Shown piece after piece: positions 1 through 64,000 of a DNA stretch of 64,000 bases. The stretch's first letter is position 1, and every line of letters starts with the position of its first letter. The stretch covers positions 10,629 to 74,628 of the forward strand of contig JANLTJ010000051.1 of NCBI GenBank assembly GCA_031362885.1. Direction: 5' to 3'. The translations under genes and the position numbers were made by a program. The stretch comes from Betaproteobacteria bacterium. GTDB taxonomy: Bacteria; Pseudomonadota; Gammaproteobacteria; Burkholderiales; JACQAP01. The notes beneath the pieces are model-generated. The model worked only from the letters and a program-made list of their open reading frames with translations, did no database searches and was not told where the DNA came from.

Positions 1-593
1 TGGCCTCGCGTAGCGCGCGCCGCCGCGATCTGCTCAAACAGATGGGTGTGAACTTCGAAGTGCTGCTGCTGCGCGAGGGCACCGGCCGCGGCGCCGATTT
101 CGACGAATCGCCCATTGCCAATGAGCTGCCGCGCGACTATGTGTCGCGTGTCGCGCGCATCAAGGCACACGCGGGATGGATGCGGTTGGAGCAACGCCGG
201 TTGATGCGCCATCCGGTTCTGTCTGGTGATACCACCGTGGCGATAAATAACACCATTCTTGCCAAGCCCAGGGACCGCGAAGAGGCCGTGGCCATGCTCA
301 AGCAGCTTTCCGGTACGGTCCACCATGTATACACGGCGGTGGCCATCAAATTTCACGATGCAGTAAAGGAGGAGATTTCGGACACCGAGGTACGGCTGCG
401 GGAGCTGTCCGACGATGAAATCCGGCGCTATGTCGCAACTGGCGATCCCATGGACAAGGCCGGCGCCTACGGCATTCAGGGCAAGGCCTCCATGTTCATC
501 GAATCCATCAACGGCAGTTACAGCGGCGTGGTGGGACTGCCCATGTTCGAAACTTCCCGCCTGTTGACGCAATTCGGATTTCAGCTGCTGTGA
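1..593 (+). CDS. maf: Maf/YhdE-family nucleoside triphosphate pyrophosphatase (5' end outside the window)
   Basis: Frame is open from position 3 (ASRSARRRDLL). Motifs DES, GDTTV, KP, DKAGAYGIQG, GSYSGVVGLP. Directly upstream of rng. Confidence 0.92.
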   Translation, partial: ASRSARRRDLLKQMGVNFEVLLLREGTGRGADFDESPIANELPRDYVSRVARIKAHAGWMRLEQRRLMRHPVLSGDTTVAINNTILAKPRDREEAVAMLKQLSGTVHHVYTAVAIKFHDAVKEEISDTEVRLRELSDDEIRRYVATGDPMDKAGAYGIQGKASMFIESINGSYSGVVGLPMFETSRLLTQFGFQLL

Positions 594-2044
594 ACGAAGA
601 GGTACTGATCAATGTCACGCCGCAGGAAACCCGGGTCGCGGTCATGCAGCAGGGTGTTGCCCAGGAACTGCATGTCGAACGCAACGGCAGCCGCGGCATT
701 GTCGGAAACGTCTACTTCGGCGAGGTCAACCGCGTGCTTCCCGGAATGCAATCGGCGTTCGTCCATATTGGCCTGGACCGCGCCGCTTTTTTGCACGTTG
801 CCGACATCTGGTCGCAGCGCCAGAATCACGACGAACCCAAGCCAATCGAGAGAATCCTTCAGGACGGGCAAAGGCTGCTGGTACAGGTCATCAAGGACCC
901 GATCGGCACCAAGGGAGCGAGGCTCTCCACGCAGATCAGCATCGCCGGCCGGTTTCTGGTTTATCTGCCCCAGGAATCGCACATCGGCATTTCCCAGCGC
1001 ATCGAAGACGAGAACGAACGCGCATTGCTGCGAGAAAAGCTGCAACACCTGATTCCTGCGGAGGAGAGCGGCGGTTACATCGTGCGTACCATGGCGGAAA
1101 CCGCCAGCGAAAAAGAACTGGCTGCCGATATTGAATACCTGCGCAAACTGTGGGCCGGCATTCAGGAGAAATCGCGCGCCGTGCCCGCGCCCGCGCTGCT
1201 CTATCAGGACCTGAGTCTGTCATTGCGCGTGTTGCGCGATATCGTCAACGACGAAAGCGATCGTATTCTGGTGGATTCGCGCGAGACTTTTCAGCGCATG
1301 CAGACCTTCGCCGGCGAGTACGCTTCGTCATTCGTAGACCGTCTCCATCACTATGCGGGAGAACGGCCATTGTTCGATCTGTACGCGGTCGAGGAGGAGA
1401 TCGAGCGCGCAATGGCGCGCCGCGTGCCGCTCAAGTCAGGTGGTTATGTGATCATCGATCAAACCGAAGCACTGACCACCGTCGATGTCAATACCGGCGG
1501 GTTTGTTGGTGGTCGAAATTTTGACGACACCATATTCAAGACCAATCTCGAAGCGGCCCAGGTGATTGCCCGCCAACTGCGCCTGCGAAATCTGGGCGGC
1601 ATCATCATCATCGACTTCATCGATATGGACAACGAAGTTCATCGCAATGCCGTTATTTCGGAGTTCAAGAAGGCGCTGCTGCCGGACCGCACGCGCATGA
1701 CGGTCAACGGATTCACCCATCTCGGCCTGGTGGAGATGACGCGCAAACGCACGCGGGAAAGTCTGGCTCATATTCTGTGCGAACCTTGTCCGACCTGTCA
1801 GGCGCGCGGCGAAGTCAAGACGGCGCAGACCATCTGCTACGAAATTCTGCGCGACGTAACGCGCGAATCGCGGCAGTTTGAAGCACGCGAATTCCGCATC
1901 CTCGCCTCGCAAAAAGTCATCGACATGTTCCTCGACGAAGAGGCCCAGAGTCTGGCGATGCTGGAGGAATTCATAGCCAAGCCGATTTCCCTGCAAGTTG
2001 AGACGATTTACACCCAGGAGCAATACGACATCGTCTTGTTGTAA
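590..2044 (+). CDS. rng: Ribonuclease G
   Basis: S1 region VLPGMQSAFV, DVNTG and RNLGGIIIIDFIDM motifs, CPTC Zn-link; 484 aa with no RNase E C-terminal tail; maf-rng order. Confidence 0.96.
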   Translation: MNEEVLINVTPQETRVAVMQQGVAQELHVERNGSRGIVGNVYFGEVNRVLPGMQSAFVHIGLDRAAFLHVADIWSQRQNHDEPKPIERILQDGQRLLVQVIKDPIGTKGARLSTQISIAGRFLVYLPQESHIGISQRIEDENERALLREKLQHLIPAEESGGYIVRTMAETASEKELAADIEYLRKLWAGIQEKSRAVPAPALLYQDLSLSLRVLRDIVNDESDRILVDSRETFQRMQTFAGEYASSFVDRLHHYAGERPLFDLYAVEEEIERAMARRVPLKSGGYVIIDQTEALTTVDVNTGGFVGGRNFDDTIFKTNLEAAQVIARQLRLRNLGGIIIIDFIDMDNEVHRNAVISEFKKALLPDRTRMTVNGFTHLGLVEMTRKRTRESLAHILCEPCPTCQARGEVKTAQTICYEILRDVTRESRQFEAREFRILASQKVIDMFLDEEAQSLAMLEEFIAKPISLQVETIYTQEQYDIVLL

Positions 2045-2239
2045 ATGCGGCCGTTTCCGCTTTTGGTCGGAACAACTTCGGGTTCCAGCACCGCGACATT
2101 GACCGGAAACCTCAAAACTTGTCCGGTTCGTTCGCAAACATCAGCGGCCACGGTCCATTGCATCGGCCAACGACCGGCGGCCCCTTTGCCCATGAACCCG
2201 GCGCCAACTCGCATCGGGCATCGTGCGCCGCATGCAGTA

Positions 2240-4171
2240 TCAGGTGACCTTGGTATTGGCGGCCGGATCGCGCTGTAACACACCGCGAATTCGCGTGAGT
2301 TCTCGAACCTGCTTTGACAGTTGTCCCTGCTGTTGTTCGAGCTGTCGTAAACGCTCCTGCAGCGTTTTGGCGTCGCCCGAGACCTTGCGCAAGTGCTCGA
2401 GCTTGCGTTGCAGCAGTTTCAGGTGCTCATTCAGCCGCAGGGCTAGCGGCATGAGCGACGAGTTGACCCAGGTATCGAGATCCACGCGCAGTCGGGCGAA
2501 AAGGTCACGCGCATGCGATACCAGCCCTCCATAAAAACGGCGCACGAGGAATGGTTTGGCGATCACCACGTTGGCCGGGTCCCTGCAAAAACGCTCAGCG
2601 CTTTTGAGCAGCTCATGCATGCGCCGCATGTGGACTTCCATGTCCAGAGGCGGGGCTTTCAGCTTGGGAAAACCGTAGACACTGTGAAACTCGGAGTAGA
2701 CATTGTCGACGTAGTTGCCGACCTGGTTCGAAAATTCCCGAATTTTTTCGGCCTGGCCATAAAACGTGTCGAACAATGCCTGCATTCCGCGCATCACCCC
2801 GGGGGTGGTCCAGCTTCCCTCGATTGCGAGCAGGCTTCGTTGCATGATTTCTCCCAGGCGCTCGTCGTTCAGGGAATCAGTCAGGGCAGAGCCCTGTTTC
2901 AGAACTGCCGCATGCGAGCGATTGAAACTATCCATGTGCTTCCAGTAAGCGGCTTTCTCCTGCTCAAGGCGCGTCAGCAATATTTTTCCAAGATCGCGGT
3001 TCTTGCCGGTGAGCGCCGACATTTCCTTCAGTTCCTGTTCGCAACTGGCCAGTTGGGCTACCACGCTTTGCAGCGAAGTCTCAAGCATGTTGCCCAGTTC
3101 CATGGAGACCGCAGCGTGCAGAATCTGCTGTTTCGATGGAATGATTTCCTCTGCCAGCAGGTGCTCGAGCGCTTCGATCCGGCTTTTCGCGAGCAACTCC
3201 GGGTTGCCGCGGATACGTGCAATCAGGCCCTTCTGCGCCGATAGTGCAATGACGTGCTTGCGCGGCAAGTCCAGAATTCGCGCCGTCTCCAGAAGCTGAC
3301 GTTCGATGCCAGCTTCAATTTGCTCATCGGATTTCAGCTCGTCCCACATCAGATCGATCTTGTTGAGCACGGCAATGCGGCGCGTCACGTAACTCTGCAC
3401 GTACTTTTGCCAGACTTCGAGATCCGACTTGGTCACGCCGGTATCCATCGCCAGCAGGAACAGCACTGCGTGCGCGTTGGGGATCATCGACAAAGTCAGT
3501 TCCGGCTCCGTGCCCAGCGCGTTCAGACCGGGCGTGTCGAGAATGACCAAACCCTTTTTGAGCAGCGGATGCGGGTAATTGATCAATGCGTGGCGCCAGC
3601 ACGGGACATCCACTTTTCCGCCACGATTAACCAGCGTCGTGGTCATGAAATCGCCCTCGTCGAGCAACCCGAGCGCGTCGGCTTCCGCCATGGTGACTGA
3701 CTTTACCTGGGCCAGGCTGGACATGGCTTTGGCCATTTCGGTGTGGGAATTCAGATCAAGCCGGATCTTCACCCACTCGACCGACTTGTGCTTGAGCGCG
3801 GCGATACTCTCGCCTGACTTGCGCGTTTCGATGGGCAATAGTTTGATGTAGGGATCATCGCCGGAATCGTGAAAGATTTCCGTTGGGCACATGGTCGTGC
3901 GGCCCACATCCGAAGGCAGCAGGCGTTGCTTGAAATCGGAGAAAAACATGGCATTGATCAGCTCAGTCTTGCCCCGCGAGAACTCCGCGAGAAAGGCCAG
4001 CACCATGCGATCATTGCGCAGGCTTTCCGTCAAATCATGAATACGCAGACTGCGCTGGATATCGGCGTGACCGTGGTCTTCCAGCCAGGTTTGATAAGCC
4101 TGAATGCCCTCGCGCAGGTCGTCGCGCCATTGCTGATACGCGGATACCTGGGATTCAAGGTCCTTAGTCAT
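2240..4171 (-). CDS. Bacterial dynamin-like GTPase
   Basis: G1 AEFSRGKT, G2 RTTMCPT, G3 DTPG, G4 NKID; long helical/coiled-coil C-terminus; 643 aa. Confidence 0.85.
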   Translation of the reverse strand: MTKDLESQVSAYQQWRDDLREGIQAYQTWLEDHGHADIQRSLRIHDLTESLRNDRMVLAFLAEFSRGKTELINAMFFSDFKQRLLPSDVGRTTMCPTEIFHDSGDDPYIKLLPIETRKSGESIAALKHKSVEWVKIRLDLNSHTEMAKAMSSLAQVKSVTMAEADALGLLDEGDFMTTTLVNRGGKVDVPCWRHALINYPHPLLKKGLVILDTPGLNALGTEPELTLSMIPNAHAVLFLLAMDTGVTKSDLEVWQKYVQSYVTRRIAVLNKIDLMWDELKSDEQIEAGIERQLLETARILDLPRKHVIALSAQKGLIARIRGNPELLAKSRIEALEHLLAEEIIPSKQQILHAAVSMELGNMLETSLQSVVAQLASCEQELKEMSALTGKNRDLGKILLTRLEQEKAAYWKHMDSFNRSHAAVLKQGSALTDSLNDERLGEIMQRSLLAIEGSWTTPGVMRGMQALFDTFYGQAEKIREFSNQVGNYVDNVYSEFHSVYGFPKLKAPPLDMEVHMRRMHELLKSAERFCRDPANVVIAKPFLVRRFYGGLVSHARDLFARLRVDLDTWVNSSLMPLALRLNEHLKLLQRKLEHLRKVSGDAKTLQERLRQLEQQQGQLSKQVRELTRIRGVLQRDPAANTKVT

Positions 4172-4257
4172 CAGTCCAGAAGTTTTTCCGGAAAGATCGG
4201 GACCAAGATGCGGTCCCTACGATGGAAGAGATCAGAGGCAGCAGGCATTCGGTTCAA

Positions 4258-4830
4258 CTAGAGCAGGCGTGCAACCATGAGTTCGAGCGCGTTCAGCGGC
4301 CACATCAGCAGGATCTGGCAAATGACAAGCAGGAACAGGGGTGAAAGATCCACCCCTCCGATCGGTGCGATGCGCCTCTGAAAAATGCCAAGGAAGGGCC
4401 GGGTGAGACTCGCGAGCATGGACATGGCCGGCCCGCGCGGTGCAATGAAGGACACGATGGCTTGCGCGAACACGGTGACCATCAAAATGTAGATGAACAG
4501 TTTCAGCAGATTCAGCGCCGCGAACAGCATTAAACCGACGGCGGCCGTGCCCACGCCGGGCCCAAACGAATGATCCTTCAGTGCGAGCACGCCGATAACC
4601 AGCAAGAGTTCCGTTAGCCAGGCCAGAAGGAGGGTGGACAGGTCATAGCCCCAAAGGCCCGGAATTACGCGTCGCGTCGGCCGCACGATGAAGTCGGTGA
4701 GCGCGGCGAGAAACTGGGACAGTGGATTGCGCGCCGGTGCGCGTACGGCCTGCAAATAAAATCGCAGCAGCAGAGCCAGCGAGAACAACCCCAGAAATGT
4801 TTCTAGCAGAAAGATGAAAGCCTGGATCAT
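4258..4830 (-). CDS. yggT: YggT-family membrane protein
   Basis: Two YGGT repeats (NPLSQFLAALTDFIV...DLS; LTRPFL...GGVDLSP); follows proC. Confidence 0.92.
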   Translation of the reverse strand: MIQAFIFLLETFLGLFSLALLLRFYLQAVRAPARNPLSQFLAALTDFIVRPTRRVIPGLWGYDLSTLLLAWLTELLLVIGVLALKDHSFGPGVGTAAVGLMLFAALNLLKLFIYILMVTVFAQAIVSFIAPRGPAMSMLASLTRPFLGIFQRRIAPIGGVDLSPLFLLVICQILLMWPLNALELMVARLL

Positions 4831-4842
4831 CTGTAACGTTGC

Positions 4843-5676
4843 CTAGTCTTTTCCGAATTCGTCGCCGAGATCCGCGGATCGCCGGGCGGCGGCATGTACC
4901 GCTTCCACGATCTGCTGCTTCACGTTGTTGGATTCCAATTTTCTCAGTGCTGCTTCCGTGGTGCCAGCCCTGGAAGTCACGCGCTCCCGCAAAACGGCCG
5001 CCGGCTCATTACTGTCGGCCGCCAGTTTCGCGGCACCGACGAAAGTCTGCACGGCAAACTCATGGGCTTGTTCATTACTCAGTCCCAACTCCGCTGCCGC
5101 TTGTTCCAATGCCTCGATAAAGTAGAAAACATAGGCCGGTCCGCTGCCGGAAACCGCCGTAACCGCATCCAGGTCCGGCTCACTTTTCACCCATACCACC
5201 CGACCCACCGCGCCAAGAATATCCTGAGCCAGAACCCGGTCCGCTGGTTTTACCGCGGAACCTGCAAACAATCCCGATACGCCCAATCGAATCAGGGCAG
5301 GCGTATTCGGCATCACCCGTACGACGCGATCATGACCATCGAGCCAACGCGTCAGATCCCTGGTGCGGATACCGGCCGCAATGCTGATGACCAGTTTCCC
5401 GTTCAATGCGCCGCTCAGTGTTTTCGCTACGCTGCGCATCTGCTGCGGCTTAACCGCCAGTAACACGGCGTCCTCGGTTACCGCGCCTTCCCTTGCAGCA
5501 GCGGTACTGACACCAAACTGCGCCTGCAAGCGCTGGCGCGCCTCCGGCGAAGGGTCAATCACGTGCATGTCGCCGGGATTGCTTCCTTGTTCCACCAGAC
5601 CGCCGATCAATGCGGTGGCCATGTTGCCGCCGCCGATGAAAAGAATGCGCATGTTTTTATGTGCAGCAATCGCCAT
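4843..5676 (-). CDS. proC: Pyrroline-5-carboxylate reductase (start may be 5652)
   Basis: FIGGGNMA Rossmann motif, AVKPQ, RVMPNTP, SGSGPAY, VTS.AGTT. Confidence 0.97.
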   Translation of the reverse strand: MAIAAHKNMRILFIGGGNMATALIGGLVEQGSNPGDMHVIDPSPEARQRLQAQFGVSTAAAREGAVTEDAVLLAVKPQQMRSVAKTLSGALNGKLVISIAAGIRTRDLTRWLDGHDRVVRVMPNTPALIRLGVSGLFAGSAVKPADRVLAQDILGAVGRVVWVKSEPDLDAVTAVSGSGPAYVFYFIEALEQAAAELGLSNEQAHEFAVQTFVGAAKLAADSNEPAAVLRERVTSRAGTTEAALRKLESNNVKQQIVEAVHAAARRSADLGDEFGKD

Positions 5677-5729
5677 TCGAAGCGGAGGAGCTGATGCCGG
5701 ATCTTATGCCTGGCTGGGATCGAAACCGG

Positions 5730-6272
5730 CTATTTTCTGGTTTCCGCCAGCTTTTTCACGTTCTTCAGTCCGGCGCGATAGGCCTCAACGATGGCTTTTC
5801 GGGCGCTGGCATCATCCTCACCCGGCGGCGGATCATCGGCAATCCTGCGCATGAATTTGCCCTTCCAAACCAGTGACGCGCTTGCCTTTGACTTGCCTCG
5901 AATGACTTTGACCGAAGAGACATAGTCCGCGACCGGCAGCGGTGAATCTCCGACGATGCGATAGCTGTAGAGCATTTGCTTTTCGCTGAAGCCGAGCAAC
6001 TCCTCGTCGAACTGAGCGCCGCCATCGGCCAGGGTCAACTTGCGGAACGAGCCGGCTTTGTTGTTGGTGCCGAAAAAAATCTCCGTGTTCGAAAAGGCCG
6101 GATGCCACTTGTGCAGGCCATTCCAGTCCTTGACCAGGGCCCAGACCCTGGCCGGAGATGCATTGATCTCCAAGCGTTCGTTGACGTGAATATATCCAGG
6201 TTTGGCCGCCAGCGCCGAGCCGGACAATGCCATCGACACGCCGAGCAACAGGGCCCAGACTCTTGTATTCAT
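5730..6272 (-). CDS. Periplasmic SRPBCC/polyketide-cyclase-like protein, MxaD-like
   Basis: Signal peptide ending ALA-A; I.ASPARVWALV...WHP and R.L.L.DG..F.EELL SRPBCC pattern; strong SD. Confidence 0.75.
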   Translation of the reverse strand: MNTRVWALLLGVSMALSGSALAAKPGYIHVNERLEINASPARVWALVKDWNGLHKWHPAFSNTEIFFGTNNKAGSFRKLTLADGGAQFDEELLGFSEKQMLYSYRIVGDSPLPVADYVSSVKVIRGKSKASASLVWKGKFMRRIADDPPPGEDDASARKAIVEAYRAGLKNVKKLAETRK

Positions 6273-6299
6273 CCTCTAATACTCCTTAGGTTCGCGGTC

Positions 6300-6314
6300 A
6301 TCAGATTATCTGAT
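6300..6314. promoter_or_regulatory. Palindromic putative operator upstream of the SRPBCC gene
   Basis: ATCAGAT-T-ATCTGAT, 28 bp upstream of the start codon. Confidence 0.4.
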
Positions 6315-6392
6315 CCGGCTGCCATTCAGACACACTCAGCTCGAGAGTATAGGGTCGCGCCACGCTCTCGGGCAAATCAGCGTCGTATGAAA

Positions 6393-7097
6393 TTAAAACG
6401 GACGCTCACCAAAAATTACCCGTCCAACTCGAATCAGTGTCGCCCCTTCGGCGATCGCGGCCTCGAAATCATCGGACATGCCCATCGAAAGAGTATCCAG
6501 CTCGATGCCGTGACCGACGATATCGTCCCGAAGCTGGCGCAGGAGTTGGAAGCGGGTACGCAGCGTTGTGATGTCCGGCGTCGGCTCGGGGATGGTCATC
6601 AAGCCGCGCAGCCGGATCCCGTTCAGGGAGGACGACAGCACCTTCGCCAGCCCGAGAGCCTCCTCGGGCCGTACCCCGCCCTTGGAGTGCTCGCTGCTGG
6701 TGTTGACCTGAATGCAGACTTGCAAAGGCGTCCGGTTCTGAGGGCGTGCAGCGGACAAGCGTTCGGCAATTTTCAGCCGGTCCAGGCTATGTACCCAGTC
6801 AAACAGTTCTGCAATCTGCCGTGTTTTGTTGCTTTGGATCGGGCCGAGGAAGTGCCATTTGAGGGGCGCCATGTGCTTCTCCGGGGTGGCGGTGAGCGCT
6901 ATTTTGTCAACCGCTTCCTGCAAGTAGTTTTCGCCGAATGCGATTTGGCCGGCGGCGCGAGCTTCCAGGATTGCGGTTGCCGGGAAGCTCTTGCAAACCG
7001 CAATCAACCCGATTTCGGCCGCAGATCTGCCGCATGTTCGAGCCGCTGCATCAATGCGCTCGTGTATGGCTTGCAAGCGGGACGCTATTGTTGTCAT
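6393..7097 (-). CDS. yggS: YggS/PLP homeostasis protein
   Basis: LIAVCK, FGENYLQEA, WHFLGPIQSNK, LSMGMSDD, RVGR.IFG; start MTTIASRL at 7097. Confidence 0.95.
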   Translation of the reverse strand: MTTIASRLQAIHERIDAAARTCGRSAAEIGLIAVCKSFPATAILEARAAGQIAFGENYLQEAVDKIALTATPEKHMAPLKWHFLGPIQSNKTRQIAELFDWVHSLDRLKIAERLSAARPQNRTPLQVCIQVNTSSEHSKGGVRPEEALGLAKVLSSSLNGIRLRGLMTIPEPTPDITTLRTRFQLLRQLRDDIVGHGIELDTLSMGMSDDFEAAIAEGATLIRVGRVIFGERPF

Positions 7098-7218
7098 AAT
7101 TCCTTTGCATTCTTGTCTGTAACCATCGAATGCAGCGAGCTTTTTTCTAGCGGTGCCAAGGCCGCCGACAAGATTCGCTACCCATGGTTGCCGTATTGCC
7201 GTCGTCGGAGAATTATAA

Positions 7219-8259
7219 ATGGACATCGCTGAGCTTCTTGCCTTCGTCGTAAAGAACAAGGCTTCTGACCTTCATCTTTCGGCGGGTTTGCCGCCAATGA
7301 TCCGAGTGCATGGCGACATCCGGCGCATCAACCTGCCACCGATGGAGCACAAAGACGTGCATGCCATGGTCTATGACATCATGAACGATGGTCAGCGCAA
7401 GTTCTATGAAGAAAACCTCGAATGCGATTTCTCGTTTGCGATTCCGAATCTTGCGCGCTTTCGTGTCAATGCCTTTGTGCAGAATCGCGGCGCCGGGGCG
7501 GTCATGCGGACCATCCCGTCCAAGGTGTTGACGCTGGAAGAATTGAAGGCCCCCTCGATTTTCAAGGAAATCGCCAAGTACCCGCGAGGCGTAGTGCTGG
7601 TCACCGGCCCGACCGGTTCGGGCAAATCCACCACGCTGGCTGCCATGGTCAACGACATCAACGAAAACGAGATGGGCCACATTCTCACGGTGGAAGATCC
7701 GATCGAGTTCGTGCACGAAAGCAAGAAATGCCTGATCAACCAGCGCGAGGTTGGCCCACATACCCTGTCGTTCAACAACGCGCTGCGCAGCGCGTTGCGC
7801 GAGGATCCGGACATCATCCTGGTGGGCGAGCTGCGCGATCTGGAAACCATTCGCCTGGCGCTCACCGCGGCCGAAACCGGCCACCTGGTGTTCGGCACAT
7901 TGCACACCAGTTCCGCTGCCAAGACCGTGGACCGGATTATCGACGTATTCCCGGCGGCTGAAAAAGAAATGGTTCGCGCCATGCTTTCCGAATCACTGCG
8001 CGCCGTGATCTCGCAGACGCTGTGCAAGACCAAGGATGGAACGGGACGCGCCGCCGCGCACGAAATCATGATCGGCACGCCGGCAATCCGCAATCTGATC
8101 CGTGAAGCCAAGATTGCGCAGATGTATTCCGCCATCCAGACCGGGCAAGGGCTGGGTATGCAGACGCTGGATCAGAACCTGACTGATATGGTCAAGCGCA
8201 ACGTCATTACGAAGGAGGAAGCGCGGACCAAAGCAGCCAACAAGGATAGTTTCAACTGA
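7219..8259 (+). CDS. pilT: Type IV pilus retraction ATPase PilT
   Basis: ASDLHL, GPTGSGKSTT, EDPIE, GTLHT, AIRNLIRE motif. Confidence 0.97.
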   Translation: MDIAELLAFVVKNKASDLHLSAGLPPMIRVHGDIRRINLPPMEHKDVHAMVYDIMNDGQRKFYEENLECDFSFAIPNLARFRVNAFVQNRGAGAVMRTIPSKVLTLEELKAPSIFKEIAKYPRGVVLVTGPTGSGKSTTLAAMVNDINENEMGHILTVEDPIEFVHESKKCLINQREVGPHTLSFNNALRSALREDPDIILVGELRDLETIRLALTAAETGHLVFGTLHTSSAAKTVDRIIDVFPAAEKEMVRAMLSESLRAVISQTLCKTKDGTGRAAAHEIMIGTPAIRNLIREAKIAQMYSAIQTGQGLGMQTLDQNLTDMVKRNVITKEEARTKAANKDSFN

Positions 8260-8305
8260 CCTGCCAGCACGGCGGGCCGCAGAAAATATTTGCCAGGAGT
8301 AGCAG

Positions 8306-9442
8306 ATGGAACGAGATCAGGCCGTCAAATTCATTCATGAACTATTGAGGGCCATGGTGGCGAAGAAGGCCTCCGACCTGTTCATTACTGCCGGTTTTCC
8401 GCCGGCCTTTAAACTCGACGGCAAAATGACACCGGTGTCGAACCAGAGCCTGACGCCCCAGCACACTCAGGAACTGGCCCGTGCGCTGATGAACGACAAA
8501 CAGGCGCAGGAGTTCGAGGCGAGCCGGGAATGCAATTTCGCCATCAACCCACCAGGCATCGGACGCTTTCGCGTCAATGCATTCGTGCAGCAGGCCCGAG
8601 TCGGCATTGTGCTGCGGACCATCACAACGACAATTCCTAAGATGGACGACCTCGGACTGCCGCCGGTTCTGAAAGACGTGGTCATGTCCAAGCGCGGCCT
8701 GGTGATCATGGTTGGCGGCACGGGATCCGGCAAGTCGACGACTCTCGCCGCGATGATCGGTTATCGCAATGAGAACAGCTTCGGCCACATCATCACAATC
8801 GAAGACCCGATCGAGTACGTGCATGAACACAAGAATTGCGTGATCACCCAGCGCGAAGTTGGTGTCGATACCGAGTCCTGGGAGGCGGCGCTGAAGAACA
8901 CGCTGCGCCAGGCACCGGACGTCATACTGATCGGAGAAATTCGCGAGCGGGAAACCATGGAACACGCGATTGCGTTCGCCGAAACCGGCCATTTGTGCAT
9001 GGGCACGTTGCACGCCAACAGCGCCAATCAAGCGCTGGACCGGATCATCAATTTTTTCCCGGAAGAACGCCGGTCGCAGTTGCTGATGGATTTATCCCTG
9101 AATCTCAAATCCCTGGTGTCGCAACGCCTGATTCCGCTGAAGGACACGAAGGGCCGCGCGGCGGCGATCGAAATCCTGCTGAACTCGCCACTGATCTCCG
9201 ACCTTATCTTCAAGGGTGAAGTGCACGAGATCAAGGAGATCATGAAAAAATCGCGGGAACTCGGCATGCAAACTTTCGATCAGGCGTTGTTCGATTTGTA
9301 TGAAGCCGGAAAGATCGGCTACGAAGACGCCATGCGCAATGCGGATTCGATGAACGAGTTGCGCTTGCAGATCAAGTTGCACGGCAGGGAAATCAAGGAA
9401 CGTGACCTCACCGCCGGGATGGATCACCTGAACATCGTGTAA
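8306..9442 (+). CDS. pilU: Type IV pilus ATPase PilU
   Basis: ASDLFIT, GGTGSGKSTT, LHANSANQALDRI; follows pilT. Confidence 0.95.
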   Translation: MERDQAVKFIHELLRAMVAKKASDLFITAGFPPAFKLDGKMTPVSNQSLTPQHTQELARALMNDKQAQEFEASRECNFAINPPGIGRFRVNAFVQQARVGIVLRTITTTIPKMDDLGLPPVLKDVVMSKRGLVIMVGGTGSGKSTTLAAMIGYRNENSFGHIITIEDPIEYVHEHKNCVITQREVGVDTESWEAALKNTLRQAPDVILIGEIRERETMEHAIAFAETGHLCMGTLHANSANQALDRIINFFPEERRSQLLMDLSLNLKSLVSQRLIPLKDTKGRAAAIEILLNSPLISDLIFKGEVHEIKEIMKKSRELGMQTFDQALFDLYEAGKIGYEDAMRNADSMNELRLQIKLHGREIKERDLTAGMDHLNIV

Positions 9443-9455
9443 AGGCAGGGCCGCG

Positions 9456-9521
9456 GAATGAGCATTGAGGGTCGAGAAAGGCGCGCGAAACGGACAATCC
9501 CTCGTCCCTCATTCCTCGGCT
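9456..9521. repeat. Inverted heptamer tandem repeats between convergent genes
   Basis: GAATGAG CATTGAG GGTCGAG ... CTCGTCC CTCATTC CTCGGCT. Confidence 0.5.
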
Positions 9522-10675
9522 CTGTTTTTCTCGCGCCGCATCGCACCTGAAATCAGTTTGAATTCATACAACCGGCACTCGAGCGCCCCGTTGTAAAGCG
9601 GAGTGCGTTTGGAAGGCGACAGACCGATCAACTTCGGCAGGCGCAGATCGGCGGTAAAAATGTAAGCGCGCCAGCCCGCAAATTTTCGTTTCAGCGCGTC
9701 TCCCAACCGAGGGTAGAAAGCCGCCAGTTCATCCTGCTCGCCGAGCCGTACCCCGTAAGGTGGATTAACCAGCAGAATGCCGGTGGCGGCCGGTGCCGGG
9801 ATTTCCAGCACGTTGGCCTGCTTGAGACTTACGCTGTCGGCAAATCCTGACGCCGCTATGTTTACACGCGCCAGCTTCAAGGCTTCACCGTACAAATCGC
9901 CGCCGAATATCTCCGGCGAGGGATTTGGCATTGGCCGCGCTTGCGCCTCGGCCTTGATCCGGTTCCATGCATCCTCATCGAAGTTGAGCAGCTTTTCAAA
10001 AGCAAAACGGCGATTTGCACCTGGCGCCACGCCGTGGGCGATCTGCAGCGCTTCGATCAGAAAGGTAGCGCTTCCGCACATGGGATCGAGCAGCGGCAAG
10101 TCCGGTGTCCAGCCGGAAAGTTTTAGAATTCCGGCAGCCAGATTTTCGCGCAGTGGAGCCTCGCCAGCAGTCTGCCGAACCCCCCGCTTGAACAATGGAT
10201 CGCCGGAGGTGTCGAGATAGATCGTATAGCGCTCTGCTTCCAGAAAAGCATGGATGCGCACATCGGGTTGCGCGGTGTCCACATCGGGGCGCTTGCCGGA
10301 TTGCGTGCGGAACCGGTCGCAGACCGCATCCTTGATGCGCAAGGTAACGAAGTCGAGGCTGTTGAGCGGGCTGCGTATGGCAGACACCTTCACCCGGATC
10401 GTCAGAGCGACATCGAACCATTGCGGCCAGTCGATCGCGTTGATGCCACGATAGATATCTTCTTCGCTGCGATAGCGGCCTGCGCCAACCTGCCAGAGCA
10501 CCCGGCTGGCGATCCGGCTGTGCAGATTGACGGCGTAGACGAGCGGCAGCGATCCGGAAAAGCTCACTCCGCCTTCGGTTGCCGTGACATCACCTGCGCC
10601 GAGTTGGGTTAGCTCCTGCGCAAGTACCGATTCGAGTCCGCGCGGGCAGGGTGCGAAAAATTGTTCTGTGTTCAA
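9509..10675 (-). CDS. THUMP-domain rRNA methyltransferase (RlmL-like)
   Basis: CPRGLE, THUMP region, EAPLRENLAAG, DPMCGS.T, NPPYG.RL. Confidence 0.88.
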   Translation of the reverse strand: MNTEQFFAPCPRGLESVLAQELTQLGAGDVTATEGGVSFSGSLPLVYAVNLHSRIASRVLWQVGAGRYRSEEDIYRGINAIDWPQWFDVALTIRVKVSAIRSPLNSLDFVTLRIKDAVCDRFRTQSGKRPDVDTAQPDVRIHAFLEAERYTIYLDTSGDPLFKRGVRQTAGEAPLRENLAAGILKLSGWTPDLPLLDPMCGSATFLIEALQIAHGVAPGANRRFAFEKLLNFDEDAWNRIKAEAQARPMPNPSPEIFGGDLYGEALKLARVNIAASGFADSVSLKQANVLEIPAPAATGILLVNPPYGVRLGEQDELAAFYPRLGDALKRKFAGWRAYIFTADLRLPKLIGLSPSKRTPLYNGALECRLYEFKLISGAMRREKNRAEE

Positions 10676-10829
10676 TGGGAGCTATCTGACTGAAATGTTT
10701 CCGCCGGGGCGAAATGAAAAAGGCCAAGAGATACAAAAAACACGGATGTGTGCTTGCGCATCTCCATGCGAGGGCAAATGCGGACGAAGGAACTTTTGAT
10801 CATTCCGGATTTGCACGGACACTTTTGCT

Positions 10830-11225
10830 TTAGAGCCTTAGAAAGACCTCGAATTCGATCCGTTTCCACGGATCGCGGTGCCGGGTCAGGCGGACGATGC
10901 GTGCTTCAAGCTTGTTGCCCCGATCAAGCTGACGCGCGATGGCTTCATTTTCAGCGCGCGGCACGTAGCCGAGCATATGGCCATTCCACTCGACGCGCAC
11001 CGCACGGGCATCGTGTGTGTTTTCGGGTTCGCGCACCAAACTCAAGGCGTCGCCAACCTTCAATTCTTCCCATACGCGTTTGCCTTCGTGAAACTGAAAT
11101 CCCGCGACTGGAGAGTTCTGCACCAGAATGCGCGCAACCGGTGGTGCCGCCTGCGCCTGCAGCGACGCGCACGCACAGGCGCAGATGGCGACGAGAACGC
11201 CCGCTACGCTTCTTGACGGCTTCAG
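10830..11225 (-). CDS. HIRAN-domain protein with predicted signal peptide (probable CTG start)
   Basis: HIRAN motifs VAGFQFH, LVREPENTHDARAV, LGYVPR. The frame extends 34 codons upstream of the GTG to a CTG overlapping the hemJ stop. Confidence 0.8.
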   Translation of the reverse strand: MKPSRSVAGVLVAICACACASLQAQAAPPVARILVQNSPVAGFQFHEGKRVWEELKVGDALSLVREPENTHDARAVRVEWNGHMLGYVPRAENEAIARQLDRGNKLEARIVRLTRHRDPWKRIEFEVFLRL

Positions 11226-11635
11226 AATGGCTGCAATTCCACGAGCAGGATGATCGCGATCAGCACAACAACCGGAAGCTCGTTCAGCCAGCGATAGAAC
11301 ACATGGCCATGTCGATTGCGCTCATGCTTGAAATCGAACATCAGCACGCCGCAGTAGGCATGATAGATCACCAGCGTTGCCACCAGGGCAATCTTGGCAT
11401 GCAGCCAGCCACCCTGGAAACCGTAACTCAGCCACAGCCACAGGCCTGAGCCGATGGTCAAAATGCCGCCTGGTGTCATGATGCCAAAAAATAGTTTGCG
11501 CTCCATGATCTTGAAGCGCTCGCGGCTCGCGGTGTCGTTGCTCAGAGCGTGGTAGACAAACAACCGGGGCAGGTAAAACAAACCCGCGAACCAGGTGACC
11601 ATGAAAATGATGTGAAACGATTTTATCCAAAGCAT
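11222..11635 (-). CDS. hemJ: Protoporphyrinogen oxidase HemJ
   Basis: WIKSFHII...WFAGLFYLPRLFVYH, MERKL, WLHAK, RWLNELP. Confidence 0.93.
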   Translation of the reverse strand: MLWIKSFHIIFMVTWFAGLFYLPRLFVYHALSNDTASRERFKIMERKLFFGIMTPGGILTIGSGLWLWLSYGFQGGWLHAKIALVATLVIYHAYCGVLMFDFKHERNRHGHVFYRWLNELPVVVLIAIILLVELQPF

Positions 11636-11689
11636 CGCGATTTCCTGAATGTCGGCGCTGCCGAAAGCTCGATTGCGTTGCCAACTCGA

Positions 11690-12301
11690 TCAGTCGCGGC
11701 AGTGCCGTTCGACCAGGAGCTGTAGTGTAATCAGGGCGCCATGGAAGAAATGCCCGGCGCCCGGGAATACGACCACCGGCAGGGACTGCGCCCGCGCCCA
11801 GTCAAGCACGTCCCGCATGGGCACGACGTCATCTTCTTCACCGTGCACGACCAGGGTATTGTCGGCAACCTTGCCGACCGGAAATCGTCCCACCGCCGGG
11901 GCGATCAAAACCAGATGTTGCGGAGACAGCGTGCGTGCGGCAGTGGCGGCGATGAAACCTCCAAAGGAGAATCCACCGATGGCAACTTTGCCTTCCCCGA
12001 AAGTTTCGCGTCCATAAGCCGCCAGCGCGAGGAAATCCTCGGTTTCTCCGCGCCCCTCGTCAAACACACCTTCGCTGGCGCCGGCCCCGCGGAAATTGAG
12101 CCGCAGCGCACGGTATCCCAGCGTGACAAAGGCCTTGGCCAGGGTTTGTACAACTTTGTTGTCCAGCGTGCCACCGTAAAGTGGATGCGGATGCGCCAGC
12201 AGCGCAATCCCGCACGGCGGCTGCGCGGGCTCGTTGATCGCGATTTCAAGCTTTCCGGCCGGGCCATCGATGGAAAGCTTTTGCGTGGATCCCGGCCTCA
12301 A
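11690..12301 (-). CDS. Alpha/beta hydrolase
   Basis: HPHPLYGGTLDNKVV, GFSFG nucleophile elbow, GHFFHG; TTG start overlapping the ferredoxin stop. Confidence 0.88.
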   Translation of the reverse strand: MRPGSTQKLSIDGPAGKLEIAINEPAQPPCGIALLAHPHPLYGGTLDNKVVQTLAKAFVTLGYRALRLNFRGAGASEGVFDEGRGETEDFLALAAYGRETFGEGKVAIGGFSFGGFIAATAARTLSPQHLVLIAPAVGRFPVGKVADNTLVVHGEEDDVVPMRDVLDWARAQSLPVVVFPGAGHFFHGALITLQLLVERHCRD

Positions 12302-12606
12302 ATGCGCAGTCGCTCGACGACGCGCCCGTGGATCAGATGCTCCTCGATGATCTCGTCGATATCGTCGCGGTCGACATAGGTGTACCAGACTTCCTCGGGA
12401 TAGACCACGATTACCGGCCCTTCCTGGCAACGATCGAGACAGCCGGCCTGATTGATTCGCACCTTACCCTTGCCGGAAAGAGCGAGAGCTTTGATTTTCG
12501 ATTTGGCGTAGTCGCGCATTTCCGGTGCATCGTGATCCGCGCAGCAGGCGTCCCCGTTCTGGCGCAGGTTGCAGCAAAAAAACACATGATGCTTATAGAA
12601 ACTCAA
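12298..12606 (-). CDS. Thioredoxin-like [2Fe-2S] ferredoxin
   Basis: HVFFCCN..C, AGCLDRC.EGP..VVYPE.VWY. Confidence 0.92.
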   Translation of the reverse strand: MSFYKHHVFFCCNLRQNGDACCADHDAPEMRDYAKSKIKALALSGKGKVRINQAGCLDRCQEGPVIVVYPEEVWYTYVDRDDIDEIIEEHLIHGRVVERLRI

Positions 12607-12645
12607 GAGGCCATCCTTTTTTTGTTCAAATCGGCATCAGGTTGA

Positions 12646-12999
12646 TTATAAGCCGGCATCCGCCGGGTACTTGCGCGCATTCAGCCCGATCTTTTCCCGC
12701 GCCGCGCTCGCCATGTCGATGCCGAGCACGTCCGCCAGTCTGACCAGGTATAACAGCACATCGGCGATTTCAAGCGCGACTTCGTGGCGGGTGGAAGCGT
12801 CCAGATCGGCGCTTTGCGCCGGGCTCAACCACTGGAAATGCTCCATGATCTCGGCCGCCTCAATAGCCACCGACATCGACAGGTTTTTCGGATGATGGAA
12901 CTGTTCCCAGTTGCGCTCGGCGGCAAAACGCCGCAGGCGCTCGCGCAGATCGTCGAGGCTGTCGGCTGGCTGGGTCGAGGTGGGGTTTGTTGTCCTCAA
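12646..12999 (-). CDS. MazG-like (RS21-C6/DCTPP1-type) nucleotide pyrophosphohydrolase
   Basis: FAAERNWEQFHHPKNL, EAAE, EIADV, K..N..KYP; probable TTG start at 12999. Confidence 0.88.
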   Translation of the reverse strand: MRTTNPTSTQPADSLDDLRERLRRFAAERNWEQFHHPKNLSMSVAIEAAEIMEHFQWLSPAQSADLDASTRHEVALEIADVLLYLVRLADVLGIDMASAAREKIGLNARKYPADAGL

Positions 13000-13013
13000 G
13001 GGAAGGCCCTTCT

Positions 13014-14132
13014 TCAGTTGACTGACGTTCCCGCATCGCGACGGTCCGCCGTGTTCCGGTTGAGAAATAAAAGGTACCCAAACACCATCAAAGGCCAAAG
13101 CGATGACAGCAATTCGGTCATCGCATTGAACCGAAGGAACTGCCCGCCCTGAAAAACCTGCAATGCCGCGGCGAGATAGGGATTCTCCGGCGCGATATTG
13201 ACCAGCAGGAACCCGCCGGCAATACAAACGCCGGCCGCACGCGCTGAACTGACCGGAGGGCGCCGGGCCAGCAACAGCCACAGCATCATTCCTGCGGCCA
13301 ATCCCAGCATGGATCCGGGAGTTAACCACAAGCCGGGGTCACCGGGAACGAACAAGGCCATTGATGCGATGGTTTTTAGCATCAGCGCCGCCAGCATTGC
13401 CGCCGCAACCGAGACCGCGGTGGCGGCGAATGACCGGGTGATGGATCCGATCAGAAACCCCACGCCGGCAAAGTTTAGCGCCGCGATGCCGGCTTCCAGG
13501 AGAACATAAGTGCCGGAGGAATACTGCAATCCAATGTTGGATGGAATCAGGTGGCGTAGATCGCCGTTTCCGAACAACCAGATTTTGGCGTTGAATTGGG
13601 TAACCAGCCAGAGAGCTAGCAACAGCAAGGCAAGATCAGTGCGCGCACCCGCCTGGAAATGGTTCTTGCGCAGGCGATGCAAGTTCCCGGACAACAGCCA
13701 GTGCTCGCCCCACACGCGTGCCGCCGCGCAACCCCAGAGCGCACCGATGGAATTGGTCAGAACGTCGACGTTTGAGGAGACGCGCATCGGCTGATAGGCC
13801 TGGGCAAATTCGATCGTCAGGCTCAACGCGGTTCCCGAGGCAAAACCCAATGCCACCGCCAACCAGGGCGGCAGAACACCCATCCAGATCAGGGTCAGCA
13901 ACAGGCCAATTGGAAAGTAGGCCAGAACATTGAGCACAATATCCGAAGCGGTGATATAGGACGGCCAGCCGGCGAGCAGGAATTGCGTCGCGTCGTCGTT
14001 CGGCACACGCCAATCTGCGAAGGGATACAAACTGGCATACACCACGAGCAGAAGGTAAGCTAGGCCTAGGTAGCTAACCAGTCGGGAGCTGCGCGCGTAG
14101 CGCCTGGACACAAAAGGAAATGAAGTGCTCAT
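13014..14132 (-). CDS. VanZ-family multi-pass membrane protein
   Basis: YASLYPF, D..LNVLAYFPIG, SL.IE..Q.Y.P.RVSS.VDV..N; many TM segments. Confidence 0.82.
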   Translation of the reverse strand: MSTSFPFVSRRYARSSRLVSYLGLAYLLLVVYASLYPFADWRVPNDDATQFLLAGWPSYITASDIVLNVLAYFPIGLLLTLIWMGVLPPWLAVALGFASGTALSLTIEFAQAYQPMRVSSNVDVLTNSIGALWGCAAARVWGEHWLLSGNLHRLRKNHFQAGARTDLALLLLALWLVTQFNAKIWLFGNGDLRHLIPSNIGLQYSSGTYVLLEAGIAALNFAGVGFLIGSITRSFAATAVSVAAAMLAALMLKTIASMALFVPGDPGLWLTPGSMLGLAAGMMLWLLLARRPPVSSARAAGVCIAGGFLLVNIAPENPYLAAALQVFQGGQFLRFNAMTELLSSLWPLMVFGYLLFLNRNTADRRDAGTSVN

Positions 14133-14183
14133 GTTGTTGGGCAGCGTGCCAAACCGGGAAGGGCAACGGATGGACGGCACAAT

Positions 14184-15170
14184 TTGAGATTCTATGACAT
14201 CTTCAACGGCGACGCCGACGGCCTGTGCGCATTGCATCAATTGCGCCTTGCCGAACCCAGGCAGGCCACGCTGGTAACTGGAGTCAAGCGCGACATCGGA
14301 TTGCTGGCGCGGGTGTCGCCCCAGGCGGGCGATATGCTCACCGTACTCGATGTTTCGCTTGATACTAATCGGGAGGCGTTGCATGACGCGCTGAACAGCG
14401 GGGCTCATGTGCGCTACTTCGATCACCATTACGCCGGTGAGATTCCGCACCACCCTCGGCTCGAATCGCATATCGATACTTCGGCGGATATCTGCACCAG
14501 CCTGATCGTTGACCGATATCTCGAAGGACGCTTTCGAGCCTGGGCGGTAGTGGCGGCATTCGGGGACAATCTTCGCGCCCGGGCGTATTCCCATGCGGCA
14601 ATGCTTGGTATGACCGGCTCCGATGTCGGGATGCTGAGGGCATTGGGCGAAGCCCTGAACTACAACGCCTATGGAGAAAGCATCGGGGACCTGCTTTTTC
14701 ATCCGGAGCAGCTGTACCGGCGCATGCAACCCTACGCGGATCCTCTGGCGTTCTGCGCGCAGGCACCGGAACTTGATCAGTTGTGCCATGCCAGCGCCGA
14801 TGATCTGGAGAGGGCGTCGGCGTTACCGATCGAGAATGCGGGCGATACAGCGGTTGCGGTATTCCTGCCGGAGGCGCCGTGGAGCCGGCGGGTTGCCGGT
14901 ACGTTTGCCAACGAATTGTCGCGGCAACATGTTGATCGAACGGTGGTCCTGCTGGTGCGCAGGGGCGCGGGTTATCAGGTCAGCCTGCGCGCCCCGGAGC
15001 ACGGTGCCGCGCCGATGCATCTGTTGGCGCGACAGTTTGAATCGGGTAACGGCCGGACCAGATCCGCCGGCATTCAGTTTTTGCCGGAGAAAGATCTGGC
15101 GAGATTGTTTGCATTGTTGCGAAATTCCGGCGTTGACCGCGCGGTGGATGCGCCAGAGGATCACGCCTGA
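14184..15170 (+). CDS. DHH-family phosphoesterase-like protein
   Basis: NGDADG, VLDVS, YFDHH motifs; DHHA1-like C-terminus (VSLRAP, SGNGR..SAG). Confidence 0.75.
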   Translation: MRFYDIFNGDADGLCALHQLRLAEPRQATLVTGVKRDIGLLARVSPQAGDMLTVLDVSLDTNREALHDALNSGAHVRYFDHHYAGEIPHHPRLESHIDTSADICTSLIVDRYLEGRFRAWAVVAAFGDNLRARAYSHAAMLGMTGSDVGMLRALGEALNYNAYGESIGDLLFHPEQLYRRMQPYADPLAFCAQAPELDQLCHASADDLERASALPIENAGDTAVAVFLPEAPWSRRVAGTFANELSRQHVDRTVVLLVRRGAGYQVSLRAPEHGAAPMHLLARQFESGNGRTRSAGIQFLPEKDLARLFALLRNSGVDRAVDAPEDHA

Positions 15171-15177
15171 TCCGGCA

Positions 15178-15206
15178 CGCGGGAAGCGCAAGCCGCGCTT
15201 CCCGCG
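15178..15206. terminator. 12-bp GC hairpin between convergent genes (terminator or REP-like)
   Basis: CGCGGGAAGCGC-AAGCC-GCGCTTCCCGCG; no U tract. Confidence 0.45.
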
Positions 15207-15221
15207 CTGTAGGGACGGAGA

Positions 15222-16277
15222 CTACTTTGCCTTGATTTCGGTCCAGATGCGGTTGAGCAACTGACGCTCTTTCTTGCTCATGTCTTTCGATTGCTCCAGG
15301 CGCTTGGCGGTTTCCGCGTCGGGAAACACGGCCGTGATCGACTTGATCTCGGGTTTGATGTGCTTCATCGCTTCGCTGTTCGGGTTTCCCGAGCCGGTGA
15401 TGTTGGTGAGCCCGGCGGAATTTTTGCCGTCCATCATGAAGTTAATGAACTGGTGCGCGAGATCGGGCCGCGGCGCGGTCTTGGCAATCACCATGGCATC
15501 CAGTGCCAGCACGGCGCCTTCCTTGGGCAGGGCGTGGCGGATGCGGAATTTTTGTTTGGCTTCCTGAGCGCCGGCGTCGGCGCCGAAAATGTCGTTCGAG
15601 AACCCGTGCACTACCCATAGATTTCCAGCCGCGAGTTCCTTGATGTAACCCTGCGACATGAAGGCTGCCCAGTACGGTTTGGCTTTGAGAATGGTCTCCT
15701 TGGCCTGCTGCCAGTGTTTGGGATCGCGGTCGTTTATCGAGTAGCCCAGATACTTGAGCGCGGCGGCCATCAATTCGTCCTGGCTGTCGTAGACGGTGAC
15801 TTTGCCTTTGATCTTGGCCAATATCCTGGGATCGAAAATCACCGCCCAGGAATCAACCGTAATGCCAAGCTCCTTCATTTTCAAATCGTTGTAACCCAGC
15901 AGCGTGATCGACATTGCGTAAGGGGCCGAGAACTGGTTGCCGGGATCGAATTCGGTGTTCTGGTACGCCGGCATGATGTTCTTGAAGTTCGGCAGCTTCG
16001 CCTTGTCGAGCGGTTGCAGCCAGCCGGCCTTGGCCATGCCGGCGACGTAATTCGAGGTCGGGATCATCACGTCGTAGCCCTTGGCGCCGGCGGCGAGTTT
16101 GGCCAGCAGTTCCTCGTTGGCGCCGTAATAGTCCTGCACCACTTTGCATTTGCACTGGACTTCAAAGCGCTTGACCGCGTCGGGATCAATGTAATCGTTC
16201 CAGTTGTACAGATGCAATTCGTCCGAGGCGATTGACGGCAGGCTGGCTAGCAACAGCAGCGACAACAGTTTTTTCAT
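15222..16277 (-). CDS. potD: Spermidine/putrescine ABC transporter substrate-binding protein
   Basis: Signal peptide, LHLYNWNDYI, NEELLAKL, GYDVMIP, PKEG, AHQFINF. Confidence 0.85.
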   Translation of the reverse strand: MKKLLSLLLLASLPSIASDELHLYNWNDYIDPDAVKRFEVQCKCKVVQDYYGANEELLAKLAAGAKGYDVMIPTSNYVAGMAKAGWLQPLDKAKLPNFKNIMPAYQNTEFDPGNQFSAPYAMSITLLGYNDLKMKELGITVDSWAVIFDPRILAKIKGKVTVYDSQDELMAAALKYLGYSINDRDPKHWQQAKETILKAKPYWAAFMSQGYIKELAAGNLWVVHGFSNDIFGADAGAQEAKQKFRIRHALPKEGAVLALDAMVIAKTAPRPDLAHQFINFMMDGKNSAGLTNITGSGNPNSEAMKHIKPEIKSITAVFPDAETAKRLEQSKDMSKKERQLLNRIWTEIKAK

Positions 16278-16384
16278 GGTCTCCCTCCGAGGAAAAGTAA
16301 AAGAAAACGTATGGCAAAGGAAGTATTGGGCAATCGAGGCTTTATCGTCCAGTGCTTTCTGATGATCGGTATCGGAACCTGCTT

Positions 16385-17158
16385 TTAGCGCCCTTTCAGC
16401 GCGTCCGGCGAGAGCTTCATCGCGATCATGATCAGCACCAGCGTCAGCAGCATCAGCAAGGTTGACACCGCGTTGACCTCCGGTGTGACCGCGATTTTCA
16501 CCATGGTATAGATCTGCAAGGGCAAGGTGGACGATCCCACGCCTGCGGTAAAGAACGTGATGACGAAATCGTCTATGGAAAGGGTAAATGCCATCAGGGC
16601 ACCCGCAACGACTCCGGGCATGATGAGCGGCAAAGTCACCAGCCGGAAAGCCCGCCACGGGGTGGCGCCCAGGTCGCGCGCGGCCTCGGTCAGGCTTTCA
16701 TCCATGCCGGAGAGCCGCGAGCGAACGACGATGGCGACAAAGCCGATGCAGAAAGCGATGTGCGACAGAATGATCGAGACCATGCCCAGCGTCAGGTTGA
16801 GCATTACGAAAAATATCAGCAGCGACACGCCCATGAGGATTTCGGGTATCGCAATCGGTGCCAGCACCAGCACCGGCAGCAGCCGGGTTTTGAAACGGTA
16901 CAGCGCATAACCGGCCATGGTGCCAAGCAGCGTCGATACGGCGCTGGTCACCACGGCAATAACCAGCGAATTCCACGCTGCACCCAGCATTCTTTCGTTC
17001 TGGAACAGCTTCTGATACCAGGCAAACGTGAAGCCCGTCCATTGCGCATTCAGGCGCGATTCGTTAAACGAATACATCACCACGATGGCGAGCGGCGCAT
17101 ACAAAAATACGTAGGCAGCGACGGCGGCGCCCCAGAGCCAGGCCGGGCGGCGGTTCAT
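16385..17158 (-). CDS. potC: Polyamine ABC permease
   Basis: FLYAP..YSFN, EAARDLGA, TLSIDDFVIT, PEVNA. Confidence 0.9.
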   Translation of the reverse strand: MNRRPAWLWGAAVAAYVFLYAPLAIVVMYSFNESRLNAQWTGFTFAWYQKLFQNERMLGAAWNSLVIAVVTSAVSTLLGTMAGYALYRFKTRLLPVLVLAPIAIPEILMGVSLLIFFVMLNLTLGMVSIILSHIAFCIGFVAIVVRSRLSGMDESLTEAARDLGATPWRAFRLVTLPLIMPGVVAGALMAFTLSIDDFVITFFTAGVGSSTLPLQIYTMVKIAVTPEVNAVSTLLMLLTLVLIMIAMKLSPDALKGR

Positions 17159-18045
17159 ACGCGCGAGCGCCTTCCCACCCAGGCCGCCAGGCCGGCGAGT
17201 GCGATCGCCATCACCGTCAACACCATGGACAGCACGCTGCCAAACGGCCAGTCGCGGGTATCGAGAAACTGCTGCTTGATGACATTGCCGATCATGATGC
17301 CTCCGGTGCCGCCGAGAATATCGGGAACGGCAAACATGCCCAGCGCGGGAATGAAAACCAGCGCGGCCCCGGCGTAGACGCCGGGCAGGGACAGGGGGAA
17401 GGTCACGCGCCAGAAGCGCTGCCAGCCGTTGGCGCCGAGGTCCTGCGCGGCATCAAGCAACGCGGGATCGTGCTTTTCCAAATTCGCGTACAGCGGCAAC
17501 ACCATGAATGGCAGATGCACGTAAACCAGCCCGACAATGACCGCGAAGGGGGTATAGAGCAGCGCCAGGGGTTCGATGCCAACCCAGCCAAGCATGGCAT
17601 TGAGAGCGCCGACGAAGACCGACTGCGGCCCGAGAATGATGATCCAGGCGTAGACGCGAATCAGGAAATTCGACCAGAACGGCAGGATCACCAGCAGCAC
17701 CAGGAGGTCGCGGTGTTTCTGCGGGCTGCGCGCAATGAGGATCGCCAGCGGATAGGATATGACCAGACAGACCAGCGCGGTAATCGCCGCATAGGCCAGC
17801 GACTTCAGGAACAGCGCGGTGTAGAGAAAGTCAGAGAAGAAGCGCGCGTAACTTTCCGTGGTGAGGTCAAGTTTGCGTTCGCCCTCGAGGTCGCTGAAGA
17901 TTGGCGCCAGTCCGCCGAAATCGCCGGGATTGCGCACCGAGGCCACCACCATGATCAGCACCGGGATAGCGAAAAAAAACAGCAGATAGGCGAGCGGCGG
18001 GCCGCCTATCAGCCATCTGTGCACCCGGTTATCGCGCAGCGCCAC
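17155..18045 (-). CDS. potB: Polyamine ABC permease
   Basis: LPFWSNFLIRVYAW, LPFMVLPLY, AAQDLGA, RDWPFGS. Confidence 0.9.
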   Translation of the reverse strand: MALRDNRVHRWLIGGPPLAYLLFFFAIPVLIMVVASVRNPGDFGGLAPIFSDLEGERKLDLTTESYARFFSDFLYTALFLKSLAYAAITALVCLVISYPLAILIARSPQKHRDLLVLLVILPFWSNFLIRVYAWIIILGPQSVFVGALNAMLGWVGIEPLALLYTPFAVIVGLVYVHLPFMVLPLYANLEKHDPALLDAAQDLGANGWQRFWRVTFPLSLPGVYAGAALVFIPALGMFAVPDILGGTGGIMIGNVIKQQFLDTRDWPFGSVLSMVLTVMAIALAGLAAWVGRRSRV

Positions 18046-18055
18046 GTGTTACGTG

Positions 18056-19141
18056 TCAGTCATTGAGAAAGTGCCCGGCGTCGTAGCGCCAGCCCACCTG
18101 CACTTTGTCGCCATCTTCGAAGAACTTGGCGCGCCCGGCGGCGGAGTTTGGCAGCAGGGCCTCAACGCGTTTGCCCCCATCCAGTTCCACGATGTACACG
18201 GTGACGTCGCCCAGATAAAGCCAGTCGTGAACCGTGCCGGAAAATATGTTGAAACCCTCGGCGGCCGGCAACTCCCGGGCGATGGCCACTTTCTCGGGGC
18301 GCAAGGCCAGCACACCGGCCAGACCCGGTGCGTCGTTATCCAGGTTGAGCGCCGAAACGGCGCCGATGCCGGCCAGATCCACGCTCATGCGCTCGCCGTC
18401 GCAGGATCTGATCTCGCCGTCGAACAGATTGCATTGACCAACGAAATCGGCGACGAATCGATTCTTCGGATAGCCGTAAATGCGCGTGGGTTCGTCTACT
18501 TGCTCGACGCAGCCCTGATTCATGACCGCGATGCGATGCGATAGCGCCAGCGCCTCCCCCTGGTCATGCGTCACGTAGACGAAGGTGATGCCGATTTCGC
18601 GTTGCAGATTGATGAGTTCAATCTGCACTTTTTCCTTCAGCTTGGCATCCAGCGCGGCGAGCGGTTCGTCGAGCAGCAGCAACTTTGGCCGGTTGATGAG
18701 CGCCCGCGCCACCGCGACGCGCTGCTTCTGCCCGCCGGACAATTCGCTGGGGTAACGCTTGTTCATGCCGGTCAGGCGCACGTCTTCCAGGGTTTCCTCG
18801 ACGCGCGCAGCGATTTGCGCCGGATCGGTGTTGTGCATCTTCAGCGGGAAGGCGACGTTCTGCTCCACCGTCATGTGCGGGAACAAGGCGTAGTTCTGGA
18901 ATACCGTATGGATGTTGCGCGCCTCCGGCGGGATGCCGGTCATATCCCGGCCATCGAGCACGATCTGCCCGCCGTCCGGGGCATCGAAACCGGCGATCAT
19001 GCGCAGCAGTGTGGTCTTGCCGCAACCCGAGGGGCCGAGGAGGGTGAAGAACTCGCCCGCCTCGATACTGAGACTGACGTTGTCTACCGCGGTGAAGTCA
19101 CGGAAACGCCGGATGACGTTGCGAATCTCGAGAAGTGCCAT
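18056..19141 (-). CDS. potA: Polyamine ABC transporter ATPase
   Basis: GPSGCGKTT, LSGGQKQR, LLLDEP, VTHDQ; TOBE-like C-terminus. Confidence 0.92.
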   Translation of the reverse strand: MALLEIRNVIRRFRDFTAVDNVSLSIEAGEFFTLLGPSGCGKTTLLRMIAGFDAPDGGQIVLDGRDMTGIPPEARNIHTVFQNYALFPHMTVEQNVAFPLKMHNTDPAQIAARVEETLEDVRLTGMNKRYPSELSGGQKQRVAVARALINRPKLLLLDEPLAALDAKLKEKVQIELINLQREIGITFVYVTHDQGEALALSHRIAVMNQGCVEQVDEPTRIYGYPKNRFVADFVGQCNLFDGEIRSCDGERMSVDLAGIGAVSALNLDNDAPGLAGVLALRPEKVAIARELPAAEGFNIFSGTVHDWLYLGDVTVYIVELDGGKRVEALLPNSAAGRAKFFEDGDKVQVGWRYDAGHFLND

Positions 19142-19247
19142 CCCCCGCCCTGTGGTCTGCCGGAACTTTGCGAAGGCGCAATTCTAGCAACGGGCTGAAT
19201 CTGATGGGCAAAAGTTTTACCCGGGGCTTGAGTCATCAGCGTTGCCC

Positions 19248-19274
19248 AAAAAAAGCGAGCCTTGAAAGGCTCGC
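19248..19274 (-). terminator. Intrinsic terminator of the OprP-like porin gene
   Basis: GCGAGCCTT/AAGGCTCGC stem followed by T7 on the minus strand. Confidence 0.8.
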
Positions 19275-19335
19275 AGTTCCCGGGAAGAACGTCTTATCCT
19301 CAATCAAACCGCAAGAAGACTTGCGGGCGTACGGC

Positions 19336-20931
19336 CTAGAAGTTCACTTGTCCCCGGAGACTGATTACGGTCTCCGAGTCGATGGCGGTTTGAGTCGCCG
19401 GACCGCTTACGTCGAGGGCTTTCACGCATTCAGTGGTACTCGTCGCATTGCCGGCCCCGGTGAAGCATGTGCCCTCGTAGTCGGTCTTGGCATAGTTCAG
19501 CATGATTCTGGCGTTTGAGTTCAGGAGCCAGTTCACGCCCACGGTGAACGTCTTTGCCTCATTGTTGTTTTGCTGCCGCGAACTGGTGCCCCCAACAGTG
19601 ATGTCGCTGGCGTCATAGCCCGAGAGCCGAACCCCGAGTTGCCATGCGCCGATACCGCTGCTGCCGACATTGAAATTGCTCTTCGGCTTGACACCGGAAA
19701 ACGTGCCGGCCCGGTAGGCGTCCGACCATTTTTCACCGGTGATATTCCAGATCGCTTCCACGTACTGGGCGCTCACATCGCCGGTTACAGTCTTGTTCGC
19801 GGCTGACGGATGCGTCGCATCGAAGTCGGCCTTGACGTACTCGCCCTGCAATTTGAACGGCCCGATCGCGGCCGCGAGTTCAAGCCCCTGCAACTTCTTG
19901 TCCACGTCGGCGGCCATTTCGTCAAGCCCGCCAAAGGCGGCCGTGCCCAGGGTACTTCCACTGATCTGCGCACGGTAAACGTTTTGCAGGCCGCGATTCT
20001 CACTGCGGAACCCGAGGATCGTTGCTCTGGTCGTGGTTGACGCAGTTGTGCTGGTTTGAGTAGAGCTTGCCGGCCTAATTTGATACTGTCCGGCGGTGCC
20101 CGCCACACCGAGGTGAAGCACGATGCCGTTCCAGCCTCCGATCTGCGCGAAATTGGCGGTCAGGCGGGCAGCGCCTTGCGAATCTTCATTTGCCGAGTTC
20201 AGACTGAAATCTTCCTGAAACACCGAGGCGGCGTAGGTCATGCCCATGATCGGTTCGCCGTGCAGCATTGCGCCTATTTTCTTGGCCGGCGCCAGTTGAT
20301 TGACGTAGGAGCGCTCCATGAAATCGATGCTGTTCGAGCTGGTCAGTTCTTCCAGATTGAACGGCTGCTTGAATCGGCCCATGCGGAACTGGGCTGTTTT
20401 GACGAATCCGAGATTCAGCCAGGCGGTGTCGATCAGATTGGCCGAGCCGCCCAGCGTGTTCGCCACGATCTCGAATCCAACATCCTTGTTCACATAGCCG
20501 TTAAGGCCGATACGGGCGCGGCGCAGTTCCATTCCGGTGGCGACCGAGGCGGTGTCGCGGTCATCGGAGCCTTCAAACATATCGTGGTCGAACGTGCGCG
20601 CATCGAAGTGTACGCGGCCGGTAAGGTTGATGGAGGTCAGCCCATCCGCAGATTCAAAACCGAGTCCCGTTCCCTTGACTTTACCCAGCGTCGTTGCGGC
20701 TTTTTCCGCCTTTTCCATGGCTTGCGCGTCCTTAAACGCTTTCTCGCGGCGCTCGCCGCGTGCTTCGGTGCGCATTTCCTCGTACTCTTCCGACGTGAGC
20801 ACGTTCTTCTCACGCAGTTTTTCCAGCAGCGTTTCCATATCGGCAAGCGCCGGTGCGGCGCCGCCAGCGAACAGCACCGCAATTGATGCCGCCAGCAGTC
20901 CACAGCGCTTCGGGCTGGATCTTGGTTTCAT
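19336..20931 (-). CDS. OprO/OprP-family phosphate-selective porin
   Basis: Signal peptide, N-terminal coiled coil, LRRARIG, GRFKQPFNLEELTSSN..FMERS, C-terminal F. Confidence 0.85.
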   Translation of the reverse strand: MKPRSSPKRCGLLAASIAVLFAGGAAPALADMETLLEKLREKNVLTSEEYEEMRTEARGERREKAFKDAQAMEKAEKAATTLGKVKGTGLGFESADGLTSINLTGRVHFDARTFDHDMFEGSDDRDTASVATGMELRRARIGLNGYVNKDVGFEIVANTLGGSANLIDTAWLNLGFVKTAQFRMGRFKQPFNLEELTSSNSIDFMERSYVNQLAPAKKIGAMLHGEPIMGMTYAASVFQEDFSLNSANEDSQGAARLTANFAQIGGWNGIVLHLGVAGTAGQYQIRPASSTQTSTTASTTTRATILGFRSENRGLQNVYRAQISGSTLGTAAFGGLDEMAADVDKKLQGLELAAAIGPFKLQGEYVKADFDATHPSAANKTVTGDVSAQYVEAIWNITGEKWSDAYRAGTFSGVKPKSNFNVGSSGIGAWQLGVRLSGYDASDITVGGTSSRQQNNNEAKTFTVGVNWLLNSNARIMLNYAKTDYEGTCFTGAGNATSTTECVKALDVSGPATQTAIDSETVISLRGQVNF

Positions 20932-21016
20932 CTTGAGTATTCTCCTGATTAAAAGTAGTAACGCTAAGCATTGTCACCACGAAAACCGGTGATCCAATAC
21001 GTCAATTCTGGCGTTT

Positions 21017-21027
21017 AATTGTGACAG
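21017..21027 (-). promoter_or_regulatory. Possible Pho-box half-site upstream of the porin
   Basis: CTGTCAC-AATT on the minus strand; the second repeat is poor. Confidence 0.3.
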
Positions 21028-21091
21028 CCCGATTACAGCGGCATTGCGCTGTTCTGGAAAATTCCGGGCAGAACGCGCAACCCCGTTCGGT

Positions 21092-22615
21092 TCAAAGGGT
21101 CAGCAGGTAAATCTGCAGCAGCAGGTTGGCTGCCAGGAAAACCGCAACTGCGCCCAGCAGCCGGTTTCTGCGTTTCTGCAGTACCAGCAGCCCGGCCAGT
21201 TCGACTTGTATTTGGCCGTCGCGGTTGTCCGTCAACGCCCGATGCAGCAGTCGAGGCAGTTGCGGCAGCAACGTGCCCCAGCGCGGAGCTTCCTCGCGCA
21301 CATGCCGCAGCAACCCTCGCCAGCCGATTTGTTCCGACATCCATCGTTCCAGAAAGGGTTTGGCGGTAGACCATAGGTCCAGATCCGGATCGAGATCGCG
21401 GCCGAGGCCTTCTATGTTGAGCAGGGTTTTCTGCAGCAAGACCAACTGCGGCTGAATTTCGATGTTGAATCGCCGCGAAGTCTGGAACAGGCGCAACAGT
21501 ACTTTGCCGAAGGAAATCTCGCGCAGTGGTTTGTTGAATATGGGTTCGCACACCGCACGAATGGCGGTCTCGAATTCCTCAACGCGGGTATCGGAAGGAA
21601 TCCAGCCTGACTCCACATGAATTTCGGCGACGCGCCGGTAATCGCGGCGGAAAAACGCCAGAAAATTCTGCGCGAGGTAGCTTTTATCCACCTCGTTGAG
21701 CGTGCCCATGATGCCAAAGTCGAGCGCGATATAACGGCCATCGGCGGCTACCAGAATGTTGCCCGGATGCATGTCGGCGTGGAAAAAACCGTCGCGGAAT
21801 ACCTGAGTGAAAAATATTTCCACGCCGGCGCGCGCCAGCTTCGGGATATCCACGCCCTGTTTCCGCAGCCGCTCCACCTGACTTACCGGCGTTCCGGCCA
21901 TGCGCTCCATGACCATGACCTCGGTGCCGCAATAGTCCCAGAATATTTCCGGAACCAGCATCAGCGCCGAGTTGTTGAAATTGCGCCGCAACTGGCTGGC
22001 GTTGGCCGCTTCGCGCATCAAATCCAGCTCATCTTTCAGGTGCCGGTCGAACTCCGCCACCACTTCCCTGGGTTTCAGCCGCCGGCCGTCTGCCCAGAGC
22101 TTTTCGACCAGGCCGGCGGCGATATTGAGCAACGCGATGTCCTTGACGATGACGGAGGCAATGCCGGGCCGCAGCACCTTGACGGCTACTTCGCACCCGT
22201 TCGGCAGCACGGCGAAGTGCACTTGTGCCACCGAGGCACTGGCGATCGCCACCGGGTCAAACTGCGCGAAGACCTGGCCGACCGGCCGGTGGTAAGTGCG
22301 ATCCAGCGTACGGTAGACCTGCTCCACCGGAAATGGCGGCACCTGGTCTTGCAGTTTCGCCAATTCGTTCGCGATGTCGAGCGGGATCAGGTCGCGGCGC
22401 GTCGATAACACCTGGCCGAACTTGACGAAAATGGGTCCGAGGGTTTCCAGCGCGAGGCGCAACCGCTCGCCGCGCGGGCGATCCAGGCGGCGCCAGAACA
22501 AAGCCGCCGACAACAGCGACCGCAAGCCGAGCACGCGTTCGTGACCCAGGAAGAACTCGTCGAGTCCGAAGCGCAGCGATACGCGAACGATTTTCAGCAA
22601 CCGCAACAAATTCAT
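21092..22615 (-). CDS. ubiB: Ubiquinone biosynthesis kinase-like protein UbiB
   Basis: [47 protein letters not shown]. Confidence 0.96.
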
Positions 22616-22631
22616 GGTGTGGGACCGGGGC

Positions 22632-23216
22632 TCAGCCGGTGCCGGTTCGGCGTTGTAAAAGTTGGATGCGTTTTTCCAGGCGCTCGACCGCATCGCGCAC
22701 TTCATCGACGTCGCGCACGAACTCCGCGGCCCGCAAGGGCGTTACCAGCAGATGCTTTTCCTCGGTGAGGAATTCCGCGACGCTGCTGGCGAGGTCCGTT
22801 GCCGCCCGTTTCGGCCACGCCGCCGCCGAGCGTCCGATTTCGGCCATGCGGTGAGCCGCAATGTCTCCGAACACCCGGCTCAAATCCTCCTCGAAATCCC
22901 AGCGTATGTTGGACGCAATCCTGGAAAGAGCCGACGCGAAATCAGTGTCGCCCTCGACGCTGGCATTGCGCCAGGCGTTCTCTCCCTGGGCCAGGATCAG
23001 CAGCAGCGAAGCATGGGTCAAGCGGACCGTGGTTGCCGGCGCGGCGCCCTCCGGAGCGGTGCGCAGCATCGCATCGGGACTGACCACCAGCGCGACGCGC
23101 AACGGAAACAGCTCGAACAGTGCGACTTTGCCGGTGTGTGGCTCCAGACTCTCCCGCGCCCACTGCGACTGGGCCAGCAGATGGTTTACGAGAGTGCTGA
23201 AAACGGCGGCAAGCAT
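22632..23216 (-). CDS. ubiJ: Ubiquinone biosynthesis accessory factor UbiJ (SCP2)
   Basis: [28 protein letters not shown]; lies between ubiE and ubiB. Confidence 0.88.
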
Positions 23217-23242
23217 GGCGCTTAAGAACTTGTGGCTGGCGC

Positions 23243-23983
23243 TTAGAATTTGTGACCAACGTGCAAGGCCACAACACCGGCGCTCAGATTGAAGTATTCG
23301 ACGCGCTCGCAACCAGCCTGCGCCATCAATTGCCTGAGTTCTTCCTGGCCGGGATGCCTGCGAATCGACTCCGCCAGATAACGGTAACTGTCGGAATCCC
23401 CGGTGACCAGCTTGCCAAGCAGCGGCAGCAGTCGCAATGAGTAGGCGTCATAGGCCGGTCGCAATGCCTGCCATACCTGGGAAAACTCCAGCACCAGTAC
23501 GCGACCACCGGGCCGCACGACGCGCAGCATTTCCGCCAGCGCACGGTCTTTGTGAGTCATATTGCGCAGACCAAAACCCACGATCGCGCAGTCGAAATAA
23601 TTGCCCGGCAACGGCAGGCGCTCGGCGTCGCACTGCACTATCGGCGTCAAATGACCCTGATCGATCAGGCGGTCGCGCCCGCGCCCGAGCATCGCGCGAT
23701 TAATGTCGGTCAGCCAGACTTCGCCTTGATCACCCACGCGGGATACGAACAATGAAGCGAGGTCCGCGGTGCCGCCGGCGACATCGAGCACGCGCCCGCC
23801 CGGGCGCACGGCGCTCATTTCCACTGCAAACCGTTTCCACAGGCGGTGCAGTCCGGCCGACATCAAGTCGTTCATCAGGTCGTAGCGATTGGCAACCGAA
23901 CTGAATACACCGGCAACCCTGGCGGCTTTTTCGCCTTCCGGCACTTTCTGAAAACCGAAATCGGTGGTCTGGTCTGAATTCAT
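23243..23983 (-). CDS. ubiE: Ubiquinone/menaquinone C-methyltransferase
   Basis: [43 protein letters not shown]. Confidence 0.97.
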
Positions 23984-23998
23984 CCTGGAATTTCCGCT

Positions 23999-24424
23999 TC
24001 AGATTTTCTTCCAGGCGGACTTCGCCGCGGGAGTGGGTGATGTATTGCCTGCGGGTTCGCGATGCAAGCCCGCCAGGGCGAGTTTATCGAGATATTGCTG
24101 CCAGAGCCGGGTCTGATTCTCACCCAGTTCGTACAAATAATCCCAGGAATAAAGTCCGGTGTCGTGACCGTCGCTGAATACCAGCTTGATGGCGTAGTTG
24201 CCGACCGGTTCGATGGCGTTAATTTGGACCTCCAGTTTGCCTTCCTGCAAGACCTCCTGTCCGGGACCATGTCCGCGAACTTCGGCGGAAGGCGAATATA
24301 CCCGAAGGTATTCGCAAGCCAGGCGATAGCTCTTGCCATCGTTGAAGCTGATCTCCAGTACACGCGATTTTTGATGCAATTTGATTTCGACGGGGCGCGG
24401 AGTCCCAGGTTGAAGTCCTGACAT
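23999..24424 (-). CDS. DUF971/GBBH-like N-terminal domain protein
   Basis: [34 protein letters not shown]. Confidence 0.9.
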
Positions 24425-24495
24425 GGCAATTCCCGGAATCTGTTGGGGGAGGCGCAAGAGCGCAAGGCGTCATCATAGCCTTCAACCTCGCCAGC

Positions 24496-24546
24496 GTGCC
24501 AAAACAGCGTCATCGCCCTGTAACATTTGCTTCATAGTATTGCAAA
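24496..24546 (+). promoter_or_regulatory. Tandem Pho boxes upstream of phoB
   Basis: 11-bp periodic units GTGCCAA-aaca GCGTCAT-cgcc CTGTAAC-attt GCTTCAT-agta TTGCAAA resembling CTGTCAT-N4. Confidence 0.7.
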
Positions 24547-24578
24547 CGAACACCAACACGGAGCGATACAGACCTCTT

Positions 24579-25265
24579 ATGGCAGCTACCATTCTTGTAG
24601 TCGAAGACGAACCAGCCATTCAGGAATTGATAGCCTACAACTTGAAGCAGGCCGGACATCAGCCGTTGCGCGCGGATAACGCGGAACAGGCCATTTCCCT
24701 GGTCGACAATGCACTGCCAGACTTGGTGATACTGGACTGGATGCTGCCCGGACTGACCGGCATCGAGTTCGCCAGACGACTGCGCGCCGACAAGCGCACC
24801 CGCAGCATACCCATCATCATGCTGACGGCTCGATCCGATGAGCAGGACAAGTTGCAGGGTCTGGAGACGGGCGCTGACGACTACATCACCAAGCCTTTTT
24901 CTCCGCGCGAATTGAACGCGCGAATCAAAGCCGTGCTGCGCCGGCGCGCTCCAGAAATGACCGATGACGTTGTGAAACTTGGCGGTCTGCAGCTCGATCC
25001 GGCCAGTCATCGGGTTACCGGCAACGGCGAACTGGTGGAGCTGGGTCCGACCGAATTCAGGCTGCTGCACTTCCTGATGACGCATTCGGAACGTGTGCAT
25101 TCGCGCACCCAGTTGCTCGACCAGATCTGGGGCGATCATGTTTTCGTCGAAGAGCGCACCGTGGACGTGCACATCCGCAGACTGCGCAAGGCGCTGGAGC
25201 CGACCGAATTAGACGCTCTGGTGCAAACGGTGCGCGGCACCGGCTACCGCTTTTCCGCAAGCTGA
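24579..25265 (+). CDS. phoB: Phosphate regulon response regulator
   Basis: [41 protein letters not shown]. Confidence 0.96.
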
Positions 25266-25349
25266 CCGGGTCGCAGATTCGGTAACCGGGGGAGCGGTGC
25301 CGGATAATTCTGCGATAATTCGTGCCCGCTTATTCGAGGGACGAAGCGC

Positions 25350-26681
25350 TTGAAGTTTATTTGGGCCAGGCCGCTGTCCGCGGTCGTCCTGATCGGCGTG
25401 GTCGCGCTGGTTTCGTGGCCACTTTTGGGCGGCAGCAACGCATGGGGGTTGCTTGGCCTGATGCTGCTCGGCCTGCTTACACACCATCTGCACAATCTGT
25501 CGCAGCTCTACCGCTGGCTGCAGAACCCGCGATCGCAGCCAGTGCCCACGGGCTCCGGCGTCTGGGAGTACGTGTATTCCCTGTTGTCGAGATTGCTGAA
25601 GCAGCAGAGGGAAACGGAGCAAAAGCTCGCCGACGCGGTATCGCGCTTCGAGCTTGCCGGCGCGGCATTGCCCGACGCGGTTGTCATTCTCGACGCGGCC
25701 GATCGGATCGAATGGTGCAATCCAAAGGCAGAAGACTACTTTGGACTCGACAACCAGCGCGATCACGGCCAGCAGATAACTTATATCCTCAGGCAACCGC
25801 AGTTCGTGGAGCACATGGCCTCCAGAATTGCCGTCGAACCGCTGGTGATCAAATCGCAGCGCCGCACCGCGGACCATGCCGGAGAAATGGTGCTGGCTGT
25901 GCAGCAGGTGCCTTACGGCGGCAGCCAAAAACTCATTCTCGGGCGCGACATTACGCGCTGGGAGCGGCTTGAAACGACCAGGCGGGATTTTGTCGCCAAC
26001 GTTTCCCATGAAATGCGCACCCCATTGACCGTCGTTGGCGGTTTTCTGGAAACCTTGCAGAGCATGGAAGTGCCCGATGCGGATATGACCCGGCGGGCGA
26101 TCGAACTTATGAGCCAGCAAACCAGCCGCATGACGCATCTGGTCGAGGATCTGCTGACGTTGTCTCGACTCGAAAGTACCCACAATCCGCTGCGCGAAGA
26201 AGATGTCCAGGTGCCCGAATTGCTGCGTGCGCTTCAGCAGGACGCACTATTGCTTTCCGCCGGGCGCCACCGGATACGGGTCAGACTCGACAGCTCCGAA
26301 GGCCTGAAGGGCAACACCGAGGATTTGCGCAGCGCATTCGGCAATCTGATCAGCAACGCCGTTCGCTACACACCGGAAAACGGCGAGATCGAGATAAGCT
26401 GGGAATTGCGCGATGGTCACCCGCGTTTCGCCGTGCACGACAGCGGTATCGGTATCGAGCCGCAGCACATCGAACGGCTGACCGAGCGTTTCTATCGCGT
26501 GGATCGAAGCCGCTCGCGCGAGACGGGTGGTACCGGGCTGGGTCTGGCCATTGTCAAACACGTGCTCAATCGCCATCAGGCCCGGCTCGAAATTCAGAGC
26601 GCACCGGGCAGCGGCAGCACATTTACCATGGTATTTCCTGACACTCGCCGTCTGGTCGCAAGCCGCGCACCGGTAACCTAG
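25350..26681 (+). CDS. phoR: Phosphate regulon sensor kinase
   Basis: N-terminal TM segments, PAS, RRDFVANVSHEMRTPL, ERFYRVD, GGTGLGL. Confidence 0.96.
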   Translation: MKFIWARPLSAVVLIGVVALVSWPLLGGSNAWGLLGLMLLGLLTHHLHNLSQLYRWLQNPRSQPVPTGSGVWEYVYSLLSRLLKQQRETEQKLADAVSRFELAGAALPDAVVILDAADRIEWCNPKAEDYFGLDNQRDHGQQITYILRQPQFVEHMASRIAVEPLVIKSQRRTADHAGEMVLAVQQVPYGGSQKLILGRDITRWERLETTRRDFVANVSHEMRTPLTVVGGFLETLQSMEVPDADMTRRAIELMSQQTSRMTHLVEDLLTLSRLESTHNPLREEDVQVPELLRALQQDALLLSAGRHRIRVRLDSSEGLKGNTEDLRSAFGNLISNAVRYTPENGEIEISWELRDGHPRFAVHDSGIGIEPQHIERLTERFYRVDRSRSRETGGTGLGLAIVKHVLNRHQARLEIQSAPGSGSTFTMVFPDTRRLVASRAPVT

Positions 26682-26741
26682 CAGCCGCGATTCTTCCGGC
26701 GGACTGTTCGGCATCGAAGAAACGCATCGGCAGGCCCTGCG

Positions 26742-27158
26742 TTAGCGATCGAGCAACTGACCCAGACGCTGGCGCAGCAATTTCGCGAATCCGGCGGGCA
26801 ATGGCCTGGCGCCGCCACCTTGCCTGTGTGACCAGACACTGTTGGGAAAATGCGGGTCGTCGGAGAACCGCGGTATGACGTGCCAGTGCAGATGCGCAAC
26901 GACATTGCCAAGACTGGCGAGGTTGAGTTTATCCGGCGCCAGCAATTCGCGCAGGCATTGTTCGACGGCGTAGACCATGCGCATCAACTGCGCACGCTGC
27001 TCCTCGGGCAAGTCGGTCATTTCCCTGGCATGCGCATTCAGGATCACCCGGCAAAAGCCGGGGTGATCGGCGTCACCCACCAGCACGACGCGGGCGAAAC
27101 CATCGTCCCGGATCACTTCCTCGCCGCTCTTGAGGCAAAGTTCACAGGAATTCGTCAT
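26742..27158 (-). CDS. HIT-family protein
   Basis: CELC, NLASLGNVVAHLHWH..PR. Confidence 0.9.
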   Translation of the reverse strand: MTNSCELCLKSGEEVIRDDGFARVVLVGDADHPGFCRVILNAHAREMTDLPEEQRAQLMRMVYAVEQCLRELLAPDKLNLASLGNVVAHLHWHVIPRFSDDPHFPNSVWSHRQGGGARPLPAGFAKLLRQRLGQLLDR

Positions 27159-27177
27159 GACTGAACCCGATCGAGCC

Positions 27178-27576
27178 TCAGGATAAGAGCCGGGCAATGA
27201 GGTAATAGCGTCCGAATTTCCCCAGCGCCATGAACAACACCGACCACGCCAAGTGGAGCCGCAACCAGCCAGCGGCAACGCATAAGGCATCGCCGATGAC
27301 CGGCACCCAGGACAGCAGCAGCACCGGTGCGCCCCAGCGGCGAACCCATTCGAGAGCGCGCCCGCTAAGCGTGCGATCCGGAATCAGGCGGCCAATCAGA
27401 TAGGAACTCGATCCGCCCAGCGTATTACCCAGTGTCGCGACGGCAAGCGCCGGCCAAACACCGGATATGCCGCCGGTCAGCACGCCTGCAAATATGATTT
27501 CCGACCCGCCGGGCAGCACGGTTGCGGCGAGAAAACTGCTGAGGAACAAAGCCCCAAGGCCGAGCGATTCGTTCAC
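27178..27576 (-). CDS. YqaA/DedA-family membrane protein
   Basis: SSFLAATVLPGGSE, GNTLG, LLSWVPVIGDAL, GKFGRY. Confidence 0.88.
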   Translation of the reverse strand: MNESLGLGALFLSSFLAATVLPGGSEIIFAGVLTGGISGVWPALAVATLGNTLGGSSSYLIGRLIPDRTLSGRALEWVRRWGAPVLLLSWVPVIGDALCVAAGWLRLHLAWSVLFMALGKFGRYYLIARLLS

Positions 27577-27668
27577 TGGATTTCCCTGATGACCGGGGCA
27601 GCGCCGCCAATCAGCGGACGCCGCGCAGCGGGTATCCGGGTGACGGGCCGGTGGCGGGCGAAAATGGA

Positions 27669-27745
27669 TGGCGCGCCCGGAGGGAGTCGAACCCCCGACC
27701 TTCGGCTTCGGAAGCCGGCACTCTATCCAGCTGAGCTACGGGCGC
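27669..27745 (-). tRNA. tRNA-Arg(CCG)
   Basis: GCGCCCGTAGCTCAGCTGGATAGAG...TTCCGAA...GGTTCGACTCC...CGGGCGCGCCA; 77-nt cloverleaf with encoded CCA. Confidence 0.96.
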
Positions 27746-27850
27746 CATGAATGGCTAGTTTACGGTCAAACGGGGCATTGCGTCCATGTGAAGGCGCGCC
27801 TGATCGATCCCCGGCGTCGGCCGTCTTGCTGCAACCTGTAGACTACGGCC

Positions 27851-29029
27851 ATGAATGCGCAAGACCCAGTGGATGTCGCGGTGGTTGGTGCCGGACCGGC
27901 GGGCGCCAGTTTCGCGCGCGCCCTGGCAGCGGCCGGGTTGCGTGTCGCGCTGGTGGAACCCAGGGCTGCGCGCGCAATCCCCTCAGTTGGGTTTGATCAG
28001 CGGGTGTACGCGTTGAATCGCCACAGTCGTCGCTTGCTTGAGCGCTGCGGGATCTGGCACAGCTTGTTGCAGGAACGCATTGCGCCAGTGCGCGAAATGC
28101 GGGTGTTCGGCGATGACGGGTCAATGATCGGATTCAGCGCCTACCGTTGCGGGATTCCGGAATTGGCCGCGATTGTCGAGGAAGCCAACTTGCAGCAGGC
28201 ACTGCGCTCGAGCCTGTTCGCGCAGGAAAACCTCATTCTACTGACCGGCATCGAATGTACCGGTGCGCGCTGGAGCGACTCACTGGCGACGTTATCGTTG
28301 TCGAACGGCAGCCAGATCGGGGCTCGTCTGGTGGTTGCGGCCGATGGGGCCGAGTCGCCGTTGCGCGCCGCAGCGGGCATTTCGATCCAGTCACGCGAGT
28401 ACGCGCAAATGGGGGTAGTGGCCAATTTTCAAGTCGAGCAGGCGCATCGCGGTGTGGCTTATCAATGGTTTTCCGCGCAGGGTGTGCTGGCGCTTCTGCC
28501 TTTGCCTGGCAACTGCGTTTCCATGGTCTGGGCGGCACCTGATGAGCATGCGCGGGTTCTTGTGTCCGCTGACGCGGAAGAACTGGCGCGGATGGTGACT
28601 CAGGCCAGCTGCGGCGTACTTGGCCAGTTACAACTGGCGGCAAACAGTACGGCGGTCGGGTTCGCGCTCAGACGCATGCGGGCCAGCCGGCTTATCGGCC
28701 CCCGCCTTGCCCTGATCGGAGACACTGCTCATAATGTGCACCCGCTTGCCGGGCAAGGGCTCAATCTCGGATTGGCTGACGCTCAAGCGTTGGCGGCGGT
28801 GCTGGTCGATCGCGGCATGGAAAGCGACGTGGGCGCGGTTTCGTTGTTGCGCCAGTATGAGCGCAGCCGGCAGCTGGACCTGCTGGCGATGGAACGGGTC
28901 ACTGACGGGTTGCAGGCGCTCTTTTCCAGCGACTTGCCCGGGATCAGACAGTTGCGCAATGCAGGTTTGCGCCTGACCAATCGGATTAATCCACTCAAGC
29001 GCTTGCTCGTGCAACAAGCATTGGGATAA
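27851..29029 (+). CDS. UbiH/UbiI/VisC-family FAD-dependent hydroxylase
   Basis: GAGPAG, RVYAL, ADGAES..R, LIGDTAH.VHPLAGQGLNLG. Confidence 0.9.
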   Translation: MNAQDPVDVAVVGAGPAGASFARALAAAGLRVALVEPRAARAIPSVGFDQRVYALNRHSRRLLERCGIWHSLLQERIAPVREMRVFGDDGSMIGFSAYRCGIPELAAIVEEANLQQALRSSLFAQENLILLTGIECTGARWSDSLATLSLSNGSQIGARLVVAADGAESPLRAAAGISIQSREYAQMGVVANFQVEQAHRGVAYQWFSAQGVLALLPLPGNCVSMVWAAPDEHARVLVSADAEELARMVTQASCGVLGQLQLAANSTAVGFALRRMRASRLIGPRLALIGDTAHNVHPLAGQGLNLGLADAQALAAVLVDRGMESDVGAVSLLRQYERSRQLDLLAMERVTDGLQALFSSDLPGIRQLRNAGLRLTNRINPLKRLLVQQALG

Positions 29030-29097
29030 GCGGTCAAATTGATGCTTTTCTTGTCAATCACTCCTCCTCAATAACTTAAAGGGTTCACCGGGAAATC

Positions 29098-29844
29098 ATG
29101 TTTATTCGCATCCTGACCGTACTATCAAGCGGACTGGCCCTGCTGGCCAGTGTTGCCTGCGCTGACGAAGCCGTGATACGCGCTGAATTCGCCAAGAAGT
29201 ATCCCCAGACCACCATCGAGAGCATTACCAAGACGCCATACCTCGGCTTGTATGAATTGCTGGTGGACGGGGAATTGATGTACACGGATGCCGGTTTCAA
29301 CTACCTGATCCTCGGCAGCATCATCGACACCAAGAGCAAAACCAACGTCACCGATGTGCGCCAACGGGAGATCGAAGACAGGAAACTCAAAGCGCTGGCT
29401 TTTCCGTTCGAGCAACTGCCCTTCGAACTGGCGATCAAGAAGGTCAAAGGCAATGGCAGTCGCAAGGTGGCGGTGTTTTCCGACCCGGATTGCCCTTATT
29501 GCCGCAAGCTGGAAAAGGATATCGAAAAGGTCACCGATGCCACCATCTATATTTTTCTGCTGCCAATCGAGCAATTGCATCCCAAGGCGCCGGCGATATC
29601 GCGCGCAATCTGGTGCGCCCCTGATCGCGTCAAGGCTTGGGACCAGTACATGCTCAAGGGCGTGGCACCGGCTTCACCAGCCTGTGACAACCCGGTGGAC
29701 AAGATCGTGGCTTTCGGACAGTCGAAGAAAATCAACGGCACGCCGACGATCTTTTTTGAGGACGGCAAACGCGTGCCGGGAGCGATTCCCCTCGATCGTT
29801 TCGAGGAGTTGCTCACCAAGGGCAGTAGCAACGGCAAGTCCTAG
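29098..29844 (+). CDS. dsbC: Thiol:disulfide isomerase DsbC
   Basis: Signal peptide, FSDPDCPYCRK, IWCA, GTPT. Confidence 0.92.
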   Translation: MFIRILTVLSSGLALLASVACADEAVIRAEFAKKYPQTTIESITKTPYLGLYELLVDGELMYTDAGFNYLILGSIIDTKSKTNVTDVRQREIEDRKLKALAFPFEQLPFELAIKKVKGNGSRKVAVFSDPDCPYCRKLEKDIEKVTDATIYIFLLPIEQLHPKAPAISRAIWCAPDRVKAWDQYMLKGVAPASPACDNPVDKIVAFGQSKKINGTPTIFFEDGKRVPGAIPLDRFEELLTKGSSNGKS

Positions 29845-29917
29845 TCGTACTTGTCAACGCATCCCACATCTGGAAATGCCGACCCTCTAGAATTGCGGCG
29901 TCGGCTTAACGTGGCAG

Positions 29918-30691
29918 GTGTGCTGGGTGCTCAGGGTACGGCAAACTTCGCAGGGTCCGTCGCGAGCAGCGGGTAACCGCTTGGCGGTGGTCGTCGCGCT
30001 TTCGGCGGCGGCTCACGTATATTTCATTTACGGACTGCCGATTACGCCGGTTTCCGGCACGGGCGCGCGCGTGTCGATCATTCAGGCCCGTTTGCTGTCT
30101 CCGCCGCCTCTCCCCGGCCGGTTGCCCGATACCGCGCTGCCGCCTGACCCGTCGCAACCGGTTCGCGCAAGCCCGCCCTGGGCCGAACCGAAAGTCCCTG
30201 CGCCTGCGCAGCCGGTGGCGCAATCCGCTGCTGTCGAGCCTGCCCCGGCTGTACCAGCCGCCGGGGCCATCGATGTTGAGCCGCTTGCGTCGGACGGCAA
30301 TGAAACCGCCGGCGCGGCCCTTCCGGACCTGTTTCACTACCCGGCGAGCGATCTCGACGTCTATCCGCACCCCGTCGGCCAAATCACAGCCGCCTATCCT
30401 GCGATGGCCCGCGATGCGCAAGTCGCCGGCGCGGTGACGATGCTGGTACTGATTGACGAGGTTGGGCGCGTGCTAAGCACTTCGGTACTGGACGCCGATC
30501 CGGATGGGGTGTTCGAAGCCTTCGCTCAACAGGCACTGGCCGGCGCGGCCTTCTTCCCGGCCAGAAAAGACGGCCGCGCCGTGCGCAGCCGGATCGCGAT
30601 CAGGATCGAGTTTGATCCGGCGGGCGGTGATATCCAGCACGAACCCCGGGGTAGTGGCCACGGCGAAGTCTCCGGCCATGCTGCTCAATAA
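29918..30691 (+). CDS. TonB-family energy transducer (start uncertain)
   Basis: TM anchor with S..AH, Pro-rich linker, YP.MA, G.V...V.IDE.G.V, F.PA..DG. Confidence 0.8.
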   Translation: MCWVLRVRQTSQGPSRAAGNRLAVVVALSAAAHVYFIYGLPITPVSGTGARVSIIQARLLSPPPLPGRLPDTALPPDPSQPVRASPPWAEPKVPAPAQPVAQSAAVEPAPAVPAAGAIDVEPLASDGNETAGAALPDLFHYPASDLDVYPHPVGQITAAYPAMARDAQVAGAVTMLVLIDEVGRVLSTSVLDADPDGVFEAFAQQALAGAAFFPARKDGRAVRSRIAIRIEFDPAGGDIQHEPRGSGHGEVSGHAAQ

Positions 30692-31987
30692 TCAACGGGG
30701 TTTTGGCTGCAGGCCGCGTGGATACAAGATCCACATTTTCCCGGTTTGGCGCATTCGGCCGGCGGATTGCCCGGCGCTGTTGCCGAAACCCCAGAAGAAA
30801 TCGGCACGCACCGCACCCTTGATGGCCGTGCCGGTGTCCTGGGCGACGACCAGACGATTGAGCGGGCGCGAGGATAGGGGAAACGTGGTGGATAGAAAAA
30901 CCGGGGCGCCGAGCGGCGTCGTCAGTGCATCGACCGCGATGCTGCGCCCCGGCGTCAGAGGCACACCCAGCGCGCCAATCGGGCCGAGTGTCGAATTGGG
31001 CAGTTCGCGGAAAAAGACATAGGCCGGATTCTGTTGCAGCAATGGCGTAAGTTTGTCCGGGTTCTTCCCGGCCCAGTTCTTTATTCCCTGCATTGATGCC
31101 TTGTCGGCGGCGAGTTCGCCGCGCTCGATCAAGAGTTTGCCGATGGATCGGTAAGGATGGCCGTTGTGTTCCGCGAAACCGATGCGCACGGTTTCCCCGC
31201 CGGGCAACTGCACGCGCCCGGAACCCTGGATTTGCAGAAAGAACAGTTCGACCGGATCATCGACCCAAAGGATTTCGCGACCCCGAACCGGGGCCAGACC
31301 GCGCTCGATTTCCGACCGGGTGTAATACGGCACGACTTTCCCGTCCTGCAAGCGGCCGCGCAGCCGGATGCCCTTCAGGCTTGGGTTGCTCTGTTCCAGG
31401 TCGATGACCAGGAGATCGCGCGGCACGCCATATACCGGATAGCGGAAGCCACGGCTGGATTTTCGGCTGCCGTGCAGCAGGGGTTCGTAGTAGCCGGTAA
31501 CCAGGCCTTCGGTGCCGCCATCCGCGTCGCTCACCCGCCACGGGGCAAATGCCGATTCGAAGTACTGTCTTGCGGCCATGGAATCGCCCTTGCGCACTTG
31601 TTCCGCCGCCGTGCAAACCGTAGCCCACTCCGCCGTGTTGCCGAGCGTCGCGCAGGACTCCAGAAAGGCGGGCAGGGCTTCGGCAAGAAGGTCATGGTTC
31701 CAGTCAGGCAACGCGGCCCAGTCCTGCAACTCATAACCATGCCGGGGCGGCGGCAGTTCCGCTGCAATGGCCATCGCCGGTTCGGGCTCGGCCACCGCAG
31801 AGGGCTTGGACTCGGTCACCGGGGCCGGTTCGAGCGGCGGGGGCTGGGATGCAACGACAGCGGGTTCCGGAACTGCCGGTACTGGTAGCGTGATGCCGGG
31901 ATTGGGTACACTCACGCAACCGGCCGCGATTGCGAAGCACAGTGTCAACGCGAGCCTTCTTGCGTTCCCTGATCGGTAACGATGCAT
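30692..31987 (-). CDS. mltA: Membrane-bound lytic transglycosylase A (lipoprotein)
   Basis: Lipobox IAAGC, TGYYEP, LQIQGSG, AQDTGTAIKG..RAD.FWG. Confidence 0.93.
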   Translation of the reverse strand: MHRYRSGNARRLALTLCFAIAAGCVSVPNPGITLPVPAVPEPAVVASQPPPLEPAPVTESKPSAVAEPEPAMAIAAELPPPRHGYELQDWAALPDWNHDLLAEALPAFLESCATLGNTAEWATVCTAAEQVRKGDSMAARQYFESAFAPWRVSDADGGTEGLVTGYYEPLLHGSRKSSRGFRYPVYGVPRDLLVIDLEQSNPSLKGIRLRGRLQDGKVVPYYTRSEIERGLAPVRGREILWVDDPVELFFLQIQGSGRVQLPGGETVRIGFAEHNGHPYRSIGKLLIERGELAADKASMQGIKNWAGKNPDKLTPLLQQNPAYVFFRELPNSTLGPIGALGVPLTPGRSIAVDALTTPLGAPVFLSTTFPLSSRPLNRLVVAQDTGTAIKGAVRADFFWGFGNSAGQSAGRMRQTGKMWILYPRGLQPKPR

Positions 31988-32101
31988 GAACTTGTCGAGC
32001 TCCACAGTCTTCAATTCTGATTCCCATGCTGCAAGCTTCCGGACCGCGAGACGGGTGACTGGCCTTGCGCCGAATTCCGGCGGTGGCCCGGGTGCCGCAC
32101 C

Positions 32102-32203
32102 ATGATCTGGCTGATATTTGAAGGGCTGCTGGCCCTGACCCTGTTCCTGCTCATTGTGTGGTGGACGCTGCCGCGCAAGCGCAAGCGCGATCCGAAGGAA
32201 TAA
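32102..32203 (+). CDS. Small 33-aa single-pass membrane protein (absent from the ORF track)
   Basis: MIWLIFEGLLALTLFLLIVWWTLPRKRKRDPKE; fills the mltA-apaG gap; hydrophobic helix followed by a basic tail. Confidence 0.65.
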   Translation: MIWLIFEGLLALTLFLLIVWWTLPRKRKRDPKE

Positions 32204-32218
32204 TCCGGAAGGAATAGT

Positions 32219-32602
32219 TCAGTGCAGTACGCGCGGCGCGCTCAGGGTGAACCTGGGTATCGGGGCGTCGAAGGCCATGCCATCCTCCGCGATCATCCGA
32301 TAGCTGCCGTGCATCGTCCCCACCGGGGTCGCGATCGCGGCGGCGCTGGTATATTCATAGCGCTGCCGCGGTTTTAGCAGCGGCTGCTCGCCGACCACGC
32401 CTTGTCCACGTACCTCCTGAATGCCGTTTTCAGAATCGGTGATGATCCAGTGACGCGAAATCAGCCGGGCCGCAAGGCTGCCTGAATTGACAATGGTAAT
32501 GGTGTAGGCAAATACATAGCGGTTGCCGGATTCGTCGGACTGCCCGGGGATGTGCGTTGTCCGCGCGCTCACGGTGATGTCGTATTTTTTCTTCTCGGAC
32601 AT
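32219..32602 (-). CDS. apaG: ApaG protein
   Basis: YVFAYTITI.N, LISRHWIITD, GQGVVGEQP, GTMHGSY. Confidence 0.95.
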   Translation of the reverse strand: MSEKKKYDITVSARTTHIPGQSDESGNRYVFAYTITIVNSGSLAARLISRHWIITDSENGIQEVRGQGVVGEQPLLKPRQRYEYTSAAAIATPVGTMHGSYRMIAEDGMAFDAPIPRFTLSAPRVLH

Positions 32603-32706
32603 TTGTTTTCCATTGAACCTCGCCCGCATTTGACCTGATTCGCCGGCGAGCGGCAAGACCAGTAACGGTACAATGCGGCCGTCCACGATGAGTCAAAACC
32701 CTGCCC

Positions 32707-33372
32707 ATGTACCGCATCGCCCCCAGCATTCTTTCCGCCAATTTCGCCAGACTCGGTGAAGAAGTGCAGTCCGTGATCGCCGCCGGCGCCGACTGGGTGC
32801 ATTTTGATGTCATGGACAATCACTACGTCCCCAATCTTACTATCGGTCCGATAGTGTGCGAAGCCATCCGGCCGCTGACCCAAGCGTTGATCGATGTGCA
32901 TCTGATGGTTAAGCCGGTTGACCGCATCATTCCGGATTTCGCCAGGGCCGGGGCCAATATCATCAGTTTTCATCCGGAAGCCTCCGATCACGTCGATCGC
33001 ACTATTGCTCTGATTCATGATTCCGGGTGCAAAGCGGGCATGGTTTTCAATCCCGCCACGCCGCTGACCTGGCTGGACCACACGCTCCACAAGTTGGACC
33101 TGATTCTGATCATGTCCGTCAACCCCGGATTCGGCGGCCAGAAGTTCATTCCCGGTGCGCTGGAAAAATTGCGCTCGGTGCGCGAACGCATCGAACGATC
33201 CGGCAGGAGTATCTGGCTCGAAGTCGATGGCGGTGTGAAGGTCGACAATATTGCCGAGATTGCACGCGCTGGCGCGGATACGTTTGTCGCCGGCTCGGCG
33301 ATCTTCGGCACCAAGGATTACAAGGCTACGGTTGCTGCCATGCGCGCCGAGCTGTCGCAGGCAAAGTCTTAG
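32707..33372 (+). CDS. rpe: Ribulose-phosphate 3-epimerase
   Basis: [37 protein letters not shown]. Confidence 0.97.
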
Positions 33373-33381
33373 CTCGTACGC

Positions 33382-34068
33382 TTGAAGTTTCCAATCGAGA
33401 TCAAGGCGCTCGCCTTCGACTTGGACGGCACCCTGGTCGAAACCTTGCCGGATTTGCACGAGGCCGCCGTGCGCATGCTCGCGGACATCGGCCGGCCCGC
33501 CGTCAGTGTCGATATCGTGCGCACTTATATTGGTCACGGCGTTGACCGGTTGATCGGAAAACTGCTGACCGGCACAGCGGATGGCGATGCCGATCCGGCC
33601 CTGTTCGAGCCCGCCGCGCAAGCCTTCCGCCGCCATTACGCCAGCGTGCTCACGCGCGCCTCGCATCCCTATGCCGGCGTGGTTGCCACGTTGACGTTGC
33701 TGCGCGCACGTGGATTCAAGCTCGCCTGCGTGACCAACAAACCGGCGCGCTTTACCGAACCGCTGCTTGAGGGTTTGGGGCTCACACCGCTGCTGGACCT
33801 GATTCTAAGTGGCGACAGCCTGCCACGCAAAAAACCGGACGCTCTGCCGCTATTGCATTGCGCGCGAGCTTTCGGCATCGATTCTGGGCATCTGCTCATG
33901 GTCGGGGACTCTCCAACGGACACCGGATCGGCGCGTGCCGCCGGTTGTCCGGTGTTCTGTGTGCCTTACGGCTACCGCGGCGCGCTTACGGTGCAGGAGC
34001 TGGATTGCGATGCTATAGTAGCCACGCTTTCTGACTTGCCGGATCTGATTAAACTGCCGCATTCATGA
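33382..34068 (+). CDS. gph: Phosphoglycolate phosphatase (HAD)
   Basis: FDLDGTL, VTNK, KKPD, MVGDS; rpe-gph-trpE order. Confidence 0.9.
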   Translation: MKFPIEIKALAFDLDGTLVETLPDLHEAAVRMLADIGRPAVSVDIVRTYIGHGVDRLIGKLLTGTADGDADPALFEPAAQAFRRHYASVLTRASHPYAGVVATLTLLRARGFKLACVTNKPARFTEPLLEGLGLTPLLDLILSGDSLPRKKPDALPLLHCARAFGIDSGHLLMVGDSPTDTGSARAAGCPVFCVPYGYRGALTVQELDCDAIVATLSDLPDLIKLPHS

Positions 34069-34154
34069 ACTCGTCGAAACTTGAAAATCCGGGAATGGAA
34101 ATTCGGGCCGCTTGGCGCTGCTGGCGCCAATCCGCGTCCTGGCGCTGCCGCTAA
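34065..34154 (+). CDS. Putative trp leader peptide (29 aa, 3 Trp)
   Basis: [29 protein letters not shown]; ATG overlaps the gph stop; a hairpin encloses the stop codon; directly upstream of trpE. Confidence 0.7.
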
Positions 34155-34201
34155 GGCAGCGCAGTTTCCAGACCCCGTTTCACTGTTTTCGAAAGTTCAT
34201 C

Positions 34202-35677
34202 ATGACCGAGCAGGAATTCACGCAACTCGCCGCGCAGGGCTTTAACCGCATTCCAGTGGTGCTGGAAACCTTCGCGGATCTCGACACCCCGCTGTCCGTT
34301 TATCTCAAGCTCGCCAATAAGCCTTACTCCTATCTGCTCGAATCGGTGCAGGGTGGCGAGCGCTTCGGGCGCTATTCCTTCATTGGCCTTCCAGCCGAAA
34401 CCCGGTTTGAAGTGCGCGGCACGACGTGCAGCGAATACCGGCGCGGCGAGCTCGTCAGTCGCGTCGAGCACGCGGACCCGCTGGCCTACGTCGCCGCCTG
34501 TCACGCGCGCATCAGGGCCGTCGCGCTGCCCAAACTGCCGCGCTTTCTGGGTGGACTGGTCGGTTGTTTCGGTTACGACACGGTGCGCTACGTCGAGAAG
34601 AAACTCGCCCGCGCCGGCAAACCCGACTCCCTCGGCACGCCGGACATCTTGTTGCTGCTGTCGGAACAGCTGGTCGTGCTCGATAACCTGTCTGGCAAAC
34701 TGTTTCTCGTGGTTTATGCCGACCCCGGAACGGCGCAAGCCTATGTGCACGCGCAACAGCGTTTGCAGGAGTTGCTGGGGATGCTGCGCCAGCCAGTCGT
34801 CGTTCCGCCGGAAACACCGGTCATGCCGACCACGCCCCAAAACGAGTTCAGCCGTGAGGCCTTCATCGCTGCGGTCGAGCGCGCCAAGCGCTACATTTTC
34901 GATGGCGATATCATGCAGGTTGTCCTGTCGCAGCGCATGAGTCTGGCATTTCACGCCGCACCTCTGTCGCTGTACCGCGCGCTGCGCGCGCTCAATCCCT
35001 CGCCTTATATGTTTTACTTCGACATGGCGGATTTCCACGTCGTGGGCGCATCGCCGGAAATTCTGGTGCGCCTGGAAAGCGGCCAGGTCACGGTACGCCC
35101 GATCGCCGGCACGCGCCCGCGCGGTGAGACGCGCGAGCAGGACCTGGCACTGGAGCAGGAGTTGCTGGCCGACCCCAAGGAGCGCGCCGAGCATGTCATG
35201 CTGATGGATCTTGGGCGCAACGACATCGGGCGCGTCGCCGCAACCGGCAGCGTGCGCGTGACCGAGAACATGAGCATCGAGCGCTATTCGCATGTGATGC
35301 ACATCGTCTCCAATGTCGAAGCGCGGCTGAAACCCGGGCTCGACGCCATGGCGGTGCTGAAAGCCACATTTCCCGCCGGGACGGTCAGCGGCGCGCCCAA
35401 GGTGCGTGCCATGGAAATCATCGACGAACTCGAACCGGTGAAGCGCGGCATATATGCCGGCGCGGTCGGCTATCTCGGCTTTAACGGCGACATGGACCTC
35501 GCCATTGCCATTCGCACCGCGGTGGTGAAAGACGGCACGCTGTACGTGCAGGCGGGCGCGGGCATCGTCGCCGACTCGGTGCCGGAGAGCGAATGGACCG
35601 AAACGCAAAACAAGGCGCGTGCCTTGCTGCGCGCCGCGGAAATGGCACAAGCCGGCCTTAACAGCGGCATTCGCTAG
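34202..35677 (+). CDS. trpE: Anthranilate synthase component I
   Basis: [48 protein letters not shown]. Confidence 0.96.
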
Positions 35678-35687
35678 GAACAATCTC

Positions 35688-36260
35688 ATGCTGCTGATGA
35701 TCGACAACTATGATTCCTTCACCTACAACCTGGTGCAATATCTGGGCGAGCTGGGCGAAGAGGTCCGGGTTCACCGCAACGACGAGATCACCCTGGAGCA
35801 GATCGAAGTTCTGCATCCGGCAAGGATCGTCATCTCTCCCGGGCCCTGTACGCCCAACGAGGCCGGCATTTCCGTGCCGCTGATCCGCCGGTTCGCCGGG
35901 AAAATTCCACTGCTGGGCGTGTGCCTCGGCCACCAGAGCATCGGCCAGGCCTTCGGCGGGCGCGTCGTGCACGCGAAACAAGTCATGCACGGCAAGGTTT
36001 CCCGGATCAGTCATGGCAACACCGGGGTCTTCCGCGGTCTGCCCGATCCGTTCACGGCCACGCGTTACCACTCGCTCGTGATCGAGCGGGCGTCGTTGCC
36101 GGATTGTCTTGACGTGACGGCCTGGACCGATGACGGCGAAATCATGGGCGTGCGCCACAAGGAGCTTGCCGTTGAGGGCGTACAGTTTCACCCCGAGTCC
36201 GTCCTGACCGAGTGTGGCCACGACTTGCTGGCCAACTTTCTTGCCGGAGCGCGAGCATGA
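35688..36260 (+). CDS. trpG: Anthranilate synthase component II (glutamine amidotransferase)
   Basis: [30 protein letters not shown]. Confidence 0.93.
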
Positions 36261-37285
36261 CCCCGCAGGAAGCCCTGGCCCGGGTTATCGAGCACCGGGA
36301 GATTTTTCACGATGAGATGCTCTCGCTCATGCGCCAGATCATGGGTGGCGAGCTGTCGCCCACGCTGATCGCCGCCCTTATCATGGGCCTGCGCGTAAAA
36401 AAGGAAACTATCGGCGAAATCGCCGCCGCAGCGCAGGTGATGCGCGAGTTCTCGACCCGCGTGGAAGTCGCCGACCCTGCGCATCTGCTCGATACCTGCG
36501 GCACCGGTGGTGACAGCGCGCATACCTTCAACATTTCCACCGCCTCGGTTTTCGTGGCCGCCGCCGCCGGCGCCAGGGTGGCCAAGCACGGCGGGCGTTC
36601 GGTATCCAGCAAGTCCGGCAGCGCGGATATCCTCGAAGCGCTGGGCGCGAACCTCAATCTCACACCCGCCCAAGTGGCGCAGTGTATTAACGAAACCGGC
36701 GTCGGGTTCATGTTCGCGCCCAATCATCACAGCGCCATGAAGCATGCGGCGCCGGTCCGCCGGGAACTGGGCGTGCGCACCTTGTTCAATATACTGGGGC
36801 CGCTGACCAATCCGGCCGGGGCTGGCAATCAACTGATCGGCGTGTTCCATCGCGATCTGGTCGGCATACTGACGCGGGTGCTGCAGCGTCTTGGCAGCCG
36901 GCATGTCATGGTGGTGCACGGCGAGGAAGGTCTGGACGAGATTTCCATTTCCAGCACCACTTTGGTTGGCGAACTCCTGAACGGGGAAGTCCGCGAATAC
37001 ACCATCAGCCCGGAACAATTCGGCCTGCGCACGGGCACGCTGTCTGACATCCAGGTCAAGGACGGCGGCGAATCGAAAGCCATGATGCTGGCGGCGCTTT
37101 CCAATCGGCCCGGACCTGCGCGGGACATCCTGGCCCTCAATGCGGGCGCGGCTGTTTATGTTGCCGGGCGTTCAGATAGCCATCATGCCGGGGTCCAAAA
37201 GGCGCTTGCAGTGCTGGCAAGTGGCGCCGCGAAAACAAAGCTCGATCAGTTTGTGGCCTTGACGCAATCGTTTAAGGCGCCCTGA
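36257..37285 (+). CDS. trpD: Anthranilate phosphoribosyltransferase
   Basis: [37 protein letters not shown]. Confidence 0.96.
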
Positions 37286-37290
37286 AGGCC

Positions 37291-38106
37291 ATGACCGACA
37301 TCCTGGAGAAAATCCTCTCGGTCAAACGCAACGAAGTCGCTGCGGCGTTGCGGAAACGTTCCCTTGCCGAGATTCGCGCGGACGCGAAGAGAGCGGCCAA
37401 GCCCAGGGACTTTCTCGGCGCATTGCGCCTGAAAATTCAGAGTGGATTGCCGGCCGTGATTGCCGAAGTGAAGAAAGCGAGCCCGAGCAAGGGCGTGCTG
37501 CGCGAAGACTTCGATCCCGTGGCAATTGGCAGGTCTTATGCGGAACACGGCGCGGCCTGCCTGTCGGTGCTGACCGACGAATCATTTTTTCAGGGCCACC
37601 GCGATTACCTGAGGCAGGCGCGGGACGCCAGCGCGCTGCCGGTCCTGCGCAAAGATTTTATCGTCGATCCCTATCAGATCCATGAGGCTCGCGCGATGGA
37701 CGCGGACGGCATTCTTCTGATCGTCGCGGCGCTGGATCAGAATGCACTGGTGGAGCTGGAGCGTCTCGCTTTCGAACTCGGGATGGCAGTACTGGTGGAA
37801 GTACATGATCGGCAAGAGCTCGAACGCGCATTGCGTCTTCAGACTCCGCTGATCGGCATTAACAATCGCAACCTGCGGACCTTCGAAACCCGGCTGGAAA
37901 CCACGTTGGACCTGCTTGAACGGGTCCCCGGGGGAAAACTGGTCGTGACCGAAAGCGGAATCCTTGCGCCTGCCGATGTCGAGCGTATGCGTTGCGCCGG
38001 CGTGCAGGCTTTTCTGGTGGGAGAAGCGTTCATGCGCGCGCCAGATCCCGGCAAGGCGCTTTCAACGCTGTTCCGCCTGCCGGTCAACGTGGTTGGAAAT
38101 CCATAA
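37291..38106 (+). CDS. trpC: Indole-3-glycerol phosphate synthase
   Basis: [34 protein letters not shown]. Confidence 0.96.
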
Positions 38107-38204
38107 CCAAGTTTTCGAGAAATCCGTTGAGTTTTCCTGGGTAACTTCATGTTTCACAGGAAAAATGACCAATAAGGTTTAGAGAACCAGAATGCTGCAA
38201 CGCA

Positions 38205-38291
38205 GTGTTGCAAAAATGCAACACCAGCACCAGAAACCACGCTGTCAACGAGAGAAATTGCTTGCCCCCCGGTGTGGCGCTTTGGCAGAAT
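38205..38291 (+). promoter_or_regulatory. Porin promoter: palindromic operator plus sigma70-like -35/extended -10
   Basis: GTGTTGCA-AAAA-TGCAACAC (38205-38224); TTGCCC-18 bp-CAGAAT with TG extension. Confidence 0.5.
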
Positions 38292-38423
38292 CCGGCCAGC
38301 TTCTTTCTTTCCCGGGAGAGGTTAATTCAGAGGCGCACAAAACAGACATCAATCGTGGCGCCGTATGGGGAGGGCGAGTTAACGCGCCCGACCGGTTCAA
38401 GACAAACCAAACTAGGAGATCGC

Positions 38424-39491
38424 ATGAAACAGAGTCTTATTGCCCTTGCAGTGGCTGGCGCGTTCGCGGCACCGGCTGCCATGGCGGCAGCTACAATTGG
38501 CGGCGAAATTGACGTCGCCTACCAGAATTTCAACAACGGCACCAACAGCGGCCTGCAGGCAAACGATACCCACAGCCGTTGGTGGATGGATGCCACCGAT
38601 GATATCGGCGGCGGACTGTCCGTGGTCGGGCACTTTGAAATCGACCAGGGCGTGTCGAACCCGCGCGGCTTGAACAATCGTAACAGCTTCATCGGCCTGA
38701 AGGGTGACTTCGGCTTGGTGAAGATCGGTACCGAGGAAGGTATTTACGAGCAACTCGGCTACCAGGTTGACCCCTATCACGGCGCTGCCGGTCCCGCCGG
38801 AAACATCGTCAACGGTCTTGGTCAGGCAGGCGCTCCCGCAGCGGGCCTGAATGCCCTTTGCGGCGGAACCAACCCCGGCTGCGTGCGTCTGGGCAACACG
38901 CTGTCCTATGTCTCGCCGAATATCAGCGGTTTGAACTTCAAGGTGGACTTCAGCAATTTCGGACCAGCCCCCACCGGCGGCCAAAAGGCGTCCGTCATAC
39001 AAGCCGGCGCTTATTGGGGCGGTAACGTCGCCGAAGGCGTTGGCCTGCGCGTTTCGGGAGGCATGTTTACCGGCAAGCAGTTCGGCGGCCAAGATAAGGT
39101 CAACGGCACCCGCGCCACGATTGGCGGCACCGTCGCAGGCTTCTCTCTCGATTTGTTGATCGAGCAGAACAAGTGGACAGACCCAGGTATCGTAGTCAAA
39201 GCCAACCATATGTGGTTGACGGGTTCCTATGCCCTGCCCACAGGTTCGCTCGCGTTTAACGTCGCCAAGCTGGGCAAGACCAAGGTCAACGGCACGGAAC
39301 TTCAGAATACGGATGGCACTCACATGGGCGTGGGCTATTACCACACCCTGTCGAAGGCCAGCTCCGCCTACGTCATTTATTCCGCGCTGAAAAACAAGGA
39401 AGCTGCCCAGTTTAATATGCAGGATGGCGCAACTGCTTCAGTTGGCAAGGATCCGTCCTCCATCAGCGTCGGTCTTTACACCGTATTCTGA
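38424..39491 (+). CDS. Betaproteobacterial-type general porin
   Basis: MKQSLIALAV signal, DDIGGGL, R.SFIGLKGDFG.V.IG, Y.SP, YHTLSK, C-terminal F; AGGAG SD. Confidence 0.9.
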   Translation: MKQSLIALAVAGAFAAPAAMAAATIGGEIDVAYQNFNNGTNSGLQANDTHSRWWMDATDDIGGGLSVVGHFEIDQGVSNPRGLNNRNSFIGLKGDFGLVKIGTEEGIYEQLGYQVDPYHGAAGPAGNIVNGLGQAGAPAAGLNALCGGTNPGCVRLGNTLSYVSPNISGLNFKVDFSNFGPAPTGGQKASVIQAGAYWGGNVAEGVGLRVSGGMFTGKQFGGQDKVNGTRATIGGTVAGFSLDLLIEQNKWTDPGIVVKANHMWLTGSYALPTGSLAFNVAKLGKTKVNGTELQNTDGTHMGVGYYHTLSKASSAYVIYSALKNKEAAQFNMQDGATASVGKDPSSISVGLYTVF

Positions 39492-39531
39492 TCGCAAGCG
39501 ATATTCGCGATCGGAAAACAGCAGTACTTCG

Positions 39532-39561
39532 AACGGGCGCCTTCGGGCGCCCGTTTTTTTT
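39532..39561 (+). terminator. Intrinsic terminator of the porin gene
   Basis: AACGGGCGCC-TTCG-GGCGCCCGTT followed by a T run. Confidence 0.9.
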
Positions 39562-39569
39562 GCCGCCTT

Positions 39570-39602
39570 GATCTGATCAGATCATGATCTGATCGAATGA
39601 TC
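39570..39602. repeat. GATC cluster with a 20-bp perfect palindrome
   Basis: Six GATC in 33 bp; GATCAGATCATGATCTGATC at 39575-39594. Confidence 0.7.
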
Positions 39603-39732
39603 ATCAGTTCACTGAACGGCGCCAGACTCGGGAAGGTGATTGCCTATAAGCTGAAAATCCGACCGCGCCTGTCTGTTTCCCCGAACTGGCCTATAGACGT
39701 ACTGATTTAAAACCGACACGTATACTCGTCTG

Positions 39733-39987
39733 ATGCAAGCATTCACCTTGTCCGCACACGCAGAGGTCGCGATCGTCTCGCGTTCCATCCCGATCGAATG
39801 GGTAGAGCGAGTTGTTTCAGACCCTGACAAGAAAGAGCGCGATATGGATGATCCAAATCTCACGCATGCATTGAAGCGGATCCCAGAACACGAGGAACGG
39901 GTATTGCGAGACGTCTATAATGAGTCGGCCAACCCCATCAGAATCGTGACAGCCTACTTCGACCGAACGATGCGGAACAAACTATGA
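39733..39987 (+). CDS. DUF4258-like putative toxin
   Basis: LSAHA....SRSIP.EWVE.V...PD, RVLR..Y, IVTAYFDR; ATGA coupling to the next gene. Confidence 0.7.
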   Translation: MQAFTLSAHAEVAIVSRSIPIEWVERVVSDPDKKERDMDDPNLTHALKRIPEHEERVLRDVYNESANPIRIVTAYFDRTMRNKL

Positions 39988-40205
39988 AAGTCCACTTTGA
40001 TCAGAAGTCCGACGCGTTGTATTTCCGTCTTGACGATTCGGAAATCATCGAATCAGAAGAGGTAAAGCCTGGAATTATTCTCGATTTCAACGGCCGGAAC
40101 GAAGTGGTCGGGGTGGAAATCTTGAACGTCAAGAAGCGAGTGCTGAAGCGAGTCTCAGAAAAATGGATTTCGAATTCGTATAGCTCCGAGCCTCTTGCGA
40201 TCTGA
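39984..40205 (+). CDS. DUF2283-like putative antitoxin
   Basis: MKVHFD..SDALYFRL, ESEEV.PGIILDF, VVGVEILN. Confidence 0.8.
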   Translation: MKVHFDQKSDALYFRLDDSEIIESEEVKPGIILDFNGRNEVVGVEILNVKKRVLKRVSEKWISNSYSSEPLAI

Positions 40206-40210
40206 ACATT

Positions 40211-40255
40211 GGCGTCCTAAAAGGGTACTCCACGCTGCGCGAGGGTGTCCGTGGT
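40211..40255. repeat. Partial copy of the MITE-like element found at the ntrB start
   Basis: Matches 59866-59909 at 41 of 45 positions. Confidence 0.8.
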
Positions 40256-40279
40256 GAAAGCGTTTCTGAAATTCTCAAG

Positions 40280-43261
40280 TCATGGAAGCGCCGCAAGCTG
40301 GGCACGGATTTTCTCCAGAGTCGTGCTGAACCCTGACAAACGTTCTTTTTCCTGAGCCACCACCGCTGCCGGAGCGCGTGCCACGAATCCGGCGTTGGCG
40401 AGCTTGCTGCCGGCTTTGGCTATTTCATTCTCGATGCGCATGATTTCTTTCGACAGCCGCTCTCGTTCCGTGGCGAGATCGATCTCGATCTTCAGCATGA
40501 GCCGATAGTCACCGACGATTTGTAACGGAGCGGTTGAGGCATTCCTGCCGGATGCCAGTTCCGCGACGATCTCGACTCCCGATAGTTTGGCCAGCGCTTT
40601 CAGCGCAGGCGCGAATTGCGCCAATCGCGCTGCGTCTCCGGCAACCGCGAGCGGCACGCGTTGCGCGGGCGAGATATTCATTTCTCCGCGCAAAGCCCGG
40701 CAGGCATTTACCAGCGATTTGAGTTCGTTGACCCAGGTTTCGGCGCTCCCATCGATTTTCCCGGGCTGCGACACCGGGTAGGCTTGCAGCATGATCGATG
40801 CTTCGCCTCCGGGATGGCGGCCGGCCAGCGGCGCGACTTTTTGCCAGAGTTCTTCAGTGATAAACGGGATGATCGGATGCGCGAGCCGCAACGCGGCTTC
40901 GAGCACGCGCAGCAGCGTGCGCCGGGTGGCGCACTGCTGCGCCTCGGTGCCGGTCTGCATCTGAACTTTGGCGATTTCCAGATACCAGTCGCAGTATTCG
41001 TCCCAGACAAATTTGTAAATCGCTCCGGCAGCGTTGTCGAAGCGGTACTCGGCGAAGCCCTTTTCCACTTCCGCTTCGGTGCGTTGCAGGAGGCTGACGA
41101 TCCAGCGGTCGGCCTGGGATAGATCAAAGCCTCCCTCATCTTCCGGTCCCTCATCCCCTGCTCCCTCATCCCCTGCCCTTCTGCTCCGCTTCAAGTGTGC
41201 CCTTGTCCCGGAGGGTAGAGCGGTGGGAGTTCCCCTCACCCCACCCCCTCTCCCGGAGGGAGAGGGGCTCTTTCCCCCCTCTCCCTCCAGGAGAGGGGCA
41301 GGGGGTGAGGGAGATTTTGAATCGAGCGAAACCCCGCAGTCCCTGCCCTCGCAGTTCATCAGCACAAAGCGGCTGGCGTTCCACAGTTTGTTGCAGAAGT
41401 TCCGGTAGCCGTCGCAGCGGTTGAGGTCGAAATTGAGCGTGCGCGCGAAGGTCGCCAGCGAGGCGAAGGTAAAGCGCATGGCGTCGGCGCCAAACGCCGG
41501 AATGCCTTGCGGATAATTCTTGCGCAGGGCTTTCTCGATTTTCTGTTTGTGCTCGGCGCGCAGCAACCCGACGGTGGATTTTTCGATCAGAGCTTCCAGC
41601 GCGATACCGTCGATGAGATCGAGCGGATCGATGGTGTTGCCCTTCGACTTCGACATTTTCTGGCCTTCGGCATCGCGCACGATGGCATTGATGTAGACGT
41701 CGCGAAACGGCACCTTGTCCGTGAAGTGCAGGGTCATCATGATCATGCGCGCAACCCAGAAGAAAATGATGTCAAAACCGGTGACCAGCACCGATGAGGG
41801 CAGGAATTTTTCAAGGTCAGGCGTCTTGTCCGGCCAGCCCAGCGAGGTGAAAGGCACCAGCGCGGAGGAGAACCAGGTGTCGAGGACGTCTTCGTCGCGG
41901 CGCAGCGTGCCGCTATATCCTTTGGCTGAGGCGAGTTTCCGGGCCTCTTCTTCGCTGCGACCGACGTAAATAGCGCCGTCCTCGCCGTACCACGCCGGAA
42001 TCTGGTGGCCCCACCACAATTGCCGGGAAATGCACCAGTCCTGAATGTTCTCCAGCCATTGGTTGTAGGTGCTGGTCCAATGCTCCGGATGGAACTTCAC
42101 TTCGCCTCTGGCAACGCAATCCAGTCCGCGTTTCGCAAGGCCCTCCATGTTCACGAACCACTGATCGGTAAGCATGGGTTCGACGATGACCCCGGTGCGC
42201 CCGGAACGCGGCACCTTGAGTTTGTGCGGTTTCTCCGAGACAACCAGTCCCAGTTCCTGCAAGTCGGCCAGCACGCGCTGGCGTGCCTCAAATCGCTCCA
42301 GCCCGCGATAAGGCGCGGGTGCCCTGTCGGCGATTTGGGCATCCAGTGTCAGAATGCTGATCTGCGGCAAGCCGTGGCGTTGGCCGAGCGCGTAGTCGTT
42401 GAAGTCGTGTGCCGGCGTGATTTTCACGCAACCGGTGCCAAAGGCCGGATCGACGTAAGTGTCGGCGATGACCGGAATCGTGCGTGCGCATAAAGGCAGT
42501 TGCACTTGCCTGCCGACATAGGCCCGGTAGCGCTCGTCGTCAGGATGAACCGCCACCGCGACGTCGCCGAGCATGGTTTCCGGGCGTGTGGTGGCAACGA
42601 CCAGACTGCCGTTGCCGTCGGCCAGGGGATAGCGAATCTCCCAGATGCGGCCGTCCTCTTCTTCGCTGTCGACCTCCAGGTCGGAGACGGCGGTGCCCAG
42701 CACCGGGTCCCAGTTAACCAGCCGTTTGCCGCGATAGATCAGTCCTTGCTGATGCAGCCGCACGAAGACTTCGACGACCGCGCGCGACATTTTCGCGTCC
42801 ATCGTGAAATAGCCGCTGTTCTGCTCTTCCGTGTCGGCAAAGTCCCAGTTGGCGGAAGTGCCAAGGCGGCGCATCTGCCGGGTGATGGTCGACCCCGATA
42901 ATTGTTTCCATTGCCAGACGCGATCGACAAATTGCCGGCGTCCCAGATCGTGCCGGGTTTTGCCTTCGCTTTCCAGTTGGCGCTCGACCACGATCTGCGT
43001 GGCGATCCCGGCATGGTCGGTGCCAACCACCCAGTTGGTGGCGAAGCCGCGCATGCGGTGATAACGCACCAGCACATCCATGAGCGTCTGCTGGAACGCG
43101 TGGCCCATGTGCAGGGTGCCAGTGACGTTCGGCGGCGGGAGCTGGATGCAGTACGCCGGATGCTGCCCGGCATCTTCGACTTCGAAATAGCCGCGCGCTT
43201 CCCAGATCGGGTACCAGCGCTGCTCGATATCCTTGGGATCGAAGCTCTTGGCAAGTTCCAT
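40280..43261 (-). CDS. valS: Valine--tRNA ligase with an in-frame repeat insertion
   Basis: [31 protein letters not shown]-terminal coiled coil. Confidence 0.97.
41132..41311. repeat. Palindromic CCCTCACCCC-type repeats and a 15-bp tandem array inside valS
   Basis: CCCTCACCCC...GGGGTGAGGG (41233-41311) with internal CCCTCTCCC/GGGAGAGGG hairpins; three 15-mers TCCCTCATC(N6) at 41132-41176. Confidence 0.85.
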
Positions 43262-43290
43262 AGGTCCGGGATGAAAATTGGGGCGGCGAA

Positions 43291-43749
43291 TTATAGCCGA
43301 GCGTCGTCCGTGGACTGTGGCTGTTCGGCGATGCTGGCAATAACAGCGGCGCTGATCGCGTCAGGCAGTGTCTGATTGAGTTCGGCCACCAGCAGATCGA
43401 GCAGGTGTAGCTGCGTCTCGTCGCCGATCTGCTTGCGCAATCGCGCGTGCTCGGCGTCGAGAGCGGCGGCCATGCGCCGCAGGATCAGGATACTGATCCG
43501 GGTACTCGAAGGAGACAACAGTGACGGGGCGGCGGCAGGGCGCTCGAGGCCGGGGACAATATCCAGGAGGGTGGGAATGCCGTCTTCGTTTGGGCCGTTT
43601 TCCTGGTCCGCGGCGTGCGTGAGCACCGGAATTTCAGCGGCATCGGACGGCTTTGGACGATGCCGGTTCAGCAATTGTTCGATCTTGCCCAGAACTTCGT
43701 CGTGCTGTTCAGCCTCGATGTCTGCTTTGGGCGGAAGATCTTCGGCCAT
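43291..43749 (-). CDS. Hypothetical protein between holC and valS, PopZ-like architecture
   Basis: TGATG coupling to holC; short N-terminal helix, acidic/Pro-rich linker with IPVLT/IPTLL, C-terminal helices. Confidence 0.75.
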
Positions 43750-44177
43750 CAGGACGCCGATGATCCAAGGTTATGCGTGCGGATTTCGTAACCACGGTCG
43801 CGATAGAAGCGAAACCGCGCACGCGCCGCCTCACGATCTTCGTCCTCGATACCGACGATTTCCACCAGGCGCGTGAATCGGCTGAAAAATGCCGGAGGTT
43901 GCGCGCACAGATTGACCAGCACCTGATCGTGAACCAGCGGCTCGGCAACATGATCGACGATGACCGGCGTAACCGGGGCGAGCCGGTCGCTGCTGCGGCA
44001 ATGTGGTACGAACCCGGTGGCAGGCGTGCTCCAGATCAGCTTGCCCAGACGCTGCGTTTGGGCAGCATCCGGTGTCAGCAAAAACACCCGCATGCCGCGT
44101 GCCAACGCCTTGCCGGTCAGCGTGCAGGCGGTGCGCAGCTTGTTGTCCGCCTGGGTATAAAAGAGGACTTCGGTCAC
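43749..44177 (-). CDS. holC: DNA polymerase III chi subunit
   Basis: V.FY, IW....GFVPH, LVNL, FSRF.RLVEIV, ARARFRFYRDRGY; pepA-holC-valS order. Confidence 0.93.
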   Translation of the reverse strand: MTEVLFYTQADNKLRTACTLTGKALARGMRVFLLTPDAAQTQRLGKLIWSTPATGFVPHCRSSDRLAPVTPVIVDHVAEPLVHDQVLVNLCAQPPAFFSRFTRLVEIVGIEDEDREAARARFRFYRDRGYEIRTHNLGSSAS

Positions 44178-45658
44178 CAGCCTGCGCGCGTCATCAGAAA
44201 CTGCGTGAGCAAAGGCACAGGACGCCCGGTGGAACCCTTTTCACGCCCGGATTTCCAGGCGGTGCCGGCGATGTCCAGGTGTGCCCACTTGAATTTTTTG
44301 GCGAAACGCTCAAGAAAGCACGCTGCGGTAATGCTGCCTCCGGGGCGGCCGCCGATGTTGGCGACATCGGCGAAGTTGCTCTTCAGTTGATCCTGGTAGT
44401 CGTCCCAGACCGGCATCGGCCATACCCGGTCCCAGGAAGTATCGCCTGCCGCAACCAGTTCGTCCGAGAGTGCGGCATCGTTGCTGAACAGTCCCGATGC
44501 CACATGCCCCAGCGCGATGACGCAGGCGCCGGTCAAAGTTGCAATGTCGATCACCGCCGCCGGATCAAAGCGCTCCGCATACGTCATGGCATCGCACAGG
44601 ATCAGTCTTCCTTCGGCATCGGTGTTCAGAATCTCGACGGTCTGGCCTGACATGCTGGTCACGATGTCGCCCGGCCGGGTTGCATTGCCGCCGGGCATGT
44701 TTTCGACCGCAGGGATGACGCCAATCACATTGAGCGGCAGCTTCATGGATGCGACGGCACGCAAGGTGCCGAGCACACTGCCGGCGCCGGACATGTCGTA
44801 CTTCATCTCGTCCATTTCCGCGCCGGGTTTCAGCGATATGCCGCCGGTGTCGAAGGTGACGCCTTTGCCGACCAGGACCACCGGCTTTTGCTGTTTCGGT
44901 CCGCCGTAGTACTCAATCGTGATGAGTTTGGGTGGCAGGCGGCTGCCAGCGGATACCGACAGCAGGGAACCCATACCGAGCTTCAGCATGTCCTTGCGCT
45001 CAAGCACGGACACTTTGAGTTTGTGGGTCCTGCCCAGCGCGCGGGCCTGCCCGGCCAGATACTCAGGGGTGCAAATATTCGGCGGGAGATTGCCCAGATC
45101 CCGCGCCAGGTTGATCCCTTCGCCGAGCGCAATTCCGCGCGCCAGTGCGGTGTTGGCGGACTTCGATTCCCGGATCAGTCCAAGGCCAATTTGTTTCAAA
45201 TTCTTCCGCTTGCCCTCGGCCTTGCTCTTGAGTTGATCGAAGCGGTAAGTGCCTTCCAGGCAGGCTGACGCAGCCTGCATCGTCACCCATTCAGCGTCGC
45301 GCTTCGCGACTTTCGTGTCCCCGACGTAGAGCGCTGCTTGCGCGATACCGGCATCCATCAGGGCGCGAATCGCGCCGCGCACCCCATCGCGAAACGCTTT
45401 CGCCGAGGTTGCGTTCTGCTTGCCGAATCCGGCCAGGAGCACCCGTTTGCTCGAAATGCCAGTCAAGTCATAGAGCATCAGGGTTGAACCGGGATTCGCG
45501 TCGAAATCGCCATGCTTGAGAACGCCGGAAATGCCGCCTCTAGAGGCTCGATCCACTGCCAGTGCTGCCGGGGACAGTTTCGCCGCGTTGAATACCGGCA
45601 CCACAACACAATCGGCTTTCAGTTTTTCCGGCGCTGCTACTTTTATGCTAAATTCCAC
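44174..45658 (-). CDS. pepA: Leucyl aminopeptidase
   Basis: VGKGVTFDTGGISLK, MKYDM, NTDAEGRL, ATLTGA. Confidence 0.96.
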   Translation of the reverse strand: MEFSIKVAAPEKLKADCVVVPVFNAAKLSPAALAVDRASRGGISGVLKHGDFDANPGSTLMLYDLTGISSKRVLLAGFGKQNATSAKAFRDGVRGAIRALMDAGIAQAALYVGDTKVAKRDAEWVTMQAASACLEGTYRFDQLKSKAEGKRKNLKQIGLGLIRESKSANTALARGIALGEGINLARDLGNLPPNICTPEYLAGQARALGRTHKLKVSVLERKDMLKLGMGSLLSVSAGSRLPPKLITIEYYGGPKQQKPVVLVGKGVTFDTGGISLKPGAEMDEMKYDMSGAGSVLGTLRAVASMKLPLNVIGVIPAVENMPGGNATRPGDIVTSMSGQTVEILNTDAEGRLILCDAMTYAERFDPAAVIDIATLTGACVIALGHVASGLFSNDAALSDELVAAGDTSWDRVWPMPVWDDYQDQLKSNFADVANIGGRPGGSITAACFLERFAKKFKWAHLDIAGTAWKSGREKGSTGRPVPLLTQFLMTRAGW

Positions 45659-45741
45659 TGCGGACTCCTCAATAAATGCTGTTTTCCATTCAATTACTTA
45701 GGATTATCCCTTCCACGTCGAGCAAAAGTCAAAAGTAGCGC

Positions 45742-46821
45742 ATGATTTTTCAACGCTCCCTGATCAGGGAGTTCACCTCGACCGGAATCGCGACCTTCTT
45801 TGTTCTGCTGGCGATTACCATCACGACCCAGCTCATTCGCTACCTCGGTTATGCCGCTCGCGGCAAGATCTCCTCCGACGCGGTGCTGACCTTTCTCGGA
45901 TTCGCCAGCCTCAATTATCTGCCACACCTGCTGTCCATCACGCTTTTTGTTTCGTTGCTGATGGCGTTGACCCGCAGTTACCGCGATTCCGAAATGTTGG
46001 TGTGGTTTACGTCCGGGCAGGGACTCATTGCCTGGATTCGACCGGTATTGACGTATGCCTTGCCGGTGACGCTCGTCATCGCGACCCTGAGTTTTTTCCT
46101 GTCGCCATGGGCGATTTCCAGGGCCGAGGTGTATCGGCAACAGCTCGAGAGTCAGGAGGACATCGCGGCGATTTCCCCCGGCGTGTTCAAGGAATCGCGC
46201 GACGCTGAACGCATTTTCTTCGTGGAGAAGCTCGCTGCCAATCTGACGACGGTAGCCAATATTTTCGTGCATTCGGTCGAGGACGGCGAAGTCGGGACCA
46301 CGGTCGCCAAGCGCGGTTATCAGGAGACGGCGCCCAATGGCGACCGCTTTCTGGTCATGCTCAATGGCCGGCGCTATGTCGGTCCGCCCGGGTCTGCCGA
46401 ATACCGGGTAATCGAGTTCGAGAAGTATTCGGTGCGCATTGATGAAGGTAAAGTGACCACGGCGCCGCTCCCGGTAAAGGCGATGCCGACGCTGGCCCTG
46501 ATTGCCGACAAGTCACCCGCCGCGCGTGCCGAACTGGTCTGGCGCGCGGGTCTGCCGCTGAGTGCGCTGGTCATCAGTTTGCTCGCCATCCCGATGAGTT
46601 TCGTCAATCCGCGCGCCGGACGTTCGCTCAATCTCATGCTCGCGGCGCTGTTGTACACCGTCTATACCAACCTGTTGTCGATCTTTCAGGCCTGGGTGGC
46701 GCAACAGAAGATCGGCGTTCACGTGGGCATGTGGTCCGCGCACGCGGCGATGCTGGTGGTGGTCGCAGTGCTCTTCTATTTCCGTCTCTCGGTACGCCGA
46801 ATTCCCAGGTTGCGGCGATGA
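45742..46821 (+). CDS. lptF: LPS export permease LptF
   Basis: RSYRDSEM..W.SG, PGVF, LAIPMS.VNPR.GR; divergent from pepA. Confidence 0.93.
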   Translation: MIFQRSLIREFTSTGIATFFVLLAITITTQLIRYLGYAARGKISSDAVLTFLGFASLNYLPHLLSITLFVSLLMALTRSYRDSEMLVWFTSGQGLIAWIRPVLTYALPVTLVIATLSFFLSPWAISRAEVYRQQLESQEDIAAISPGVFKESRDAERIFFVEKLAANLTTVANIFVHSVEDGEVGTTVAKRGYQETAPNGDRFLVMLNGRRYVGPPGSAEYRVIEFEKYSVRIDEGKVTTAPLPVKAMPTLALIADKSPAARAELVWRAGLPLSALVISLLAIPMSFVNPRAGRSLNLMLAALLYTVYTNLLSIFQAWVAQQKIGVHVGMWSAHAAMLVVVAVLFYFRLSVRRIPRLRR

Positions 46822-47894
46822 GGACCATCCGCCGCTATGTCGCCCGGCAAATCTTCTGGAGTACCGCGCTGGTATTCGCCGCATTGCTGATGCTGTTCGC
46901 ATTTTTCGATCTTATCGCCGAGATCGGCGATATCGGCCGCGGCAGCTATCGGCTCGCGCTCGCCGTGCGCTATGTGCTGCTCAGTCTGCCCGGCAGGGCT
47001 TACGAGATTCTGCCTATAGCCGCGCTGATTGGCACCTTGTTCGCGCTGGCGCAAATGGTCTCGCACTCCGAATACACGGTCATGCGGGTATCCGGCGTTT
47101 CCATCAATAGCATGGCGCTTGCCCTGGTACAAATCGGCCTGGCACTTTCGGTGCTGACTTTCCTGCTTGGAGAGTTCATCGCGCCCGCCAGCGAACAGGC
47201 GGCGCAGAAGCTTCGGCTCAAGGCGACATCGAGCACGGTCGTAGCGCAGGCTTTTCGCTCCGGAATTTGGGTCAAGGACGATACCAACTTCGTCAACGTG
47301 GAACGGATCATGCCGGAGACCATGATCCATGGCGTTAAAATCTACGAATTCGATGCCGACTACCGGCTGCGCGCCATCAGCCTCGCGAAATCAGGCGAGT
47401 ATCAGAGAGAGAATCTGTGGCGGCTCAAGGATGTAACCCAGACGCGCTTTGAGGAGGAACGCACGACCGTAAGCCGTATTCCGGAAGCTTACTGGCGTTC
47501 GGTGCTCAATCCGTCGATTCTTAATGTCCTGATGGTCGTGCCGGAGCAGATGTCCCTGCTCGAACTGATTTCGTACATCGAACATCTGAACGAAAATCGC
47601 CAGGAAACGTCTCGTTACGAGATCGTGCTCTGGCAGAAACTGGTTTATCCGTTCGCGGTGCTGGTCATGATGGTGCTGGCCCTGCCATTCGCCTACTTCC
47701 ATGCGCGCGAGGGCGGGGCCAGCGCGAAGATCTTCACCGGCATCATGCTGGGATTGGGATTTCACCTCGCCAACCGGCTGTTTGGCCACCTTGGGTTGCT
47801 CAACGCATGGCCCCCGCTGTTTAGCGCGATTTTCCCCACGTTCGCGTTTCTGGTCGCCGCGCTGACGATGATGTGGAAGGTGGAAAGGCGTTGA
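46818..47894 (+). CDS. lptG: LPS export permease LptG
   Basis: SEYTVMRVSGVS, GEFIAP, WVKD, W.KLVYP; follows lptF. Confidence 0.93.
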   Translation: MRTIRRYVARQIFWSTALVFAALLMLFAFFDLIAEIGDIGRGSYRLALAVRYVLLSLPGRAYEILPIAALIGTLFALAQMVSHSEYTVMRVSGVSINSMALALVQIGLALSVLTFLLGEFIAPASEQAAQKLRLKATSSTVVAQAFRSGIWVKDDTNFVNVERIMPETMIHGVKIYEFDADYRLRAISLAKSGEYQRENLWRLKDVTQTRFEEERTTVSRIPEAYWRSVLNPSILNVLMVVPEQMSLLELISYIEHLNENRQETSRYEIVLWQKLVYPFAVLVMMVLALPFAYFHAREGGASAKIFTGIMLGLGFHLANRLFGHLGLLNAWPPLFSAIFPTFAFLVAALTMMWKVERR

Positions 47895-47973
47895 TTCGGA
47901 GGACAGAGGACAGAAGCGGCTACGCCGTTCTTGGTCAATCTGTCCTCTGTCTTCTGCTCTCTGTCTTCTGAAT
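47894..47973. repeat. Inverted heptamer tandem repeats between convergent lptG and RDD genes
   Basis: AGGACAG x2 ... CTGTCCT CTGTCTT CTGCTCT CTGTCTT. Confidence 0.7.
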
Positions 47974-48423
47974 CCTTGTCCCGGCCAGCCGGTCGTGGAG
48001 GAACAGCCGTTCCCGGTCAATCAGAGCCCATATCAGACTCGCGCCCGAGAGCATTCCCGGTATGGCCAGCAGATAGCGCCTGCATGCCAGGCCGACGGAT
48101 GGAGTCCGCCCTTCGGTGTTGACGATGCGCAAACGCCAGGTTTTCATTGCCAAGGTCTGACCCGTGCGCACCCAGCAGAAAACAAAATAGGCGCCGCAGA
48201 TCGTCAGCAGATAGATCTGGAACACCGTACGCGGCCAGCCGGCCTGAGCGTCGCGGGCGACACTAAGAAAGAGGTAGGAGGAAACAAACAGCACGGCGAC
48301 CAGCAGCATTGCTTCATAGGCCAGACTCGCCAGCCGTACCCGCAGGCTCGCCAGTTCCAGCGCAGCGGGTATCTGGACCGGCGCCGGCGCGCGGCCGGAT
48401 TGCTCACGTAATCGCGTTTGCAC
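47935..48423 (-). CDS. RDD-family membrane protein
   Basis: RLASLAYE, GQTLAMKTWRLR, LHDRLAGTR. Confidence 0.88.
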   Translation of the reverse strand: MQTRLREQSGRAPAPVQIPAALELASLRVRLASLAYEAMLLVAVLFVSSYLFLSVARDAQAGWPRTVFQIYLLTICGAYFVFCWVRTGQTLAMKTWRLRIVNTEGRTPSVGLACRRYLLAIPGMLSGASLIWALIDRERLFLHDRLAGTRIQKTESRRQRTD

Positions 48424-48426
48424 CAG

Positions 48427-48885
48427 CTACCCGGCGGGCTTGCCTTTGGCGTTGCGTTCTTCGCGCAGCTTCTGCCTCTGTTCTTCGGGAAGCTCCCGGT
48501 ATTCGTGCCAGCGCTGACGCAATTCATCCCGCTTCTCGGGGGACAACGGTTTCAGGTGCCGGTAGCGTTCGCGGGCGTGTGCGCGCTGTTCAGGGGTGAG
48601 CGCCACCCATTCGTGCATGCGTTGCTGAATTCGCTCCTGTCGTTCAGGGGGGAGGCTTGGATAGCGTTTCGCAATGCTGATCCAGCGTTGGCGTGGTTCC
48701 GCATCCAGTTTGTCCCAGTCCGGTTGCAGCGGTGCCAGTATGGCCTGCTGTTCTGCGGACAGCGCTGACCAAAAGGGGCCTTGAGCCTCGGCGTGCGCCA
48801 GGCGCGTGGCAAAGAGCAAGCCCGCAATCAGCAAGATCGCTGGTACTACTGCTTCGACGGCTCGTAGTTGGATTGTTTTAGCCAA
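48427..48885 (-). CDS. DUF3106-like periplasmic helical-repeat protein
   Basis: Signal peptide; W..LS.EQQ..LAPL..DW and repeated L(S/T)PE(Q/K)R units. Confidence 0.82.
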   Translation of the reverse strand: MAKTIQLRAVEAVVPAILLIAGLLFATRLAHAEAQGPFWSALSAEQQAILAPLQPDWDKLDAEPRQRWISIAKRYPSLPPERQERIQQRMHEWVALTPEQRAHARERYRHLKPLSPEKRDELRQRWHEYRELPEEQRQKLREERNAKGKPAG

Positions 48886-49226
48886 GTTTCGAATCCGGGG
48901 TCGGTATAGGCGTGGATAGGCAGTTCGCCGGCGAGCAGGCCAGCATCCAATTCCTCTTCAGGATGGCCCGACACTTGCCAGACAATGAGCCCGGTGAGAC
49001 TGGCGATCACGATCACGGCTGGCACCAGCAGTCGGGCACTCAGACCAAAGCCGAGCCATCTGCCAGCCGCGAACCCCCTGGATCCGGACATTGGCCCGCC
49101 GGTATCGCAAGCGGCCAGCGCCGAGATCCGGGCAGCCTGAATCTTCTGTACGGTCGACGCCGGCAGATTGGTCAGATCCTGATCAAGTCGCGCGACCACC
49201 CGTACGGCAAATTCGCTTTCGTTCAC
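48846..49226 (-). CDS. DUF3619-like membrane protein (putative anti-sigma)
   Basis: L...L..AR..AL, one TM segment, D..LL.GELP..AY.D.GF..WL. Confidence 0.8.
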   Translation of the reverse strand: MNESEFAVRVVARLDQDLTNLPASTVQKIQAARISALAACDTGGPMSGSRGFAAGRWLGFGLSARLLVPAVIVIASLTGLIVWQVSGHPEEELDAGLLAGELPIHAYTDPGFETWLKQSNYEPSKQ

Positions 49227-49792
49227 AATTCGATGCCCTTGTCTTTAAGGAACGCGGCCAAGGCGTGGGTCGCGCGCGAGCAATGGGTTTTTACGCTGCC
49301 TTCCGAACAACCCATCGCCGTCGCGGTCTCCGCGACGTCTAATTCCTCCCAGTAACGCAACAGAAACGCCTCGCGTTGACGCGCGGGCAGGCGCTCGATT
49401 CCCCGTCCTATGGCGTCTGCAATCTGAGAGCGTTCCAAGCGGTCGGCCGGACTGTCGTCCTTGCCGCCCAGCCCCTCGGTTTGCATGGACTCCAGGGGAT
49501 CGTAGTCCTCGTCGTGATTGTCCCGCGGTTGCAGGGAAGAGAACAAGGTTGTCCACAGCGAGCGGACCTTCTGGCGGCGGTAAAAATCGCGAATCGTATT
49601 TTGCAGAATGCGCTGGAACAGCAGCGGCAATTCGGCGGACGGCTTTCCCGCATACTTGTCGGTCAGCTTCAGCATGGCATCCTGCACGATGTCGACCGCC
49701 ACATGCTGGTCGCGCACCGCAAACACCGCCTGCTTGAATGCACGCCGCTCGACTTCAGCAAGGAAGGCGGTCAATTCTTGTCGGGTAGCCAG
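49223..49792 (-). CDS. ECF RNA polymerase sigma factor (probable CTG start)
   Basis: DIVQDAM, F.RILQN.IRD..RR, LP.RQREAFLLR, ETA..MGCSEGSVKTH; CTG at 49792 preceded by GAGG. Confidence 0.9.
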   Translation of the reverse strand: MATRQELTAFLAEVERRAFKQAVFAVRDQHVAVDIVQDAMLKLTDKYAGKPSAELPLLFQRILQNTIRDFYRRQKVRSLWTTLFSSLQPRDNHDEDYDPLESMQTEGLGGKDDSPADRLERSQIADAIGRGIERLPARQREAFLLRYWEELDVAETATAMGCSEGSVKTHCSRATHALAAFLKDKGIEL

Positions 49793-49886
49793 AAGATTTC
49801 CTCAAACTTCAACCAATCACACGCCGGTGGCTTCGGAGAAGCCAGCCACGCATTGCGTGCGCCGCGCGAACACGTCGCCCAAAAGA

Positions 49887-49916
49887 ATTATACGGGTCTG
49901 CGCGCAAGGCTGTCCG
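49887..49916 (-). promoter_or_regulatory. Sigma70-like promoter for the ECF operon
   Basis: CGGACA-18 bp-TATAAT on the minus strand. Confidence 0.45.
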
Positions 49917-49991
49917 GTGAGTTTGCCGGCGCAGCTCGCGGCAGGTTTGTGGCGAGGGCCTCGTCAAAGGTAAAATACGTCCGGCGCATCC

Positions 49992-50558
49992 ATGCAAAAC
50001 ATCAATCTCACCAATCACTTCCTGATCGCCATGCCGAACATGGCAGATCCCCACTTTGCCAAGTCGCTGACGTTTGTCTGCGAACACAACGAGCAGGGCG
50101 CGCTGGGCGTGGTGGTCAATCGGCCGACGGATATGACCCTGGGGGCTTTGTTCCAGCAAGTGGATATCCCGCTCGAAAATCAAGCGGTCGGGGGAATTCC
50201 GGTTTATTTCGGCGGTCCAGTGCAAGTCGATCGTGGTTTCGTCCTGCATCGACCGATCGGCGGTTGGCAGTCAACGCTCTCGATCAACGGGGAGATCGGG
50301 CTGACGACGTCGAAGGACATTCTCCAGGCGCTGAGTCAAGGCATCGGACCGGGTCTGGACAATGTTCTCATATCGCTCGGTTACGCCGGCTGGGCGCCGG
50401 GACAGCTTGAGCAGGAGCTGGGACAAAACGCCTGGTTGACTGTCGAGGCGCAGCCCTCGGTGATTTTCGAACGACCCTCCTCCGAACGCTTTATCGCCGC
50501 GATGGAGTTGCTCGGTATCGATCCGGCCCGCCTGTCGGAGGATGTGGGGCATGCATGA
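49992..50558 (+). CDS. yqgE: YqgE/AlgH-family protein
   Basis: FLIAMP, CEH..QGALG, GGPV, GYAGW..GQLE.EL..NAW. Confidence 0.93.
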
Positions 50559-50585
50559 TCTGGCGCGGGGAGCCGCTGGCACAGC

Positions 50586-51050
50586 ATGACCGCGATACGC
50601 GAACCCTTGCCCGGGTCAGTGAGCGATGGCAGCAGACCGCGCAGCGGAACGGTGCTGGCCTTCGACTTCGGCGAGCGGCGCATCGGCGTGGCGGTGGGAG
50701 AACTGCGGCTTGGCGTCGCGCACCCACTTGACACCATTGACGCCGAAGCCAACGCCGTGCGCTTTGCCCGCATTGAAGCACTGGTCAACGAATGGCGGCC
50801 GGCGTTGCTGCTGGTTGGCTTGCCACTGGCGCTCGATGGCGGCGAAAGTCCAATGACGGCATTGGCGCGCCGCTTTGCCCAGCGCCTGCAAGGGCGTTAC
50901 GCAATCGAAACCCGTCTGATCGATGAGCGCCTGACGTCGGTCGAAGCCGAGCAGCAGGCACGCGAGATGGGGCTCAACCTGCGCAAAGCTCGCCCGATCA
51001 TCGACCAGCTTGCGGCCAAAATAATTCTGGAAAACTACTTCAACCAATGA
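50586..51050 (+). CDS. yqgF: YqgF/RuvX pre-16S rRNA nuclease
   Basis: LAFDFG.RRIGVA, VGLP, DERLTS.EA, ID.LAA.IILE. Confidence 0.93.
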   Translation: MTAIREPLPGSVSDGSRPRSGTVLAFDFGERRIGVAVGELRLGVAHPLDTIDAEANAVRFARIEALVNEWRPALLLVGLPLALDGGESPMTALARRFAQRLQGRYAIETRLIDERLTSVEAEQQAREMGLNLRKARPIIDQLAAKIILENYFNQ

Positions 51051-51556
51051 GCAAGCCCCTGCCTGACGCGGAAGAACTGCTGGCCCGTCTCGCCGAGCGC
51101 ATGCGCGCTGCGGTCACGCCCGATACCGCCCTGGTCGGTATCCATACCGGCGGCGTCTGGCTGGCGCAAAGGCTGCACAAGGCGCTGGCTCTGACCCAGC
51201 CCCTTGGGACCATCGACGTGTCTTTCTACCGAGACGACTACGGTAGTCGCGGCCTGCATCCCAAGGTCAAGCCGTCGAATATCCCGTTCGAAGTCGCCGA
51301 TGCGGACATCATTCTGGTGGACGATGTGCTCTACACCGGGCGCACCATTCGCGCGGCCATGAATGAATTGTTCGACTACGGCCGGCCCAAGCGTATTCGG
51401 CTGGCGGCCCTGATCGACAGAGGCGGCCGGCAATTGCCGATTGCGGCGCAGTTCGTAGGCGCTGAAATATCCGTGTCCGATGCGGAGCAGATCGAGTTGC
51501 AGACCAACGAGCATGGGCGCTTGAGCCTCGCGCTTAACCGGCAGATGCCGGCATGA
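51047..51556 (+). CDS. pyrR: PyrR regulator/uracil phosphoribosyltransferase
   Basis: [29 protein letters not shown]. Confidence 0.93.
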
Positions 51557-52509
51557 GGGCATTTAACCCGCAGCTAAATGCCAACGGAGAACTGCAGCAT
51601 TTGCTGACCATCGAGGGCTTGCCGCGCGAAACAGTGCTCCATATTCTGGATACCGCGCTTTCTTTCCTGTCGGTCGGCGATCGCGAGATCAAGAAAGTGC
51701 CACTGCTGCGCGGCAAGGCCATTTTCAACCTGTTTTTCGAAGCTTCGACCCGCACCCGCACCACTTTCGAGATCGCCGCCAAGCGCCTGTCGGCGGATGT
51801 GATCAACCTGAACGTCGGAACGTCATCGCAGAGCAAAGGGGAAACGCTGCTTGACACCGTGGCTAATCTGTCCGCGATGCATGCCGATATGTTCATCGTC
51901 AGGCATGCGCAAAGTGGCGCCGCCCATCTGATCGCGCGCCATGTCGCGCCCGATATCCATGTCATCAATGCCGGAGACGGCCGCCACGCGCATCCCACGC
52001 AGGGGCTGCTGGACATGTTTACGATCCGCCACTACAAGAAAGAGTTTACGGCGTTGCGGGTGGCCATCGTGGGCGACGTACTGCACTCGCGCGTGGCGCG
52101 TTCCCAGATTCACGCGCTGACAACCCTCGGCGTTCCGGAAGTTCGCGCCATTGGCCCGAGAACGCTGCTTCCCGCGAATCTTTCCGATCTCGGCGTGCAC
52201 GTCTATCACGACATGGCGTCGGGACTTAAGGATGTCGATGTGGTGATCATGCTGCGCCTGCAGAATGAGCGCATGACCGGGGCTTTGCTGCCTTCCGCCC
52301 AGGAGTTTTTCAAGTACTACGGGCTCACTCCGGAGAAGCTCGGTTACGCGAAACCCGACGCGATCGTGATGCATCCCGGACCCATGAATCGCGGGATAGA
52401 AATCGAATCCAGCGTCGCCGATGGCAGCCAGTCGGTCATCCTGCCGCAGGTGACGTTTGGCATCGCGGTGCGCATGGCGGTGATGTCGATTCTGGCGGGC
52501 AACGCGTGA
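51553..52509 (+). CDS. pyrB: Aspartate carbamoyltransferase catalytic subunit
   Basis: [30 protein letters not shown]. Confidence 0.97.
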
Positions 52510-53780
52510 AAATCCACCTCAAGGGCGCACGCGTGGTCGATCCCGGCCGGGGATTCGACAAAGTCCAGGATATCTACATTGCCGCGGGCAAAATTGTCTC
52601 GATTGGCGCATCTCCGCATGACTTCCACGCCAATCGCGTCATTGATGCGGCGGGATTGGTCGTATGCCCCGGACTGGTCGATCTATCGGTCCGATTGCGC
52701 GAGCCCGGACTGGAATACAAGGCTACGCTGGAAAGCGAAATGGCCGCAGCCGTTGCCGGCGGCGTGACTTCGCTCGTATGCCCACCCGATACGGATCCCC
52801 CGCTCGACGAACCCGGCCTGGTGGAAATGCTCAAGCATCGCGCGCGCAGCCTCAACCAGGCGCACGTGTATCCCCTTGGCGCTTTGACCCAGGGCCTCAG
52901 AGGCGAGCGCATCACGGAAATGGCGGAACTGCACGATGCCGGCTGTATTGCGTTCTCGCAGGCGGATGTGCCGCTAGCCAGCAGCGAAGTTTTGTTGCGG
53001 GCAATGCAGTATGCGTCCACCTTCGGCTACCCGGTCTGGCTACGGCCGCGCGATGCAGCGATGGCGCGCGACGGCGTCGCGCACGACGGCCAGGTCGCCA
53101 CCCGTCTTGGTCTGGCGCCGATACCGGTTATCGCGGAAACAGTGGCCCTTTCCACAATCCTGCTGCTGGTGCGCGAGACGGGTGCCAGAGTTCATCTTTG
53201 CCGCATCTCCAGCGCCGAAGGCGTCGACATGATTCGTCAGGCCAAATCGATGGGAATCGGTGTCACCTGCGACGTCTCGGCCAATCATGTGCATCTGAGC
53301 GAACTGGATATCGGCTACTTCGATTCCAATTGCCATCTGGTGCCGCCGCTGCGTTCCCTGCGCGACCGGGACGCGTTGCGGCGCGGTGCGCAGGATGGGA
53401 CCATAGATGCAATATGCTCCGACCATGCGCCGGTGGATGACGATGCCAAGCAGCTTCCGTTTGGCGAGTCGGAACCGGGCGCGACCGGACTGGAGCTGTT
53501 GCTCTCACTCACCCTGAAATGGGCGCAGGAGAGCAAGGTTCCGCTGGCGGCAGCGCTGGCAAAAGTCACCAGCGAACCCGCGCGTATCCTGGGCATTCGT
53601 GCCGGCGCCGTCGCAGCCGGAGAAAACGCCGATCTGTGTGTGTTTGATCCGCTTGCACGCTGGAAGGTCGAGCCGGGCATCCTGAAAAGCCAGGGCAAGA
53701 ACACGCCGTTTACCGGATACGAAATGAACGCGCGGGTGCGTTTCACGCTGGTCGATGGTCATGTCGTTTACGAAGGATAA
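52506..53780 (+). CDS. Dihydroorotase-like protein (PyrC'/PyrX type, probably inactive)
   Basis: DHOase fold (PPLR, SDHAP), but [10 protein letters not shown] lacks the HxH metal ligands. Confidence 0.85.
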
Positions 53781-53879
53781 CCGGCGCAATCATGGCCGGG
53801 AACCCGGCCAAGACAGCTTGAACATGAATCCGCCCGCCACCAGATAGGGTGTCCGTTTCCAGATTTTCAGAGTCAATTG

Positions 53880-55934
53880 ATGAATCCACTGCTTGATTTC
53901 TCCGGATTGCCACGCTTCGCGCAATTCAGTCCCGATGCGGTTTCTCCCGCCCTCGATCAGCTTCTGGATGAAAATCGGGCATTGGCAGCAAGTCTCAAGA
54001 ACTTGAGCGAAGCGCCGCAATGGGACAATTTCGTCGCACCTCTGGACGACGCCAATGAGCGGCTGCGCCGCGCCTGGGGACAGGTTTCGCACCTGAACGC
54101 GGTCATGAACGGTGCGCAACTTCGCGACGTGTACAACGCCAATCTGCCGCGCATCACGCAATACTTCACCGGACTGGCGCAGGACGAAGCGCTCTACGCC
54201 AAGTACAAGGCGTTGCGCGATTCGACCGCGTTTGGTCGACTCACTGCCGCGCAAAAGAAGGTCATTGCCAACGAATTGCGCGACTTCCGGCTGGGTGGCG
54301 CCGAATTGCCGGCTGCGGGAAAAGCCAGATTCAGGACGATATCCGAAGAGCTGTCCGGCTTGTCGTCGAAATTCAACGACAACGTACTCGACGCCACGAA
54401 TGCGTTTCAAGTGACGGTTGCGAATCAGGAAGGGTTGGCCGGCATTCCAGGCGATGCGATCGAGGCGGCGCGCGAAGCAGCGGCGCAGGCCGGCACGCCG
54501 GGTTGGAGATTCACGTTACACATGCCCTCGTATCTTCCGGTCATGCAGTATGCGCAGGATCGGCAACTGCGCGAGCAGATGTATCGGGCCTACTGCACTC
54601 GTGCCGCGGAATTCGGCGAACCCAGACTGGACAACACTGCGATCGTCGGTGAAATTCTGCGACTGCGTCAGGAGCAGGCGCGTTTGCTGGGTTTCGATAA
54701 CTTCGGGCAATTGTCTTTGCAGCCCAAGATGGCGGATTCGCCAAAGCAGGTTCTGGAGTTTCTGGAACAACTCGCCAAGCGCGCGAAACCCTTTGCGCAA
54801 CGGGACCTGGCGGAGTTGGCGGAGTTTGCCTCCCGGCAACTCGGAATCGGCGATCTGCAACCGTGGGATGTGACCTATGCGTCGGAACAGCTGCGGGTGG
54901 CACGCTACGCGTTCTCGGACCAGGAGGTGAAGCAGTATTTTCCCGAGCCGCAGGTGTTGCAGGGCATGTTTCGAGTGGTCGAAACCTTGTATGGCCTGCG
55001 CATCGATCCCGACGAAGCGCCCAAGTGGCATGACGACGTCCGCTTCTTTTCGATCCGGGATCGCAACGGTGCGCGGATCGGCCAGTTTTACCTCGACCTC
55101 TACGCCAGACCATCAAAGCGCGGTGGCGCCTGGATGGATGATGCCATCACCCGCAGGCGGGTACATCCGGCAGACAAGACCGGATCTTCCGGCATACAGA
55201 CGCCGGTTGCCTATCTCAACTGCAATTTCTCCGCGCCATTGCGCGGAAGACCGGCCTTGTTCACACATGACGAGGTGATCACGCTGTTTCACGAATTCGG
55301 CCATGGCCTGCATCATTTGCTCACCGAGGTTGAGGTGCTGGGCGTATCGGGAATCAACGGCGTCGAGTGGGATGCGGTCGAACTGCCCAGCCAGTTCATG
55401 GAGAATTTTTGCTGGGAATGGGAGGTGCTCAAGAACATGAGCGCGCATGTGGAGACCGGTGCCGGTCTGCCGCGCGAACTGTTTGAGAAAATGCTTGCCG
55501 CGAAGAATTTTCAAAGCGGAATGCAGACCGTCAGGCAGCTCGAGTTCGCGATTTTCGACATGCGCCTGCATTCGGATTTTGATCCCAACGGGCCGACGCC
55601 GCCGCTGCAACTGGCGGACGAAGTGCGTCGCGGTGTGGCCGTCTTGTTTCCTCCTGCATACAATCGCTTTCCGAACAGTTTTTCACACATTTTTGGCGGC
55701 GGATATGCGGCGGGCTATTACAGCTACAAATGGGCGGAAGTTCTCTCGGCTGACGCCTACGGCGTGTTCGAGGAAAATGGTGTTCTGAACCCCGTGGTCG
55801 GCGGCCGCTTTCGCGAGCAAATACTGGCGGCGGGAGGAAGCCGGCCGGCGCTGGAGTCGTTTGTCGCATTTCGAGGCCGCGAGCCAACCATCGACGCGCT
55901 GTTGCGGCACAATGGCATGGCCGAGACGGTTTAA
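53880..55934 (+). CDS. prlC: Oligopeptidase A (M3A)
   Basis: MNPLL, KRGGAWM, FHEFGHGLHH, DAVELPSQ, GYAAGYYSYKWAE. Confidence 0.95.
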   Translation: MNPLLDFSGLPRFAQFSPDAVSPALDQLLDENRALAASLKNLSEAPQWDNFVAPLDDANERLRRAWGQVSHLNAVMNGAQLRDVYNANLPRITQYFTGLAQDEALYAKYKALRDSTAFGRLTAAQKKVIANELRDFRLGGAELPAAGKARFRTISEELSGLSSKFNDNVLDATNAFQVTVANQEGLAGIPGDAIEAAREAAAQAGTPGWRFTLHMPSYLPVMQYAQDRQLREQMYRAYCTRAAEFGEPRLDNTAIVGEILRLRQEQARLLGFDNFGQLSLQPKMADSPKQVLEFLEQLAKRAKPFAQRDLAELAEFASRQLGIGDLQPWDVTYASEQLRVARYAFSDQEVKQYFPEPQVLQGMFRVVETLYGLRIDPDEAPKWHDDVRFFSIRDRNGARIGQFYLDLYARPSKRGGAWMDDAITRRRVHPADKTGSSGIQTPVAYLNCNFSAPLRGRPALFTHDEVITLFHEFGHGLHHLLTEVEVLGVSGINGVEWDAVELPSQFMENFCWEWEVLKNMSAHVETGAGLPRELFEKMLAAKNFQSGMQTVRQLEFAIFDMRLHSDFDPNGPTPPLQLADEVRRGVAVLFPPAYNRFPNSFSHIFGGGYAAGYYSYKWAEVLSADAYGVFEENGVLNPVVGGRFREQILAAGGSRPALESFVAFRGREPTIDALLRHNGMAETV

Positions 55935-55971
55935 TGCCAGTGCTGGTCCTTTCGGCCGACAGGAGGATTGC

Positions 55972-56526
55972 ATGAAACGCTGGTTGCTATTGCCGATATT
56001 CGTACTCGCGGGAGTTGCCGCACAGGCCGAAATGTTTCGCTGGGTGGACGCCGACGGCAAGGTTCACTACAGCGATCTGCCACCCCCCGCAAACATCAAA
56101 CAGGTGGAAAAAAAGAAAGTCAGTGGCGGCAAGCCCGGCGAAGCGCCACTGCCCTATGCGTTGCAACAGGCGGTCAAGAATTTTCCGGTGACGCTGTACA
56201 GCAGCGCTTGCGGCGAGGGATGTGCGCGCGCAAGCGCGTTGCTTTCAAAGCGCGGCGTTCCCTACACTGAGTTGGATGCAACGGATGCTGAAACGCAAAG
56301 CGAGCTGAAGACACTGACCGGCGGGCAGATCGTGGTTCCGGTGATGAAAATCGGCCGCGAGGTAGTGAAAGGCTTCGAAGAAGGCGCCTGGAACAGGTCG
56401 CTTGATGCCGCCGGTTATCCGAAAACCGCGCTGATTGCCCCCCGCGCGCCAAGCCGGCCTGCCAAGCCGGCGCCGACTGACGCGGCGCCGAATACTTCGA
56501 ATTCTCCCGCCGACGAAGCGCGTTAA
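55972..56526 (+). CDS. Periplasmic DUF4124 plus glutaredoxin-like protein
   Basis: Signal peptide, FRWVDADGKVHYSD.PP, PVTLY..ACGEGC, VP. Confidence 0.8.
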   Translation: MKRWLLLPIFVLAGVAAQAEMFRWVDADGKVHYSDLPPPANIKQVEKKKVSGGKPGEAPLPYALQQAVKNFPVTLYSSACGEGCARASALLSKRGVPYTELDATDAETQSELKTLTGGQIVVPVMKIGREVVKGFEEGAWNRSLDAAGYPKTALIAPRAPSRPAKPAPTDAAPNTSNSPADEAR

Positions 56527-56530
56527 TTCC

Positions 56531-57292
56531 TTGAAAATCGCGGCCTGGAACGTCAACTCGCTCAAGGTCCGGCTGCCGCAACTGCTTGAGTGGCTGACAC
56601 GCGAGCAGCCCGATGCGATCTGCCTCCAGGAAACTAAAGTCGAAGATCATAATTTTCCGGCAGAGGATATTGAGCGCTGCGGCTATCGCGCGGTGTTCAG
56701 TGGCCAAAAAACCTACAACGGCGTCGCCATCCTGACGCGCGACGTGCCGGACGATGTCGAGCACGGTATCGAAGGCTTTTCCGATGTCCAAAAACGCGTC
56801 ATTTCGGCCACGCTCGGCGATGTGCGCCTGGTTTGCGCCTATGTCCCAAACGGACAGAGCCTGGAGTCGGACAAGTACCGATATAAACTGGAATGGCTGC
56901 AAGCGCTGACCGCCTGGCTCGGTGGCGAGTCGAAGAAGTATGCCCGCATTGCCATACTCGGCGACTTCAATATTGCGCCCGAAGATCGGGATGTACACGA
57001 TCCCAAAGCGTGGGAGGGACAGGTTCTGTGCAGCCCGGCGGAGAGAGTTGCCTTTCAGGGCTTGATCGCGCTTGGGTTCAAGGACAGTTTCAGACTGTTC
57101 GATCAACCCGAGCGCTCATTCTCGTGGTGGGATTACCGTATGAACGCGTTTCAGCGCAAGAAGGGCTTGCGCATTGATCACATTTTGCTCTCGGACGCGC
57201 TTGCGTCCGCATGCACATCGAGCCGCATAGACATCGCCATGCGCAGGAACGAGCGCCCTTCGGATCACGCGCCAGTCATAGCCGAATTCTGA
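56531..57292 (+). CDS. xth: Exodeoxyribonuclease III
   Basis: WNVNS, LQETK, YNGVAI, GDFN, WWDYR, RIDH, SDH; TTG start. Confidence 0.95.
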   Translation: MKIAAWNVNSLKVRLPQLLEWLTREQPDAICLQETKVEDHNFPAEDIERCGYRAVFSGQKTYNGVAILTRDVPDDVEHGIEGFSDVQKRVISATLGDVRLVCAYVPNGQSLESDKYRYKLEWLQALTAWLGGESKKYARIAILGDFNIAPEDRDVHDPKAWEGQVLCSPAERVAFQGLIALGFKDSFRLFDQPERSFSWWDYRMNAFQRKKGLRIDHILLSDALASACTSSRIDIAMRRNERPSDHAPVIAEF

Positions 57293-57293
57293 A

Positions 57294-58730
57294 CTACCCG
57301 CTGCGGGTATTGCCCTTACTTTCCCGTTCCGGTTCTTCGACCAGTCCCAGCTCCTGAATCTTGCGCGTGAGGGTGTTGCGTCCCATGCCCAGCAGTGTCG
57401 AGGCTTCAATGCGCCTGCCGCCGGTATGCGCCAGCGCGCGCGAAATCAGGGCACGCTCAAACTGGCGCGTGAGCTCATCAAGGATCGCGGTGTCGCCGCG
57501 TTTGAGCAGGACTTCGGCTTCGCGTTCCAGGGCCGCGACCCAGTTTTCGGTCGCCGCCGTGCGCGCTTCAGCGCGCAGTTCCGGCGGCAGGTCTTTGACG
57601 TCGATGTTCATGCCTGGCGCCATGACCGTGAGCCAATGGCACAGGTTTTCGAGCTGACGCACATTGCCCGGCAGATCGAGTGACGTCAGATACTTCATCG
57701 CGGTATCGGAGAGTTTCTTGGGCTCCACTCCTAGCTCGCGGGCGCTTTTCTGCAGAAAGTGGCGCGCGAGCAACGCGATGTCGTCGCGGCGCTCGCGCAG
57801 CGCGGGCAGTCGCAGGCGGATGACGTTCAGGCGGTGAAACAAGTCTTCCCGAAACAGACCGCTTTTCACGCGGGTCTCCAGATCCTGGTGGGTTGCGGCG
57901 ACAATGCGCACATTGGCCTTGATCGGCTGGTGTCCGCCCACGCGATAAAACTGGCTGTCTGACAGCACCCGCAGCAGGCGCGTCTGCAGATCGGGCGGCA
58001 TATCGCCGATTTCATCCAGAAACAGGGTGCCGCCATCGGCCTGCTCGAAGCGCCCGCGGCGCATCGCCTGCGCGCCGGTGAAAGCGCCGCGTTCGTGGCC
58101 AAACAATTCCGATTCCAGCAGATCTTTTGGAATCGCCGCCGTATTGATGGCGATGAAGGGTTTGGCGGCGCGCGGACTGTGACGATGCAGCGCGCGTGCC
58201 ACCAGCTCCTTGCCGGTGCCCGATTCGCCATTGATGAGCACTGTGGCATGCGACTGGGTAAGCCGGCCGATGGCGCGGAACACCTCCTGCATGGCGGCGC
58301 CCTGGCCGAGAATCTCCGGTGACTCCTGGGCAATCTCCGCGACCTCGTCCTGGCGCAGGCTTTCCTCAATCGCGCGGCGGATAAGATCGACCGCGTGGTC
58401 CACATCAAAGGGTTTGGGCAGATACTCGAATGCACCGCCCTGGAAGGCGGCCACCGCGCTTTCCAGGTCCGAATAAGCCGTCATGATGATAACCGGAAGA
58501 GCCGGCAGTTTTTCCTTCATTTTCCGCAGCAGTTCCAGCCCGGATTCGCCCGGCATGCGGATATCGCTTACCACTACTTGCGGCGTAGATGAGGCGAGCG
58601 CGTGCAGCGCTTCCTGCGCCGAGGCAAATACTTTGAAGGCGATGTCTTCGCGTGCCAGGGCTTTTTCAAATACCCAGCGAATCGAGCGATCGTCGTCGAT
58701 GATCCAGACTGGTTTCACGTTGTAAGTCAT
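57294..58730 (-). CDS. ntrC: Nitrogen regulator NtrC
   Basis: REC domain, [25 protein letters not shown]. Confidence 0.96.
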
Positions 58731-58733
58731 ATT

Positions 58734-59804
58734 TTATTTTCCATTGCCGTTGTCTGCCTCGGTTGCGACCGGAAACAGGATGCTGAAACTCGTCTCGCCC
58801 GGCCGGCTTTCGACTTCTATGGTGCCGTGGTGCTGGCTCACGAAACTCTGCGCGATGGTCAGTCCGATGCCGTGACCGCCATCGCGTCCCGATACCAGCG
58901 GGAAGAAAATTTTTTCCTTGAGCTCATCCGGAATGCCGGGCCCGTTGTCGATGATGTTGACCATCAGCGCCAGCCGATGCATTTTCTTTGCCAGGGTTAC
59001 CCGTCGCGCGACACGGGTGCGCAGGATAATTTTCCCCTTGCCCTGCATGGCCTGGGCGGCATTGCGCGCGATGTTGAGCAATGCCTGGATGATTTGCTCG
59101 CGATCAGCGCGAAGTGGCGGCAAACTTACGTCGTAGTCCGTGACAACCGCGATTCCGTCTGGAAACTCCACCAGGAGCAGACTGCGCACCCGATCCAGAG
59201 CCTCGTGAATGCTGAAGTGCGTAACATGCGGTAATCGGTGGGGCGTAAGCAGCCGGTCCATGAGCGATTGCAACCGGTCCGCTTCTTTCATGATGACTTG
59301 GGTGTATTCGTGCAGTTCCGGGCGTTCCAGTTCCCGCTCGAGCAACTGCGCTGCTCCGCGCAGTGCGCCCAGCGGGTTCTTGATTTCGTGCGCCAGATTG
59401 CGGATCAATTCCCGGGTTTGCGCACTTTGATCGAGCAGGCGTTCTTCGCGCACGATGCGAGACTGCTGTTGCGCCGGACTCAGTTCGATCAGGAACCCTT
59501 CGATCTGTGTGATTTCCATCGGCGTTACGGTGCACACGACTTCAAAATGCTTGTGTCCCGCCACCAGCAGCGGAAGTTCGTGTTGCGTATAGCTGCAATT
59601 GTTCCGGCTGGCATAGTCCACGGCCGCCAGCATCAATTCGGGTTCGGCGCTGAGTTTGTCGAGCGGTCCACCGACCAGACTCCTCGCGCTTGCGGCGAGC
59701 AGATTCTCCGCCGCCGGATTCACATAGCGCACGATGCGATCCAGGTCGAGCAGTACCACTGCGGTCGCCAGTACGTCGAGTCCCGGATAGACCAGCTGAT
59801 TCAT
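58734..59804 (-). CDS. ntrB: Nitrogen regulation sensor kinase NtrB
   Basis: PAS, LAHEIKNPL, DNGPG, IFFPLVSGR, G.GIGL. Confidence 0.96.
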   Translation of the reverse strand: MNQLVYPGLDVLATAVVLLDLDRIVRYVNPAAENLLAASARSLVGGPLDKLSAEPELMLAAVDYASRNNCSYTQHELPLLVAGHKHFEVVCTVTPMEITQIEGFLIELSPAQQQSRIVREERLLDQSAQTRELIRNLAHEIKNPLGALRGAAQLLERELERPELHEYTQVIMKEADRLQSLMDRLLTPHRLPHVTHFSIHEALDRVRSLLLVEFPDGIAVVTDYDVSLPPLRADREQIIQALLNIARNAAQAMQGKGKIILRTRVARRVTLAKKMHRLALMVNIIDNGPGIPDELKEKIFFPLVSGRDGGHGIGLTIAQSFVSQHHGTIEVESRPGETSFSILFPVATEADNGNGK

Positions 59805-59927
59805 CCTAAAAACCTCACCACAGATACCCTACGTGCGAAGCACGTCGGGTATTCGCGAGGGTATCGGCGCCTAAAAGGGTACTCCACGCTACGCGAGGGT
59901 ATCTGTGGTTCAACTGCGTTATTTAGG
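59805..59927. mobile_element. 123-bp MITE-like element with a 5-bp target duplication at the ntrB start codon
   Basis: Ends CCTAAA/TTTAGG, flanked on both sides by TTCAT; perfect 14-bp internal inverted repeat ACCACAGATACCCT/AGGGTATCTGTGGT; partial second copy at 40211. Confidence 0.75.
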
Positions 59928-60060
59928 TTCATGGCAATTTCAGACGCACGAAAGGCGCCGAAGAGCGCAAAAAGCGGGCTACTATTGCGCGCCCGCCTGA
60001 TGCGCGAGGGCAAGCCTGACTTACCGGGAAGGATCGCCGCTGTCGCGGCGAAGGGGAAAG

Positions 60061-60600
60061 CTACTTCAGATTGGCGATTTCGCGCTTGATCGCTTCCAGA
60101 TTGCGTTCGTGACCCGCAACCGAATCCCGGAAAGGCTGAACGCGATCCAGAAAGCGCTGATAATTCTTCTCGTCGCCCGTGCGCATGGCCTCTTGTTCGG
60201 CCAGTTGCTGCCTGGCCAGTTCGAGCGCTTTTGTCTCGTCTGCGATTTCTTGTTCCAGAATGCGACGGCGGTCGTTGTCCCGCGCCCTCTGGGTGTTGCC
60301 GCTGACGCGCCCAGACCTTGCTTCGCCACCCGTTTCGGCCGCCCGCGAATCTGAATCTCTTGCAGCAGATTCCGGCCGCGGTGCCGGCGCCGGCCTTGGG
60401 GCCGGGGCGTCGAAACACTTTATCTTGGTTGCGCCCTTCGGCGGACTGTTGGGGGTGTTGGAATAAATCACTCGCCCCTCGGGATCCTGATACTTGCAGG
60501 TTTCCGCCCGGACGTTGAACTGAAACAAAGCGAGGATGAGGAATACGACGACGTGGTGAAAATGCATCGGGATCACCTGCCGGATTGAGGAAAAATTCAT
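60061..60600 (-). CDS. Secreted DUF4124-like protein with a C-terminal coiled coil (start may be 60567)
   Basis: Signal-like N-terminus, CKYQDPEGRVIYSNTP, R..RRRILEQE, GDEKNYQ..LDRV; lies between glnA and ntrB. Confidence 0.78.
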   Translation of the reverse strand: MNFSSIRQVIPMHFHHVVVFLILALFQFNVRAETCKYQDPEGRVIYSNTPNSPPKGATKIKCFDAPAPRPAPAPRPESAARDSDSRAAETGGEARSGRVSGNTQRARDNDRRRILEQEIADETKALELARQQLAEQEAMRTGDEKNYQRFLDRVQPFRDSVAGHERNLEAIKREIANLK

Positions 60601-60697
60601 GGCCGCGGCAACACCTTGCCAACTGGTGGTGCAGTCTAAGGCAGGCGTATTCGATTATCAATCCGCAAGTTCCCCGGCAGGGCTGAAAGTGGCAGAC

Positions 60698-60727
60698 AAA
60701 AAAGGGGCGGGAAGTCCCGCCCCTTTT
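60698..60727 (-). terminator. Intrinsic terminator after glnA
   Basis: AAAAAAGGGGCGGGA-AG-TCCCGCCCCTTTT. Confidence 0.85.
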
Positions 60728-60745
60728 ATTGAGCGTGAACTCCGG

Positions 60746-62155
60746 CTATGCGCTGTAGTACATATCGAACTCGACCGGGTGGGTCGTCATCCGGAAGCGC
60801 GTGACTTCCTCCATCTTCAATTCGATGTAGGCCTTGATCATGTCCTCGGAGAAGACTCCGCCCTTGGTCAGGAAAGCGTGATCCGCTTCCAGACTCTCAA
60901 GCGCTTGGTCGAGCGAGTGACAGGGATGTGGCACCTTCGCGGCTTCCTCGGGAGGCAAGTCATACAGATTCTTGTCGATCGGATCGCCCGGATGAATCTT
61001 GTTCTGCACGCCGTCGAGCCCGGCCATCAACAGGGCGGCGAAGGCCAGATAGGGATTGGCCGTCGGATCGGGGAAGCGCACTTCGACGCGACGACCCTTG
61101 GGGCTCGCAACGTGCGGAATACGGCACGCCGCAGAGCGATTCTTCGCCGAGTACGCCAGATTGATCGGAGCTTCAAAACCGGGCACCAGACGCTTATACG
61201 AGTTGGTACCCGGGTTGGTAATGGCGTTCAGGGCGCGGGCATGCTTGATGATGCCGCCGATGTAGTAGAGGGCAAAGTCCGACAGTCCGGCGTAGCCGTT
61301 GCCGGCGAACAGGTTCTGGCCATTCTTCCACACCGATTGATGCACATGCATGCCGGACCCGTTGTCGCCGACAATCGGTTTGGGCATGAAAGTGGCGGTC
61401 TTGCCATATGAATGCGCGACATTCCATACCGTGTACTTGAGGATCTGCAGCCAGTCCGCGCGCTTGACCAGGGAATTGAACTTGGTGCCGATTTCGCATT
61501 GACCCGGAGCGGCCACTTCATGGTGGTGGACTTCGACTTCCACGCCCTGCTGCTCAAGTGCGAGGCACATGGCATTGCGAATGTCTTGCAGGGAGTCGAT
61601 CGGTGGCACAGGAAAATATCCACCCTTTACCGGCGGACGGTGACCCATGTTGCCGCCTTCAAATTCCTTGCCGGTTGACCAGGGCGCTTCTTCCGAGGAA
61701 ACTTTGACGAAGCTACCGGACATGTCGATGTTCCAGGTGACGCTGTCAAAAATGAAAAACTCGGGTTCAGGGCCGAAATAGGCTACGTCGCCAATGCCGC
61801 TCGATTTCAGGTAGGCCTCCGCGCGCTTGGCAAGCGAACGCGGATCGCGATCGTAACCCTTGCCGTCCGTGGGTTCGATCACATCGCAGGTTATGTTGAG
61901 CGTGACTTCGTCGGAGAATGGATCCAGCCGCGAGGAATCGGCATCGGGCATCAGCAGCATGTCGGAGGCTTGAATGCCCTTCCAACCCGCAATGGACGAG
62001 CCATCAAAAGCGTGTCCATCGTCAAACTTGTCCTGACCGAATGCATGCGCCGGGACCGTTACGTGTTGTTCCTTGCCGCGCGTATCGGTGAATCGCAAGT
62101 CTACGAACTTGACGTCGTTTTCTTTAATCGATTTGAGTACGTCTGCTACCGCCAT
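60746..62155 (-). CDS. glnA: Glutamine synthetase type I
   Basis: [40 protein letters not shown] adenylylation site. Confidence 0.98.
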
Positions 62156-62213
62156 TCTGATCTCCTGAGTTATTGAGTTGAGCGCGAGAAATTAATGTTG
62201 AGGCCACCGAATC

Positions 62214-62229
62214 TGCAGGAATCGTGCCT
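62214..62229 (-). promoter_or_regulatory. Sigma54 (-24/-12) promoter of glnA
   Basis: AGGCACG-ATTC-CTGCA (GG-N10-GC). Confidence 0.75.
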
Positions 62230-62291
62230 GGCAATAAGAGCCAATAAGCCTATGATCTACAGATGCTTAACCCACTTGTATTGCACTCGGA

Positions 62292-62338
62292 CGCACTAAA
62301 AGCGAGCCAGAATTCAATGGGGGCTCGAAATTAGTGCA
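62292..62338. promoter_or_regulatory. Paired NtrC enhancer sites
   Basis: GCAC-TAAAAGC-GAGC and GCTC-GAAATTA-GTGCA, about 30 bp apart, upstream of the sigma54 site. Confidence 0.7.
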
Positions 62339-62462
62339 TGAAGACAATCTTGGCAAGCAAATTCTGAATGGGGATCGAATCTGATAGTCTCAATCTGATG
62401 AGTGAGCTTGGCCCCTTGCCCAGAAACATCGCTAATCTTAAGTGCTTGTATAGGAAAAAATA

Positions 62463-62915
62463 ATGACCGATACATCCCATATTCTGAATAAAGCGCGGCA
62501 GCGAGCCCAGGAGTTGAATCTGCCCTACGCCGGTGCACTATTGCCGTCCGAAGCGTTCGCACTGCTTCAAGAGGTTTCGAACGCGAAGCTGATCGATGTG
62601 CGCACCCGCGCCGAGTGGGATTTTGTCGGTCGCGTACCAGGCAGTGTACCGATCGAATGGCAAAGCTATCCCAGCTCCGAGCGCAATGCCGCGTTCCTGA
62701 GCGAGCTTGCCGCACAGGTGAAAAAAGAGGACCTGGTCATGTTTCTGTGCCGCAGCGGCGCTCGCTCGCATGCGGCAGCCGTGGTGGCATGCCAGATTGG
62801 ATATGCCCGCAGCTACAACATTCTGGAGGGGTTCGAGGGCGACAAAGATGCACAGGGGCATCGCGCCTCGGTCGGCGGCTGGCAGTTCGCAGGACTGCCT
62901 TGGACGCAGGGTTGA
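62463..62915 (+). CDS. Rhodanese-like domain protein
   Basis: LIDVRT.AEW, LCRSGARS, NILEGFEG, GW...GLPW. Confidence 0.9.
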   Translation: MTDTSHILNKARQRAQELNLPYAGALLPSEAFALLQEVSNAKLIDVRTRAEWDFVGRVPGSVPIEWQSYPSSERNAAFLSELAAQVKKEDLVMFLCRSGARSHAAAVVACQIGYARSYNILEGFEGDKDAQGHRASVGGWQFAGLPWTQG

Positions 62916-62958
62916 TGGCCGATGAATGTTGGATTGGCTGATTTACTGCCGGAGTTCT

Positions 62959-63783
62959 TCAGTCAACAGTCCAGTTCACCGCGCCAGTGTAGGCCGTCGC
63001 CAGGACAATAAAGCCGAAGGCAATCCGGTACCAGGCAAAGATCGTAAAATCGTGTCTGATGATGTAGCGCAGCAACCAGCGCACGCAGACAAAAGCCGAA
63101 GCGAATGCGGCGGCAAGCCCGACCGCCAATATTCCAAGGTCGTCAACCGAGAGCAGGTTGCGATGCCTGAGCAACTCGTACGCCGACGCGGCAAACAGCA
63201 CCGGGATCGCCAGAAAAAAAGAAAATTCCGTGGCGGCCCGGCGCGACAGGCCCAAAAACAGGCCACCGATGATGGTGGCGCCGGCGCGCGAAGTACCTGG
63301 AATCAAGGCCAGCGTTTGCGCGAGTCCGATCTTCAGGGCGTCCGACCAGATCATGTCCTCCACGCTGCTCACCCTGATTTCGTGTTTGCGGCGTTCGGCC
63401 CATAAGATGATGAGACCGCCCACAATGAACGCCACGGCAACGGGCACCGGCTTGAACAAAGCGGCCTTGATTGCCGAGCCGAACAATAGTCCGAGAATGG
63501 CGAGCGGGGAAAAGGCGATCAGAAGATTGGATGCGAAACGCCGGGCTTGGGGATCGGAGGGCAGACGCGCCACGACCGAAGCCAGTCTTGCGCGGTACTC
63601 CCAGACAATCGCGAGAATGGCACCGCACTGAATCACAATCTCAAACAGCTTTCCTTTTTCATCGTTGAAGCCAAGCAGATCGCCAACCAGAATTAAATGA
63701 CCGGTGCTTGAGATCGGCAGAAACTCGGTGAGCCCTTCGACGACGCCGAGGATAAGGGCTTTGACCAGCAGTGGCAGTTCCAT
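62959..63783 (-). CDS. uppP: Undecaprenyl-diphosphatase
   Basis: [37 protein letters not shown]. Confidence 0.96.
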
Positions 63784-63800
63784 GGACTCCCCGCGAACAT

Positions 63801-63830
63801 AAAAAAAGCGGCGAATGCCTTAACCGCCAC
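63801..63830 (-). terminator. Intrinsic terminator after thiC
   Basis: GTGGCGG...TTCGCCGC followed by T7 on the minus strand. Confidence 0.55.
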
Positions 63831-63845
63831 AAGTACGAACCGACG

Positions 63846-64000
63846 CTAAGCCTTGCGATAGATTTCTGCGCCGCCGGCGACGAATTCCGCTGCTTTCTCG
63901 GTCATTCCTTTTTCCAGCGCTTCGACCTCCGGAACGCCGAGAGCCGCGGCATAATCACGCACATCCTGAGTGATTTTCATGGAACAGAAATGCGGTCCGC
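63846..64000 (-). CDS. thiC: Phosphomethylpyrimidine synthase, 3' end only
   Basis: Translates to [18 protein letters not shown]...GM.EKAAEF..GGAEIY, the ThiC C-terminus. Confidence 0.9.

Follow-up and report, generated by a model that had tools for sequence, protein, structure and literature searches.

A 152-residue protein encoded between holC and valS is a real and conserved gene product and, by analogy of architecture, a candidate PopZ-like scaffold. The analysed DNA, referred to below as the window, is the whole stretch of 64,000 nucleotides that contains it. PopZ, the textbook example of a bacterial pole organiser, also serves as a condensate model. The mechanism that we consider most likely for the window protein, with a probability of roughly 0.4, is that of a self-associating, multivalent acidic adaptor or scaffold of the PopZ type, in which the C-terminal hairpin would self-associate, the acidic linker would serve as a spacer, and the N-terminal helix and IPxLTD motifs would recruit partners. 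The same architecture and genomic position recur in about 40% of the sampled Burkholderiales and in about half of the other sampled gammaproteobacterial families, making this post-holC family a testable candidate for a PopZ-equivalent hub in lineages without a known hub.

The open reading frame (43291..43749, minus strand, ATG start, from the ORF listing of the window) occupies the third place in the minus-strand gene order pepA (44174-45658), holC (43749-44177), 152-aa frame and valS (40280-43261). Directly 5′ of it lies holC, encoding DNA polymerase III chi (43749..44177; PF04364, E = 2.4e-36), whose stop has one base in common with the start of the frame in a TGATG junction (43747..43751, minus strand); valS (40280..43261; Pfam ValRS) starts 29 nt past the stop of the frame. 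HolC, PepA and ValRS, together with a divergent lptF/lptG pair (LptF/LptG), were the Pfam matches of the neighbourhood. The initial annotation had described a 152-aa frame coupled to holC and directly upstream of valS, and both statements, as well as every protein segment that it quoted, were confirmed in the sequence and its translation. Pairwise comparison with the copy in genome G008 gave a dN/dS of 0.21 for the 152-aa frame and 0.13 for holC. Because of this value and of motifs conserved across genomes, the frame is a genuine protein-coding gene under purifying selection. Pfam searches with the window protein returned no DUF2497, DUF2486 or HolD (PF03603) match even at E ≤ 10, and the NCBIfam search gave a single noise match (E = 0.099).

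We examined the predicted structure and the conserved segments of the window protein. The AlphaFold2 model comprises helices at residues 12-29, 80-107 and 111-141, with residues 30-79 disordered. The N-terminal amphipathic helix (residues 12-29; 43663..43716, minus strand; hydrophobic moment 0.47) includes the 11-residue segment named in the initial annotation as its N-terminal helix (residues 17-27), and its positions K22, L26 and L27, together with H30, are invariant or nearly so. The linker (residues 32-79) contains 8 D/E and 8 P residues and carries two short linear motifs, the first being EIPVLT (residues 39-44; 43618..43635, minus strand), whose P41, L43 and T44 show little or no variation in the N-terminal profile (alignment A3). 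The second motif (10 residues, 56-65; 43555..43584, minus strand) is an instance of the family hallmark IP(V/T)L(T/E)D(V/I)V, overlaps GIPTLL at residues 57-62, and has invariant P59, L61 and V65. The LLSPSS...MAAAL segment falls at residues 77-97, and the 17-residue C-terminal segment at residues 120-136. The C-terminal two-helix hairpin (residues 80-107 and 111-141; 43327..43512, minus strand) was predicted with a pLDDT of about 90 and carries the motif LxxELxxxLPxA(V/I), which lines up with "NLPxLVE" of PopZ. When the hairpin was compared with the PDB by Foldseek, the nearest solved folds were homo-oligomerising helical hairpins, with 0 of the 277 matches at E ≤ 0.001. PDB sequence searches with profiles A2 and A3 returned designed helical bundles and other noise only, which we discarded.

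The protein had been called an orphan, a description that did not hold. Searching with the single sequence returned 14 clusters and, across 1.84 billion proteins, 16 representatives; profile A2, built from 19 sequences, then retrieved 82 protein clusters, all labelled "hypothetical protein" with no precomputed Pfam domain, and matched 120 of 301 Burkholderiales genomes (a tally that counts the unpublished genome G314). The window protein itself found matches in 24 of 41 genomes of its relatives, including 21 of the 24 of the same genus. Family matches lay between holC and valS in 32/32 loci returned by the searches of relatives and of Burkholderiales. Of 20 further matches, all in open frames 300-600 aa long, 18 lay directly after holC; the other two were second, unrelated matches. 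These long forms keep the N-terminal module and the C-terminal helical domain, with 150-450 P/A/E-rich residues inserted between them. In proteins of 83-600 aa, a range set by the linker, the family plan is as follows: an N-terminal amphipathic helix with the motif VLGK(L/I/M)DxLLxRHR; between one and three copies of IP(V/T)L(T/E)D(V/I)V, as a rule following acidic residues as in (D/E)(D/E)IP(V/T)LT(D/E)VV; an acidic P/A/E-rich linker that evolves freely in length and sequence; and two C-terminal helices. The hallmark motif was present in 127 of 128 Burkholderiales members. Of 92 close relatives, 25 had sub-threshold matches to DprA_WH, the best at E = 0.0021, which we judged to be one chance similarity in common. 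The family is almost wholly unannotated, its entries being hypothetical proteins with no Pfam domain, and no account of it was found in the portions available to us of the literature on PopZ, DUF2497 and DUF2486.

We then extended the survey beyond Burkholderiales. Profile A3 gave only three marginal matches in 300 gammaproteobacterial genomes, besides that in the window's own genome, and gammaproteobacterial members were found instead by inspecting the gaps between holC and valS. The survey comprised 70 loci from 70 genomes and 70 families, drawn from 95 holC matches in 121 genomes (a count that includes the unpublished genome G546). An automatic rule, calling an ORF of at least 70 aa that starts -40 to +260 nt from the holC stop and has an IPxLxDxV-like motif, found an equivalent ORF in 33 of these 70 loci outside Burkholderiales; loci L108 and L138 were kept by eye, and of these two only L138 has an IPxL motif. 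In 17/70 loci the holC-valS gap was shorter than 150 nt, leaving no room for the gene, as in the E. coli arrangement.

The gammaproteobacterial ORFs often have an N-terminal helix reading L..ALESIK.LL, followed by IPVLEDVV.PG, an acidic linker and C-terminal helices that end in L(D/E)..LP.(L/I)(V/I). Compared by hhalign, the subfamily of the window protein (A5, 92 sequences) and the gammaproteobacterial post-holC ORFs (A6, 28 sequences) matched with a probability of 95.8% (E = 8e-9, 114 columns), and because of this match we assign the window subfamily and the gammaproteobacterial ORFs, as judged from their profiles, to one family. If the family is defined by a start at or near the end of holC, an IPxL(T/E)D(V/I)V motif, C-terminal helices and profile similarity between subfamilies, the window protein belongs to it. 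The entries retrieved in a profile search with A6 were once more all labelled "hypothetical protein" and lacked any Pfam domain. The family is widespread in Gammaproteobacteria in the GTDB sense, Burkholderiales included, and is unnamed and uncharacterised.

One Pfam entry is, on the sequence comparisons, a branch of this family: DUF2486 (PF10667), listed in Pfam as of unknown function. Its one strong match in 151 Burkholderiales genomes (E = 1e-36, genome G060) was the ORF directly after holC, whose product combines the motif IPTLTDVLVPG with C-terminal helices and a linker that is acidic and rich in proline, but differs from the family plan in having no N-terminal helix. The tie between DUF2486 and the window protein is indirect, resting on position and motif, on one gammaproteobacterial member with DUF2486 as its top sub-threshold match (E = 0.0025), and on the ESM Atlas cluster nearest to the window protein (score 0.94), 13% of whose members carry DUF2486. 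The model itself (cut-off 22 bits) is narrow: it gave no match at E ≤ 10 to the window protein, none in the window's genome, and none in the 92-member subfamily or the 14 long forms. In the parts of the literature accessible to us, DUF2486 appeared by name only, in unrelated work.

The spacing between holC and the family gene bears on a reading in which the protein is made with HolC and binds chi or another reader of the SSB tail, its acidic (D/E)(D/E)IPxL motifs mimicking the C-terminal tail of SSB, or in which it acts as a psi-like tether where psi is undetectable. The start of the window ORF and the holC stop have one base in common, and close coupling holds across the class, with 28 of the 33 equivalent ORFs starting -7 to +13 nt from the holC stop. 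Such spacing need not mean binding, because valS itself abuts holC equally tightly in E. coli-like genomes, namely in the 17/70 loci with gaps below 150 nt. Chi binds the SSB tail, and the SSB of the window's genome ends in DDIEDDIPF, which recalls the DDIP(V/T)L of many family motifs; however, recognition of the SSB tail uses its free C-terminal carboxylate, whereas the family motif is internal, and the window's own motifs are weakly acidic (AEIPVL and DGIPTL).

Psi (PF03603) was not found at E ≤ 1 in the window's genome, which is 99.98% complete and has chi, and among the 121 gammaproteobacterial genomes psi was found in 6 compared with 95 for chi. Psi is a small partner of chi, and the GIPxW peptide at the N-terminus of those psi proteins that could be detected recalls the GIPxL core of the family motif. 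The fold of psi is globular alpha/beta, whereas the window protein is helical and disordered, and no similarity between the two was detected by Pfam, PDB sequence or profile searches. Furthermore, holC lay far from popZ in 5/5 alphaproteobacterial genomes checked, which speaks against a chi-centred role if popZ is a relative. Complex prediction with the HolC alignment (A4) and A5 returned a score of 0.00 (mark 0.32) and weighs neither way. Taken together, we regard a chi- or SSB-directed adaptor as unlikely, although the pattern raises the side question of a co-translated chi partner in many bacteria with no detectable psi.

The scaffold reading draws on the comparison with PopZ, in genomic position as well as architecture. 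PopZ is described as an alphaproteobacterial protein (in the sections consulted of PMC6414705), and linkage of popZ to valS is reported for Agrobacterium, Caulobacter and Magnetospirillum (sections of PMC5686542 and PMC6414705). Among 201 genomes of the phylum, PF10691 (DUF2497) matched 54, of which 45 exceeded the cut-off, and it also matched Caulobacter among the control genomes; in 21 of the 25 best loci valS lay no more than 1.5 kb from the PF10691 match. These loci and the two papers, as far as their text was available, confirm the statement in the initial annotation that popZ commonly lies just upstream of valS. The weak PF10691 matches came from a second PopZ-like group, made up of very acidic proteins with ORFs of about 115 to about 990 aa, which matched PopZ by hhalign with a probability of 97.8%. 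valS adjoined this second group in 13 of 16 loci, and lay directly downstream in L083, where coordinates and strand were worked out.

The post-holC family resembles PopZ in several respects. Both AlphaFold2 models have the same order of an N-terminal amphipathic helix, an acidic proline-rich disordered linker and C-terminal helices (helices 9-41, 97-113 and 130-168 around a disordered linker in the 170-aa PopZ), and in both families the linker varies greatly in length. Similarly, both are acidic (pI 4.61 for the window protein, against a PopZ median of 4.42), both genes lie directly upstream of valS, and both proteins have a C-terminal L(D/E)xxLPxhV motif, which is the part that hhalign aligned. 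There are also differences. The IPxLTDVV motifs and the RHR end of the N-terminal helix had no counterpart in 20 extracted PopZ sequences, and the PopZ linker motif (D/E)VLELT(D/E), searched as a regular expression, occurred in 0/128 and 0/32 family members. In the model of the window protein the two C-terminal helices pack as a tight hairpin; in that of PopZ, a loop of 16 residues separates a short helix from a long one. Finally, the post-holC gene is coupled to holC, unlike popZ.

Direct sequence tests of homology to PopZ were negative for the window protein. It did not reach the curated PF10691 cut-off of 27 bits and gave no match to this model at E ≤ 10; there was no match in the window's genome at E ≤ 0.001, 0/92 subfamily members matched at E ≤ 1, and no Pfam DUF2497 match was found in the 14 long forms. 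The profile-profile comparison suggested in the initial annotation went against its proposal: hhalign against the PopZ alignment (A7) gave probabilities of 1.3% for the window subfamily (A5), with the best local match in the C-terminal hairpin, and 11.8% for A6, the top local alignment in both being the C-terminal L..LP..V motif to which the initial annotation had drawn attention. With HMMs of the PopZ C-terminus, N-terminus and full length, the window protein ranked 332nd, 645th and 27th, respectively, of 17,050 ORFs of its own genome, in which the top matches were chance matches. The gammaproteobacterial profile, in turn, had no match at popZ in five alphaproteobacterial genomes (0/5 loci). 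The C-termini of the long Burkholderiales forms matched the second PopZ-like group with an hhalign probability of 66% (P = 5.5e-5). Reversing either alignment still gave 37-52%, and for this reason we attribute the match to generic amphipathic helices and do not count it.

Hints of a very distant PopZ link come only from the gammaproteobacterial members of the family. When these members were compared with PopZ domain by domain, hhalign probabilities were 56% at the C-terminus (P = 1.1e-4) and 36.5% at the N-terminal helix (P = 3.7e-4), with reversed controls at 4-7%. Shuffles in blocks of seven columns reached the real score in 1/120 cases for the C-terminus, 4/120 for the N-terminal helix and 5/120 for the window-type C-terminus, a null distribution that two errored hhalign runs may have slightly affected. 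The shuffle or reversal controls thus leave P at around 0.01-0.05 for the PopZ links. Two of the 28 gammaproteobacterial ORFs had DUF2497 as their top, sub-threshold Pfam match (15 bits), one at E = 0.023 and the other, which covered model positions 3-71 of 75, at E = 0.029, and of 24,736 Pfam families only DUF2486 and DUF2497 were matched by two of the 28, against a background in which noise matches to unrelated families at similar E-values are common. In genome G618 the sole PF10691 match at E ≤ 10 was the post-holC ORF, and in G534 the post-holC ORF ranked second, a result that is not independent because both genomes were chosen after their Pfam matches were known.

We also compared forward with reversed sequences. 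The PopZ C-terminal HMM scored the forward sequence higher in 21/32 gammaproteobacterial and 18/25 Burkholderiales members (one-sided p = 0.013 and 0.004, respectively), Wilcoxon p values that are overstated because family members are related to one another; the PopZ N-terminal HMM scored the forward sequence higher in only 6 of 25 Burkholderiales N-terminal helices and so gave no PopZ signal there. Taking these weak and mixed tests together with the common position upstream of valS and the common architecture, we regard homology of the post-holC family to PopZ as plausible but not demonstrated, and rate it as less likely than not. The distant PopZ homologue proposed at the outset is supported as regards segment order, size and acidity, and valS synteny, whereas no significant sequence or profile match was obtained for the window protein. 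Its descriptions as unrecognised and as lying outside Alphaproteobacteria agree with the parts of the literature available to us, which contain no account of the family.

The same comparisons can be read in favour of a helical and disordered lineage-specific protein whose resemblance to PopZ is convergent, with a role that may lie chiefly in cis, such as that of a translated spacer carrying or modulating a promoter of valS's own. The PopZ profile comparisons are not significant, the reversed and shuffled controls account for much of the PopZ score, and the linker evolves without evident constraint. Furthermore, a perfect TATAAT hexamer (43290..43295, minus strand) lies over the stop codon of the ORF, 29-34 nt 5′ of the valS ATG, and may represent a putative -10 box of a valS-own promoter. 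A promoter scan, however, called no full promoter at this site, its only call being upstream of pepA. The peptide motifs are strongly conserved across the entire class, the window ORF has the low dN/dS given above, and the confidently predicted C-terminal hairpin points to a function at the protein level. Convergence would also need the same architecture to arise twice at the same genomic position. We consider a protein unrelated to PopZ, perhaps acting chiefly in cis, to be unlikely.

In the scaffold reading that we prefer, the post-holC protein could be related to PopZ, if very remotely, and would then have retained the ancestral position upstream of valS. A bolder version would identify the family as the missing orthologue of PopZ in Beta- and Gammaproteobacteria: ancestral Pseudomonadota would have possessed an acidic hub gene ahead of valS, which would have been lost in E. 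coli-like lineages, leaving holC abutting valS, and elsewhere re-tooled with IPxLTD client-binding motifs, giving a self-assembling polar or condensate-like hub co-produced with chi, with ValRS as a fused client in several Burkholderiales families. As a whole, we hold this scenario to be possible but doubtful.

In 17 of 122 listed Burkholderiales places the ORF lay in an open frame of 1029-1297 aa, and all 17 frames ran stop-free into ValS; the frame runs from the post-holC start, and the ValS start methionine is kept. Fusions occurred in at least three Burkholderiales families and were family-wide in three, at 5/5 listed places in f55, 4/4 in f43 and 4/5 in f51. These fusions, and the adjacency to valS as the one feature common to the post-holC family, PopZ and the second PopZ-like group, would suit a protein that tethers, localises or regulates valyl-tRNA synthetase, in trans in most lineages and as an N-terminal ValRS extension in some. 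On the other hand, the fusion linkers are of low complexity and P/A-rich, resembling a passive tether, and an acidic protein is unlikely as a tRNA-binding appendage. ValRS does not need the gene, because 17/70 gammaproteobacterial loci leave no room for it, and no link between PopZ and ValRS was found in the PopZ literature as far as its text was accessible. We accordingly rate a dedicated ValRS partner as quite unlikely.

Judged from the open frames, the fusions may be a gene-fusion signal for a ValRS link or, at the least, suggest a C-terminus that tolerates a cargo of 950 aa, as that of a scaffold would. A long ValRS isoform is predicted from the open frame in the fused lineages, and whether some bacteria make such an isoform carrying the post-holC module is a further side question raised by the analysis. 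An 18th place also runs into ValS but is cut by masked bases.

In several other Burkholderiales genomes (loci L168-L181, L024, L030, L032 and L052), the post-holC ORF, which encodes the PopZ-like protein between holC and valS, has no stop codon and reads through in frame into valS, giving predicted post-holC-ValS fusion proteins of 1029-1297 aa. This fusion is family-wide in three Burkholderiales families. The usual ValS start methionine is still present within the fused frames, so long and short ValRS isoforms, as judged from the reading frames, may exist side by side in these lineages. In the window itself, a perfect TATAAT (43290-43295, minus strand) overlaps the stop codon of the post-holC ORF and lies 29-34 nt upstream of the valS ATG; the equivalent stretch is translated in the fused lineages, often as '..II..'.

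The ValRS of the window carries a low-complexity insertion of approximately 105 residues (residues about 612-717; 41100-41430, minus strand), which is rich in S/P/G/E/R and separates the catalytic Pfam domain, whose last residue is 611, from the anticodon-binding domain, whose first residue is 718. The plus strand, opposite to valS, encodes a DUF4258/DUF2283 pair (E-values of 1.6e-9 and 2.6e-17) in two small ORFs that overlap each other (39733-40205) and lie just past the valS 3' end. Such pairings are often interpreted as toxin-antitoxin-like.

Among the 92 close relatives of the post-holC protein in alignment A5, 25 matched PF17782, the winged-helix domain of DprA, below threshold (best E-value 0.0021); these matches probably all reflect a single chance resemblance that the relatives have in common in their C-terminal helices. 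Separately, we observed a second group of PopZ-like proteins adjoining valS (L082-L095) in genomes that belong to the phylum of the window, in other classes than that of the window. Their open reading frames reach up to approximately 990 aa, are extremely acidic and contain long E-rich tandem repeats. The N-helix of this group resembles that of PopZ, the alphaproteobacterial pole organiser, and its C-terminal domain lacks the LRPML..W segment.

We also investigated the DNA polymerase III subunits chi (HolC, PF04364) and psi (HolD, PF03603) across 121 gammaproteobacterial genomes. Chi was found in 95 of these genomes and psi in 6, with 3 of the latter above the cut-off; the tether from chi to the clamp loader is not visible with the current psi model in most of the 121 genomes. 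For two proteins of approximately 230 aa, encoded at L186 (genome G598) and L187 (genome G623), the psi match was confined to model positions 2-27, which correspond to the N-terminal peptide, and the remainder of both proteins is, by eye, what we take to be uracil-DNA glycosylase-like sequence.
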